A stretch of DNA of 64,000 nt. It comes from Eledone cirrhosa. Its lineage: Eukaryota. A program made the position numbers and the translations under genes. Where the stretch lies: the NCBI GenBank assembly GCA_964016885.1, contig OZ024741.1, positions 73,036,001-73,100,000 of the forward strand. The letters are read 5' to 3'. Positions 1 through 64,000 of the stretch are shown here, one piece after another (position 1 is the stretch's first letter; each line of letters starts with the position of its first letter). The notes under the pieces were generated by a model. That model ran no database searches and was not told the origin of the DNA. It saw nothing but the letters and a program-made list of their open reading frames with translations.

Positions 1-237
1 ATATAGAGAGGTACAGTTATATTGATATCTAACCAAAATATACATACGTGCAAATAGATGCAAACCTAAATACACATCCACACGCATGCATATAATCATA
101 TATATAAACATCCCACGCATGCATATAATCATATATATACATATCCATACATATCTATATCCACACATACACATCTATACCCCCATATATACATATACAT
201 ATACAGATACATACACATATACTCATATAAATATACA

Positions 238-3200
238 TTTACATTCCCATTTGCCCTTTAAAGCATAACTTTCTGTATTTACTGCGGTTATGAGATGCGA
301 TTCTTATTCGGGTACAACTTCTGATTTTAGCCTAAGAAAATATCTATATGCGTGTGTAATTTATACACGCATATATTTATTTTTTTAATTTTCAATTGAG
401 TTCTTAACACGTTGGATTGATAATGTTTTCGAAAAAACTAATTAACCCGCGTGTATATCATTTTTTTCCTCCTTTCGTGGATCGTAGTTGTCTCCCCTTC
501 CCGCTTCGTGTCGCTATCATACTTCCTCAGTCAAAAACTGCTGGAATTTCAAATTTGGCGGTCATTCGATGCGAGAAGGAGCAACTTAACAGACACGATT
601 TTTGACTGCAGTAAGAATTTCTTTCTTATATCAAAGTTTAATGGGCTTCCACTGATGATTTATAAACGCCCACCTAAATATATTCTTACATGAATATATA
701 TTAGGCTTCTAGATAAACTGGAAATATTCTCCCAACTTGTAGAAAACTTATAATGAAACAATTGTTTGGAAAGAGAGATATACTTTAACTTTAATTATAT
801 CTCATAAAATAATACAACTGGTTTTTCCACATTATACATATTGTTCGCACCCAAAACACTTAAATTGGGTTTATATTTAAATATAATCTAATGTTTGTTG
901 AGTGAGATGGTTACCAATCAGAGTTTAGCTTTAAACTATCTCTGTTATTGTATTAAATATTTACTCTTGATTGGCCAGAGGTGTTTATTTCCAGGTACCT
1001 TATGAATTTGACTTTCCGTATTTATTACTGTTGTGAAATGTTGTGGTTTTTTGGGGTTGTAACTTCTCTGTTTTTTAGCCTAAGAAAATATATATATGCC
1101 TATGTATATAATTACATGCATACATTTATTTTCTTTAATTAATTGAGTTCTTTACACGAGGAATTGATATTAGTTTTGAAATAACTAATTAACCCGCGTG
1201 TGTTTTATATTTTACTCTTAATTCGGCCGGAGATTTACATTCCCATTTGCCCTTTAAAGCATAACTTTCTGTATTTACTGCGGTTATGAGATGCGGTTCT
1301 TATTCGGGTACAACTTCTGATTTTAGCCTAAGAAAATATCTATATGCGTGTGTAATTTATACACGTATATATTTATTTTTTAAATTTTCAATTGAGTTCT
1401 TAACACGTTGGATTGATAATGTTTTCGAAAAAACTAATTAACCCACGTGTATATTATTTTTTTCCTCCTTTCGTGGATCGTAGTTGTCTCCCCTTCCCGC
1501 TTCGTGTCGCTATCATACTTCCTCAGTCAAAAACTGCTGGAATTTCAAATTTGGCGGTCATTCGATGCGAGAAGGAGCAACTTAACAGACACGATTTTTG
1601 ACTGCGGTAAGAATTTCTTTCTTATATCAAAGTTTAATGGGCTTCCACTAATGATTTATAAACGCCCACCTAAATATATTCTTACATGAATATATATTAG
1701 GCTTCTAGATAAACTGGAAATATTCTCCCAACTTGTAGAAAACTTATAATGAAACAATTGTTTGGAAAGAGAGATATACTTTAACTTTAATTATATCTCA
1801 TAAAATAATACAACTGGTTTTTCCACATTATACATATTGTTCGCACCCAAAACACTTAAATTGAGTTTATATTTAAATATAATCTAATGTTTGTTGAGTG
1901 AGATGGTTACCAATCAGAGTTTAGCTTTAAACTATCTCTGTTATTGTATTAAATATTTACTCTTGATTGGCCAGAGGTGTTTATTTCCAGGTACCTTATG
2001 AATTTGACTTTCCGTATTTATTACTGTTGTGAAATGTTGTGGTTTTTTTGGGTTGTAACTTCTCTGTTTTTTATCCTAAGAACATATATATATGCCTATG
2101 TATATAATTACATGCATACATTTATTTTCTTTAATTAATTGAGTTCTTTATACGAGGAATTGATATTAGTTTTGAAATAACTAATTAACCCGCGTGTGTT
2201 TTATATTTTACTCTTAATTCGGCCGGAGATTTACATTCCCATTTGCCCTTTAAAGCATAACTTTCTGTATTTACTGCGGTTATGAGATGCGGTTCTTATT
2301 CGGGTACAACTTCTGATTTTAGCCTAAGAAAATATCTATATGCGTGTGTAATTTATACACGTATATATTTATTTTTTAAATTTTCAATTGAGTTCTTAAC
2401 ACGTTGGATTGATAATGTTTTCGAAAAAACTAATTAACCCACGTGTATATTATTTTTTTCCTCCTTTCGTGGATCGTAGTTGTCTCCCCTTCCCGCTTCG
2501 TGTCGCTATCATACTTCCTCAGTCAAAAACTGCTGGAATTTCAAATTTGGCGGTCATTCGATGCGAGAAGGAGCAACTTAACAGACACGATTTTTGACTG
2601 CGGTAAGAATTTCTTTCTTATATCAAAGTTTAATGGGCTTCCACTGATGATTTATAAACGCCCACCTAAATATATTCTTACATGAATATATATTAGGCTT
2701 CTAGATAAACTGGAAATATTCTCCCAACTTGTAGAAAACTTATAATGAAACAATTGTTTGGAAAGAGAGATATACTTTAACTTTAATTATATCTCATAAA
2801 ATAATACAACTGGTTTTTCCACATTATACATATTGTTCGCACCCAAAACACTTAAATTGGGTTTATATTTAAATATAATCTAATGTTTGTTGAGTGAGAT
2901 GGTTACCAATCAGAGTTTAGCTTTAAACTATCTCTGTTATTGTATTAAATATTTACTCTTGATTGGCCAGAGGTGTTTATTTCCAGGTACCTTATGAATT
3001 TGACTTTCCGTATTTATTACTGTTGTGAAATGTTGTGGTTTTTTGGGGTTGTAACTTCTCTGTTTTTTAGCCTAAGAAAATATATATATGCCTATGTATA
3101 TAATTACATGCATACATTTATTTTCTTTAATTAATTGAGTTCTTTACACGAGGAATTGATATTAGTTTTGAAATAACTAATTAACCCGCGTGTGTTTTAT

Positions 3201-4876
3201 ATTTTACTCTTAATTCGGCCGGAGATTTACATTCCCATTTGCCCTTTAAAGCATAACTTTCTGTATTTACTGCGGTTATGAGATGCGGTTCTTATTCGGG
3301 TACAACTTCTGATTTTAGCCTAAGAAAATTTCTATATGCGTGTGTAATTTATACACGTATATATTTATTTTTTAAATTTTCAATTGAGTTCTTAACACGT
3401 TGGATTGATAATGTTTTCGAAAAAACTAATTAACCCACGTGTATATTATGTTTTTCCTCCTTTCGTGGATCGTAGTTGTCTCCCCTTCCCGCTTCGTGTC
3501 GCTATCATACTTCCTCAGTCAAAAACTGCTGGAATTTCAAATTTGGCGGTCATTCGATGCGAGAAGGAGCAACTTAACAGACACGATTTTTGACTGCGGT
3601 AAGAATTTCTTTCTTATATCAAAGTTTAATGGGCTTCCACTGATGATTTATAAACGCCCACCTAAATATATTCTTACATGAATATATATTAGGCTTCTAG
3701 ATAAACTGGAAATATTCTCCCAACTTGTAGAAAACTTATAATGAAACAATTGTTTGGAAAGAGAGATATACTTTAACTTTAATTATATCTCATAAAATAA
3801 TACAACTGGTTTTTCCACATTATACATATTGTTCGCACCCAAAACACTTAAATTGGGTTTATATTTAAATATAATCTAATGTTTGTTGAGTGAGATGGTT
3901 ACCAATCAGAGTTTAGCTTTAAACTATCTCTGTTATTGTATTAAATATTTACTCTTGATTGGCCAGAGGTGTTTATTTCCAGGTACCTTATGAATTTGAC
4001 TTTCCGTATTTATTACTGTTGTGAAATGTTGTGGTTTTTTGGGGTTGTAACTTCTCTGTTTTTTAGCCTAAGAAAATATATATATGCCTATGTATATAAT
4101 TACATGCATACATTTATTTTCTTTAATTAATTGAGTTCTTTACACGAGGAATTGATATTAGTTTTGAAATAACTAATTAACCCGCGTGTGTTTTATATTT
4201 TACTCTTAATTCGGCCGGAGATTTACATTCCCATTTGCCCTTTAAAGCATAACTTTCTGTATTTACTGCGGTTATGAGATGCGGTTCTTATTCGGGTACA
4301 ACTTCTGATTTTAGCCTAAGAAAATTTCTATATGCGTGTGTAATTTATACACGTATATATTTATTTTTTAAATTTTCAATTGAGTTCTTAACACGTTGGA
4401 TTGATAATGTTTTCGAAAAAACTAATTAACCCACGTGTATATTATGTTTTTCCTCCTTTCGTGGATCGTAGTTGTCTCCCCTTCCCGCTTCGTGTCGCTA
4501 TCATACTTCCTCAGTCAAAAACTGCTGGAATTTCAAATTTGGCGGTCATTCGATGCGAGAAGGAGCAACTTAACAGACACGATTTTTGACTGCGGTAAGA
4601 ATTTCTTTCTTATATCAAAGTTTAATGGGCTTCCACTGATGATTTATAAACGCCCACCTAAATATATTCTTACATGACTATATATTAGGCTTCTACATAA
4701 GCTGGAAATATTCTCCCAACTTATAAATGAAACAATTGTTTGGAAAGAGAGATATACTTTAATTTTAATTATATCTCATAAAATAATACAACTGGTTTTT
4801 CCACATTATACATATTGTTAGCACCCCAAACACTTAAATTGGGTTTATATTTAAACTATCTCTGTTATTGTATTAA
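238..4876 (+). repeat. 996-bp tandem array (~4.6 copies, ~99% identical), non-coding, one hammerhead motif per unit; retrozyme-like or tandem PLE pseudo-LTR
   Basis: TTTACATTCCCATTTGCCC recurs at 238, 1234, 2230, 3226 and 4222. The last copy carries small deletions and runs into (TA)n at 4877. Confidence 0.95.
647..771 (+). ncRNA. Type I hammerhead ribozyme motif with extended stem II (copies at 1643-1767, 2639-2763, 3635-3759, 4631-4745)
   Basis: TTCCA-CTGATGA-t-TTATAA...(~80 nt)...TTATAA-t-GAAA-CAATTG-TT-TGGAA. Stem I is TTCCA/TGGAA, the core is canonical, stem III is the palindrome ACAATTGT and the triplet is GUU. Copy 2 reads CTAATGA. Confidence 0.8.
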
Positions 4877-5760
<884 letters not shown>

Positions 5761-6007
5761 AAATATATTTCTATATCATACATAGATGTTTATTTTAACT
5801 CATGCAATTACGGGTGGCTGTGTATCGTGTTGCCTTTAGTCATTAACGCATAAATCTAAGGAAGCTAAAACATTAAAAGGCAAAAATAAGCATGAAAGCA
5901 TATAATTAGGGGAAAGAGGTACTAATAAATGTTATTCTATACGGAATTATAGTGAGTTGCTATTTAGAATATTTCATTAGGTTTATAGTATTTAATTAGG
6001 TTTATAT

Positions 6008-6350
6008 TATTTAAAAGTTTTTCGTATACGGTGATTACAGACTATGATCAATTCCTGTCTTTTATTTAATAAATCGTCCTTAGATTTAGTAATTTCCAAG
6101 ATCTCTCCTGAACATAATCCGGATTCCCTCCTGTTTCCAAGATATGGAGTTTTTTGTAGAATGGTGTACCACGATAACTTAAAATCTATTTTTTTCTTTT
6201 TATAATTATTTACCGCTTCAGCTAAAGATGTGGTGTTTGCTAGTTTAGTATTGTTGAAACTAATAGAGTGTGGTAAAATATTTTCTTAAATGTGTTTGAT
6301 GTAGATCCTATATATGTTTTGTTGGAGTCTGTAGTAGACACAGTGCATTA
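6008..6350 (-). pseudogene. PLE (Hydra-clade type) GIY-YIG endonuclease remnant, with an inverted sub-fragment at 6386-6452
   Basis: Reverse strand reads CTVSTTDSNKTYIGSTSNTFK...LSW...LC..EI...LLNKRQEL..VCNHR, colinear with the C-terminus of ORF 30747-32384. Confidence 0.8.
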
Positions 6351-6825
6351 TTAATCAACAATACTAAAGAGTACTACATTATTAATCAACAATACTAAAC
6401 TAGCAAACACCACATCTTTAGCTGAAGCGGTAAATAATTATAAAAAGAAAAAAAAGTCTAAAGCTTAGTGTATTCAATCATGCATGCAAACATACATATA
6501 TAGACACACACAAGCGGAATATATATATTTTTATACTTACACACGAACTACTAACCAAATAATATTTGGTATCAATGGGTTAAAGACATCTGTAAATCAA
6601 TTAGTGGTGAAGGTGGTGTATATAAATAAAGATTGATAATTATAAACCTACTTTCAAAACCTAAGTTAAAAAGTTGTGGTATCATTCATGGCTTTCCTAG
6701 AGCTATTTGTAATATTTAGGGCCGACTTGTCAATCTTCTGACTCTTTGGAAACAACTTTATTATTCCTATGTGTGTTTAACTGTGGAATTAATTTAATAA
6801 TTTGATTATTTTAGCAAAAAAAATA

Positions 6826-6858
<33 letters not shown>

Positions 6859-6861
<3 letters not shown>

Positions 6862-7062
6862 ACGTTATTCCGGGTTGAATCGGAGGTAACCACAGTAAGT
6901 AAGGTACTCAATACATAGCAGAGTATAACAGTTTTAATATAGATGAGATTCTACAGGACTAGAACTGTTTCATTCTTTAGAAATCATCAGGAATCAGAGA
7001 TTCCTGATGATTTCTAAAGAATAAAAAACAGTTCTAGTCCTGTAGAATCTCATCTATATTAA

Positions 7063-7066
<4 letters not shown>
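6859..7066 (-). mobile_element. Fold-back PLE 3'-end insertion in (TA)n with a hammerhead motif in each arm
   Basis: Arms 6930-6995 and 6999-7066. Minus strand 6947-6995 reads GATTC-CTGATGA-tTTCtaaaGAAt-GAAA-CAG..CTG-TA-GAATC, then ATTAAA. The plus-arm copy has GAAA mutated. Confidence 0.8.
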
Positions 7067-7136
<70 letters not shown>

Positions 7137-7309
7137 ATATATATATATCAGCGTTGAAATATCCGAGACCCCCAGTAGACAACTGATGAGGAAAACTCCC
7201 GCCTCCGTTCTTGCTTTCTTCTTATTCTCATTCCATTTTAAAACCTACCTTAACTAGGAACTACACAGCCAATCCTATTCTCCATCTATATTCTCCATAT
7301 ATATATTCT

Positions 7310-7349
<40 letters not shown>

Positions 7350-7541
7350 ATAATAAAAATTTGAAGACTAAAATCCAAAGAGGGCTCGATAAGGATAAAT
7401 ATATATCAAATATATAAGAACCGTAGAGCAAATATTTATTAAAATAACAGATTAAAGTTTAAGCAAAGAATCGCTGCTTTCACCCTTAACGGGATCTTCT
7501 GAAACTAACAAAGTCAATCTGTGTACGAAGAAGTGAATATT

Positions 7542-9256
7542 ACTAAGGATTACCGTAAAACTAATCGGTGCGTCATTAATGAAATCAACGATGCTGGGTT
7601 TAAAATCACCTCTGATCTTAACATCCTGGACCAGACCGAACCTCTGGACCCTATTTGTCCCCACTTTACCCTGAAGGATCACAAATTCAATTTTCCGAAC
7701 AACCCCTCTATTCGGCCTATTAACCCTACGAAGTCCGATTTAGGTAGACTTAGTAAAAGGATTCTTGATAGAATTATACCTGAAATTAGAAGTTTGGCCC
7801 CTCTTTCACTGTGGTACAATTCTTTCGCGGTGATTGGTTGGTTCAACGGCATATGCAACAAGGAACATTGCCGTTTTATCCAATTCGACATCAATAATTA
7901 CTACCCCTCCATCACTTTAGCACTTCTCCTTAGAGCTATCAATTTCGCTAAAACACTCACAGTGGTTAATGGATTTCGAAGTTGATGTCATCCTCAATGC
8001 CCGTAAGTCGGTGATTAATTTCGACGACTCTATTTGGATTAAAAAATCTAATAGTACCCCATTCGACGTGAGTATGGGCGCCAGCGATTCTGCGGAGGTT
8101 ACTGATCTTATCGGCCTTTTCCTTCTTTTCTCTATCAATTCCCCAACGCGGGCGGTGGTTTGTACCGTGATGATGGTCTTTTGACCATGACTAAGTGCTG
8201 GCCACGTGCTTGCGACCGGTTCAGAAAAGAACTCACAGCCTTCTTTAAAGGCTTCAACCTCTCTATACAGGTTGAAGCCAACCTCTCGGTCGTTAATTAC
8301 CCCGACGTTACCCTCAATTTATCGAATGGCTTGTATTACCCGTATAGAAAGGCGAATGATACGCTTAATTACACAAGTAAGCATTCCAACCATCCTGCCA
8401 GCATAACCAAGAACCTGGTAAGAAACGTTTCTTTGAGGCTTTCCCGTCTATCTACTAACGAGCGTATTTTCAACGACCATTCCACATATTACAATGAAGC
8501 TCTTGCTCGGAGTGGATTTGTCAATAAGGTAGCTTATACAGAGTACGAGAATAGACCTAGAAGAAATAGATCCCGACGCATTATATGGTATATCCCACCA
8601 TATAATATGGAGGTGGCCACACCATTAGCTAAGATATTTCTATCCCTTATTACGAAGCATTTCCCCCCCTACACATAAATATAGTAACATTTTAAATAGA
8701 AATACTATTAAAATTTCTTACTCTACGACTCCTAACCCTGCACATAACATCGCAGCTTCAAATTTAGCTAAACTACCTAGCCGTAGGAACACGTGCAACC
8801 CTGTAGTTAGTACTAACTGTAATTATAGGATTCGGGTTGATTGCCCCCTATCCGGGAAATGCCTCTCTAGTAACATTGTCTACAAATGTAAGGTCGAAAC
8901 ATCCACGTCCCGTAGGGCCTACATAGGGTTAACCGCCAATAGATTCAAGCAGCGTCTTTACATGCATACCCATTCTTTTCGTTACCCTCTAAGAAGGAAT
9001 ATGACATCACTTTCAGTTTATATCTGGAGTCTAAAAGACAACCACACCCAATAAGTTACACTGGGAGATCCTAGCTAGGGCTAGATCGTATAACAGAAAT
9101 AAAAGACCATGTGACCTCTGCGCCGCTTAGGCCGTGGAAATACTCTACGCCACAGACCACATCTTAAACAAAAAATCTGAGGCAATTTCGGCTTGTAAAC
9201 ATAAATTGCACAAAACTTTCCTGTATTACAGCCCCACATTATATCCTAACGGATAG
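7542..9256 (+). pseudogene. Frameshifted PLE reverse transcriptase + GIY-YIG endonuclease
   Basis: Motifs FIQFDINNYYPSI, FDVSMGASDSAEVTDLIG, LYRDDGL, WYIPPYN, CPLSGKCLSSNIVYKC...AYIG and ILNKKSEAISACKH are spread over several frames. Confidence 0.9.
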
Positions 9257-10138
9257 TACGATCTATACGCGGATATTTTACGTCTTGATGTGGTAGCTAA
9301 GTATATGTTATGTTTATAACATTACTTATTTGCATAGGTAAGTATATATTACCTGTACGTTTTGTGAAGGTACGTATACTTTCTCGTATGTATATTTGAT
9401 TGTATATGTTATGGCGTGTATTTTTATATATTCTGGTACATATGCTTTTGGTTGTGTGTATACGTGAGTTTTGCGTCTGTGTGAGTATGCTGGTTCGTAC
9501 GTATGTAGGGTGTGTGTATATGTGTACTTCGTGCTTTGGTTGACGTAGGTCTCCGAACATATGTGTATTTACATGTAGGTGTGTGTATGCGCTTGTTATA
9601 TACGTATTTATTTATTTATATACGTTTATTTAATTATTTGTATACACGCACACACACATATTTATATGTGCGTGTATTTGTATACCTATGGCGAGTGTTT
9701 TCGCGTATGCTTGTGTATGTACGTATATGGTTGCGTGTATGTATTTATTTAATTTCTGTTACCTCTGTATTTTATTTACTTTATTCTTAACTCTGTAGCC
9801 GAGAATCATTCGGTTTCCTAGTTAGAATTTTAGTCTACGACTTCAGCTATGCTTTTTACATTGCGTGCAATTGTTCTCAATGCTCCACCTATGACGTATT
9901 ATCTTCGTTTTTTTCCGTTCATTGCTAGAGAACGTCTCTATGAACCACCTAACCATAAACGTAGTTTTGTCTTTGCGTGTAATTGTTTTTCACCGCTCCA
10001 AATAATGACGTATTATATTCGTTTTTTCCTGTTCTTTGCCAGGGAACGTTTCCACAACCAAAGTATCGTCTTCCTGTCTTCCTCCGGTTGCAACGTTTTT
10101 TGAAATATTCACTTCTGCGTTCACAGTTTGACTTTGTT

Positions 10139-10189
10139 AGTTTCAGAAGATCCCGGTAAGGGTGAAAGCAGCGATTCTTTGCTTAAACT
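10139..10189 (+). ncRNA. Hammerhead-like motif with variant core CAGAAGA (inverted copy at 7456-7506)
   Basis: AGTTT-CAGAAGA-tCCCggtaaGGGt-GAAA-GCA..TGC-TT-AAACT, followed by AATAAA at 10205. Both copies share U4A. Confidence 0.65.
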
Positions 10190-10235
10190 TTAATCTGTTA
10201 TTTTAATAAATATATATATATATATAATATATATA

Positions 10236-10950
10236 TGAATAAAGTAAGCCCAAATAATACTAGATTCAAATATCACAGATTGAAAGAGAGAGAGGGGGGG
10301 GGGGTGAGAAATGAGGTGCAACAAAAATGAACCATGGATTACAGGTTAAAATATAGTCTAGATAGATGTGAAACAAAACGAGGATGTAGTTTATGAAACA
10401 CCTAAATGATTTAGAAGTCGACCTTAAGTAGGATCAATAACATTAAGAAAGGCATGAACATCACCACAACACTTTGTTTTGAAAATTTTGAAAGTAGGTT
10501 TATAGGTATGAATTTTCATAAGATTTTCCTAGTTGTCTCTGGCCTAGCGGTGGTACTAGAGACGGTGGAGATCCTGGTCTTGGATTCAATCCTTGTCAAG
10601 AAGTACATGTAACCTTTTTCAGTTTTTATTTTACAACCCATAGAAAAAAACTGAAAAGGTTTACTGGGAAAACTACTCCCGACCAGGACCGAACTTCAGA
10701 CCAGGATCACCACCATCGATGATTCCTTCAACTAGGCCACCGAGACAGCTACAAACGTACAATGAAAATTGATAATTATAAACCTACTTTCAAAATCAAA
10801 ATTAAAAAGATATGGTGACGTTCTTGGCTTTCCTCGAGCTATTAGTAATATTTAGGGCCGACTTGTCAATCTTCTGGCCCTTTGGTAACAACCTTATTAT
10901 TCGTGCGTGTTTAACTGTTGAATTAATTTAATTGATTATTTTAGCAAACA

Positions 10951-10956
<6 letters not shown>
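10236..10956. mobile_element. Imperfect palindromic repeat containing two convergent tRNA-like (Pol III A/B box) units; half copies at 13048-13395 and 6620-6826
   Basis: Plus strand has TGGCCTAGCGG (10540), GGATTCAATCC (10582) and a T-run at 10615. A mirrored unit lies on the minus strand at 10644-10748, and the flanking arms are diverged inverted homologues. Confidence 0.6.
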
Positions 10957-11040
<84 letters not shown>

Positions 11041-11042
<2 letters not shown>

Positions 11043-11238
11043 CGAATGAAATGTGGTAAGGAACCAGGTGGACCATAACGCACCAAAGTACTCAATACTT
11101 AGGGTAGTAGAGTGGGTAATAGGAACGAGTAGGATCCCGACGGGATCTTGAACATTTTCCTATTACCCACTCTACTACCCTAAGTATTGAGTACTCTGGT
11201 GCGTTATGGTCCACCTGGTTCCTTACAACACTTCCTTC

Positions 11239-11241
<3 letters not shown>
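11041..11241. mobile_element. Fold-back PLE-type 3'-end insertion in (TA)n; same family as 56672-56866
   Basis: 11047-11125 is inverted at 11157-11240. The left part is nearly identical to 56680-56775. Confidence 0.8.
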
Positions 11242-11308
<67 letters not shown>

Positions 11309-11309
<1 letters not shown>

Positions 11310-12756
11310 AGGGGGTGTAACTAGGAGTTACTGCAGGTTCACCCGGGAGAGCACTCGATGTTTAGGTTCACTTCTGTGATGAGGTGTAGAGCTATACAGA
11401 GTGTAATATATTAATATATTGAAAGGATAACAAGGACGATTGATTACTCCTTCATTGCATTTATTGATAGGTGACGCGCATTTCGCCACGGATCAGCTCA
11501 AGGTTCGATCTGTATCGATCCTACCCGACTCAATAATCGGCAGCTCGACGGACCCTCTTAAAATGCTATAAGAAAATGAAATACATGCTATGTGGTAAAG
11601 TCAGAGTTTCAAGAGTTTGACAAAATGAGTTGTCTTGATTGGTGGGAAGGATCAAGGGGATGTACTGGCCTGTAGTGTATATGGGGGTGGATGTGATGGT
11701 GAGATGTTGGTGACGGTCGGTGGATGAGATGGGCTGTGGTGTGGTGGTGGTGGGTTGGCCTTGGTGTGTAGAGTATGTAGGAGGAGGATGTGATGATATG
11801 ATGGTGGTTATGGTAGCTTACTGGAATGGGCTGTGGTATGAGGTTAGTGGATTGTCGGTAGACGGGTTGGCGTGTGTGGGGGGGTGAAGTGGTGTTGTTG
11901 TTTATGGTAGTGGCGTTTGTGGTGGTGTGGTGGATGTGTTGGTGGTGTCAAGTCCTTACGGAGATACATAGCTAGACGCTCTTCGTCTGACAAATACGTT
12001 GTATATATGTACACACACACACATATGTATATATGCGCACATATATTGTTGTATAAACACACACAAAACACATACGCACACCCTTGCCCACACATATCGA
12101 CACACGCTCATACACAGCCATATGTATATATACACACATGTATGTGCATGCGCGCACACATGTGTGTATTCATATATACAACGTATTTGTCAGACGAAGA
12201 GCGTCTAGCTATGTATCTCCATAAGGACTTGACACCACCAACACATCCACCACACCACCCGAAACGCCACTACCATAAACAACAACACCACAACCACACC
12301 CCATACACGCCAACCCGTCTACCGACAATCCACTAACCTCATACCACAGCCCATCCCAGTAAGCTACCATAACCACCATTATATCATTACATCCCCCCAC
12401 ATACTCTACACACCAAGGCCAACCCACCACCACCACACCACAGCCCATCTCATCCACCGACCGTCACCAACATCTCACCATCACATCCACCCCCATATAC
12501 ACTACAGGCCAGTACATCCCCTTTGATCCTTCCCACCAATCAAAACAACTCATTTTGTCAAACTCTTGAAACTCTGACTTTACCACATAGCATGTATTTC
12601 ATTTTCTTATAGCATTTTAAGAGGGTCCGTCGAGCTGCCGATTATTGAGTCGGGTAGGATCGATACAGATCGAACCTTGAGCTGATCAGTGGCGAAACGC
12701 GCGTCACCTATCAATAAATGCAATGAAGGAGTAATCAATCGTCCTTGTTATCCTTT

Positions 12757-12762
<6 letters not shown>
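11309..12762. mobile_element. ~600-bp-arm inverted repeat of a PLE-type 3' UTR/pseudo-LTR in (TA)n
   Basis: Arms 11414-12008 and 12173-12762 are near-identical reverse complements. Each has an HHR-like motif and AATAAA near its outer end. Confidence 0.85.
12623..12709 (+). ncRNA. Hammerhead-like motif with variant core CCGTCGA and ~60-nt stem II (mirror copy near 11470-11555)
   Basis: GGT-CCGTCGA-GCTGC...GTGGC-GAAA-CGCGCG-TC-ACC, then AATAAA at 12713. Stem III is the palindrome ACGCGCGT. Confidence 0.6.
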
Positions 12763-12796
<34 letters not shown>

Positions 12797-12799
12797 ATA

Positions 12800-13035
12800 T
12801 GTGTAGTATGTAAATCGTAAACAGAAATAACAACACAATCGGTACAGTTTATGGAAGGGATATATTAGGTTAACACTTGAACTTGTAGGAAGAGGGTCTT
12901 GACGTTTCGGACGCTAGTCCTTTACCAGAAGAAAGAACTTTGAAATAAGATAGATTGAAGGGACGGGTGGTTTGGAATTTAGATAAAAATAACATGTTGA
13001 CATCTCTTGGCAGTTTGAATCTGACATGCAAAAAC
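12800..13035 (-). mobile_element. Neptune-type PLE 3'-end remnant with degenerate minimal hammerhead (12897-12932)
   Basis: Minus strand reads TCTT-CTGGTAA-aGGACtagcGTCC-GAAACGTC-AAGA. Its tail ACCGATTGTGTTGTTATTTCTGTTTAC also occurs near 63418. Confidence 0.6.
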
Positions 13036-14232
13036 ATATATATATATGAATAAAGTAAGCCCAGATCATAGTAGATTCAAATATCACAGAGAGAGGTAGA
13101 GAGAGGGGGGGGGGGGGGGGGGGGCGAAATGAGTTGCAATAGATATATGTGAAGCAAAACGAGGATGTAGTTTATGGAACATCCAAATGATTTAGAATGT
13201 CGACCTTAAGTAGGAGCCATAATATTAAGAAAGACATGAACGACACCACAACATTTTGTTTTGAAAATGTTGGAAGTAGGATGATAAATATTAATTTTCA
13301 TAAGATTTTTCGTAGTTGTCTCTGTGGCCTAGTGATAGGTACTAGAGACGGTGGTGATCCTGGCCCTGGGTTCAATCCTGCTCAAGAAGTACGAGTTATA
13401 TATGTATGTTTATATATGTGATATATATTATATATGTATGCTTATATATGTGATATATATATATGTATATGTATATTATATATGTATGTTTTTATATGTG
13501 ATATATATATTATATATATATGTATGCTTATATATGTGATATATATATGTATAAGTATATTATATATGTATGTTTATATATGTGATATATATTATATATG
13601 TATGCTTATATATGTGATATATATATATATATATGCATGTATGCATTTAATTAATTGATTGCATTCAACGTAATCTATCACATTCACTATATGTATATAT
13701 TCTTGTAATTTTAACTTTGAAATTCATACATCAACGATTACAATGTAATGAATAAATTGCCACAAACATGTATGTATTCATATCTACATATGATCTATTG
13801 ATAACGTTAAGTTTAACGGGTAACACTGCACATAACATGTTTCGCAAACATTGTCCGTATGCTATTTGCACATCAATAATTTCGAGAATATTTTAATCTT
13901 GCTCACTGGAAGTCGACAGAATTGTGTTTATTTATATAATCGGTTTAAATATGATAAAATCTAACTATAATGTTTTCTCTCTCTCTACTTATATATATGT
14001 GGACATTATATATTTAATAGATGGAAGAATAGCAAAATACTGTCGGCGCCACTTATATTCCACTGAAGATTAATGTTAAATTTGTTTATATAAGTTAATG
14101 TATCAATGTATGTAAGTATGTTCATATGTTATTCTTATGTTTGTTCCTCTCTGTTTTTCTACACCCCCCCTCTCTCTCTTTCTCTCTCACCACACACACG
14201 CCCTCACCATATATATATATATATATATATAA

Positions 14233-14349
<117 letters not shown>

Positions 14350-14535
14350 GATACATATTTGTTGTCTACTCTGCTTGCCGAAATAATTAATATATTGGTT
14401 TTTTACACACAATATAATAATATCGAGCCTGCATTTTAATGCACTCTGTTAACACAAGCCGTATGTATGTATTTAATGCAAGCATATATGAATGTATGTA
14501 TGTATGTATGTACGTACGTATGCATGTATGTATAT

Positions 14536-14616
<81 letters not shown>

Positions 14617-14639
14617 ATATATATATTGTTATATTGGGG

Positions 14640-15573
14640 GAATGGTCCTATTGCCAATAGAAAGGCACACGCATATTTTCATTTTAACTTTATCTTTATT
14701 GTTCTTTATTCATTTGTTTGTCAAAGTTCTTTCATCGCACATTCTGTGACCTTCTCAGTGACTATCTGTTTTGATTCTCCTCTTTTCCCTGGTCTTAAAC
14801 TTCTACTCCATCTTATCTCTGTTTTGTGGTGCTTTTTTCGTGTTTCGTGTCTGCCCACGCATTTGCACCTGCGCCTTCGTCTGTCTGTCTGACTCTCTCC
14901 CCCCGCTCTCCCCTCTCTCTCTCTGCGTGTATGTGCTTTTGTGTTTGTCTGCTAATTTAATCCTAAGGTTCATTTTATTTGAAGTTCTTCTAAAACGATA
15001 CATTAAATTAAAGTAGTAGAAAAACCAGGAGCTACCATAAAATTTCGGATCAGTAGGACATACCCCTTTAGGAAAACCCTCTGTATTGTTAGAAACTGTA
15101 TAATATGTGAGATAAACCCTCAGATAAACTGCAAAACTAGAAATGTGGTCTATAAGATAAGATGTACAGAGAGACGATGTAGAAACAAGACAACGACATA
15201 CATAGGAGAGACAGTCAGTAGTTTAGGAGAGGGATTAAAGGAATATTGGTAAGAACTAAAGGGGGAGAAAAGTTCATCAGTGCTATACCAACATACTAAA
15301 CTAGAACACCAGGGCTCAATAGATAACATAGAAATAAAGAACCTATCCACATATAGGACTGATGCAATACTCAGATAAATTACTGAGGCCACTCACATAA
15401 GAGAAGATAATCCTACCCTGAACAGAAAACACGAGTGGAATAGTAACAACTCGCAACTTAACGACTGAGGGCGGATTAGAGAATAAAGAAGACACAAACA
15501 ACAAAACAACAAATGATGCCCGCCCCCTAACACACACACACATAAAACACACATAGACATGACAAGCACAAAA

Positions 15574-15622
<49 letters not shown>

Positions 15623-15866
15623 TGAAAGTGTTAACGCACGCACAGATACGAAACACGAAACACGAAACACGAAAAACGCACCACATAAACAAAGATAAGA
15701 TGGAGTAGACGTTTAAGACCATGAGAAAGAGGAGACACAAAACAGATCGCCATTGAGGAGGTCACAGAATGGGAAAGAATTTTGACGAACGGATGATTAA
15801 CGAACAATAAAGATAAAGTGAAAGTGAAAATTATATGGTGTGTGTGTTTCTTTCTATTGGCAATAT
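14640..15866 (+). mobile_element. Old PLE (Nematis-like) 3' half with a diverged inverted pseudo-LTR
   Basis: 15016-15467 translates VVEKPG...PF...C....CIIC...CKTRNVVYKIRC...YIGET...HTKLEH...LR*ITEA...PTLNRKHEW (GIY-YIG, 2 stops). 14650-14850 is a diverged reverse complement of 15645-15866. A degenerate HHR lies near 15750-15795. Confidence 0.75.
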
Positions 15867-16182
15867 TAAATATATAAATGTCGGTTTCAACACACGATTT
15901 TACATCAAGAATCTTGCAGAACAAATACATAAAGGTGTATGTGTGTGTATTTACTATCAAAGTACCTCGCGTAGCATTAAATATACCAGAATGGGTACAT
16001 TTAATGTAATCATATTCAATTTAATAGTATGTTATATTTTTGACTCTATATCCAATGAATTATATCGTTGAACATTTTTTTATTTTAAACTTTGCTTCAC
16101 GACATATTCTACATACGGATTACATTGAGTTCTTCATACGATTTGGACCTTACCATTGATTGGTAGATTTATCTGTGTATGT

Positions 16183-16240
<58 letters not shown>

Positions 16241-16259
16241 GGAAACAGCGAGAGAGAGA

Positions 16260-16335
<76 letters not shown>

Positions 16336-16914
16336 TGAGGGGGCAGAGAGAGATAGAAACAGAGAGACAGAGATAGAGAGACAGAGACAAAGTTAGATAA
16401 ATAAATATACTTTTAGTGAAATGACTGGAATGTTATGTAAGAATTTCAAATTTGATATGTTCAGGGAAGGCACTGTTGTGTTCTGGACATTTTAATATTT
16501 GACATCTATCGTGGCATAATAACATGATAACATGACATCACTGTTTGTTTTACGGTTTGGTCGAGATTAAAGTTGAATATTACTGCAAGGATAGAGAACA
16601 AATACACACACGCAAGTACACACTCACACAAACACACACACACACATAACACATACACAGACACACAGACACACACACATACACACACGCAAGTACACAC
16701 TCACACACACATAATACACAGACACATACACACAGACACACACATACACACATGCAAGTACTCACTCATACAAACATATACACACACAAACAGACAGACA
16801 CACATAACACAGATAGGCATACACACACACATACAAACACACACACACAAACAGACAGACACACATAACACAGACAGACAGACATACACACACACACACA
16901 CATATATGTGTGTG

Positions 16915-17150
16915 TGCGTGACTTGCCTATGCCCAGCAATGTCATGCATCGCAAAAAAAAATCACATGACAAGCGATGTCTGTGCTTAAAGCTTTTTTAA
17001 GTGAGGAGAGACTTTGCACAAGGCCTATCCCACTCACTGAACATCGAATACATTTGCCCATCATTGGATGCAAACGTAGTCGCAGGTTTTATATGAGAGT
17101 GACCTTCTCCAAGAGAGATGTCTTAATGAAGACTAGGAGTTCACAAAAAT
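16915..17150 (-). mobile_element. Fragment of an RTE-derived short element (homologous to 51220-51460)
   Basis: ACTTGCCTATG...GTCATGCATCGCAAAAA...AATGAAGAC is shared with the 51.2-kb copy. Confidence 0.6.
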
Positions 17151-17198
17151 AAAATAAAATCTTTATTGGATTGCCTTATCAGTTGGTGAGTTCAAATA

Positions 17199-17615
17199 AT
17201 GCCAGACATTAAATTGACTCACCAACTGATAAGGCATGCTGTAATTGTTGATTTTAAAGCACAACATAGTGATATAGTGGTTGCTTCCTTTCTAAAGGTT
17301 GCTCGAAATTTCATCGTCAAATTTAGAAATCATCTGGAAGCTGCTGACGATGCTCCAACATCAGCAGCGAAGCGCAAAAAATACACAAAATCCTAATACA
17401 ATCAGAACCCCTATGTTTGTAAAACAAGTTAAAAAATTAATCGATAAATCCCCAGGAAAGTCAATCAGCGCCATCATAAAGGACCTTAAGGTTTCAGAAT
17501 GCACCATCAGAAAACTTGTCAATGAAGACATGAAGTCGTATGTGATGCGGAGAAGCCAGTTTATATCAGATGTGACAAAAGAAAATCGTTTAGTCCACGC
17601 AAAGTGCTTACTGAA
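17199..17615 (+). pseudogene. Tc1/mariner-superfamily transposase N-terminal (HTH) fragment
   Basis: RHAVIV...VASFLKVARNFIVK and IRTPMFVKQVKKLIDKSPGKSISAIIKDLKVSECTIRKLVNED.KSYVMRRSQF lie in two frames. Confidence 0.75.
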
Positions 17616-17639
17616 TAATTTGCTAGTATATCACACACA

Positions 17640-17973
<334 letters not shown>

Positions 17974-18107
17974 TGTATGCTTGTTTGTGTGTGTGTGTGT
18001 GATATACTAGCAAATTACCCCTCGTAGCATTAAATGTACCAGAATGGGCACATTTAATGAAAGTATATTCGGTTTAATAGTACACTATTGAATTTTTTAT
18101 TAAAAAT

Positions 18108-18292
18108 AATTGTTTCTACTATTGGCACAAGGCCACCAATTATCCAGTAGATTACTGGTACTTTATTTTATCGACCCGTAAGGATGAAAAGCAAAGTTAA
18201 CCTCGGCGGGATTTGAACTCAGAATGGCAAGGGCTGTAACTCTATGCGTCAAAGCATGGCGTCCGACCCTCTACCGATACTGCCAATCCACC
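18108..18292 (-). mobile_element. tRNA-derived SINE with Deu/Nin-type central domain
   Basis: Reverse strand has a GAGTTCAAATCC B box and CTTTTCATCCTTACGGGTCGATAAAATAAAGTACCAG. Confidence 0.85.
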
Positions 18293-18647
18293 TAAAAATA
18301 ATGCATTCATTTTAGAAATTATGTTTCGAAAACCTTTATAACTTTCCTATGTCTAATTCCCACTGTTTATAGATAAGCGATCAATATGAATCGCTGAGTA
18401 GCTACGAAGTTCGCCTCGTAATAATGAATACCATGGCTCAATCACATTGCTGGTGTATTTCGTGAGTGTCGTTACCATAGTCTCCGATTGAGTGATATTG
18501 GGTTGACGAAAACTGCATGAATTGGGTTGACGAAAACTGCGTAAAAGCCAGTTGGGTGGACTGTACTTGTAATTCAAATAGCTAGAATTGTTGGAGACTG
18601 TCATGCTGACTCGCCTTATATAATTTTTTAAGAGTACACGTGTCTCT

Positions 18648-18760
18648 AGAATACTTAGCTACTAAAAAGTAGAATACTCAGCTACTAAAAAGTAGAATAC
18701 TCAGCTACTAAAAAGTAGAATACTCAGCTACTAAAATGTAGAATACTCAGCTACTAAAAA
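18648..18760. repeat. 23-bp minisatellite x5
   Basis: AGAATACTCAGCTACTAAAAAGT repeated head-to-tail without spacers. Confidence 0.9.
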
Positions 18761-18964
18761 AACGATTCCACTATCTACTAAAAATATTGCAGTTTTTAAA
18801 CCATAAACTTTTCTGCACTTTGTTGCTGTTATTGTTGTTGTTGTTGTTGTTGTTGTTGCTGTTGCTCTGCTCTCTGATTGAGCAAATTTATAATCAAAGA
18901 CATTCCAGTTGTAGCCTTCCCCTTCGTTCTTTTCCAGATAGATTGTAACTCGAACTGTGTACCT

Positions 18965-19312
18965 ATTTTTGTCGGAGGGTTAAGAAATTTGCTTTGCAAT
19001 CAGTAAGTTTCGAGTTCAATTCCACTGTGAAACATCTTGGTCAAGTGTAATTTACCATATCCTCAGGTCAATCCATACCTTGTGAGTGAAATTGGTTTGA
19101 TAGAAACTGTGTAGAAGCCCAAAGGGTGGAGTGTTCTTGAAATACAAAGGTGAAACATTTTCACATACTATATTACGCTGAATCTTCGCGTTAATTACGT
19201 TAAGAGTACACTTGTCTATAGAAAGATCAGCCACTTGCAGGTTAATTTCATGAGCAGACTGTTACATTGTTCTAACAATCGACACAGTCATCGTCGAAAC
19301 CGATGGTGGCCA
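18965..19312 (+). mobile_element. Degenerate tRNA/CORE-type SINE
   Basis: GAGTTCAATTCC followed by CATCTTGGTCAAGTG. Related copies at 50980-51120, 40970-41130 (-) and 46050-46290 (-). Confidence 0.6.
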
Positions 19313-19756
19313 ATTATATTTCTTTTGGGTTTTTATTTTATTTTTTGTTGGTTGGTAGTGTATGGTATTAGAGAAAATTGGTTGCTATAGCTAGCGAGTT
19401 GAGTGACCACATAGAAGCTCCCTTGATGGGTCACTGTAGAATTGAATTTTTAGTTTGGCAATGTACCAAGAAAGCAATACAAACAACGTAAACATTTTGT
19501 AGGTTAAAATTACCTTTGAAAAGGTGGCGCCGTTCTCTTAACCTGGGAGCGTCTGTTTATATTTATGCTAGTAAATCTGTAGCGTATTTTCACGGGTATG
19601 GTTGTGAGGTTGAACAGTTTTGAAAATTGAGTCGTTAGAGCGTCGAATTAACTGCCTGGCTATTTGTTCCAGGTTCTGGCAAGAATTGCGACCGACTGGT
19701 GGTATCAACAATGGAAAAGCCAATAGAAATTGTGGTCCAATGTATATATATATATA

Positions 19757-21580
19757 TCCCTACCCTCCAACCCACGCCCCCCCCCTCGGTTCCTTTCCCT
19801 GTTCTAGGCCCCGCTGCAACACCTGTCCCCACATCACCAACACCACCACCTTCCAGGGTCCCAACGGCCACTCTCTCTCTGTCCGGCATGCCTACCGCTG
19901 CACCTCCTCCAACCTAGTCTACGGACTTCGCTGCACGGAGTGCAGCGCGACTTTGGTGCCCCTGGACATTCCGCACGCCATCTCACAGTCTGTGGCCTAC
20001 TCCAATGCCACGGAACACCCGCCAATCTCCTCAGAGTTGAACAAAGAACCATCTTCAGCTTACAGACCCACACTCCCCCCGGCCTGAACTCCCCACCATT
20101 ATTCCTTTAGCCTTCGACCGCCCCCCTCCTCCCACACATATCCCCCACTAACACACCCCTCCTTTTCACCGCCCACCCCACAACTAACAATACTAACGCC
20201 TCTACTCCACCTCACATCCGACCACCCTTCCCCAACTAACATACTAACATCCCTCCCTTCTTCTCCTCCCCCTCCTTATCACACGCACACACCCACCGGC
20301 ACATATATACACGCGTTCCCACTAAACACACACCCTAATACCAGCACTAACCTCTCACCCCCACACATCCACCCCACCACCCCGCAACTAACATCACTAA
20401 CACCCCAACCCCACGCACACGTACACACACACCCTCTTACACCACGAACTCTACACACCCAACCACCACTGACGCCCACCCACACCCGCATTCAACCCTT
20501 TCTCCACCTCCTGTATACTAACACCCACTAACACCCCCTTCATCAAACTACACACACACCAGTACACCACACTCCCTCTACCCGCTCCACCCACACCCTT
20601 TCTCAAACACTCACTCATCCCACTAACACCTCTACTAATACACCTCCCTCCTCACTCCAACTTTCACACCTACCCATCCTCGCCCCTTTACCATTCCACC
20701 CTACTGCTGCTATGCCCGCTGACTACCTCCCAGCACACACAGACACACAGCACTCCTACTGCCTTGACCACTTCCTGTTGCGCGCGCACCCCACATCTCC
20801 CTTCTTCCGACCAATCTCTTCACGGATTACTCGTATGTGGACCTTGACCGTTGAATCAACTACCATCCTAGGATTTTACCAACCATTCTACCACATCTTC
20901 TTACGGAATCACCTTTACGACTCACCCACACACACAACCCCCAAATTTTTTTTCCCACACGCCACCTACACCCACAACACGCTTAAACACCACACACACA
21001 CACGTGCGTCCCACCACATATTTACACATTCAACCTCCGGATTCCTCTCCCCCACCCCTCTATCCACACACGCACACACACTCCGACCTACACCCCACCC
21101 CACACACACCTCCTCCTGAACATGCAACCCCGTTCTTCCCCCAACCCTTGCTTTCACATACACACACACACACACGTACACCTACACACACACACACCAC
21201 CTTCAGCCCTCCCCGCTCGGACACCCCGTCTCCCTCTCCCCACTCCACCCGCCACCACCCCTACACGCCCCACACCCTTCCACCACCTGTTTACCCCAGT
21301 TTAATTTTATTTTGATCATGCTTTTATTTTTATTTTTATTCTTATTTTTATTTTTATTTTTATTTTTATTTCCACCGTTTCCTCCCACCCCCTTTTTGCT
21401 ATATGTCTCTCCACCACTCCCCTACACACCCTTTAAACTCTCTTCCCACACACTTTTCACCTGAAGAAGGGCTTATGCCCGAAACGTCGTTCCCCACCAC
21501 CACCCCACTCTCAAGAGCGTGAAATTAAGAAACATTCGTTGTACTGCCTCTCTGTTTTGTTCCTGTTAAAATTTTCCATT
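19757..21580 (+). mobile_element. Neptune-type PLE 3' portion: GIY-YIG remnant, C/A-rich 3' UTR, terminal hammerhead
   Basis: GSFPCSRPRCNTC...CTSSNLVYGLRCTEC, then after an internal deletion FGAPGH...VCGL...RVEQRTIFSLQTHTPPGLN (stop at 20110). Bounded by TA repeats. Confidence 0.85.
21458..21490 (+). ncRNA. Minimal type I hammerhead motif
   Basis: AC-CTGAAGA-aGGGCttatGCCC-GAAACGTC-GT. Stem III is the palindrome ACGT; stem I is only ~2 bp. Confidence 0.7.
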
Positions 21581-21589
21581 ATATATATA

Positions 21590-21841
<252 letters not shown>

Positions 21842-21855
21842 GTATATATATATAT

Positions 21856-23230
21856 TTATTTAGGTTTGTTGGTTCACCACTGGATAGAACTGGTCATTCC
21901 GTATGGTCAACCTCGATGTAATATTATGGAGAGCACTCAACGTAATGCAACTCACTCGTCTTCGTTTGTGTTGTTGGTGGTGCGAGTACAGAGTTAATTA
22001 TTATAAAATAACAGGAGGCTGGACTGGTGTAATTCCTTAAAAGTTTATTAGACTATGATAATTTCAATGACCTGACTCAATGTGAATCCGGTGACATCAT
22101 CAGGTATTCGAAATATAACAAAGAAATATAATAGACAAAATCCATGGGGCTGAAAATCCGAGACATGAGGGCGACCGAACATTTAACAGCTTCTACCTCG
22201 GTCGGCTGCCCTCAAGTGGGGATTATTAAGCCTACACATGTCCATCTGGTGAAGGGACGTAGGCTTATAGTGTACTACTACCACCCCGTCAAAGACAGAG
22301 GCCAGGTCATAATCAAGCTGGTCATGCGTGCTAGAAATTGCCGCAAAAAATATCAAAGAACATATATCTTCAACGAATCTATATATATTAATATATAGTG
22401 GGGGTCTGCATGGTATAATGTATGGACAGAAATTACGATTAACAATTAGAAACGTTAAATTTATTTTTAGAGTTAGAAGATGCCATTTAAGATGAAATTA
22501 GAAAAATAAGGCTTAGGTTTGAAGTTGTGAGATTTAGTTAAAGAATTCACAGAAGGAGGCTTTTATCAAAAAGTTTAAGTGTATTATAGATAGTCACCAT
22601 AAAGTTTCAGGGTAGAATATAGAGTAAAGATTAAGCCCATACTTAGCGGTCAATAACCAGCGACGTTGCGGACCTCCGGTCAGCCCGGGGCCCAACGGCG
22701 TGCCAGCCGTTCCGAGTATTATCGTCTAGCGAAAGAAATGGAAATTTATTCTTCCGAGCACTCCAAGAATGTTAACTGTCTTAAGAGTTGGGTGTGTGTT
22801 AGCGGGAAGTCCGCCACCGCCCGCCGGCCATCGTATATACCAAACGATTACTAGTTATTCAGACTGGTGGGGGATTTAGTTGAGTGCTAGTAGAAGGAGG
22901 CAGGATAAAGTTAAAAGTTATGATTAAGCCTAGAATTTAAAGGTACTGTTTGGCGGTCAATAACCGGTGTTGCAGCGGGTTCCAAGTCCGACAGGACCCT
23001 AGGGCGAAGCAGCCGTTCCGAGTATTTTCGTTTACCGAAAGAAGGGGAAATTCATTTTTCAAAGCACTCAAGGAAGGCTGATCGAGCGCCTGGCGTGCAG
23101 TCGGGAAAGCCGCCACATCCGTCGGATCATCGCGTGTTACCAAACGATTATTAGTTATTCACACCCGTGATGTGAAGTTGAAAGTGGTAAAATCTGATGA
23201 AATGTGCAAATAGACTATATTTATTTCATA
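21856..23230 (-). mobile_element. PLE-type long 3' UTR remnant with a hammerhead-like motif (22052-22105) and a ~306-bp internal diverged duplication
   Basis: Minus strand reads AC-CTGATGA-tgtcaccGGATTCAcatTGAGTCaggtcatt-GAAA-TTATCA-TA-GT, then AATAAA. GCGGTCAATAACC occurs at 22647 and 22953. Confidence 0.6.
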
Positions 23231-23247
23231 ATATATATATATATACA

Positions 23248-23334
<87 letters not shown>

Positions 23335-23347
23335 TATATATATATAT

Positions 23348-23581
23348 CAGGGGCGGTAGAACCATTTCTGAATCGCGGGGTCAAAATTTGGACAATTTAG
23401 TTGTAATTATTAGTTTAGCGCTTTGCACTCTAAAATGGTCACAAAACTTCGATATGCGATAAACATAATATGTACATAAACTGTAACGCATATTCAAACA
23501 GATGTGTGTTTTGGTAGTTTAGGGAGAAAATATAATTATTGGAGGGGCGTATGCCGCCAGCCTCCAGTTCCATCACCACTG
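23348..23581. mobile_element. hAT-like MITE in (TA)n
   Basis: Imperfect TIRs CAGGGGCGGTAGAAC / GTTCCATCACCACTG. Confidence 0.55.
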
Positions 23582-23691
23582 TATATATGTATAAGTAAAA
23601 AATTATGCTCTGTGTCATTTCCTAAGGGGTCAATATATCGAGCTTCTTCGCATTTAGTAAGAAACAGGTGTTATACCCAATTTATTCATCT

Positions 23692-23764
<73 letters not shown>

Positions 23765-23888
23765 CAGAGTTGTGTAGCTTGCTTGAAGCATTCATGAATA
23801 GGAAACAAAAATTTAAATTTTGAAAACCAAACAATGCGTATGCAGAATGTTAAATTGCCAAGATAACAAAAGAATCGTACCTTACCAA

Positions 23889-24023
<135 letters not shown>

Positions 24024-24029
24024 TAGATA

Positions 24030-24340
24030 CATTCATTTATTATGGCTATTGGTGAGCTTTGTTACTGTAAAGTTTCACCGCGCTTTCACAGGAGTGATGC
24101 ATAGTTTCCAGTAGGTATATTGGTGCTGTACTAAACAGAGTGTAATAATAGTAATAATAAAAAGGACGAAGTGTTACATCTTCATTACGTTTATTGAGGT
24201 GTGACGCACGTTTCACAATTGATCAGATCAAGATCTGGCCCGACTCTGGAATCAAACGCTCGTCGGACTTCTGTTATGGAGGTATGGTCAAATTTGGGCC
24301 TTGGGTGTCGCCTTTGTTCCGTGTATGAGCAAAAATACTA
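24030..24340 (-). mobile_element. PLE 3'-end remnant with CCGACGA-core hammerhead-like motif (24201-24268); homologous to the 11.3-12.8-kb family
   Basis: Minus strand reads GT-CCGACGA-GCGTTTGATT...GATCAATTGT-GAAA-CGTGCG-TC-AC, then AATAAA. Confidence 0.7.
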
Positions 24341-24362
24341 TAATATAATATAATATAATATA

Positions 24363-24451
<89 letters not shown>

Positions 24452-24634
24452 TAGCTGTTTGTTGGTCTATATATATTTATCTCTCGAGCTAACTACCATT
24501 CTGTCTCTAAATATATGCATTTATTTAGGCATTCATCCATACATACTTTATATCTGATCATATAAACAGGTATATATATATATACATAAATATATCATGT
24601 GTATATTTATATATGTATATGCATACACCCAGAT

Positions 24635-24670
<36 letters not shown>

Positions 24671-24811
24671 GCATACACCCACACACCCACCCACACACCC
24701 ACACATACACTCACACACACATACACACACAGACAGACAGACACACACACACATATTTATGATATATAAGTTTGTGTAGATATACATATACAATATTGAG
24801 CCATATGTATG

Positions 24812-25636
<825 letters not shown>

Positions 25637-25740
25637 CTGTATATATATATATGCACACATGTGTGAGCGTGCGTAACTATGTATGCCTATACATACATCT
25701 TCAGAATACAACAATATCCTCAGGTAATGAATATTCATGC

Positions 25741-25771
<31 letters not shown>

Positions 25772-25992
25772 TACATATGCATAAATGCATTTGCATGTCT
25801 ATGGTGGGATGTTTGCTAGCGTGTAAAATGGCGCTCTATTTCAGCCAAGTGACTATTGTATATTCTCGGTACGGCGTCCAGCACGTTATTAATACAACAC
25901 CAACGTCTCAGTTATTCGGTTAATACAACATAAAATATTACACTTTAGCACTGTACGTGATATCACACTTGGAAAGCTGAATATTACAGTGA

Positions 25993-26715
25993 GTGTGTGT
26001 TTGTGTGTATGAGTGTGTGTGTGTCTGTGTGTGTTTGTGTGCGTGTGTGCGTGTATGTGTGTGTGTGTTTGTGCGTGTATGTGTGTGTGTGTTTGTGTGT
26101 GTGTGTATATATGTGTGTATGTGTGTGTGTGCGTGTGTACGTGCGTGTGCGTGTATGTGTGTGTGTGCGTGTGTGTGCGTGTATGTGTGTGTGTGTGTTT
26201 GTGTGTGTATATATGTGTGTATGTGTGTGTGCGTGTGTGCGTGTATGTGTGTGTGTGCGTGTATGTGTGTGTGTGTTTGTGTATATATGTGTGTATGTGT
26301 GTGTGCGTGTGTGCGTGTATGTGTGTGTGTGTGCGTGTGCGTGCGTGTATGTGTGTGTGTGTTTGTGTGTTTGTTTGTGTGTGTGTGTGTGTGTATATAT
26401 GTGTGTATGTGTGTGTGTGCGTTTGTGTTTGTGCCTCTGTGTGTATGTGCCTATGTATACGCGTGTTTATAATATATTGTGATACTTCCTAATGTTCCAC
26501 TTGTAGGGTGAGTGTCCGGGCGTATGTGCGCGTGTGTATATATGTTGATATGCGTATGTCTGTGCGTGTTGCGTGCGTGTGTGTGTGTGTGTGTGTGTGT
26601 CTGTGTGTCTGTGTGTGTGTGTGTGTGTGTATATGTGCCTGTATGCGCCTTTGTGTAAGTGCGTGTGTGTGTGCGAGTGTTTGTGAGTGTGTGTGAGTGT
26701 ATGTGTATGTGATAT
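25993..26715. repeat. (GT)n-rich compound microsatellite
   Basis: Direct inspection. Confidence 0.9.
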
Positions 26716-27224
26716 ACTGTGATATTCTGCCTCTAGGTTATGGTGATAAACGTCTTCAGTGGACATATTGGTATGTATGTTTTATTGATGTCATCCATTG
26801 CTGTGATGGTATTGGTGGTGTTATTGTTGGTGTTGCCTTTGTTGTTGGTATTAGTGTTGGTGTTGGTGTTGTGTTGAGATTGTTGTTGGTGGTGTTGATG
26901 TTGCTGTTGGTATTGGTTGGAATGTTGTTGTTATTGTTGTTAGTGGTCATGGTGAAATGTCTTCTTTTTTTCTAGTTTCAGTCATTAGACCATAGCTTTT
27001 CTTGAGCACAGCCATGAAGTCGATCAAACCGACGGTTCTGGTACATAGTTTATCGATCTCATTTTACAACGCCCCCACCAAAACAAAAAAAACATGATAT
27101 AAACACAGACTCACACACAATTGTAAAAAAAACACAAAAACTAAAAAAAACGGACACACGCACATAAAGATATACATCTACACACACAAATTTGTATCTA
27201 TATATTTATATAATATAATATATA

Positions 27225-27443
<219 letters not shown>

Positions 27444-27480
27444 ATTTTATGTACAGAGCTAAAGTATATTATTATTATAA

Positions 27481-27640
27481 TGCCATGTTTGCAGCATAGA
27501 GTTACGGCCCTTTGCGGTCTGAGTTCAAATCCCGCCGAGGTTAACTTTGCCTTTCATCCTTACGGGCTCGATAAAATAAAGTACCAGTAATTCACTGAAT
27601 TAATTGCTGGCCTTATGCCAAAAGTAGAAATAATTATTAT
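27481..27640 (+). mobile_element. 5'-truncated Deu/Nin-type SINE
   Basis: GAGTTCAAATCCCGCCGAGGTTAACTTTGCCTTTCATCC. Confidence 0.85.
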
Positions 27641-27867
27641 AAATAAATTCTCAACGCAGCTGCATGCTAACTAAGGTTTCAAAGTCTACATTAACATAGT
27701 TTTAGAAACCGTATATGTGCTAGTGTTGATTATCTTTCAAGGAATATCAATATTGGTATTGTCTGAAAGATAAGAAACACTAGCAGATACACGTATGCTA
27801 AAGTAGACTATGAAACCTCAGGTAGCCTGCAGCTGTGTTGCGAATTTATGTATAACATGTATATATA

Positions 27868-28122
<255 letters not shown>

Positions 28123-28202
28123 TGTTAAATAGGCGGCTGCTATTATGTATAGCAAATATTCGGGTTAAAATATAACCTCTTATGAGAGGAGAGAGAGAGA
28201 GT

Positions 28203-28237
<35 letters not shown>

Positions 28238-28263
28238 TGAGAGAGAGAGAGAGAGAGAGAGGG

Positions 28264-28305
<42 letters not shown>

Positions 28306-28356
28306 AAGACAAGAAGAGCGTGAATGAGAACGATGGAGCACAATATTTTATGAAGG

Positions 28357-28482
28357 ATTACGAAAGATAACACACTGGAGAAAAGCTGAACATATATATA
28401 TATGTATATATATAAATAAATATATATATACATATATATATATATTTGTTCAGCTTTTCTCCACTGTTTTATCTATCGTAAT
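28357..28482. repeat. Diverged ~37-bp inverted repeat centred on (TA)n
   Basis: ATTACGAAAGATAACACACTGGAGAAAAGCTGAACA / TGTTCAGCTTTTCTCCACTGTTTTATCTATCGTAAT. Confidence 0.8.
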
Positions 28483-28495
28483 ATATATATATATA

Positions 28496-28556
<61 letters not shown>

Positions 28557-30746
28557 TAGTATTAAGAATACTATTTATGGTTATGTATATAATAAAACCT
28601 TTTATGGTTATACATTTTTTATACAAACCCCAAATAGTGAAAGATAGTCATTTATTACTATCTTATTACCAGTAAGATAAATAGCTCAATGTAATAACAT
28701 CAGTTGTTTTACAGAGCAGTTATATAGAGATTACAATAATCAAAGTTCAGTTTAAATCATTTATTTGCCTACAATTCGGAGCAACTAATTAGTGATCTAT
28801 AACATACTTGACCTCCTTTTCAACACAAGAGACATATAAAAACATATGCATATATTGACCCACAGTGGGATGACATCCATCAAAATGATATAGCATGGCA
28901 ATTTACATATAAAGGTTAAAGGATAAAAATAAAAATAAAAATAAAAATAAAAATAAAAATAAAAATAAAAATAAAAATAAAAATAAAAATAAAAATAAAA
29001 ATAAAAATAAAAATAAAAATAAAAATAAAAATAAAAATAAAAATAAAAATTAAAATTAAAATTAAAATAAAAATAAAAATAAAAATAAAAATAAAGATAA
29101 AAATAAAAATAATAATGAAACATTGGTAGTTTTTGAAGATAAAGCGAGAGGAAAGTTTAGAGTAGTCAGTGTATGAAACAATCTCACGTGTAGCATGCAC
29201 GCGTGTCTTATTTATACAGGCTTAGAGTGCGGCAGATTGTTATTTGCAGGATCAGGCAGTTGAAGCAGGCAATCTATAGTATTATGTGGGCTGAATTATT
29301 AAATCATTTTTTCGCATACACCTGTATGGTATATAATCCCGAATGTAGAGAAACACCAAAATATCAAAAATATCAAACATATTATAAAACATATTATAGC
29401 GTAGGCAAAACAGTCTTCGCGCACACCACCACTCACATAATCCATGAGACGCAATATATAGACCACGGGTCTATCATATAATCCACGATGGTTCAGCATC
29501 TAACCAAGTTATAAACCATATCTTGTCGATTCTTAATCAATAGATCATGTTTAGTTTTGTGTGATGATATTATATTCCGGAAGTGTGTGCGTGACCAAGG
29601 GGAGTTAATGCGTAAGGGGAGGTAACTGGCTGGGTTTCTTAGTTAAATTAAATTTATTATCCTAAATTACACTAATAGTATTTCAAATAAGTGCCTATCA
29701 TATGATGTTATAACTAATTTCTAGAATAGGTTACTTATCTATAGGTTACAGTGTAGTCTATTAAAGATGTATACACCAGGATGATTACCTTCTATTAAGG
29801 GTGTCATATCTGAACATTCTATAAGAATAGTCAGACCTCCAAATCAATGTTCTTTGTAAGTGTATTCCACCCGCAGAACCTGGCAGTGTCCTATTATTAT
29901 ATATGACTCCCGGTAAGCTCTGGGTCATTATATGTCTGAATCCTTGGCCAATTTGAATATCTCCTGGGTGATCTGGAGATCAATTCTCTCATATAAAGAC
30001 ACTAGTCTGGCCATCAAGCAATACATAAACTCCCATCTCACATATAAATTAAATTAGGTTTCTTATCTACAAATTAGAGTGGAGTCTATTAATAAGTACT
30101 AAAGGAGTTCATATCATGATGATTACAATCTAATATGGAGTGCCACACCTTGACAATCTATAAGAAGGGTCGGACTTCAAAATTAATTATATGTATATGG
30201 GTCTCACTACTAATAAGGGTCTTATTACTATTAAGGGTCCTATTACCATACAAGACTCCCGACAAGTTTCGGGTCATTGTATGACTGAATCCCTGGTAAA
30301 TTCAAATATCACCAGGGTGGTCCGGGGACCCGTTCTCTCATCAAAAGACACTAATCTGGTCATCAAGCAACACAGAAATTCCCAACTCATGTATCACCTG
30401 TGCATAATTCATTGTACTCATCGTATAGAATATATAGTCACTTAATTAATAAATTATTTACTTAATCATCAATCTATGTCATGGTAGCACTCCATGCACA
30501 GGATTATGTTAGCACAACCAATACAGTGTCTACAGTTTATATTAATCATATATTTGTGCAATGCAGTTTAAGTAATCCACGGCTAAGATATCAGAATTAG
30601 AAGTACATGGGGGTATCTCCAGGGTAGATGGTACTATAAGCTCGCCACTATTAGCTTTAGAGTATATAAATGGGTGTGGATGTGAGGTGTAAGGTGTGCC
30701 ACTGATGCTAATTGCTAGGGGTGGTGACGGTTCCAGTCTGACATTG

Positions 30747-32384
30747 TTATATATAGGGTTTAAAGTTTTGGAAAGAGTGCCGGAAGCGGTGTTGGCAAGA
30801 TGCGAAGACTTCTGATTTTTTATTAAGGAGATTATGGTTAGAGAAGATGATAGTATGGGTCTCTAGTAGACAGAGGTTACAAAATTTATTAGGTGGTTTG
30901 TACGATGTTGCACTACCTACCACTTCCCATTTAAGTGTATATAGTTTATTTTTAGTTTTTAGATAGTGTATGTAGCTAGATAGTGAAGTGGAGTTGGCTA
31001 GACTGTGTTTTTTGAAAGAGTGGAGGTGCGAATTGTATCTAGTTTTGAAGCAGTTAGAAGTAGAGCCTATATAGGTTTCAGAAGAGTTGTTAGTTGTGAC
31101 TGTACATGAGTATATGATATCCTTGGTTAAGCATTTTTTATCTAAAGGGCAGGTTCTATTTGATCTACAGTTACAATTATTCTGGGTGTTAGTCTGCCGG
31201 TTAATATGCTGTGTAGAAGTCTGGATGTTAGCTATAGGGTTATGGTTATGTGGGTTGTCATTCGCAGCGTTATTGTTTACACTAGTACTATTACTATTAT
31301 TTCTATTGATATTAGGGTTAGTTGCTATAATGTTATTTTGAATGTTATTTTGAAGCTTTATCGTCTGTTGTGATTTAGTTTGTTGGAAGTAAGAATTAAT
31401 TTTTCTTTTATTGCTACTAGCTATGTGGTATGCTAAGTTAGGCGTAGTAGAGTATGAGATTTTAATAGTGTTTTTGTTTAAAAGGCTATGGTACTTGTGG
31501 CCGGATGGGAAGTTTTTATCTAGTAGTGAGAAGAAAGCCCTAGGTAGGTTGGTGGAGACGTTTAGATTGAAAGGAGGGTTGAAAAATGTATTATTTCTTC
31601 TTCTATTTCTGTTTTTTATGTCTGGTGATTTGTTTCCTTTAATGTTCCTATGGTAATTTCTGTGGTGTGGGTTACTTTTGTTGTTATCATCTCTATTAGT
31701 GTGTGTGTGGTTGCTATTCCTATTATTAAATTTTCTCATGGACATGTTGTGTGAAATAATGTTGTAGCTATGCGTTTTTGTAGGTAGGAACTCTATCCCT
31801 GTATTATGGCCTGATCTAACTAATGCCTGATTATAATATTGCGAGTTATTGTTAAATGTGTTTACGTCATATGATAGATTAGAGATTCTATTAGATACTC
31901 CCTTAGAGATAGAGTTTAATATAGATCTAGGGTGGATAGACTTGGTATCTACGTAAATGAGTTTTTCATTAGGTTTGTGGAAAGGTGCATATATCATTGA
32001 GTCTAGGTAGAGTGTGGCGTCTAGGAAGTTGACGTTTTTTGTGTTTTTGTCCATGGTAATACTAAGGTTATAGTTTTTGAATGTTTTGTGCAATAGTTTT
32101 CTAGTTCTTTCTATATTGAATTTTTTATAATCTATAAGTAGAAGTGCATCGTCGCGATACAAACCACCGTTGAGGTAAGGAAGGTCCTTATGGATTTGGT
32201 TAAGTAAATATAGGCCGACTAAATCAGTGACCTGCGCCGAGTCACTAGACCCCATGGTAATGTCGAAGTTGTTTTGCGTATCTTTGCGGGTCCATAATTG
32301 GTCTTTAAAGGTGATTAGTGTTTTACGGGCCGCAAATATGACATCAATCTGGGGTCTAGTCAGGTCACTATTGTCCATGGCCAT
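30747..32384 (-). CDS. PLE reverse transcriptase (C-terminal part) + GIY-YIG endonuclease; open for 545 aa, with RT homology continuing upstream through a frameshift to ~32570
   Basis: FDITMGSSDSAQVTDLVG, GLYRDDAL, FNPPFN, CNCRSNRTCPLDKKC, IIY...TYIG, CNLCLLE and LLNKKSE...CQH. Upstream frames give FIQFDINSYY and ILDKIIP. Confidence 0.9.
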   Translation of the reverse strand: MAMDNSDLTRPQIDVIFAARKTLITFKDQLWTRKDTQNNFDITMGSSDSAQVTDLVGLYLLNQIHKDLPYLNGGLYRDDALLLIDYKKFNIERTRKLLHKTFKNYNLSITMDKNTKNVNFLDATLYLDSMIYAPFHKPNEKLIYVDTKSIHPRSILNSISKGVSNRISNLSYDVNTFNNNSQYYNQALVRSGHNTGIEFLPTKTHSYNIISHNMSMRKFNNRNSNHTHTNRDDNNKSNPHHRNYHRNIKGNKSPDIKNRNRRRNNTFFNPPFNLNVSTNLPRAFFSLLDKNFPSGHKYHSLLNKNTIKISYSTTPNLAYHIASSNKRKINSYFQQTKSQQTIKLQNNIQNNIIATNPNINRNNSNSTSVNNNAANDNPHNHNPIANIQTSTQHINRQTNTQNNCNCRSNRTCPLDKKCLTKDIIYSCTVTTNNSSETYIGSTSNCFKTRYNSHLHSFKKHSLANSTSLSSYIHYLKTKNKLYTLKWEVVGSATSYKPPNKFCNLCLLETHTIIFSNHNLLNKKSEVFASCQHRFRHSFQNFKPYI

Positions 32385-34330
32385 TATAAGTGCCTTATTT
32401 AATAGGATAGGGGAAATAGAGGTGTAGTAAGAATTGATATCAAATTGAATAAATTTTTTATCCTTGTTATCTTTGATATCTTTGATATCTTTTCAATCAC
32501 TTCACCCGTATTTCCCCATTGTTTAAGGTAAATCTTGCGTTTAATCTGTGGGATGATTTTATCTAAAATTTATATACTCTAAAGCTAAACATTTATATAC
32601 TCTAAAGCTAAACATTTATATACTCTAAAGCTAATAGTGGCGACCTTATAGTACAATCTACCCTGGAGATACCCCATGTACTTTTAATTCTGATATCTTA
32701 GCCGTGGATTACTTAAACTGCATTGCACAAATATATGATTAATATAAACTGTAGACACTGTATTGGTTGTGCTAACATAATCCCGTGCATGGAGTGCTAC
32801 CATGACATAGATTGATGATTAAGTAAATAATTTATTATTAAGTGACTATATATTCTATACGATGAGTACAATGAATTATGCACAGGTGATACATGATTTG
32901 GGAGTTTCTGTGTTGCTTGATGACCAGATTAGTGTCTTTTGATGAGAGAACGGGTCCCCAGACCACCCTGGTGATATTTGAATTTACCAGGGATTCAGTC
33001 ATACAATGACCCGAAACTTGTCGGGAGTCTTGTATGGTAATAGGACCCTTAATAGTAATAAGACCCTTATTAGTAGTGAGACCCATATACATATAATTAA
33101 TTTTGAAGTCCGACCCTTCTTATAGATTGTCAAGGTGTGGCACTCCATATTAGATTGTAATCATCATGATATGAACTCCTTTAGTACTTATTAATAGACT
33201 CCACTCTAATTTGTAGATAAGATACCTAATTTAATTTATATGTGAGATGGGAGTTTATGTATTGCTTGATGGCCAGACTAGTGTCTTTATATGAGAGAAT
33301 TGATCTCCAGATCACCCAGGAGATATTCAAATTGGCCAAGGATTCAGACATATAATGACCCAGAGCTTACCGGGAGTCATATATAATAATAGGACACTGC
33401 CAGGTTCTGCGGGTGGAATACACTTACAAAGAACATTGATTTGGAGGTCTGACTATTCTTATAGAATGTTCAGATATGACACCCCTTAATAGAAGGTAAT
33501 CATCCTGGTGTATACATCTCTAATAGACTACACTGTAACCTATAGATAAGTAACCTATTCTAGAAATTAGTTATAACATCATATGATAGGCACTTATTTG
33601 AAACACTATTAGTGTAATTTAGGATAATAAATTTAATTTAACTAAGAAAACCAGCCAGTTACCTCCCCTTACGCATTAACTCCCCTTGGTCACGCACACA
33701 CTTCCGGAATATAATATCATCACACAAAACTAAACAACATGATCTATTGATTAAGAATCGACAAGATATGGTTTATAACTTGGTTATATGCTGAACCATC
33801 GTGGATTATATGATAGACCCGTGGTCTATATATTGCGTCTCATGGATTATGTGAGTGGTGGTGTGCGCGAAGACTGTTTTGCCTACGCTATAATATGTTT
33901 TATAATATGTTTGATATTTTTGATATTTTGGTGTTTCTCTACATTCGGGATTATATATGTATGCGAAAAAATGATTTAACAATTCAGCCCACATAATACT
34001 ATAGATTGCCTGCTTCAACTGCCTGATCCTGCAAATAACAATCTGCCGCACTCTAATCCTGTATAAATAAGACACGCGTGCATGCTACACGTGAGATTGT
34101 TTCATACACTGACTACTCTAAACTTTCCTCTCGCTTTATCTTCATAAGCTGCCAATGTTTTATTTTTATTTTTATTTTTATTTTTATTTTTATTTTTAAC
34201 CATTATATGTAAATTGCCATGCTATATCATTTTGATGGATGTCATCCCACTGTGAGTCAATATATGCATATGTTTTTATATGTCTCTTGTGTTGAAAAGG
34301 AGGTCAAGTATGTTATAGATCACTAATTAG

Positions 34331-34379
34331 TTGCTCCGAAGAATCCAAACCTCGGTTTGGAGGAAACAATAGTAAGCAA
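34331..34379 (+). ncRNA. Hammerhead-like motif with variant core CCGAAGA
   Basis: TTGCT-CCGAAGA-aTCCAAACctcgGTTTGGAg-GAAA-CAATAG-TA-AGCAA, overlapping AATAAA. The mirror copy at 28765-28784 has lost stem II and GAAA. Confidence 0.7.
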
Positions 34380-34430
34380 ATAAATGATTTAAACTGAACT
34401 TTGATTATTGTAATCTCTCTATATATATAA

Positions 34431-35292
<862 letters not shown>

Positions 35293-35418
35293 CTTCTACC
35301 TGGAGTTGCGACCGATAGATAGTATTAGCAATTGGAAAGACCAACGGAAACATTGTTCCCTCGGTCCGATTTGACGAAAGTCGATCGTTCCTATATATAT
35401 AAATATATATATATATAT

Positions 35419-35629
35419 ATTAGAAAATAGAATAGCTTTCACCGTATTTTTTTACTATAGAAATTTTAGTCTGATAATGGGGTTTAGAACCCTCAGATAA
35501 ATGGAAAAAGATGAGTATTGTCGTACATGCACCCCATTATCAGACTAAAATTTCTCTAGTAAAAAAATACGGTGAAAGCTATTCTATTTTCTAATTTCAA
35601 ACCTGCTCACTGTTTCAAAACATATTTAC

Positions 35630-35635
<6 letters not shown>
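35419..35635. mobile_element. Fold-back insertion in (TA)n (arms 35419-35483 and 35531-35595)
   Basis: 65-bp arms with one mismatch, plus a ~40-nt tail running into (TA)n. Confidence 0.75.
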
Positions 35636-35711
<76 letters not shown>

Positions 35712-35986
35712 GTATGTATGTATATGTATATATGAATAAAGTTAGTCCTTCATCAGTGATCTTCCAACCATCATTGGTATTTCATCGCTTTAAAGACCAT
35801 ATACCTCCGGTTGGTGCGAGCAACGGCTAAAAAAAGTCGTTGGGACACGTAAATAAAGGGGACATGAGAGTGTAAACAAACAAAGATGGTGAAGCAACGA
35901 AAAGTGAGGAAGAAAGAATCAAGTCCCAAATTTCCATGAATATAAGTTTGGTGAAATCGTGAACGCGAGAGAATAAAGACCATCAA

Positions 35987-36061
<75 letters not shown>

Positions 36062-36063
<2 letters not shown>

Positions 36064-36320
36064 GGTGCGGTGGAGTGTAGTGGGTGTGGTGTGGTGTGGT
36101 GTAGTTTGGTGTGGTGTGGTGTAGCATAGTGTGGTATGGTGTGGTGTGGTATGGTGTAGTGTAGTGTGGTGTGGTGTGGTGTAGTCTGGTGCGGTGTGTT
36201 GTAGTGTGGTGTGGTGTCGTGTCGTGTAGTCTGGTGTGGTGTGGTGTAGTGTAGCGGAGTGTGGTGTAGTGTGGGTGGTGAAGTGTGGTATGGTGTGGTG
36301 TATTGTTGTAGTGTAAGGTA
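36062..36320. repeat. (GTGTG/GTGGT)-type pentamer microsatellite
   Basis: Direct inspection. Confidence 0.85.
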
Positions 36321-36697
36321 GTATGCACACACACACAATATTTATAGTATGTTGGCCTTTTCGACTTTTCATATAGTAATTGAATTTTAATGATCTTTAG
36401 TGTAATACACTAGACAATGCTGCAGGTCCATTAATACTTAATAACATTATAGTTTGTTTAGCATGAATCTGTCGAATTAGTATGAGGTTTGTTGGTGATT
36501 AAATATTATTTTTTCTATTTATTTTTATTTTGTTTGCAGTCCGAATTAAATAACCTTATAGATGACAAATTAGAGTAGTCCCACTTTTATTTACCACCTT
36601 TACGCCACGTTATTATTTGACGACTAAAAACGTCATCAACTGATGTACATTTCTATACACTTAGCGGCGATAAACAAAGTAACATGTTATCTTGAGA

Positions 36698-36885
36698 GGG
36701 CGGTGGATTGGCAGTATCGGTAGAGAGTCGGACGCCATGCTTTCCAGCATAGTTACGTCCCTTTACGATCTGAGTTCAAATCCCGCCGAGGTTGACTTTG
36801 CCTTTCATCCTTACGGGATCGATAAAATAAAGTACCAGTAATGCACTGGGTAATTGCTGGCCTTGTGCCTAAAATAGAAACAGTT
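36698..36885 (+). mobile_element. Full-length Deu/Nin-type tRNA SINE
   Basis: GGCGGTGGATTGGCAGTATCGGTAGAG...GAGTTCAAATCC...GCCTTTCATCC...GATAAAATAAAGTACCAG. Confidence 0.9.
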
Positions 36886-38186
36886 ATCTTGAGCCAGACT
36901 TATAAATGTACGTGGTATGTAGGCTGTCTTTTATTCTCTATAATCTCTGTATATATGTTTGGGTTTGATCCCACCTAGCAGGCATGCTAGCGTAACTGGT
37001 GGATTTAATGATTTGGGCACTTTGTGTTATTTTCTTTTCTGTTTTGTATAGATTGTTTACCCACGTGGATCGCTGCTGCTGTTGCCAGACATTGTTTTTG
37101 ACGAGTTCGTGACTGGATTGTGTGTGGAGACTTTGGTTGGATTGAATCTGGAACTGAATCTTGAACACATTATAATATACGGCCTGGGATCTTATACATA
37201 GAGGGGTTTTTTTATGTATAAATCCAGCATGTAATTCATGTGACTGGATGTGATGTTACGTTTGAGTGATAATTTATATCCAACTATTTTGTACTTTTAA
37301 ATGATCTACATATGTTGTGTTATTTAGACGGATTAGTTTTCTACTGACAATCCCATTTCTATTTAACCCCTAGACACTCGGGAAATATGTAACCAATTGG
37401 TCTAGCCTATACTATTAATATACATGTGTAATAACTTTGCCAGTTGGTTTTACAGTAACTAATATAATAAGATTGCTACAGCTCTATCTTACAATAACCC
37501 CGATTGCTTGTGCATAGCCTGCTTTTTATGTCATGCCTGTCTATATACTTGTTATACTCAGCTCTATCCTGTAATAACCATAATTTGCTTGTGTATGGCT
37601 TGCACTTATGTGATACCCACCTATATGCTTGTGGAGCACCCATTGGCTACGTAATTCGGGTACCTACCAGTATACCTCGTATATGTATAACATGGCGAGG
37701 ATTCTGATTACTGTGGTCTTTCTAGATGTACCGTAAGGACCTCCTAATGCTTATATAATTGTAAGTTACGGAGATCCTATTCACTCGTTTTATTAGGGAC
37801 CAGAGCTTAAATTCCTATAGCTTCTTTATGTGCTTAAAACATTTTTCTTCTTTATGTTTTTATTTCTTTTTTAAAAATAAAAAAATAAAAATTTGTTTAC
37901 CTTTTTATTTTTTATCTCTTTATATTATCTTCCTTTTATTATTTTTATTATTATTTATTATATTTTAACCATTGCCTGTATTTTTTGCTTTTGTGTGCCA
38001 TCAATTATACTTGCATCTTGTAGAATCCGCTTGTGCCCTGGCATTTAGCTGTGGTGCTTAACAACCCCAACATGTACCCCCTCCTTGTTCGCCATCTCCG
38101 ATCTCCCTATCTTTACCCTCTTTTGCATTCCGATTGTTCGTGTGATTAGGCTTTGTGGGGCTTATACTCAACACTGTGTTTATTAA

Positions 38187-38231
38187 GCTCTGAGGATTCA
38201 TACCAAACGGTATGGATGAAACATTGTAAGC
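38187..38231 (+). ncRNA. Type I hammerhead motif at the 3' end of a PLE-type remnant (~36.9/37.3 kb to 38278)
   Basis: GCT-CTGAGGA-TTCATACCaaacGGTATGGAt-GAAA-CATTG-TA-AGC, AATAAA at 38233, then (TA)n at 38278. Confidence 0.8.
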
Positions 38232-38304
38232 AAATAAAAACTGTTTGAGTATGTAAAAGTTCTTTGGTTTCTTTTACATATATATATATATATATATATA
38301 TACA

Positions 38305-40807
38305 CTAGCAGAAGTACCTGGCGTTTCCCGGGTGTAAGTCGACCTTTGGTCTGTTAGAATGTGTGAAAGTTACTTCCCGCGCATCACAGGTTCAAAACTT
38401 CGAACTTCAATGAAAAAAAATAGGTTAGTAGACACAGGTGTGTAATTTATTAATTGTAGTTACACAGTGTATCGTTGAAATTGTTCTCTGCACGACTGAC
38501 GGAAGTCAAAATCGCTTGATATTGAATGTTCAGTTAATTTAAAGCAGGGTGAAAATGTCGATTACTTTCAGGGTTTTTTTTTTTTACAATTTTTGCGCTC
38601 ACATGTGCAGAAGAAGAATTAAAAGGGCCTTTATCTTAACCGCGGCATAATGGCGAGTCTTTTGTGACAGTTTTCAAGAATATAGGACGTTCCTGTAAAA
38701 AATTTTCCCATGTGTAACTTTGCCTTGTTTTTTTGCGCAAAGTCGAGCCCCGCTTCAGTTTTATTGATTTTTTACATCAATGCGTGATCTCTGAAGTAGA
38801 TTTGTGTAGCTAAAAACCTGTCCCGATAAATTTGCTATAGGTGAAAAAAAGTTGATCAAAATTGTATCTAGGGTTATTGCCCTTTGCCACAGCCTCAAGC
38901 CTCGTCTGACGGGATGTTGGTGATTCCTCCGTCAGCGCTTGTTGGCGACGAAGGCGAACATCAGCAAGCCTTGTCGTACGTGATGTTGGTGACTCAACCA
39001 GCCGGGAAAGACGTCTATCAGCGAGTCGAGATTCGCGCTCAGCAGGTGTTTCCTAGAGAAAATTAATTAATTCTACTGGTTAGCTAAGCCAATGGCAGTG
39101 TCAATAGTAAATGAGAAAAGTCTAACATGAACAAAAGGGAATCAAGGTAAGACAATAAATTTAATATAACTACGATTAGAATGTTGTAGTAGCTTAAAAG
39201 TGGTGACAGTTAGGATAAACGCAGTACTTGCTAACATTAAGGGAGAATATTGCATAAAGGATTAATCAATTGTGAATGAACTCATACCTGAGAACGCCTA
39301 ATTCGTTGTCTCAAAGCAGTAGCTGTACCTTTTTTGGAGGTAAGTCTTGAACGTTTCCGTGTGGGCATAACGACGTGTAACGAAGCTGTTAGGTTAGAGA
39401 GAGGTGATTAAATACAGAGAGAGATGACACCAGATTCGTTAGCATGGTTACTGGTGAATGGGAAGGTTTGGAAATATGATTACAATAACTTACCGAATTT
39501 TCCGGTCTATAAATTGCACTTAAAATAATTAAATTTAATCAAAAAACAGCTCTGCGCTTTATACTCCGGTGAGCCTTATGTATAAATAATACAATGGTAA
39601 TCAATCATGGCTCAAACAGAAGTAATAGATCTAGACTAAAAGTAAAGAAGATAGCATTTTCCTGGTTGGCCTTACACGTCGTTGCGCGGACCTGATTTTA
39701 AATGATACGCCTTATATCCTGGTGAGCCTTATAGAGCGGAAAATATCCATTGGAAAAGAATACGAATTCATGACCAAGGTGTGACAAAGTAGGCGTCTAT
39801 ACAGCGCCTGAAACAAACTTGTCCAAAACCCTAGGATTTTTCTCGTTAAGTATCCACCCAAAAGGAACCGTTTTTTAGTTACAAAAAATAACCAAAGTGT
39901 ATAGTAGCTATATTTCTGACATATCATGCCAAAAAGAACAATATATTAAAAAAATGTTCTAAAGTACATTCAATCTCTCTTTTTGACCGATATCTTAATA
40001 AGCAAGTTATCGATTTTTTATTGGCTGTCAGTGTCTATCTGCATGCAGGTGTGCACGTGTGCGCAATTAATTGCAAATACGCTCATAACATTTAGTCGTA
40101 AGCAGAACAAAAAATGCCATTAGAGGTGGGCTAATAATGAAGACACAAACCCTGGTGAACTTACGTTTAAACACCCGAAAAGTTACTCACTTCCTGTGCA
40201 AAAGACTGTATTATAAATTAAGTAATTTTTTAGAATCTTTTGTTTAAAAAAGGAAAACATTGGTACGACGTAAATTTTTTTACTTGTATTGTATGTGTAC
40301 AACACAACTTGGTCAACGTATTATTTAGTAATTTTTTTTTCAAAAAGCATGATTATTTAAGACTGTTTGAAAATTTACTCACAGCTTTTAGGTTCACAAA
40401 AGACATCATTAAATTTGGTTCCCTTTTCAGATAGGGATAATACTGTATTTCCACTTGAATAAGGTGGAATATGAAAAGATAAACTCTTTACTGAGACAGC
40501 TGGGAAGACATGCAGCTGGCCGTCCAATCAATAACGCACGTCCTTATATGGGCATATGAAATTTATTTTTATTGCGCCAGATGTAAACTAAGAGTTCTTG
40601 TGTTCGAATTCACATAAAATTTCATTGGAATCGAAAAACATTCTGTCATAGGGCCCGATTATCGATTTTTCAAAAATTTCAAGTAGCCTATTCCACTCTA
40701 CGCGTTGAGTTTTATATATGTGTGAGGTTTCATGGAAATTGGATGAACGGTGTAGCATGCAAGTTCGGTACACTAAACAATGTCCATCTTCCCTTTATAT
40801 ATATAGA
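38305..40807 (-). mobile_element. Non-autonomous Helitron
   Basis: Minus strand starts A|TCTATATATATAAA (40807) and ends with the imperfect hairpin ACCCGGgaaacgCCAGGT plus CTAG|T (38305). No TSD and no Rep/Hel ORF. Confidence 0.75.
39491..39750. mobile_element. Nested MITE (CCGTATTT-type TIR family), degenerate
   Basis: TACCGAATTTTCCGGTCTATAA ... TTATAGAGCGGAAAATATCC, with a repeated GGTGAGCCTTAT subterminal motif. Confidence 0.55.
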
Positions 40808-41297
40808 TTTGCATATGACTATGTATATAGATGTGTATTGTGCGTGAGTATGTTTGTGTTTGTGTGAGTGTAAGTTTAACTCTGCGTGTGTGTGAGTGTG
40901 CGTGTGTGTGTGTAAGTGTGACTGTGTGTGTGTGAGTGTGTGTGTGACTGTGTGTGTGAGTGTGTGTGTTCATACGATGAGCCTCTGCACAGTGTCTGTC
41001 GCCACAAATTCTACTCAGAATATGTTGGTTTTCTAGTCTTATGTAGAAGCCACTAGCCTCAAGTTCTGTGCAGTGTGAACAAACGAGTAATCACGCATAC
41101 GCAATGGGAAACCCTTATCTACACAGCCTGTACACTTCTCCACCAATATATATTTTTATCTATATAAATTATTGTGCATTTATATAAATGTGCATATATT
41201 GTATTTCTTTATATACCCCAAAACACATACACACCTCGTCCCCTCCACACACACATAGTCCCTTCCACACACACACGCACACACACACAGACACACA

Positions 41298-41352
<55 letters not shown>

Positions 41353-41447
41353 GTATTTTTTCTTTATTTGCATTCTGTTCCATTTAAAAACAATCAGAAT
41401 GCTAATTCGTTCTTCATGACTAAACAAACAAGTCTTTTTCGTACTTT

Positions 41448-41900
41448 TTGTTGCTATTGTTGTTGTTATGGGTGTTTTTGCTGTTGTTGTTGTTGTGGGT
41501 GTTTTTGTTGCTATGGTTGCTGTTGCTGTTATCGTTGTCTTCTTGTTGTTGTTGCAACTGTTGTGGTCGCTACTGTTGTTACTGTGATTGTTGTTGTTGT
41601 TCTTGTTGCTGTTATAGATATTGTGGTTAAAGGCTGTTGCTGTTGTTGTTGTTGATGCTGCTATAGATATTGTGTTTAAAGGCTGTTGCTGTTGTTGTTG
41701 TTGTTGTTGCTGTTGTTGTGGGTGTTTTTGTTGTTGTTGCTGCTGCTGCTGTTGCTGCTGTTGTTGTTGTTGCTGTTATCGCTGTCTTGTTGTTGTTGCA
41801 ACTGTTGTGGTTGCTGCTGTTGTTAATGTGATTGTTGCTGTGGTTGTTGATGCTGTTGTAGATATGTGGTTAAAGGCTGTTGTTGTTGTGGTTGCTGTTT
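41448..41900. repeat. (GTT/GCT)n trinucleotide region
   Basis: Direct inspection. Confidence 0.9.
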
Positions 41901-41909
41901 TATATATAA

Positions 41910-41955
<46 letters not shown>

Positions 41956-42246
41956 AGGAAGTTATAGTTCACTTGAAGCATTGTGTAATGAGGTATAAAC
42001 GTTTGTATATGTATAATAAAGCCAAAACAATGCAGGTATGGACATAGAATAAAGAATGCAAATGCAAAAGATATTGGTGGCAATTAGTCTTTTACCTTAG
42101 ATTTATTTAAATGTCCTTAATTTTCGAGATAATATCTCTTCTTCGGAGGGAAGTAAAGAGGTTAAACCAGTGTTCTAAATAGTTTGCCAAGTCATGCTGA
42201 CAGCATACCTGCATTGTTTTGGCTTTATAATACATATACAAACGTT

Positions 42247-42332
<86 letters not shown>

Positions 42333-42462
42333 GGTAACAACAGTTAGTTCACCATACTGAAAACAATTGTTTCACCTTAAGCGGTTCTTCAGCTCGGACT
42401 GGTAATGGTTATATATATATATATATGTATGTGTTGCAGGTTTGATAATATATACATATTTA

Positions 42463-42463
<1 letters not shown>

Positions 42464-42493
<30 letters not shown>

Positions 42494-42587
42494 CTTCTTC
42501 TTCTTCTTCTTCTTCTTCTTCTTCTTCTTCTTCTTCTTCTTCTTCTTCTTCTTCTTCTTCTTCTTCTTCTTCTTCTTCTTCTTCTTC
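42464..42587. repeat. (CTT)n microsatellite
   Basis: Direct inspection. Confidence 0.95.
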
Positions 42588-42699
42588 ATGCCTTGCTGTA
42601 TTTAGTCACAGCTCCTTAGATTATGTGTTCAATGACAGCAATAGTAACAACAACAACAACATTAGTGACAACAGCAAGAGTAACAACAACGCTAGGTGT

Positions 42700-43322
42700 T
42701 CTGGCTCTTTACATTTTCAGTTCAAATCCCGCTGAGATCAACTTTGTCTTTCATCCTTCTGGGATCGATAAAATAAGGTACCAGTCATATACTGAGGTTG
42801 GTTTAATCAACTTTGCACTTACCCCAGATTTGCTGACATTCAGTCTAATTTAGAAATTAATGATAATAACAACATTAATAATTGTTTCTACATTTGGCAA
42901 AAGGCCTGCAATTAGAAGGACAGGAGAATGTCGATAAATCGACCCCAGTGTGTTACTGGTACATTATTTTATCGATCTTGTAAGGATGAAAGGCAAAGCT
43001 AACCTCGGTGGGATTTGAACTCAGAACTTAAAGAGACGTAACTATATGTCACAAAGCATGTCCGACGCTCTACCGTACCACCAATCCTCCAATAACAACA
43101 GTAATAATGATTTCTACTATATGCACAAGGCCAGCAATTTTGGGAGAGGAGAAAGCCTATTAAATCGACCCTAGTGCATTACTGGTACTTTATTTTATCG
43201 ACCCCGTAAGGATGAAAGGTAAAGCTAACCTCGACGGGATTTGAACTCGGAACGTAAAAGGCCGTAACTCTATGCTGCAAAGCATGGTGTCTGACGCTCT
43301 ACCTATACTGCCAATCCACCGG
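42700..43322. mobile_element. Cluster of three Deu/Nin-type SINEs (42700-42855 +, 42880-43090 -, 43110-43322 -)
   Basis: Each carries the B box and the CTTTCATCC...CGATAAAAT..GTACCAG block. Confidence 0.85.
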
Positions 43323-44004
43323 CCATTATTAATAGCAACAGTAACAACAATATTAAGGTAGATAACAGCAATATGACAAGATAATGAGAAAAGACAGTGT
43401 AGTCCTATTTATATTAGAATAGAGGAATTGGTCTTGAATGTTTCTGATCATAGGTTATACCTGATCAGAGCCAGCTTTACGTTAAAAAACAACGGCAACA
43501 ACAACATCAGCAGCATCAACAACAACAGCAATAGCAACAACAACAACAGCAATAAAAAAAATAACAGCAACAGCAGCAGCAGCAGCAAAAACAACAGTGA
43601 CAATAACGACAACAGCAAGTACAACCCCCCCCCCCTCCCCGCCCTACGCCATCCTAGCAGAGAAAGAGGATTAGGTGCGTGTTAGTGTATGAATATGTAG
43701 GAATGTGTATGAATGTGTGTGCGTGTGCCTATGCATGAGTGTGTGTAAGTATGTATATGTGTGTGTGTGTGGGGGGGGGGGGGGGGCAAGTATGGAGAAG
43801 TCAGGGGAGCGGAATAAAATGGGGCGGGGGGTTAGTAGAAGAAATAGGGGTAGGAGTTAGAGGTAGACTGGAAGAGGTAGGATTAGCGAAAAGGAGGAAA
43901 CTGGAGAGGCTGGGGGAGAGGGATGTTTTGCCGTATCTAATGAAGCGTAACTCGTTTAATCTTCCATAACCCGATTGTAATGAACTGCGAGACTGACTTT
44001 ATAC

Positions 44005-44946
44005 TAGCGTTGTTACTGTTGTTGTTGTTATTCCTCCTTTTATGGTTGTTTGCGTTACTCTTGTTGTTGTTATGGTTGTTGCTAATGCTGTAGTTGTTGT
44101 TGTTATTATTGTGGTTGTTGTTGATACTGTTGATGTTATTGTTGCGGTTTATGTTGCTGCTGCTGCTGCTGTTGTTGTTGTTGCTTATAGTTGCTATTCT
44201 TATAGTTGTTGTTGCTGTTGTGATTATGCTACTGTTGTTGTTGTTATGGTTGTTGCTATTGTTCTTGTAGTTGATACTGTTGTTGTTGTTATGGTTGTTG
44301 CTATTTTTTGTTGTTGTTGATACTGTTGTTGTTGTTATGTTGTTGTTGTTATGGTTGTTGCTATTTTTATTGTTGTTGATACTGTTGTTGTTGTTATGTT
44401 GTTGTTGTTATGGTTGTTGCTATTTTTATTGTTGTTGATATTGTTGTTGTTGTTATGTTGTTGTTGTTATGGCTCTTGTTAATGCTGTAGTTGTTGTTGA
44501 TGTTGTTGTGGTTATGTTGTTTTTTTATGGTTGTTGCTATTGTGGTTCTTGTTGATACTGTTGATGTTGTTGTTGAGGTTATGTTGTTGTTTTTATGATT
44601 GTTGCTATTGTTGTTGGTGTTTTTATAGTTGTTATTGTTGTTGTTGTTATTTTTATAGTTGTTATTATTGTTGTTGTTGTTGTGGTGGTTATGTCACTGT
44701 TGTTGTTTTTATGGTTGTTGCTACTGTTGTGGTTGTTGTTATGTTATTGTTGTTGTTTTTATGGTTGTTGTTACTGTTGTAATTGTTGTAGTTTGTTATT
44801 GCTGATGTTGCTAATGTTGTTGTTACTGATGTTTTTACTGCATTGTTCTGGTTGTTGTTGATGTTATTCTCATTGTTGCTGGTTCTATTGTTATCGTTGA
44901 TACTATTGCTGTTATTATTGTTACTGTTGTTGTTTTTGTTCTTCTT

Positions 44947-45006
<60 letters not shown>

Positions 45007-45010
45007 TTAT

Positions 45011-45070
<60 letters not shown>
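44005..45070. repeat. (GTT)n-rich region followed by (CTA)n
   Basis: Direct inspection. Confidence 0.9.
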
Positions 45071-45180
45071 AGTTGTTTATTTCTGATTTCCCTCCAACCA
45101 CATACTGTTCTTTTTACACCATATTCACGAAAACATACCTGTATATACACAACTGTATACACACACACATATATATGTAT

Positions 45181-45243
<63 letters not shown>

Positions 45244-45266
45244 TATATGTATATATGTATACACAT

Positions 45267-45333
<67 letters not shown>

Positions 45334-45583
45334 TACTTTTGTTCAAATTAGCTAGATAGACGTTCCAATTATTGTATGGTTTCAACGAAACCTAGTATTT
45401 ACTGTTATAAGAAGAAATAAAAAGGGAAAAGATTTATAATGCTATGTTCAGTGTCACAAGCGTTGTAGTTAATATATGAGGATAGATGTGCTTTCAAAAT
45501 AAGAAACAAAACTTTCTATACAAGAACCAGCAACTGATACAAAATCAGAGGGGACTGGTATGGTAAGTGTTATGTATAAACAA

Positions 45584-45990
45584 GGGCGGTGGATTGGCAG
45601 TATTGGGAGAGGGTCGGACGCCATGCTTTGACGTATAGAGTTACGGCCCTTGCCATTCTCAGTTCAAATCCCGCCGAGGTTAACTTTGCCTTTCATCCTT
45701 ACGGGGTCGATAAAATAAAGTACCAGTAATGCACTGGTTAATTGCTGGCCTTGTGCCTAACGTAGAAACAATTATTTCTAGCATAGGCATAAGGCCAGTA
45801 ATTTTTTGTTGGGGGGGTGGGGTTCGATTAAATTGACGCGAGTAAGTTACTGGTGCTTTATTTTATCGACCCCGTTAGGATGAAACGTATAGTTAACCTC
45901 GGTGGGATTTGAACTCAGACCGTAAAGGACCGTAACTCTATGCTGCAAAGCATGGTGTCCGGTTCTTCCGATACTGCCAATCCACCGCCC
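45584..45990. mobile_element. Tail-to-tail pair of Deu/Nin-type SINEs (45584-45775 +, 45776-45990 -)
   Basis: Two full-length copies in opposite orientation abut each other. Confidence 0.9.
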
Positions 45991-46517
45991 TAGTGTTATG
46001 TGTAATAATAAAAGTACATTGTTTAAAGATGACAATTATTGTTGTTGTTGGATCCCTATCGGTTCCAGCGACGAGAGCTCCAGTTGTGTGAGGAAAGGTA
46101 CAGCCTGTTCATGAAATTAAAGTGCTAAGTATACCGTTAATATAGTTTTCAAGGAGATTCAGCATGACATAGTGTGTAACGTGATTGACTCTTTGAATTG
46201 CAGATACAATTCATTTTTGCCAACTAAGTTGACTTGAGCAATGTGAAGCACATGGTCATATCGCGCCGCTGTGTAATCGAACTTACGGCATTATGATCTG
46301 CCATCACTAAAGAAAATATAGAAGCAAAGAGGCTGACTGGCTTGTTGTGTTACCGTGGAGACATTTACGTCTGAAAATATCATGAATGGGAAGGAGATAA
46401 TTAGAAATAGCTGAAGGGGAACAACATCTCAGACACATCCCAGCGGGAGCTTAGCACAATGTTATATACACATGCACGCATGCATATAGAATTATATATA
46501 TAATCTAAACACATAAG

Positions 46518-46585
<68 letters not shown>

Positions 46586-47158
46586 CATATATATTTGTGT
46601 ATCTTTATTTGTGTGTGTCTGTGTAATTAATTCGCAAATATAACGAAAATACTTTCTCTGATCAAAATGAGGAAAACCAGATTTATATCAATAATATAGA
46701 CATACATATACACAACAAAAAAAAAAAGAAAAATACAATAATAACGGTGGTGCCCCAGAATGGCCTCAGTCAGTCGGCCAGAACACATAAAAAAAGTTTT
46801 AAAAAATACTGATATGCAATCAAGATACATATTGATGTATAATACAAAATACATTCTATATCTCCCCCAGATACGATGCTGGTTTTAGCAGTTAGATGTT
46901 CATAAAAGAATATAGATACGGGTTGCCCCTATCAGTCGAACTGCCAAGTATGTTGTATCAGAACTTTACAGTTTTTATACAAGTCCGGGTCGTTGGCTAC
47001 TAAATCCATAATCCCACCAAGCTTGCTTGGTGAGGAGGGTAACTTTTAGACAGCCAGCGGGACGAAAAACAAAACCTATCGATTAACTGACATCCAATCG
47101 TGTGTAAAACAAATGGATAGAGACAGCTCGTTAGCCTTTGTTGGCAGTCTGTCTGCGA

Positions 47159-47325
47159 CTGGGTTTCCCAAACCTTTTCAAATGCGGAACCCTTTTTGGT
47201 TCAGAAACTTTCGGGGGGACGCCAAAGTCTAATACTGTTATATGGTCGTAATATAAATATACTCCTCCACCTTTTTTCACAGAACCCCAGACATCCCTTT
47301 GGGGAACCCACTTTGGGAACCACTG
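47159..47325. mobile_element. hAT (Charlie-like) MITE
   Basis: TIRs CTGGGTTTCCCAAA / TTTGGGAACCACTG, with a degenerate 8-bp TSD GTCTGCGA/GTCAAGGA. Confidence 0.65.
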
Positions 47326-47699
47326 GTCAAGGAGAAAGAGCACTCTGATTTTAGAACCGAGATGGATTAGACTCCTTAGTCACCATCGTGAGATTGTTCA
47401 AGTGACCAATGGTTTCATTCTTGTGTTGAAGGCGGATCAGCTGCGGCTCGGTAGCCAGCCTCCCAGTAATGGTCGGACGAGGATTCGGGACCCACCGATG
47501 CCACATTTTCCCCGATGAGAATTATAGACATACAGCATCATATAGTGCTGTTGTCCATGACCCCTGACCGACAGCAACAAACATGGCAAGAATCCACTTC
47601 GGCGTAGAAAGCGCTGAAGTAGGGAAGCAGTAAAAATTTAAATAGCCTAAACAAATTCGACAGATTTTTTACTTGAATGAACCTGTTTTTCTCGAAAGT

Positions 47700-48016
<317 letters not shown>

Positions 48017-48095
48017 ACACACGCACACGCACACACACACACAAACACACACATATATATATATATATATATAATTAAAGTTTTCGTTTCAACAG

Positions 48096-48527
48096 AGCTG
48101 TATATATTTAAGTATGGGAAATTTGTATATCTAATGATATGCGGCATATTTACGAATACACATTTGGAAAGCTATGAATATTGAAAAGCTGATGGCTAAC
48201 ACCTTGTAGTGGATTCCAGCAGAAGAACGCGTTATGGCTTAAGCCGTCACGAGGACAGTGCTTCCCTTACCTAGCTTTCTGCTGGAATTTGAAACAGTCG
48301 AAAATATATAGTTGTTTCGCCTATGTACATGGGCTGATTAAACTCATTTGCATATAGAGCTGTCAAGCCAACTCACCCTGAAAATAGAATTCAAGTTTAC
48401 GCTCCAACATAGCTGTATACATTTAAGTATGTGAATTTTGTATATCTAAAGATATACGGTATGTTTATGAATAAACATTTAGAAAGCCCTTTAGCTATGA
48501 ATATTGAAGAGCTGACGGCTAGCGCCC
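48096..48527. repeat. ~110-bp diverged direct repeat (48096-48203 and 48411-48527)
   Basis: AGCTGTATA.ATTTAAGTATG...GCTATGAATATTGAA.AGCTGA.GGCTA occurs twice. Confidence 0.8.
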
Positions 48528-48739
48528 TGTATAAACAAAAAATGAATCATAATTACGAAGCATTTATCGAATCTTGAAATCTGAATGTATGGTAAGCATA
48601 CAACGCAGATCTTTGATCATGAAAACCCGTCAAACAATTTAGGTATATATACTCATAGAAAAGGAAATAAACTGCATTGCAGGATCTCATTATAAGATAC
48701 TATACAGGTACTGTGTCGTTTGCTATATTTGTTCTGTTT

Positions 48740-48880
<141 letters not shown>

Positions 48881-49158
48881 TGTATGGCCTCTTAACATAT
48901 TGTTTAGCTCTGGTTTGTTAACTATCGAGCGTTTGCCAGTATCATATCAGATTTTTGCGTTTCGTTTCGCCTTTTCTACCCGCCGAAATGCGATTCTCGC
49001 TCAATCTATATTTGTATATATACATATATATATATATATATGTAAGTTGTAATAAAATGAAAACGAAATTTCATTTCTCACTCTTAGTACGGCACTTACT
49101 TAAATGTAAGTATGTATGTATACGTACATACATATATGTATACAGACGTACAGTAGCA

Positions 49159-49224
<66 letters not shown>

Positions 49225-49360
49225 TACATACAGGTACACATACATATATGTACGTATCAGTTTAGCGGACGCTTATTATAACATACATACTTACATATAT
49301 ATATGTAAATATATATATATACCGCGACCTGAGTGTGGTTTCATATTACGGAAAATGAGC

Positions 49361-49401
<41 letters not shown>

Positions 49402-50380
49402 CACAAATACATATATATAAATTCAACCAAAGTGCTGTTGCCATGCTGGGGCATCACCATCATTGTTATACTTCTTATAGCCCTTCTTGTTTCGTAAATG
49501 AGTCGGAGAAGAGTTTGATACTAGTGTCTATATTTGTGTTTCTTGCCGTGACATAGGCAAGTTTAGGATCTCAGACCAAAAATGTTGTGTTTCTTCAAAT
49601 CACCTTCATTTATACCCATATAGAAACATCAGTTTTCCCGTCGACTATCGAAGAGTTGTGAACCCTTGCATCCTAAGATATTGCAGTATTCTGTGCTTAG
49701 TGTAAATGGGGAGGGTGGAACTTTTGGCAATGAGGTGTCCTTCTCGAGAACTTTCAATTAACAAGTTTGGTGTTAGTTTCTCCATGACGTTACCATAAGT
49801 TTACCGTAATCTTCAAATACACAGTCACCAAACGTGCACCCATTATGAATATTAGAACAACTATTTAAAATATTTTCTACATTCTGTATAGCAATATTGC
49901 TAGTTGGGGTAGTATTCTCGAGTGAATCGATACGAATAGATGAAATGTAAGGCATAAGAATGATATCTTGTGATTTTCTGTGTACGGAGGAATATTTGAA
50001 AGTGTATACGCTTCCAACTTGTTTCTGTTCACAGTTGAGGTTTGTAAATAAACAGAAACCGTTAGTTATATCTAGTTGAATGTTGCTTTAATGCACACAC
50101 ATACGCACGCACAGACACACACACACGCAGATACGTATATTTTATACATACATGGACAACTATATAAGTCCATATACATACATATATATATATATATATA
50201 TATGCACACACACACATATATATATATGTATATGTGTATATATACATATATATATATGTATATGTGTATATATACATATATATATATATATATGTATATA
50301 TGTGTGTGTGTGTGTGTGTGTGTATATACATATAGATATATACATATATATATATATGCACATATATATGCATATTTACA

Positions 50381-50452
<72 letters not shown>

Positions 50453-50467
50453 TACACATACACACAC

Positions 50468-50524
<57 letters not shown>

Positions 50525-51134
50525 TATAATTGTGTGTGTTTGAAATTACATTTATAACTTCACATACACAAATTATATTCCATAATGGAAAATGTTATGA
50601 AAATTTAGGAGTTGGAAAAAACAACAAAACAACGAAAAATCAAAACGAGAAACAGACGATAAAGTGAAAATTATCGTCACATAAAAATCAAGGAAAAACT
50701 AATTCTTGTACTCCCCAAGGGTGTTAGTCATTCAAAGTATCTTTTCCACAAGTCAATCTACTGCCAAATCAAATTAGACAACAGACGCTGGCAGAGATTC
50801 CTGTGAAAGTCTCATTGAATGATGGTGTCTGAGGAATTCTTGGCGTCTTTTGATGCATACAGCTTCCGTAGGAATAGCTTTGGCAGTTTAATGTTTTCTA
50901 GCTGGCGGATATATTTGTGCGGAAAACTTCGACAAACACAACTGCTGCATGATGATATAGGATATTAAAACAGAGAAAACGGCTGTGAGGCTAAGAATTC
51001 ACCTCGCAACCGTATAGATCTGGGTTCAGACCCGCTATGTGGCATCTTGGGCAAGTTTCTCTATTATAACCTCGGGTTAACCAATGCCTTGTGTGGAAAT
51101 TAGTACAGGAGCCCGTCGTACACATACATAATAC

Positions 51135-51666
51135 ATGATGGCTGCAACTCGATTTCGAGTAATGCCATCGCTTGATACTTAAGCATGAGCATCACGTACG
51201 TGGCATTTTAGTCCTGCTAGGGACTTGCCTATGGCCAACTATGTCATGCATCGCAAAAATGTTAGATAAGCGTAGTCTGTGCTTGAAGCTTTTTTAAGCG
51301 AGGAAAGGCTTTGCCCGAGGCCAATCCCACTCTCTGAACATCGAATGCATTTACCCAAAAAGTAAAACTGGTCTACATCGTTAGATGCAAACGAAGTCGT
51401 AGGTTTTATATCAGAGTGATCTTTTCTTAGCGAGATGTATTAATGAAGACAAGGAGTCTCTCACTCAACAACAACAGAAAAAAAAACTTTATTGGAAGGC
51501 CGTTGACTCTCCTGAGTTCCTTTGCTCTTTGACGGGTCTTGCTTTTCATCGCGCAGGGTGTCCAAAATCGCCCTCCTCACCATGCAAGCTTGATTTGGTT
51601 GCCGGTTTAGGGGCCAATTATCTGATCATGCACAGGTTGTACTGGGTTACATGTTACCAGTAGCAC
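51135..51666 (-). mobile_element. RTE-derived short element
   Basis: Both termini match 24932-25560 in reverse; the interior matches 16915-17150. Confidence 0.65.
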
Positions 51667-51699
51667 TGAAGAGCGATCAAACGTTGCCTCTTCAATCGC

Positions 51700-52960
51700 T
51701 CTGGCCAGTTTAGCGCGGCTGGCGGATGTCGACTATGCGCTCGAAAAACAACAAAATGCCTAAAAGATCGAATTTAAATCTATACATGAGCTACACAGCA
51801 ATAATAAAGCCAGATTTTGGGCCCCGCGCGGCAAAAGAACACCTCTGAGGACAAAAGATAGCAAAGGCGTACATACAAATATGGAGAAAAAAAATCACCA
51901 GTCGATGTAAAGAACACTATAGAGAAATCCTGAACAGAGACTCTCGTGTGGATGCAGAAGTTTTAGATATAGATCAGCAGCCCATAGTCTATGAAATGGA
52001 TGCACCATCTTCCCCAGAAGAGGTACTTAACTCCATTGCTAAACTAAATCTTGGAAAAGCAGCTGGTCAAGGCGGACTCTGCGCTGAGGTCTTTCGGTTT
52101 GGAGGAGTCACTTGATCGATATCATGCATAGTGTTATTTCGGATATCTAGATGGCTGGAGAAGTTCCAAAGATGTGGCTATTATGATTCCTCTGTACAAA
52201 GGCAACAGTGTCTGTGAATATTGAGGAAAGTACAGAGGCACAGCCGGAAAGATCTTGTCTTGTGTAATCCTGTCCAGACTGAACTGGAGAATTTATCTCT
52301 GATTTAATAAAGGTTGAGATCTGAATGCAGCGACTTTGTTTTACATCTTCTCTAGTGTTTTTAATGATGCTTTCAAGAACCATAACCAGGGTATGTATGT
52401 AAGATATTGCCGTACAAGAAAGTTTCACAACATATACCGCTTTGTTAAATCAAAAGTCCTTCTAGCTCCTGTCCGTGATCTCCTCTACGCCGATGACTAC
52501 AACATGGTCACCTATATTGCCGCTGATATGCTGTGTTTCATGGATTAAGCTTTCTCAGTCTTTGATCTGACAACCAGTCTGGTTAAAATAGTTGTCATGT
52601 TTCAAACAGCTCCATGCACAACTTATGAGGAACCTACCATCTACGTCGAAGGGATAATCTGAAGGTTGTTGACAATTTGACCTATGGGTAGTACGATAAA
52701 CCGTCACTGCTCCCTCGACGATGAAATATCTCTCTAACTTGAGAAAGTCACTGACACCTCTTCTGCTCTTGAAGATCACGTGTGGTCTCTCAGAAAGGCC
52801 TGGAAAAGAAAACGAAGATAGACGTCTATAATACCTGTGTTCTTACAAGCTTTCTTCACTATTACAAGACCTGGGTGGTTTACAGAAAACACTTAAAACC
52901 ACTGGTGCACTTACACCACAACTGTCTAAGATTGCTTATACAAAAATAATTCAGTGGATA
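51700..52960 (+). pseudogene. Decayed RTE-clade LINE reverse transcriptase
   Basis: Fragments PEEVLNSIAKLNLGKAAG..GL.AEVFRFGG, IPLYKG, DLLYADD, SLDDEIS and VYNTCVL..TWVVYRKHLK..HHNCLR. Confidence 0.8.
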
Positions 52961-53916
52961 GAAAATAGCAAAGCGTGGACTGAATTCCTAGCCATTGAGA
53001 AAATCACTGCCTACTGCGTCGGTGGCAAATTCAAAAAGAATAAGTTCCCAGAGTCCACGCTTTGCCTGGAAACTTAGCTGAGAATAGACTTCCCTGACGA
53101 CGAAAGGCTTCTCTATATTTTCTTCGGAAAGTATATTTATTCCCTTTCAGAAACTAATTAGTTGGGAGTGAAATTTTAGTAAGTAAGTTAATTTTATAAT
53201 TTTATTATTTTACGTCTCTCATATTATTGTTCTGCAACCCCATGCATTGAACCACAAAGTTACTAAGACAAAACCTATGTATTTGCTAGCATTGGTATGC
53301 ATCTGTGTGTATATATATGTTACTAGATATATTAATTCTTTATATATATATATATATTATACATACATATATACATGCATGCATATATATATACACTCAT
53401 ATTTGTATATACGTACATTTGTGTCTGTGTGTGAGTGTGTTTGTTTAAACAACACTATTTAAACTCTCACATGAATGTGAAAATCCACTCCTGATCGTTC
53501 AGGGTTTAGGTCCTGAGTGAAGAGACCTTAACGACTTCTAAATAAGTCTGATTCTCAAAGAATATTGCTGCTTGAGATCGCGTGATAGTATCAATGACTG
53601 GTAACTGTTACTTTTGCTGCTGGATCAGTCTATGGCCTTTGACTGCTATTAAATAGGTGGCCATATGGAAACCACGACAATTTGGGCTTCAGAAAACCAC
53701 AATGTGGCATCCATAGCGTACAGATATTCTATTATTAGTTCAGTCTATAGTATTAACTAAAGTTGTCCATACCTTCCGGAAATTGTTGAATTTGTGAACA
53801 GGATACTGGAAGCAGCACGAGACTTTTCCAGTGCAGAAAGCTTTCAAGAACGGATTTAAACATTCTTGAAACGTGAGTTGATGCTGGCTATTATTAACAT
53901 TATTAACAAAAGGAGA

Positions 53917-54085
53917 GGGCGGAGGAATGGCAGAATTGTTTAAGTGTCGGACAATATGCTCTATAGCATTTGTTTTTGAGTTCCAATCCCACCGACATCA
54001 ACTTTGCCTTTCATCCTTCTAGGGTAGACAAAATAAAGTACCTCCTTCAAATTACTGGCTTTGTGCCAAAACTACAAATCACTAT
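53917..54085 (+). mobile_element. Deu/Nin-type SINE, diverged
   Basis: GAGTTCCAATCC...TTTGCCTTTCATCC...AAAATAAAGTACC. Confidence 0.8.
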
Positions 54086-55951
54086 TATTAACAACAGGTG
54101 GTGGATCTCACCAAATAGAAATATTAAAGCAGCACCCGTTAGTTTTAGCAAAACTGTATCTATAGAGAGCGGTAGACTGGAAAATGGGTTAATCAATGGC
54201 AAAATATCAGATACAACGCGCTGGCAGCGAAAATAGTCAGCGACCGTTTTTCGACTTGAGACGCGAAAGAAGCATTGGTCATGCAAGAAGACGTGTCCTG
54301 AAGCATGTGGGAACTAAAGAAGTTTAATGGAGATGATAACTAGATCGATGGTCTCAGTAGATTGAGTAACGGACGTGTTGAGCCACTGTTCGAGGTTCAA
54401 ATCGTCCTGATTGGATGATGTACCTTGTGAACTCTATTGTTATATGTCTGATGTATTCAACCACTGTGTGAGGGTCAAATTCTCGTGACTGGTCTGTCTT
54501 GCGAACTGTATTGATGTATGCCAGTTGTGTTGAGCCACCACTACCACACCACCACCACCGCAACAACAGCAACACCAACAACAAATATCCCCACCACCAC
54601 CATCAACAACAACAACAAAATTAACAACACAACACTTCTCTATTTGGTTGCGTCACCTGTAAGATATAACATCGAAATCTCTCTCAAATCAAACTTTACT
54701 CTCTAGAAAATCGAATACATTGAATAATGTAGTCCTAGATATACAATGACCGAGAGAAGGATGGGTTGTTCATGGCTGGAATGTCATTGATAATAGATAT
54801 ACTGCCAGGCCAGCATGAGGCTAAACAAAAATAACATAATCTTTATCAATAAGAGATAAGGGGAAACGGGGGAGCCTCTACCTAGTCATCAAACGTGCTA
54901 AAAATATCAGTTAAATCTCGTTTTAACATTTAATAATGTAATGCAATATATATCTAAACAGAAAAGATGGTCATGGCTGGAATGTTACGCATTATAACAC
55001 AGTTCCATTAAAAGTCGATCTGGGGCTAATAAAACATACCATCATCACCCCACTCCCTCTCCAGCGTCGACGCCATCACCACCACAACCACCACCACCAC
55101 CATCATTATCATTATCACCATCACCACCATCAATGTGTCAACAACAGCCGATGTATCGATCCGTTGATAGATTATGGTGAATTGGCTCTCTTAATAGGTT
55201 TGGATGGAGTCCCAATAATTTAAGAAATTGCTCAGTCCGGACATTTCGGTTGCTACATCCGACTTATTTCCCCCCACCCCTCTCATCACCACCACCAACA
55301 TCACCACCACCACCATCACCAACACCAACACCTTCACCACCGCCACAACCACTACCAGCACCACCAACACCACCACCACTACCAGCACCACCAACACCAC
55401 CACTACCAGCATCACCAACACCACCACCACCATCACTCTCGCTACCACCGTTCCCCAACTCCACCGTCACCACCACCAATACCATGGTGGCGCGATACAA
55501 TTCATATTTAGTCACTTGTCCTACTAAAAATAGTAGCCACATCTCCCTCAAATCATATCTTGTCATTTTTCAATGGTGAAGGATACATTCATCATCATCA
55601 TCATCATCATTTAATTTTACGTCCGATTTTCCCTGCTTGCAAGGGTGGGACGGGAACTGATTCTGGCATGATTTCTACAGCTCGATGCCTTTCCTAACAC
55701 CAACCTCATTTACAGTGAGTGCTGGGTGCTTTTTTCCGTGGCGCCTACACGTCCACTTTACAGTGGATTGATAGGGACCCCAGTCCCTATCATCTCTTTT
55801 CTACAGCTGAGTAAACTGGAGCAATGTTAAATAAAGTGTCTTGCTCAGGGAAACAACACATTGAATAACATAATCGTACATTTCTTCAAAAAACATGTTT
55901 TTTACAACATCTTTGATCATAGATCTGTTCAATCAAGAACAACTTGATTGA

Positions 55952-56018
55952 AGTTTTCTATCAGTGTTGAATTGTTTTTAATCAAGTGATTAAAACAATT
56001 CAACACTGATATAAAACT
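55952..56018. repeat. ~32-bp-arm palindrome
   Basis: AGTTTTCTATCAGTGTTGAATTGTTTTTAATCA-AG-TGATTAAAACAATTCAACACTGATATAAAACT. Confidence 0.8.
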
Positions 56019-56601
56019 AAACCGTGTTTGACACGAAGATATTATGCCAGACTATCCCTTTCATAATGTTACTATCTTGTTAAAGTAAATAAGAGCTCGT
56101 AGGATTCAATGGTGTATAGGCCACATAGTTTCATCTCTGTTAAATGGTTTAGCTCTCGGTATTATATTTCAATTAACATATTATAGACGCATTTTGTTTT
56201 TTAGCTCCTAAGTGAAGTGTCTATCGTTATATTTTTGTTTCCGAATGTAATCTTGTGTTGGTTATAACGGATTTTCAATGGATTTGACGCGAATCCTATA
56301 TACATTTATAATCTAGTAATCGCATTTCGCCTCCCTTCGCTCGACGTTTGTTTATAGTATGTTACCATAGTAATTCATTAATACAAATTGAAATTTCATA
56401 CAGTTACAGTTCAATTTTATGTTATGTTTGATGACACATTGGTAGAATGTGTAACCATTCAACAAATTTTATAATCGGATTAGCGGAGCAATGTTTTGCG
56501 TAACTGGTTTTTATATCGATGTCGAATGAGGGGTTAAACCACACACAACGGGGCACACACAAACACACACACATACACACGCACTGATATAACCCATACG
56601 C

Positions 56602-56670
<69 letters not shown>

Positions 56671-56671
56671 T

Positions 56672-56862
56672 ATAACGGAAGAAATGTGGTAAGGAACCAG
56701 GTGGACCATAACGCACCAAAGTACTCAATACTTAGGGTAGTAGAGTGGGTAATAGGAACGAGTAGGACCCCGACGGCTGAGCTCAAGCCGTTTCGACGGC
56801 AAATTCTGGACTGAATTAGCCGTCGAAACGGCTTGAACTCAGCCGTCGGGGTCCTACTCGTT

Positions 56863-56866
<4 letters not shown>
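56672..56866. mobile_element. Fold-back PLE-type 3'-end insertion in (TA)n containing the 3' half of a hammerhead
   Basis: Arms 56753-56800 and 56819-56866. GAAA-CGGC-ttgagctca-GCCG-TC is present; CUGANGA is lost at the inversion point. Confidence 0.75.
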
Positions 56867-56910
<44 letters not shown>

Positions 56911-57872
56911 TCGGCGTTCGATAGGGTCGACCATCGATACTTGGAAGCGGTTCTCAAGTTTTCGGATCCGTCTTCAGAGGCTTGTTCACAGCCATGCACA
57001 TCAACATCTGCTCGACAGTCAAGGTGAACGGCTACCTATCGGAGCCGTTCTCAATCACGCGTTCCATCCGACGAGGATGCACTCCTCCATTTTGTACGTA
57101 TTGACTCTAGAGCCACTACTGCGGAAGTTGGAGCTTTTGCAGGTCATCCCGTTGGAACCGGGACTGCGGAAAGCGGCGGCGACTTATGCCGACGTCGTGA
57201 GAGTAATGGTGTCGAAAACATTGGTAATCGGGGCGATCGGCAACTTACTGCAGGAATACGAAAGGCTCACAGGTGCAAAACTCAACCCGGACAAGTCATC
57301 TCACGGGCCGGTGAAATTGCTCGGGGTCTGGTACGGTCCGGACCTCCAGGTGGAGAAAAACTGGAACGAGGTCACGGCCAAGGTATTTGCGCTCACCCAG
57401 AAGTGGGCAGAGTGCAAACTATCCCTGAAAGGTCAAGCGGAGGTAGCGAACACTTTCATCGCGTCCGTCATATACTACCGCTTGACCGTCGTGACTTGTC
57501 CCCGTGAATACCTCACCAAGATGGAACCCATACTCTTCCAATTCCTTTGGAAGAAGCAGGCTCCACTGGTGAGGAGATCCGTCTGCTATCAGCACCCTTC
57601 CAACGGAGGGCTGGGAATACCGTGGATGATGATGCGCAAACACGCGCTGAGGCTACGGCATCTCCAGGTATTCCTCACCGACCAACCAGTGTGGGCCCTG
57701 TTTATAGGACAAGCCTTCCTGCAACTTGTCTCGCTGACGGAGCTGCAGTCCTGGATCAAGCGGAGACCGAAGAAAATGAGCACCTGGCACATTGAATGTG
57801 CTCAGCCACTCACAGTCCTCTGTCAAGCGGGCACTGCAAATAGTGGCGACTTCACTTCGACATTCTATAGAG

Positions 57873-60104
57873 CAGGGGTCACCAAACTTTTTTCACAGTG
57901 GGCCCGATAACTGAAAGAATGACAAGCGCGGACCGCATAATCATTCTGTTCAATACTTGCAAGCCAGAACGAAAGCTCTGGGAAAAAAGACGAAACACTA
58001 CGTTTAGCATTCCATGTTAATCATGGGTGAGTGGCGTGCAATGCACAAAAAACAAAGACAACCAACATATTTATTTACTAACAAGTTATCAAAGAAGGCG
58101 ACGTTAGGAAAAATATAGTTACATCAGACCTAGTGTGCACATATCCGAATCTTACAAACTAAGCAGCAAAAAAGGTTAGTGAGATTTGTGAAACTGACGT
58201 TTGGCTTTCAAGATATCATCAATGTTTGATTTGGAATTGCTGCATCCAATCAAGAGAATTGCTTTCAAATGTTCATCAGTCAATCTCGTTCGATGTGTTG
58301 ATTTCACATACTTCATTTTTGAAAACGTTTGCTTACAGACATAAGTTGTTCCAAACAATGATGCCATACCAGCGGCAAATTTCTTCAATTTCGGAAACTC
58401 AACATCAGGTAAGAAGCGGTAAAATTCAACAAGTTTTCCTTCTCTGTGCTTCTCTTTCAACAAGTCATTTGCTTGCAAATCAATGAGCTCCAACTGTAGT
58501 TCAACTGGCACATCATCAAGGTTACAATCAAACGGATTCTGGAAGAGAAGAATGTCACTCTCAATTCTGTCGAGATCTGAAAATCTCTCCAAAAAATGCT
58601 TCTTCAAGTCATGAATAATCTTTTTAGGAAAATCGTGGTTGACATCTTCAGCAATTGTAGCGCAAAACTGTTTGAAACAGTGAAAATGAGAGAAGTTTTC
58701 TCTTTCCAGTTGTGCTTCAAACAATGACAGCTTTCTCCGAAATCCTTTGATGATTCTGTAGAGATCACAGACGAGGTTATCCTTTCCCTGAAGTTTCAAG
58801 TTCAGTTCATTCATGTGGGATGCGATGTCGACCAAAAATGACAACTTTGACAGCCAGGTAGGATCTGACAGCTGTGGATCAGCTCTATCTTTTTCAGTGA
58901 GAAAAACATCTATTTCGTTTCGGAGCTTGTAAAAACGAAACAGGACTTTACCGCAGCTGAGCCACCTCACTGCTGTGTGATAAGGCAAGTCACAGAAATC
59001 AGAATCAATTTCTTCAAAGAAAAGCCTGGAACTGACGGTGATTGAGTGCATGTCCCCGAATGAAGTTCACAGCAGAAACGAGTGGTTTCAGTACACAAGA
59101 AATATCCAAGTCTTTCCCACAAAGTGCTTGCTGATGTATGATACAGTGTATGAACAGAGTGCCCGGAATTTGCAAATCTTCCAACTGATCCTGATCTGCC
59201 CGACCAGACCCTTCCTCACTCAAGCCATGTTTTTTCCTTCACCAACTGTAACACCTCGAAGCTGATTCCACTGAAAGTTTTCTGCACTTCCATGAAAATG
59301 TCTTTTCCAGTTGTTGTTCCATGCATGCAGCAAACGAATGCCAACTCTTCCGTTATCTGAAAGTCCAAATTGACACCACGAATGAACACGAGAAGTGGTG
59401 AGTACTCGAGAGATCAGTAGACTCATCCAGCGCCAGAGAATACCACAAGTTCCTAGCTTTTTCGCGTATCTAGCACTATTTTCTCTCCAAGTTCTTCTGT
59501 TCCCCGCACAACTGAACTTGCCGAAAGGCTGATACTTCCAAACAAATCGGTTTTCTCAGGACATAAGTCATTTGCTGCTTCCATCATACACTCTTTGATG
59601 AAGTTGCCATCAGTAAACGGTTTTCCTCGCTCTGCTAACTTATTTACTATTTTGTAACTTGTACGAGTGACAGCTTCATTTTCAGCAAACTTTCTCGTGA
59701 AGAGATTTCTCTGAGTTTCTAAACCACGTTTCATGGACTCATATTTCTCAGAGCGTAACTTTCCAGAAAACTTTGAATATGTTGATAAATGTTTTGTTTC
59801 ATAGTAACGCCGAAGATTGTACTCTTTCAAAACGGCAACACTTGCGCTGCATACCACGCAACTAGCTTTCTGGTCCTTTGTTTCCACAAAGAAGTACTTT
59901 ACTCCCCAGTCTTCATTGAAAACGCGACACTTGGCGTCCACTTTTCTTAGTAGCCATAATAAAGGGTGAAGAAAACGGGATCTGAAAATGAAAAAGACAT
60001 TGAATTAGAAACATCTCGTGTTCCATCCGTTTTATCAGGCAAATGCAAGTACCGTCGGCGGGCCTGATGAACTGACGTCGCGGGCCGTAGTTTGGTGACC
60101 CCTG
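57873..60104 (-). mobile_element. hAT DNA transposon (Charlie/Buster/SPIN-like), complete ends
   Basis: Perfect 16-bp TIRs CAGGGGTCACCAAACT. Perfect 8-bp TSD CTATAGAG (57865-57872, 60105-60112). Confidence 0.97.
58176..59941 (-). pseudogene. Frameshifted hAT transposase (GTF2IRD2/EPM2AIP1-like family)
   Basis: FNEDW..KYFF...CVVC...[42 protein letters not shown] and FGTTYVCKQTFSKMK...RTRLTDEHL lie in several frames. Confidence 0.92.
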
Positions 60105-61690
60105 CTATAGAGGGATAATACGTTACAAGTGCGACGACGTGCTCGGAGAATCTCTGGGCGTCGAAGACGACGAGCTCACCAGTCAGTTCGGTAGGACGTT
60201 CCACCCGCGACTTATCGACAACTTCCAAAGGTCACTGGCCTGGCAGTGCTACCGAGCAGCTCTACCAGTTCGAGACAAGATCTACAGGCACGGACGCCCC
60301 GGCAAGGATCCTTCCAAGAGGACGTGTCCAAGATGCGAACAGGACATTGAAACCGTCCTGCACGCAATTGTACACTGCCCGGGCGTAACCGACCTGTGGA
60401 ACTACGCAGAACAACTGCTGTCGGGTATTGGACAAATCCAGTTAACTGCCGAGTCCATAGTAATGATTAAACCGCCAACTTCTTTAAAAAACGAAAGAGA
60501 GGCGATTTTCGTCTGTATGGTGACTATGGTGAAAGATGTTATATGGTGGACGAGATTGAGAGGACTGAGGACAGATGCCTTTCTCTCCGGACAACAACTC
60601 ATTCCCTTCTTTAGGTACCACTTAAGACGGAGAATCAGAGTGGAGAGAGAGGCAGTGCATCCCAGTAAATTTACTGAAAAGTGGGTGATTGTGGCAAAAA
60701 TGGCCCGAGTGATTGGGCCTTCTCTGTATATAAACCTGTAGGTTGAAGAGAACAAAAGGAAGAAAGGAGTACTAACACAACATGCTCCTGAAGTTGAGGG
60801 TTGTTCTATCGACGGGGTATTAAACAACCTATTTGTGGTGCCTCCCCACTATTGGGGATTTCGATTGTTATATTTGCTTGTTTCATATTTTTACATGATT
60901 GTATGTAAAATCCCCGGCATGTCTTTGTTTTGTCCCCTTTTCTTGTGCGCCCTTGTGGCTAATAAAGAAATATATCTATTTATCTCTACGTACATATAGA
61001 TATAACCTACCCACCCTCCTAACTATCAGATCTCTATCTCCCTCCTCTATCAACCTACCTCTCTATCCACCTCACTCATACCTACCCCTACTTCTCTAGC
61101 TATCTACCTACCCAATACCTACCTACACACATATTACCTACCTACCTCACTTCCTCACCATCAACCTACCTGTCTGCGATCCTACCCACACATCTACTCA
61201 CATACCTGTCCATCCATCTACCTGTCTATGTATCTAATCTAACAACCAGGAAATCCGAAGGGAATAAAATCAATAAGAGAGAAATTAAAATAAAACAGAA
61301 AGAAAAAAAAAGGGCCTCAGCGAGTGAAACCTGCCAGGATTTGAAATTAAACAGAAATAGCCCAATGTGGATGGGGGGGTAGGGAGGCGTTGTAGATGAT
61401 GATGGTAGGGAGTGGGAGTGGGGGTGACGGTAATGGGGTGAGTGGTGGCGGTGAAGGGGTGGGGGGAGTGGTGGTCGTGACGGTGAGGGGGTGGTGGTGG
61501 CGGTGGTGATGGTGATGGCGACGGTAGTAATGATGATGGTGAAGGTGGAGGTGATGATGATGGTGATGATTATGACGCAGGTAGGGAGGGTTTCACGTTC
61601 AAATGTTTTGGTGTGAATCTATGCATGTGTGTGTATGTATGTATATATGTATGTACGCATGTATGTATGTATGTCTTCATGTATTTACGC

Positions 61691-61723
<33 letters not shown>

Positions 61724-61922
61724 TGTATGTATGTATGTATGTATGTATGTGTGTATGTATTCATGTATGTATATATTCATGTATGTATGTATGCACATAT
61801 GTATGTATATATGTATGTATGTCTGTCAGCATGTACATGTGAATATGTTTACACACACACACACACATATATATATGTGTGTGTATATCTATGTAATTAT
61901 GTGTAAATATATATATATATAT

Positions 61923-61968
<46 letters not shown>

Positions 61969-62026
61969 GCGAGCGTGTATATCTATGTAATTATGTATAA
62001 ATATATATATATACACACACAAACAA

Positions 62027-62134
<108 letters not shown>

Positions 62135-62615
62135 GATGCGAAATTTTAAAGGTTCCGGAAGGTGACGGCTTAGACATACTGCAGGGAGTTGAGTCGTTGT
62201 GGGTATGTATGTGTTGGTGTGGTATAGTGTGTGTGTTAGTGTAGTATAGGAGCTCTGTGTAGGTTATGTGTTGGGGAAAGGCGCATGGGAGGGGGTGTGA
62301 TGAGAAAACTCGAACGATGGACAGGAGATATTGGGAAGAACATAATTTAACACTACAAAAACCCATTAACTTTCATGTGCGTGCGTGTGTACGTGTGTGT
62401 GTGTGTGTGTGCATCTGTCTGTGAGCGTGTGTGTCTGCTCTGTGAGTGTATATATATATATACATATACATATATACATATACATATATACAATCACACA
62501 GACACATACGCTCACACACCTATATATATATATATCTATATACACATTAGTGTGTATCTGTGTGATATATATATATATATATATACATATATACAATCAC
62601 ACAGACACACAGGCT

Positions 62616-62660
<45 letters not shown>

Positions 62661-62824
62661 ACATATACATATATAGTTCTACTCCTGCAGAGTATCAAAG
62701 TGAAGAGGTGAGTTTGAAACTGTTATCAGGTGTCAGAATATTTGAAGTTCTGGAGAGAATATTTCATCACCCTAAACACACTCACTCACGCACAAGCTCG
62801 CATACACATACACACACTCTTTTG

Positions 62825-62856
<32 letters not shown>

Positions 62857-62869
62857 TATATATATACAT

Positions 62870-62913
<44 letters not shown>

Positions 62914-63001
62914 GGTCGACTGTACAAAAGGGTTTATTTACAATTGTTTCGTTAATCAGGTGAGCCTAAAACCCGCTGATTGTTAGAAGATACCTTGTTA
63001 T

Positions 63002-63120
<119 letters not shown>

Positions 63121-63543
63121 ATACATACATTTATCCATATAAACATATACATACACACACATACATGTGTGAATTCTATGTGCATGTATGTGTACTGTGG
63201 TGACATCAGCTTGTCTGATGGCAAGTGGGCCCCGCGATGGCTATGGTAGTACTTTAGGGGCCAATGCAAAATATTTGATTTTAAAGAAAATATCAGAAGT
63301 CCTAGAGAAAGAATAAAAAAGTTAAGAAAATAGAACAAAGAAAACAATTAAGCATACTAGGGTCGACTTTTACATGAGATCGAGTATAAATAAATAAATA
63401 AATATATATATATATATACCGATTGTGTTGTTATTTCTGTTTACCCTTTTTCATACATATATATATATATATTATATAGGGCGGGTAAAATCCCAAGATC
63501 CATGGACGAGTTCTCACCACCCGTCTCTGTCCCTCATCATCGC

Positions 63544-63604
<61 letters not shown>

Positions 63605-63616
63605 AACAATGTACAA

Positions 63617-63800
63617 AGCCGAATTTTCAGCTTTTTATATATAAGTATAAAGAAAGCGCTTAAGCGCAGGGAGGCTATAAAGATATATTTCTTTATTAGC
63701 CACAAGGGCGCACAAGAAAAGGGGACAATATATCTTTATAGCCTCTCTGCGCTTAAGCGCTTTCTTTATACTTATATATAAAAAGCTGAAAATTCGGCTG
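63617..63800. repeat. ~70-bp-arm palindrome with a 3'-terminal Tx1 fragment inserted at its centre
   Basis: Arms 63617-63687 and 63729-63799. The insert 63685-63728 is the reverse complement of 60929-60972. Confidence 0.85.
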
Positions 63801-64000
63801 AGAGTCTATAAAGATAGCTTATAGAATAGGGTAAAAACCGTTAAAAAACGGAAAAAGAATTTGCCAACGAGCGCTTTTAGGAATTGAAGCCCATATTTTC
63901 TAGATATCGGCTAGAAAATATCTGGAAGGATATTATGTAGATATGTGGTAGAGATACGTATATATTTTGATTGCCTTCTAGTTATTAAAAGTGATAGTGT

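What the first reader, a model, noticed from the sequence alone, without database searches (positions are those of the whole stretch)
238..4876. Kilobase-unit tandem array with a hammerhead in every unit: candidate large retrozyme / circular-RNA element
Seen: ~4.6 near-identical 996-bp non-coding units, each with a complete type I hammerhead fold (core 652-658, GAAA 755-758, predicted cleavage after 766). The array starts in TA/CA-rich DNA and ends in (TA)n ~135 nt after the last ribozyme, like the PLE 3' ends elsewhere in this window. Known: metazoan non-LTR retrozymes are tandem repeats of a few hundred bp with type I HHRs, self-cleave into monomers that circularise, and are thought to be mobilised by PLEs. 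Inference: read-through transcription would release ~996-nt monomers or circles, larger than typical, and the array may be a reverse-transcribed concatemer or an amplified PLE pseudo-LTR.
Basis: partly seen in the sequence, partly recalled or inferred. Interest (0 to 1): 0.88.

Follow-up and report, generated by a model that had tools for sequence, protein, structure and literature searches.

The report
Kilobase hammerhead retrozyme with candidate driver
This repeat is one copy of a non-coding mobile element present at over 2,000 places in this animal genome, and the ends of its copies suggest that it cuts its own RNA, likely closes it into a circle, and is probably copied back into DNA by a Penelope-type jumping gene whose start signal it shares.

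Summary
The array is real: 4.7 units of 996 bp (238-4878). Only 3 of its 5 hammerheads are whole. It is one insertion of a dispersed non-coding family (at least 2,167 exact 3' ends in (TA)n) with a fixed 3' end 192 nt past the predicted cut and variable 5' ends. The type I hammerhead has a branched 95-nt stem II insert, covaries across subfamilies, and varies at core positions 7 and 17 only. 5' ends pile up 0-30 nt behind the cut site (preset replication 10 of 59, 3.05 expected). Units within an insertion share lineage variants, pointing to a monomer (likely circular) template. The start site matches an autonomous Hydra-clade Penelope-like family at 32 of 38 nt. Corrections: 1 kb is not beyond published retrozyme sizes and arose from a 730-bp unit by internal duplication; this array looks like a 1.7-unit insertion later amplified locally, not a copied concatemer. 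No RNA evidence was available. The scan noted similar footprints for 310-538-nt families in this genome, but not this family. Verdict: new variant of a non-LTR retrozyme, useful as a test system.

The parts
238..4878 (+). Whole insertion: 5'-truncated piece 238-958, whole units 959-1954, 1955-2950, 2951-3946, and terminal unit 3947-4878 with two deletions
643..771 (+). Hammerhead 1: stem I 647-651/767-771, core 652-658, U.U 659/754, stem II 660-665/748-753, GAAA 755-758, palindromic stem III 758-765, predicted cut after 766; core intact
666..747 (+). Branched insert on stem II: GCCC 668-671 (predicted pseudoknot with GGGC 643-646), hairpin P2a 673-705, hairpin P2b 707-744 (one pair broken at 712 in units 1-4)
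1639..1767 (+). Hammerhead 2, core G5 to A at 1650, predicted inactive
2635..2763 (+). Hammerhead 3, core intact, predicted cut after 2758
3631..3759 (+). Hammerhead 4, core intact, predicted cut after 3754
4627..4745 (+). Hammerhead 5, boxes intact but 10-nt deletion in stem II/P2b
930..990 (+). Reverse-transcription start site read through (junction 958|959; also 1954|1955, 2950|2951, 3946|3947); 32 of 38 nt match to the start site of the Hydra-2 element; weak 4-bp hairpin 5-6 nt past it
949..1462 (+). Internal duplication of about 260 bp (949-1213 and 1201-1462, 74% alike) that turned the 730-740-bp unit into the 996-bp unit
4856..4878 (+). Family's fixed 3' terminus, joined to the (TA)n target
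4878..5776 (.). (TA)n-rich target tract
7425..10210 (+). Decayed copy of the candidate driver family (Hydra-2): inverted 5' piece 7425-7505, broken ORF 7509-9240, 3' end at about 10210; a neighbour, not part of the array

Best explanation
The array is one insertion of a non-coding, hammerhead-bearing retroelement family with over 2,000 copies, which is likely transcribed, predicted to cut itself into unit-length RNA, likely closed into a circle, and probably copied into (TA)n by a Hydra-clade Penelope-like enzyme that starts at a fixed internal site 192 nt behind the cut. Shown: the family, its fixed 3' end, variable 5' ends, (TA)n targets, conserved ribozyme core, and an excess of 5' ends just behind the cut. 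Inferred: insertions with two whole hammerheads (11 of 148) are the sources; the ribozymes pair as dimers through the palindromic stem III; a cut but unjoined RNA gives the 160-195-nt stubs because the enzyme runs off its 5' end; a joined circle lets it run past the cut and past its own start, giving 0.2-2 units; the driver is probably the Hydra-2 family (about 0.6). The array here was probably inserted as about 1.7 units and later gained three units by unequal crossing-over.
For: 2,343 exact hits of a 20-mer over GAAA/stem III and 2,167 exact 3' junctions, controls 0. In loci picked by the hammerhead motif alone, 24 of 26 end at the fixed site. Of 148 insertions picked by the 3' end, 110 pass the cut site, 36 pass their own start. 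5' ends within 30 nt behind the cut: 18 of 89, 5.6 expected (window chosen after looking); preset replication 10 of 59, 3.05 expected, p 8e-4; after stratifying by TA microhomology 28 against 13.3, p 7.5e-5; none is a split element; the bin over the foot of the stronger stem II has 0.32 ends/kb against 5.27. Core: position 7 has four alleles in subfamily A (46/10/9/2) while the other six sites have at most one variant copy; position 17 is U, A or C, never G, in 120 of 120 rows; stem III swaps AATT for GATC; base of stem II swaps U.U for G-C. Tandem copies share 387 variants against 159 differences over 12,033 sites in 28 loci; 5 ordered differences recur and no two loci share two. Circular fold z -5.7 for both unit sizes. 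Start site scores 44 against Hydra-2, 0 of 3000 shuffles, 21 for other unit windows, at most 26 for the other coding families seen; Hydra-2 has 713-aa open frames.
Against: No transcript, cleavage or circle was observed. The excess behind the cut recurs on the second pass (4 of 20, counted), which a pure 'linear monomer or perfect circle' model does not predict; partly cut multimers or a stall at the joint fit better. Most ends in the window sit 11 or 29 nt behind the cut, at TA runs and inside a conserved hairpin, not at the cut; in the replication set the non-TA part of the window shows no excess (1 event). 75 of the 159 within-insertion differences use an allele seen at another locus, so conversion or template switching occurs, and gene conversion could also homogenise units. 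Stems I and II show no true double-sided change; covarying pairs are 5 and come from few events. 114 of 738 columns are polymorphic, so 11 invariant core sites are not significant in subfamily A alone. The start-site match is AT-rich, only about 1.3 Mb of a 3-Gb genome was examined for rival drivers, and the family does not use Hydra-2's second start site (0 hits). Hammerhead folds lie 3.6-11.5 kcal/mol above the minimum. Only 1 of 9 predicted frog retrozymes cut in vitro (10.64898/2026.07.22.740005).
Confidence: 0.68

Rival explanations
1. Same family and driver, but the templates are linear read-through transcripts of tandem loci in which each hammerhead cuts only about one time in seven; no circle is needed, and units are kept alike by gene conversion and unequal crossing-over in DNA.
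For: Similar stop rate at first and second passage of the cut site (4 of 20 on the second); local amplification is seen here and at L084; an anole Penelope-like protein used uncut RNA and started internally in vitro (PMC11167929).
Against: Most loci are under 2 units (147 of 148), so linear copying would shorten the family each round; ordered unit differences are not inherited (5 recurrences, none paired); each step of a ladder-like subfamily series is fixed in all units.
Confidence: 0.2
2. The hammerhead fold is kept as a structural or protein-binding element and does not cut; the excess of 5' ends comes from the enzyme stalling at the hairpin and stem I just behind it and joining through TA microhomology.
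For: Ends cluster at two TA runs inside a conserved hairpin; U.U at the base of stem II and a 95-nt insert may slow folding; cleavage was dispensable for insertion in vitro and no RNA ends at the cut were found in anole (PMC11167929).
Against: Only positions 7 and 17 vary, as catalysis allows; stronger helices upstream cause no stops; the excess survives TA stratification; an axolotl hammerhead with the same U.U base and 2-bp stem III cuts as a dimer (PMC7229834).
Confidence: 0.08
3. The array is a local satellite, the duplicated terminal repeat of one coding Penelope-like element, or an assembly expansion.
For: Three of the units do look locally amplified; the length of this one array was not checked against long reads.
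Against: Over 2,000 dispersed insertions with shared ends; no coding frame joined to the unit in the loci examined; units carry their own and graded variants; related copies occur in runs of other organism labels.
Confidence: 0.04

Closest known systems
Metazoan non-LTR retrozymes (Cervera and de la Pena 2020, PMC7229834, parts 2-4 of 6 read; Li, Clavereau and Pollet 2026, 10.64898/2026.07.22.740005, parts 1-3 of 5 read, supplements not seen)
   Same: Non-coding AT-rich tandem units, one type I hammerhead each, short palindromic stem III, strongly folded predicted circle, Penelope-like elements in the same genome. U.U at the base of stem II with a 2-bp stem III matches axolotl HHR_Amex2.
   Different: Unit 730-1000 bp, at the top of the published range (170-400 nt tested; up to 972 bp predicted). 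Branched 95-nt insert on stem II. Most copies are 5'-truncated and under one unit. A start-site motif shared with a named driver, where a 2020 review says no such motif is seen (PMC7761336, passages). Circles are shown for coral, mussel and axolotl, not here.
Hydra clade of Penelope-like elements (Craig et al. 2021, PMC8557442, passages and section 11 read)
   Same: (TA)n target, fixed internal start, 5' truncation, partial tandems, hammerhead near the end; 32 of 38 nt shared at the start site with the Hydra-2 family here.
   Different: No ORF; start is 192 nt behind the cut (about 27 nt in Hydra-2 by my reading, about 46 nt in Hydra-1); no second 'tail' start; inverted 5' arms are rare (4 of 146 5' flanks).
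Poseidon element of the green anole, PAc (Frangieh et al. 2024, PMC11167929, parts 1-2 of 4 read)
   Same: Reverse transcription starts inside the RNA, downstream of a hammerhead, into AT-rich DNA.
   Different: There cleavage was not needed in vitro and no RNA ends were seen at the cut; here the core is conserved and genomic 5' ends pile up behind it.
Putatively non-autonomous Chlamys elements such as MRC1 (PMC8557442, passage)
   Same: Head-to-tail multi-copy insertions that resemble an autonomous family at the 3' end.
   Different: Most Chlamys lack a canonical hammerhead; different clade and host kingdom.

Membership tests
Metazoan non-LTR retrozyme | Tandem units, each with a type I hammerhead | tested here: met
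   Family level; in this array 3 of 5 are whole, units 3 and 4 consecutive
Metazoan non-LTR retrozyme | No coding capacity, GC under 50% | tested here: met
   Longest stop-free frame 83-85 aa, no match to a Hydra protein; GC 31%
Metazoan non-LTR retrozyme | Dispersed multi-copy family alongside autonomous Penelope-like elements | tested here: met
Metazoan non-LTR retrozyme | Unit of a few hundred bases | tested here: inconclusive
   730-1000 bp; above the tested examples, at the edge of the 51-972 bp predicted range
Metazoan non-LTR retrozyme | Self-cleavage of the transcript | not testable with these tools
   Indirect only: core conservation and 5'-end excess
Metazoan non-LTR retrozyme | Accumulates as circular RNA | not testable with these tools
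   No RNA holder listed; indirect:
Type I hammerhead ribozyme | CUGANGA, GAAA and UH boxes with three helices, stem I open | tested here: met
   113 of 120 distinct rows have CUGANGA, 118 GAAA, 120 UH, 117 a palindromic stem III (rows partly preselected by flanking anchors); 94% of cells paired
Type I hammerhead ribozyme | Match to an Rfam hammerhead model | tested here: not met
   the long stem II insert is the likely reason (inference)
Type I hammerhead ribozyme | Tertiary contact between loops 1 and 2 | tested here: inconclusive
   A GGGC/GCCC pairing is conserved (3 pairs invariant, 1 broken in 2 of 11) but shows no covariation
Autonomous Penelope-like element or its pseudo-LTR | RT plus GIY-YIG ORF joined to the repeat, or homology over the terminal repeat | tested here: not met
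   only the 38-nt start block is shared
Penelope-type insertion footprint | Second start site (tail) and frequent inverted 5' arm | tested here: not met
   0 tail junctions genome-wide for the pattern used; inverted piece in 4 of 146 flanks
Hydra clade (for the candidate driver) | C-terminal GIY-YIG, CxCx5C linker, DKT and RW[KR] motifs, (TA)n target | tested here: met
   Read by eye in the 713-aa frame of L364 and the 830-aa frame of L305 against section 11 of PMC8557442; no tree built

The most novel reading that the evidence does not exclude
The element can be copied whole only after its RNA is cut and joined: the enzyme starts 192 nt behind the cut, so unjoined monomers leave stubs and circles leave full and longer-than-unit copies. 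[quoted passage not shown]
Probability: 0.4. Interest if true: 0.72.

Novelty: new variant of a known kind. Interest (0 to 1): 0.5.

Why it matters
The retrozyme life cycle (cut, circularise, copy by a Penelope-like enzyme) has been proposed since 2014-2020, but in the papers read the copying step and the driver are not shown, and the one in vitro study found the hammerhead dispensable. This family gives a named RNA, a named candidate enzyme with intact frames, a predicted start nucleotide and a predicted stub length, so the step can be tested directly. The hammerhead variant also shows that searches with short stem II limits miss large families. The size of the unit is not itself remarkable.

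Tried and rejected
Rfam, both thresholds: no hammerhead. Expression: no RNA holder listed; the contigs laid (4 of 11 runs) follow the copy profile of the genome and say nothing on RNA. An independent check of this locus's private deletions in reads was not obtained. RNA-editing scars: none; A>G 2.07/kb against T>C 2.50/kb in private changes, 8 against 4 in shared ones. Lesions at the cut or joint in read-through copies: none above background. Second start site: 0 hits for the one pattern tried. The 830-aa Hydra-1 family (window 30747-32492) as parent or driver: shares only an 8-nt motif at its end and the stem III palindrome. Coding frames next to sampled insertions are nested neighbours with unrelated 3' regions. 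No parent element carrying the long-stem-II hammerhead was found; the genome search scores only top candidates, so this is not absence. Convergence of the start site towards Hydra-2 in the youngest subfamily: three changes go towards it, one away; midpoint root only; kept as a lead. Literature searches for a prior description of this family or of 5' ends piling at the cut: none found; PMC5785218 was not held (title only); preprint supplements could list similar families. Two loci (L261, L290) were dropped as local duplicates from then on; they are in the count.
Full report
Observation. The array exists as described in position and period: starts at 238, 1234, 2230, 3226 and 4222, four copies 98.8-99.4% alike and a last partial copy at 96%. 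The hammerhead motif is not chance: 0 of 4000 shuffles of one unit meet even a loose descriptor. But only 3 of 5 copies are whole. Unit 2 has G5 to A (1650) and unit 5 lacks 10 nt of the stem II region. Stem II opens with U.U and carries about 95 nt; Rfam does not recognise it. The unit codes for nothing.

It is a dispersed family. A 20-mer across GAAA, stem III and stem I has 2,343 exact hits in the 3.0-Gb genome; a 28-mer joining the 3' end to (TA)n has 2,167, of which 1,093 are of this subfamily's type; controls 0. Among the first 30 hits of the hammerhead motif (26 distinct loci), 24 end at one fixed site and 2 are cut short. That site lies 192 nt behind the predicted cut (186 in the shorter unit); the 138 nt in this array reflect a deletion. 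I mapped 150 insertions chosen only by their 3' end and order on contig C1 (first 90, rows 41-100; 2 dropped as local duplicates): median length 519 nt, 110 of 148 pass the cut site, 36 pass their own start site with a seamless joint, 11 hold two whole hammerheads, 1 reaches two units. This is the footprint of target-primed reverse transcription from an internal start, as described for Penelope-like elements (PMC11167929, parts 1-2; PMC8557442, passages).

Size. Older subfamilies have a 730-740-bp unit. The 996-bp unit arose by duplication of about 260 bp (949-1213 and 1201-1462, 74% alike). A tree of 88 3' regions is ladder-like, with the 996-bp form showing the least spread (median 1.0% from its majority, against 1.8-6.0%; midpoint root only). 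So the size is not new.

The ribozyme is under selection. Across 120 distinct rows the core is CUGANGA in 113, position 17 is U, A or C and never G, and stem III stays palindromic while changing from AATT to GATC; the base of stem II is U.U in 102 and G-C in 16 (anchors preselect rows in part). In subfamily A, position 7 has four alleles (46, 10, 9, 2) while the six other sites of the box have at most one variant copy; with 114 of 738 columns polymorphic, the invariance alone is not significant there. On 11 diverse rows 94% of cells pair, with 5 pairs changed on both sides, 4 of them in a hairpin of the stem II insert and 1 in stem III; these are few events among kin. The insert forms a three-way junction, and a GGGC/GCCC pairing between the 5' flank of stem I and the insert is conserved without covariation (predicted pseudoknot). 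U.U plus a 2-bp stem III has a precedent in axolotl HHR_Amex2, which cuts well only as a dimer (PMC7229834). Both unit sizes fold strongly as circles (z -5.7, 40 shuffles each). The copies in this window are somewhat decayed.

5' ends mark the cut. In the first set 18 of 89 ends fell from 30 nt behind to 3 nt before the cut, 5.6 expected (window chosen after looking). I fixed the window in a note and tested 60 new loci: 10 of 59, 3.05 expected, p 8e-4. TA runs attract ends everywhere, so I stratified: 28 against 13.3 overall (p 7.5e-5), 10 against 3.9 in the replication (p 0.004), though there 9 of the 10 lie in TA zones. None is an element split by a later insertion. The bin over the foot of the longer stem II has 0.32 ends/kb against 5.27, which favours a hard RNA end trimmed to the nearest TA over a structural stall. 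Against a simple picture, the excess recurs on the second pass (4 of 20, counted by hand).

Monomer bottleneck. In 28 multi-unit loci of subfamily A, the two copies share 364 lineage and 23 private variants and differ at 159 of 12,033 sites; only 5 ordered differences recur and no pair of loci shares two; in 16 loci of the shorter unit none recurs. Linear copying of multi-unit sources should pass on ordered differences and shorten the family; a circle does neither. Gene conversion could mimic part of this, and 75 of the 159 differences use an allele seen elsewhere. No editing scars and no lesions at the joint were found.

This array's own history. Units 1-4 share three derived alleles that unit 5's 3' part lacks, and units 2-5 share derived alleles that unit 1's 5' part lacks; one private allele is in all five. 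The simplest reading is an insertion of about 1.7 units whose middle was later tripled by unequal crossing-over. An 8-unit locus (L084) shows block-wise variants of the same kind.

Candidate driver. A self-search had one non-repeat hit, at window 7425-7462. It is the start site of an autonomous family, here called Hydra-2, with a decayed copy at 7425-10210, 11,061 exact hits of a 37-mer, a pLTR-ORF-pLTR copy and 713-aa open frames in 9 of 150 listed matches. Its linker, DKT and RWR motifs fit the Hydra clade, which targets (TA)n. The match is 32 of 38 nt and in register with the junction in both; score 44 against 21 for other windows of the unit, 0 of 3000 shuffles, and at most 26 for the other coding families found in 1.3 Mb of fetched DNA. 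Nothing else is shared, and Hydra-2's second start site is not used. A 2020 review states that animal retrozymes show no motif pointing to a driver (PMC7761336, passages). The genome holds many other Penelope-like families, so a closer one may exist.

Standing. It works like, and by every testable feature is, a metazoan non-LTR retrozyme; cleavage and circles remain untested. New are the branched stem II, the replicated excess of 5' ends at the cut, and a start site shared with a named family. Searches found no paper on this family or on such an excess; preprint supplements were not seen. Earlier unchecked notes of this scan describe related footprints for 310-538-nt families in this genome and none for this sequence. 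Interest 0.5.

Noticed in passing
window 7425-10210; L345, L359, L364: Hydra-2 Penelope-like family: over 11,000 copies, two start sites about 88 nt apart, and a hammerhead-like fold whose first box reads CAGAAGA (U4 to A) with U.U at the base of stem II.
   Followed up: partly
window 28740-34500; ORF 30747-32492 (-): Hydra-1 element, 5'-truncated, with a long inverted 5' arm; the family has 830-aa open frames and a hammerhead-like motif with CCGAAGA and the same AATT stem III palindrome.
   Followed up: partly
window 5777-6347 (-): 3' fragment of a third Hydra-like element directly beyond the (TA)n tract that ends the array.
   Followed up: no
window 6960-7065, 21461, 38190, 42392 (-): Four further short hammerhead-bearing ends of other families; the one near 6990 is a head-to-head pair with U.U at the base of stem II.
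   Followed up: no
window 58176-60004 (-) and 60091-60741 (+): Fragments with hAT dimerisation and Spin-doc zinc-finger matches, and a zf-RVT fragment.
   Followed up: no
L025/L029/L030, L014, L279, L165: Insertions with mixed unit lengths (995 and 711 bp by loss of one internal repeat) or extra pieces that begin just behind the cut site, suggesting template switches.
   Followed up: partly
tree of 88 loci: Start-site changes on the way to the youngest subfamily mostly move towards the Hydra-2 sequence (three towards, one away).
   Followed up: partly
run X6, loose end at window 2751: A related copy in another organism label has a different stem III sequence followed by GUC.
   Followed up: no
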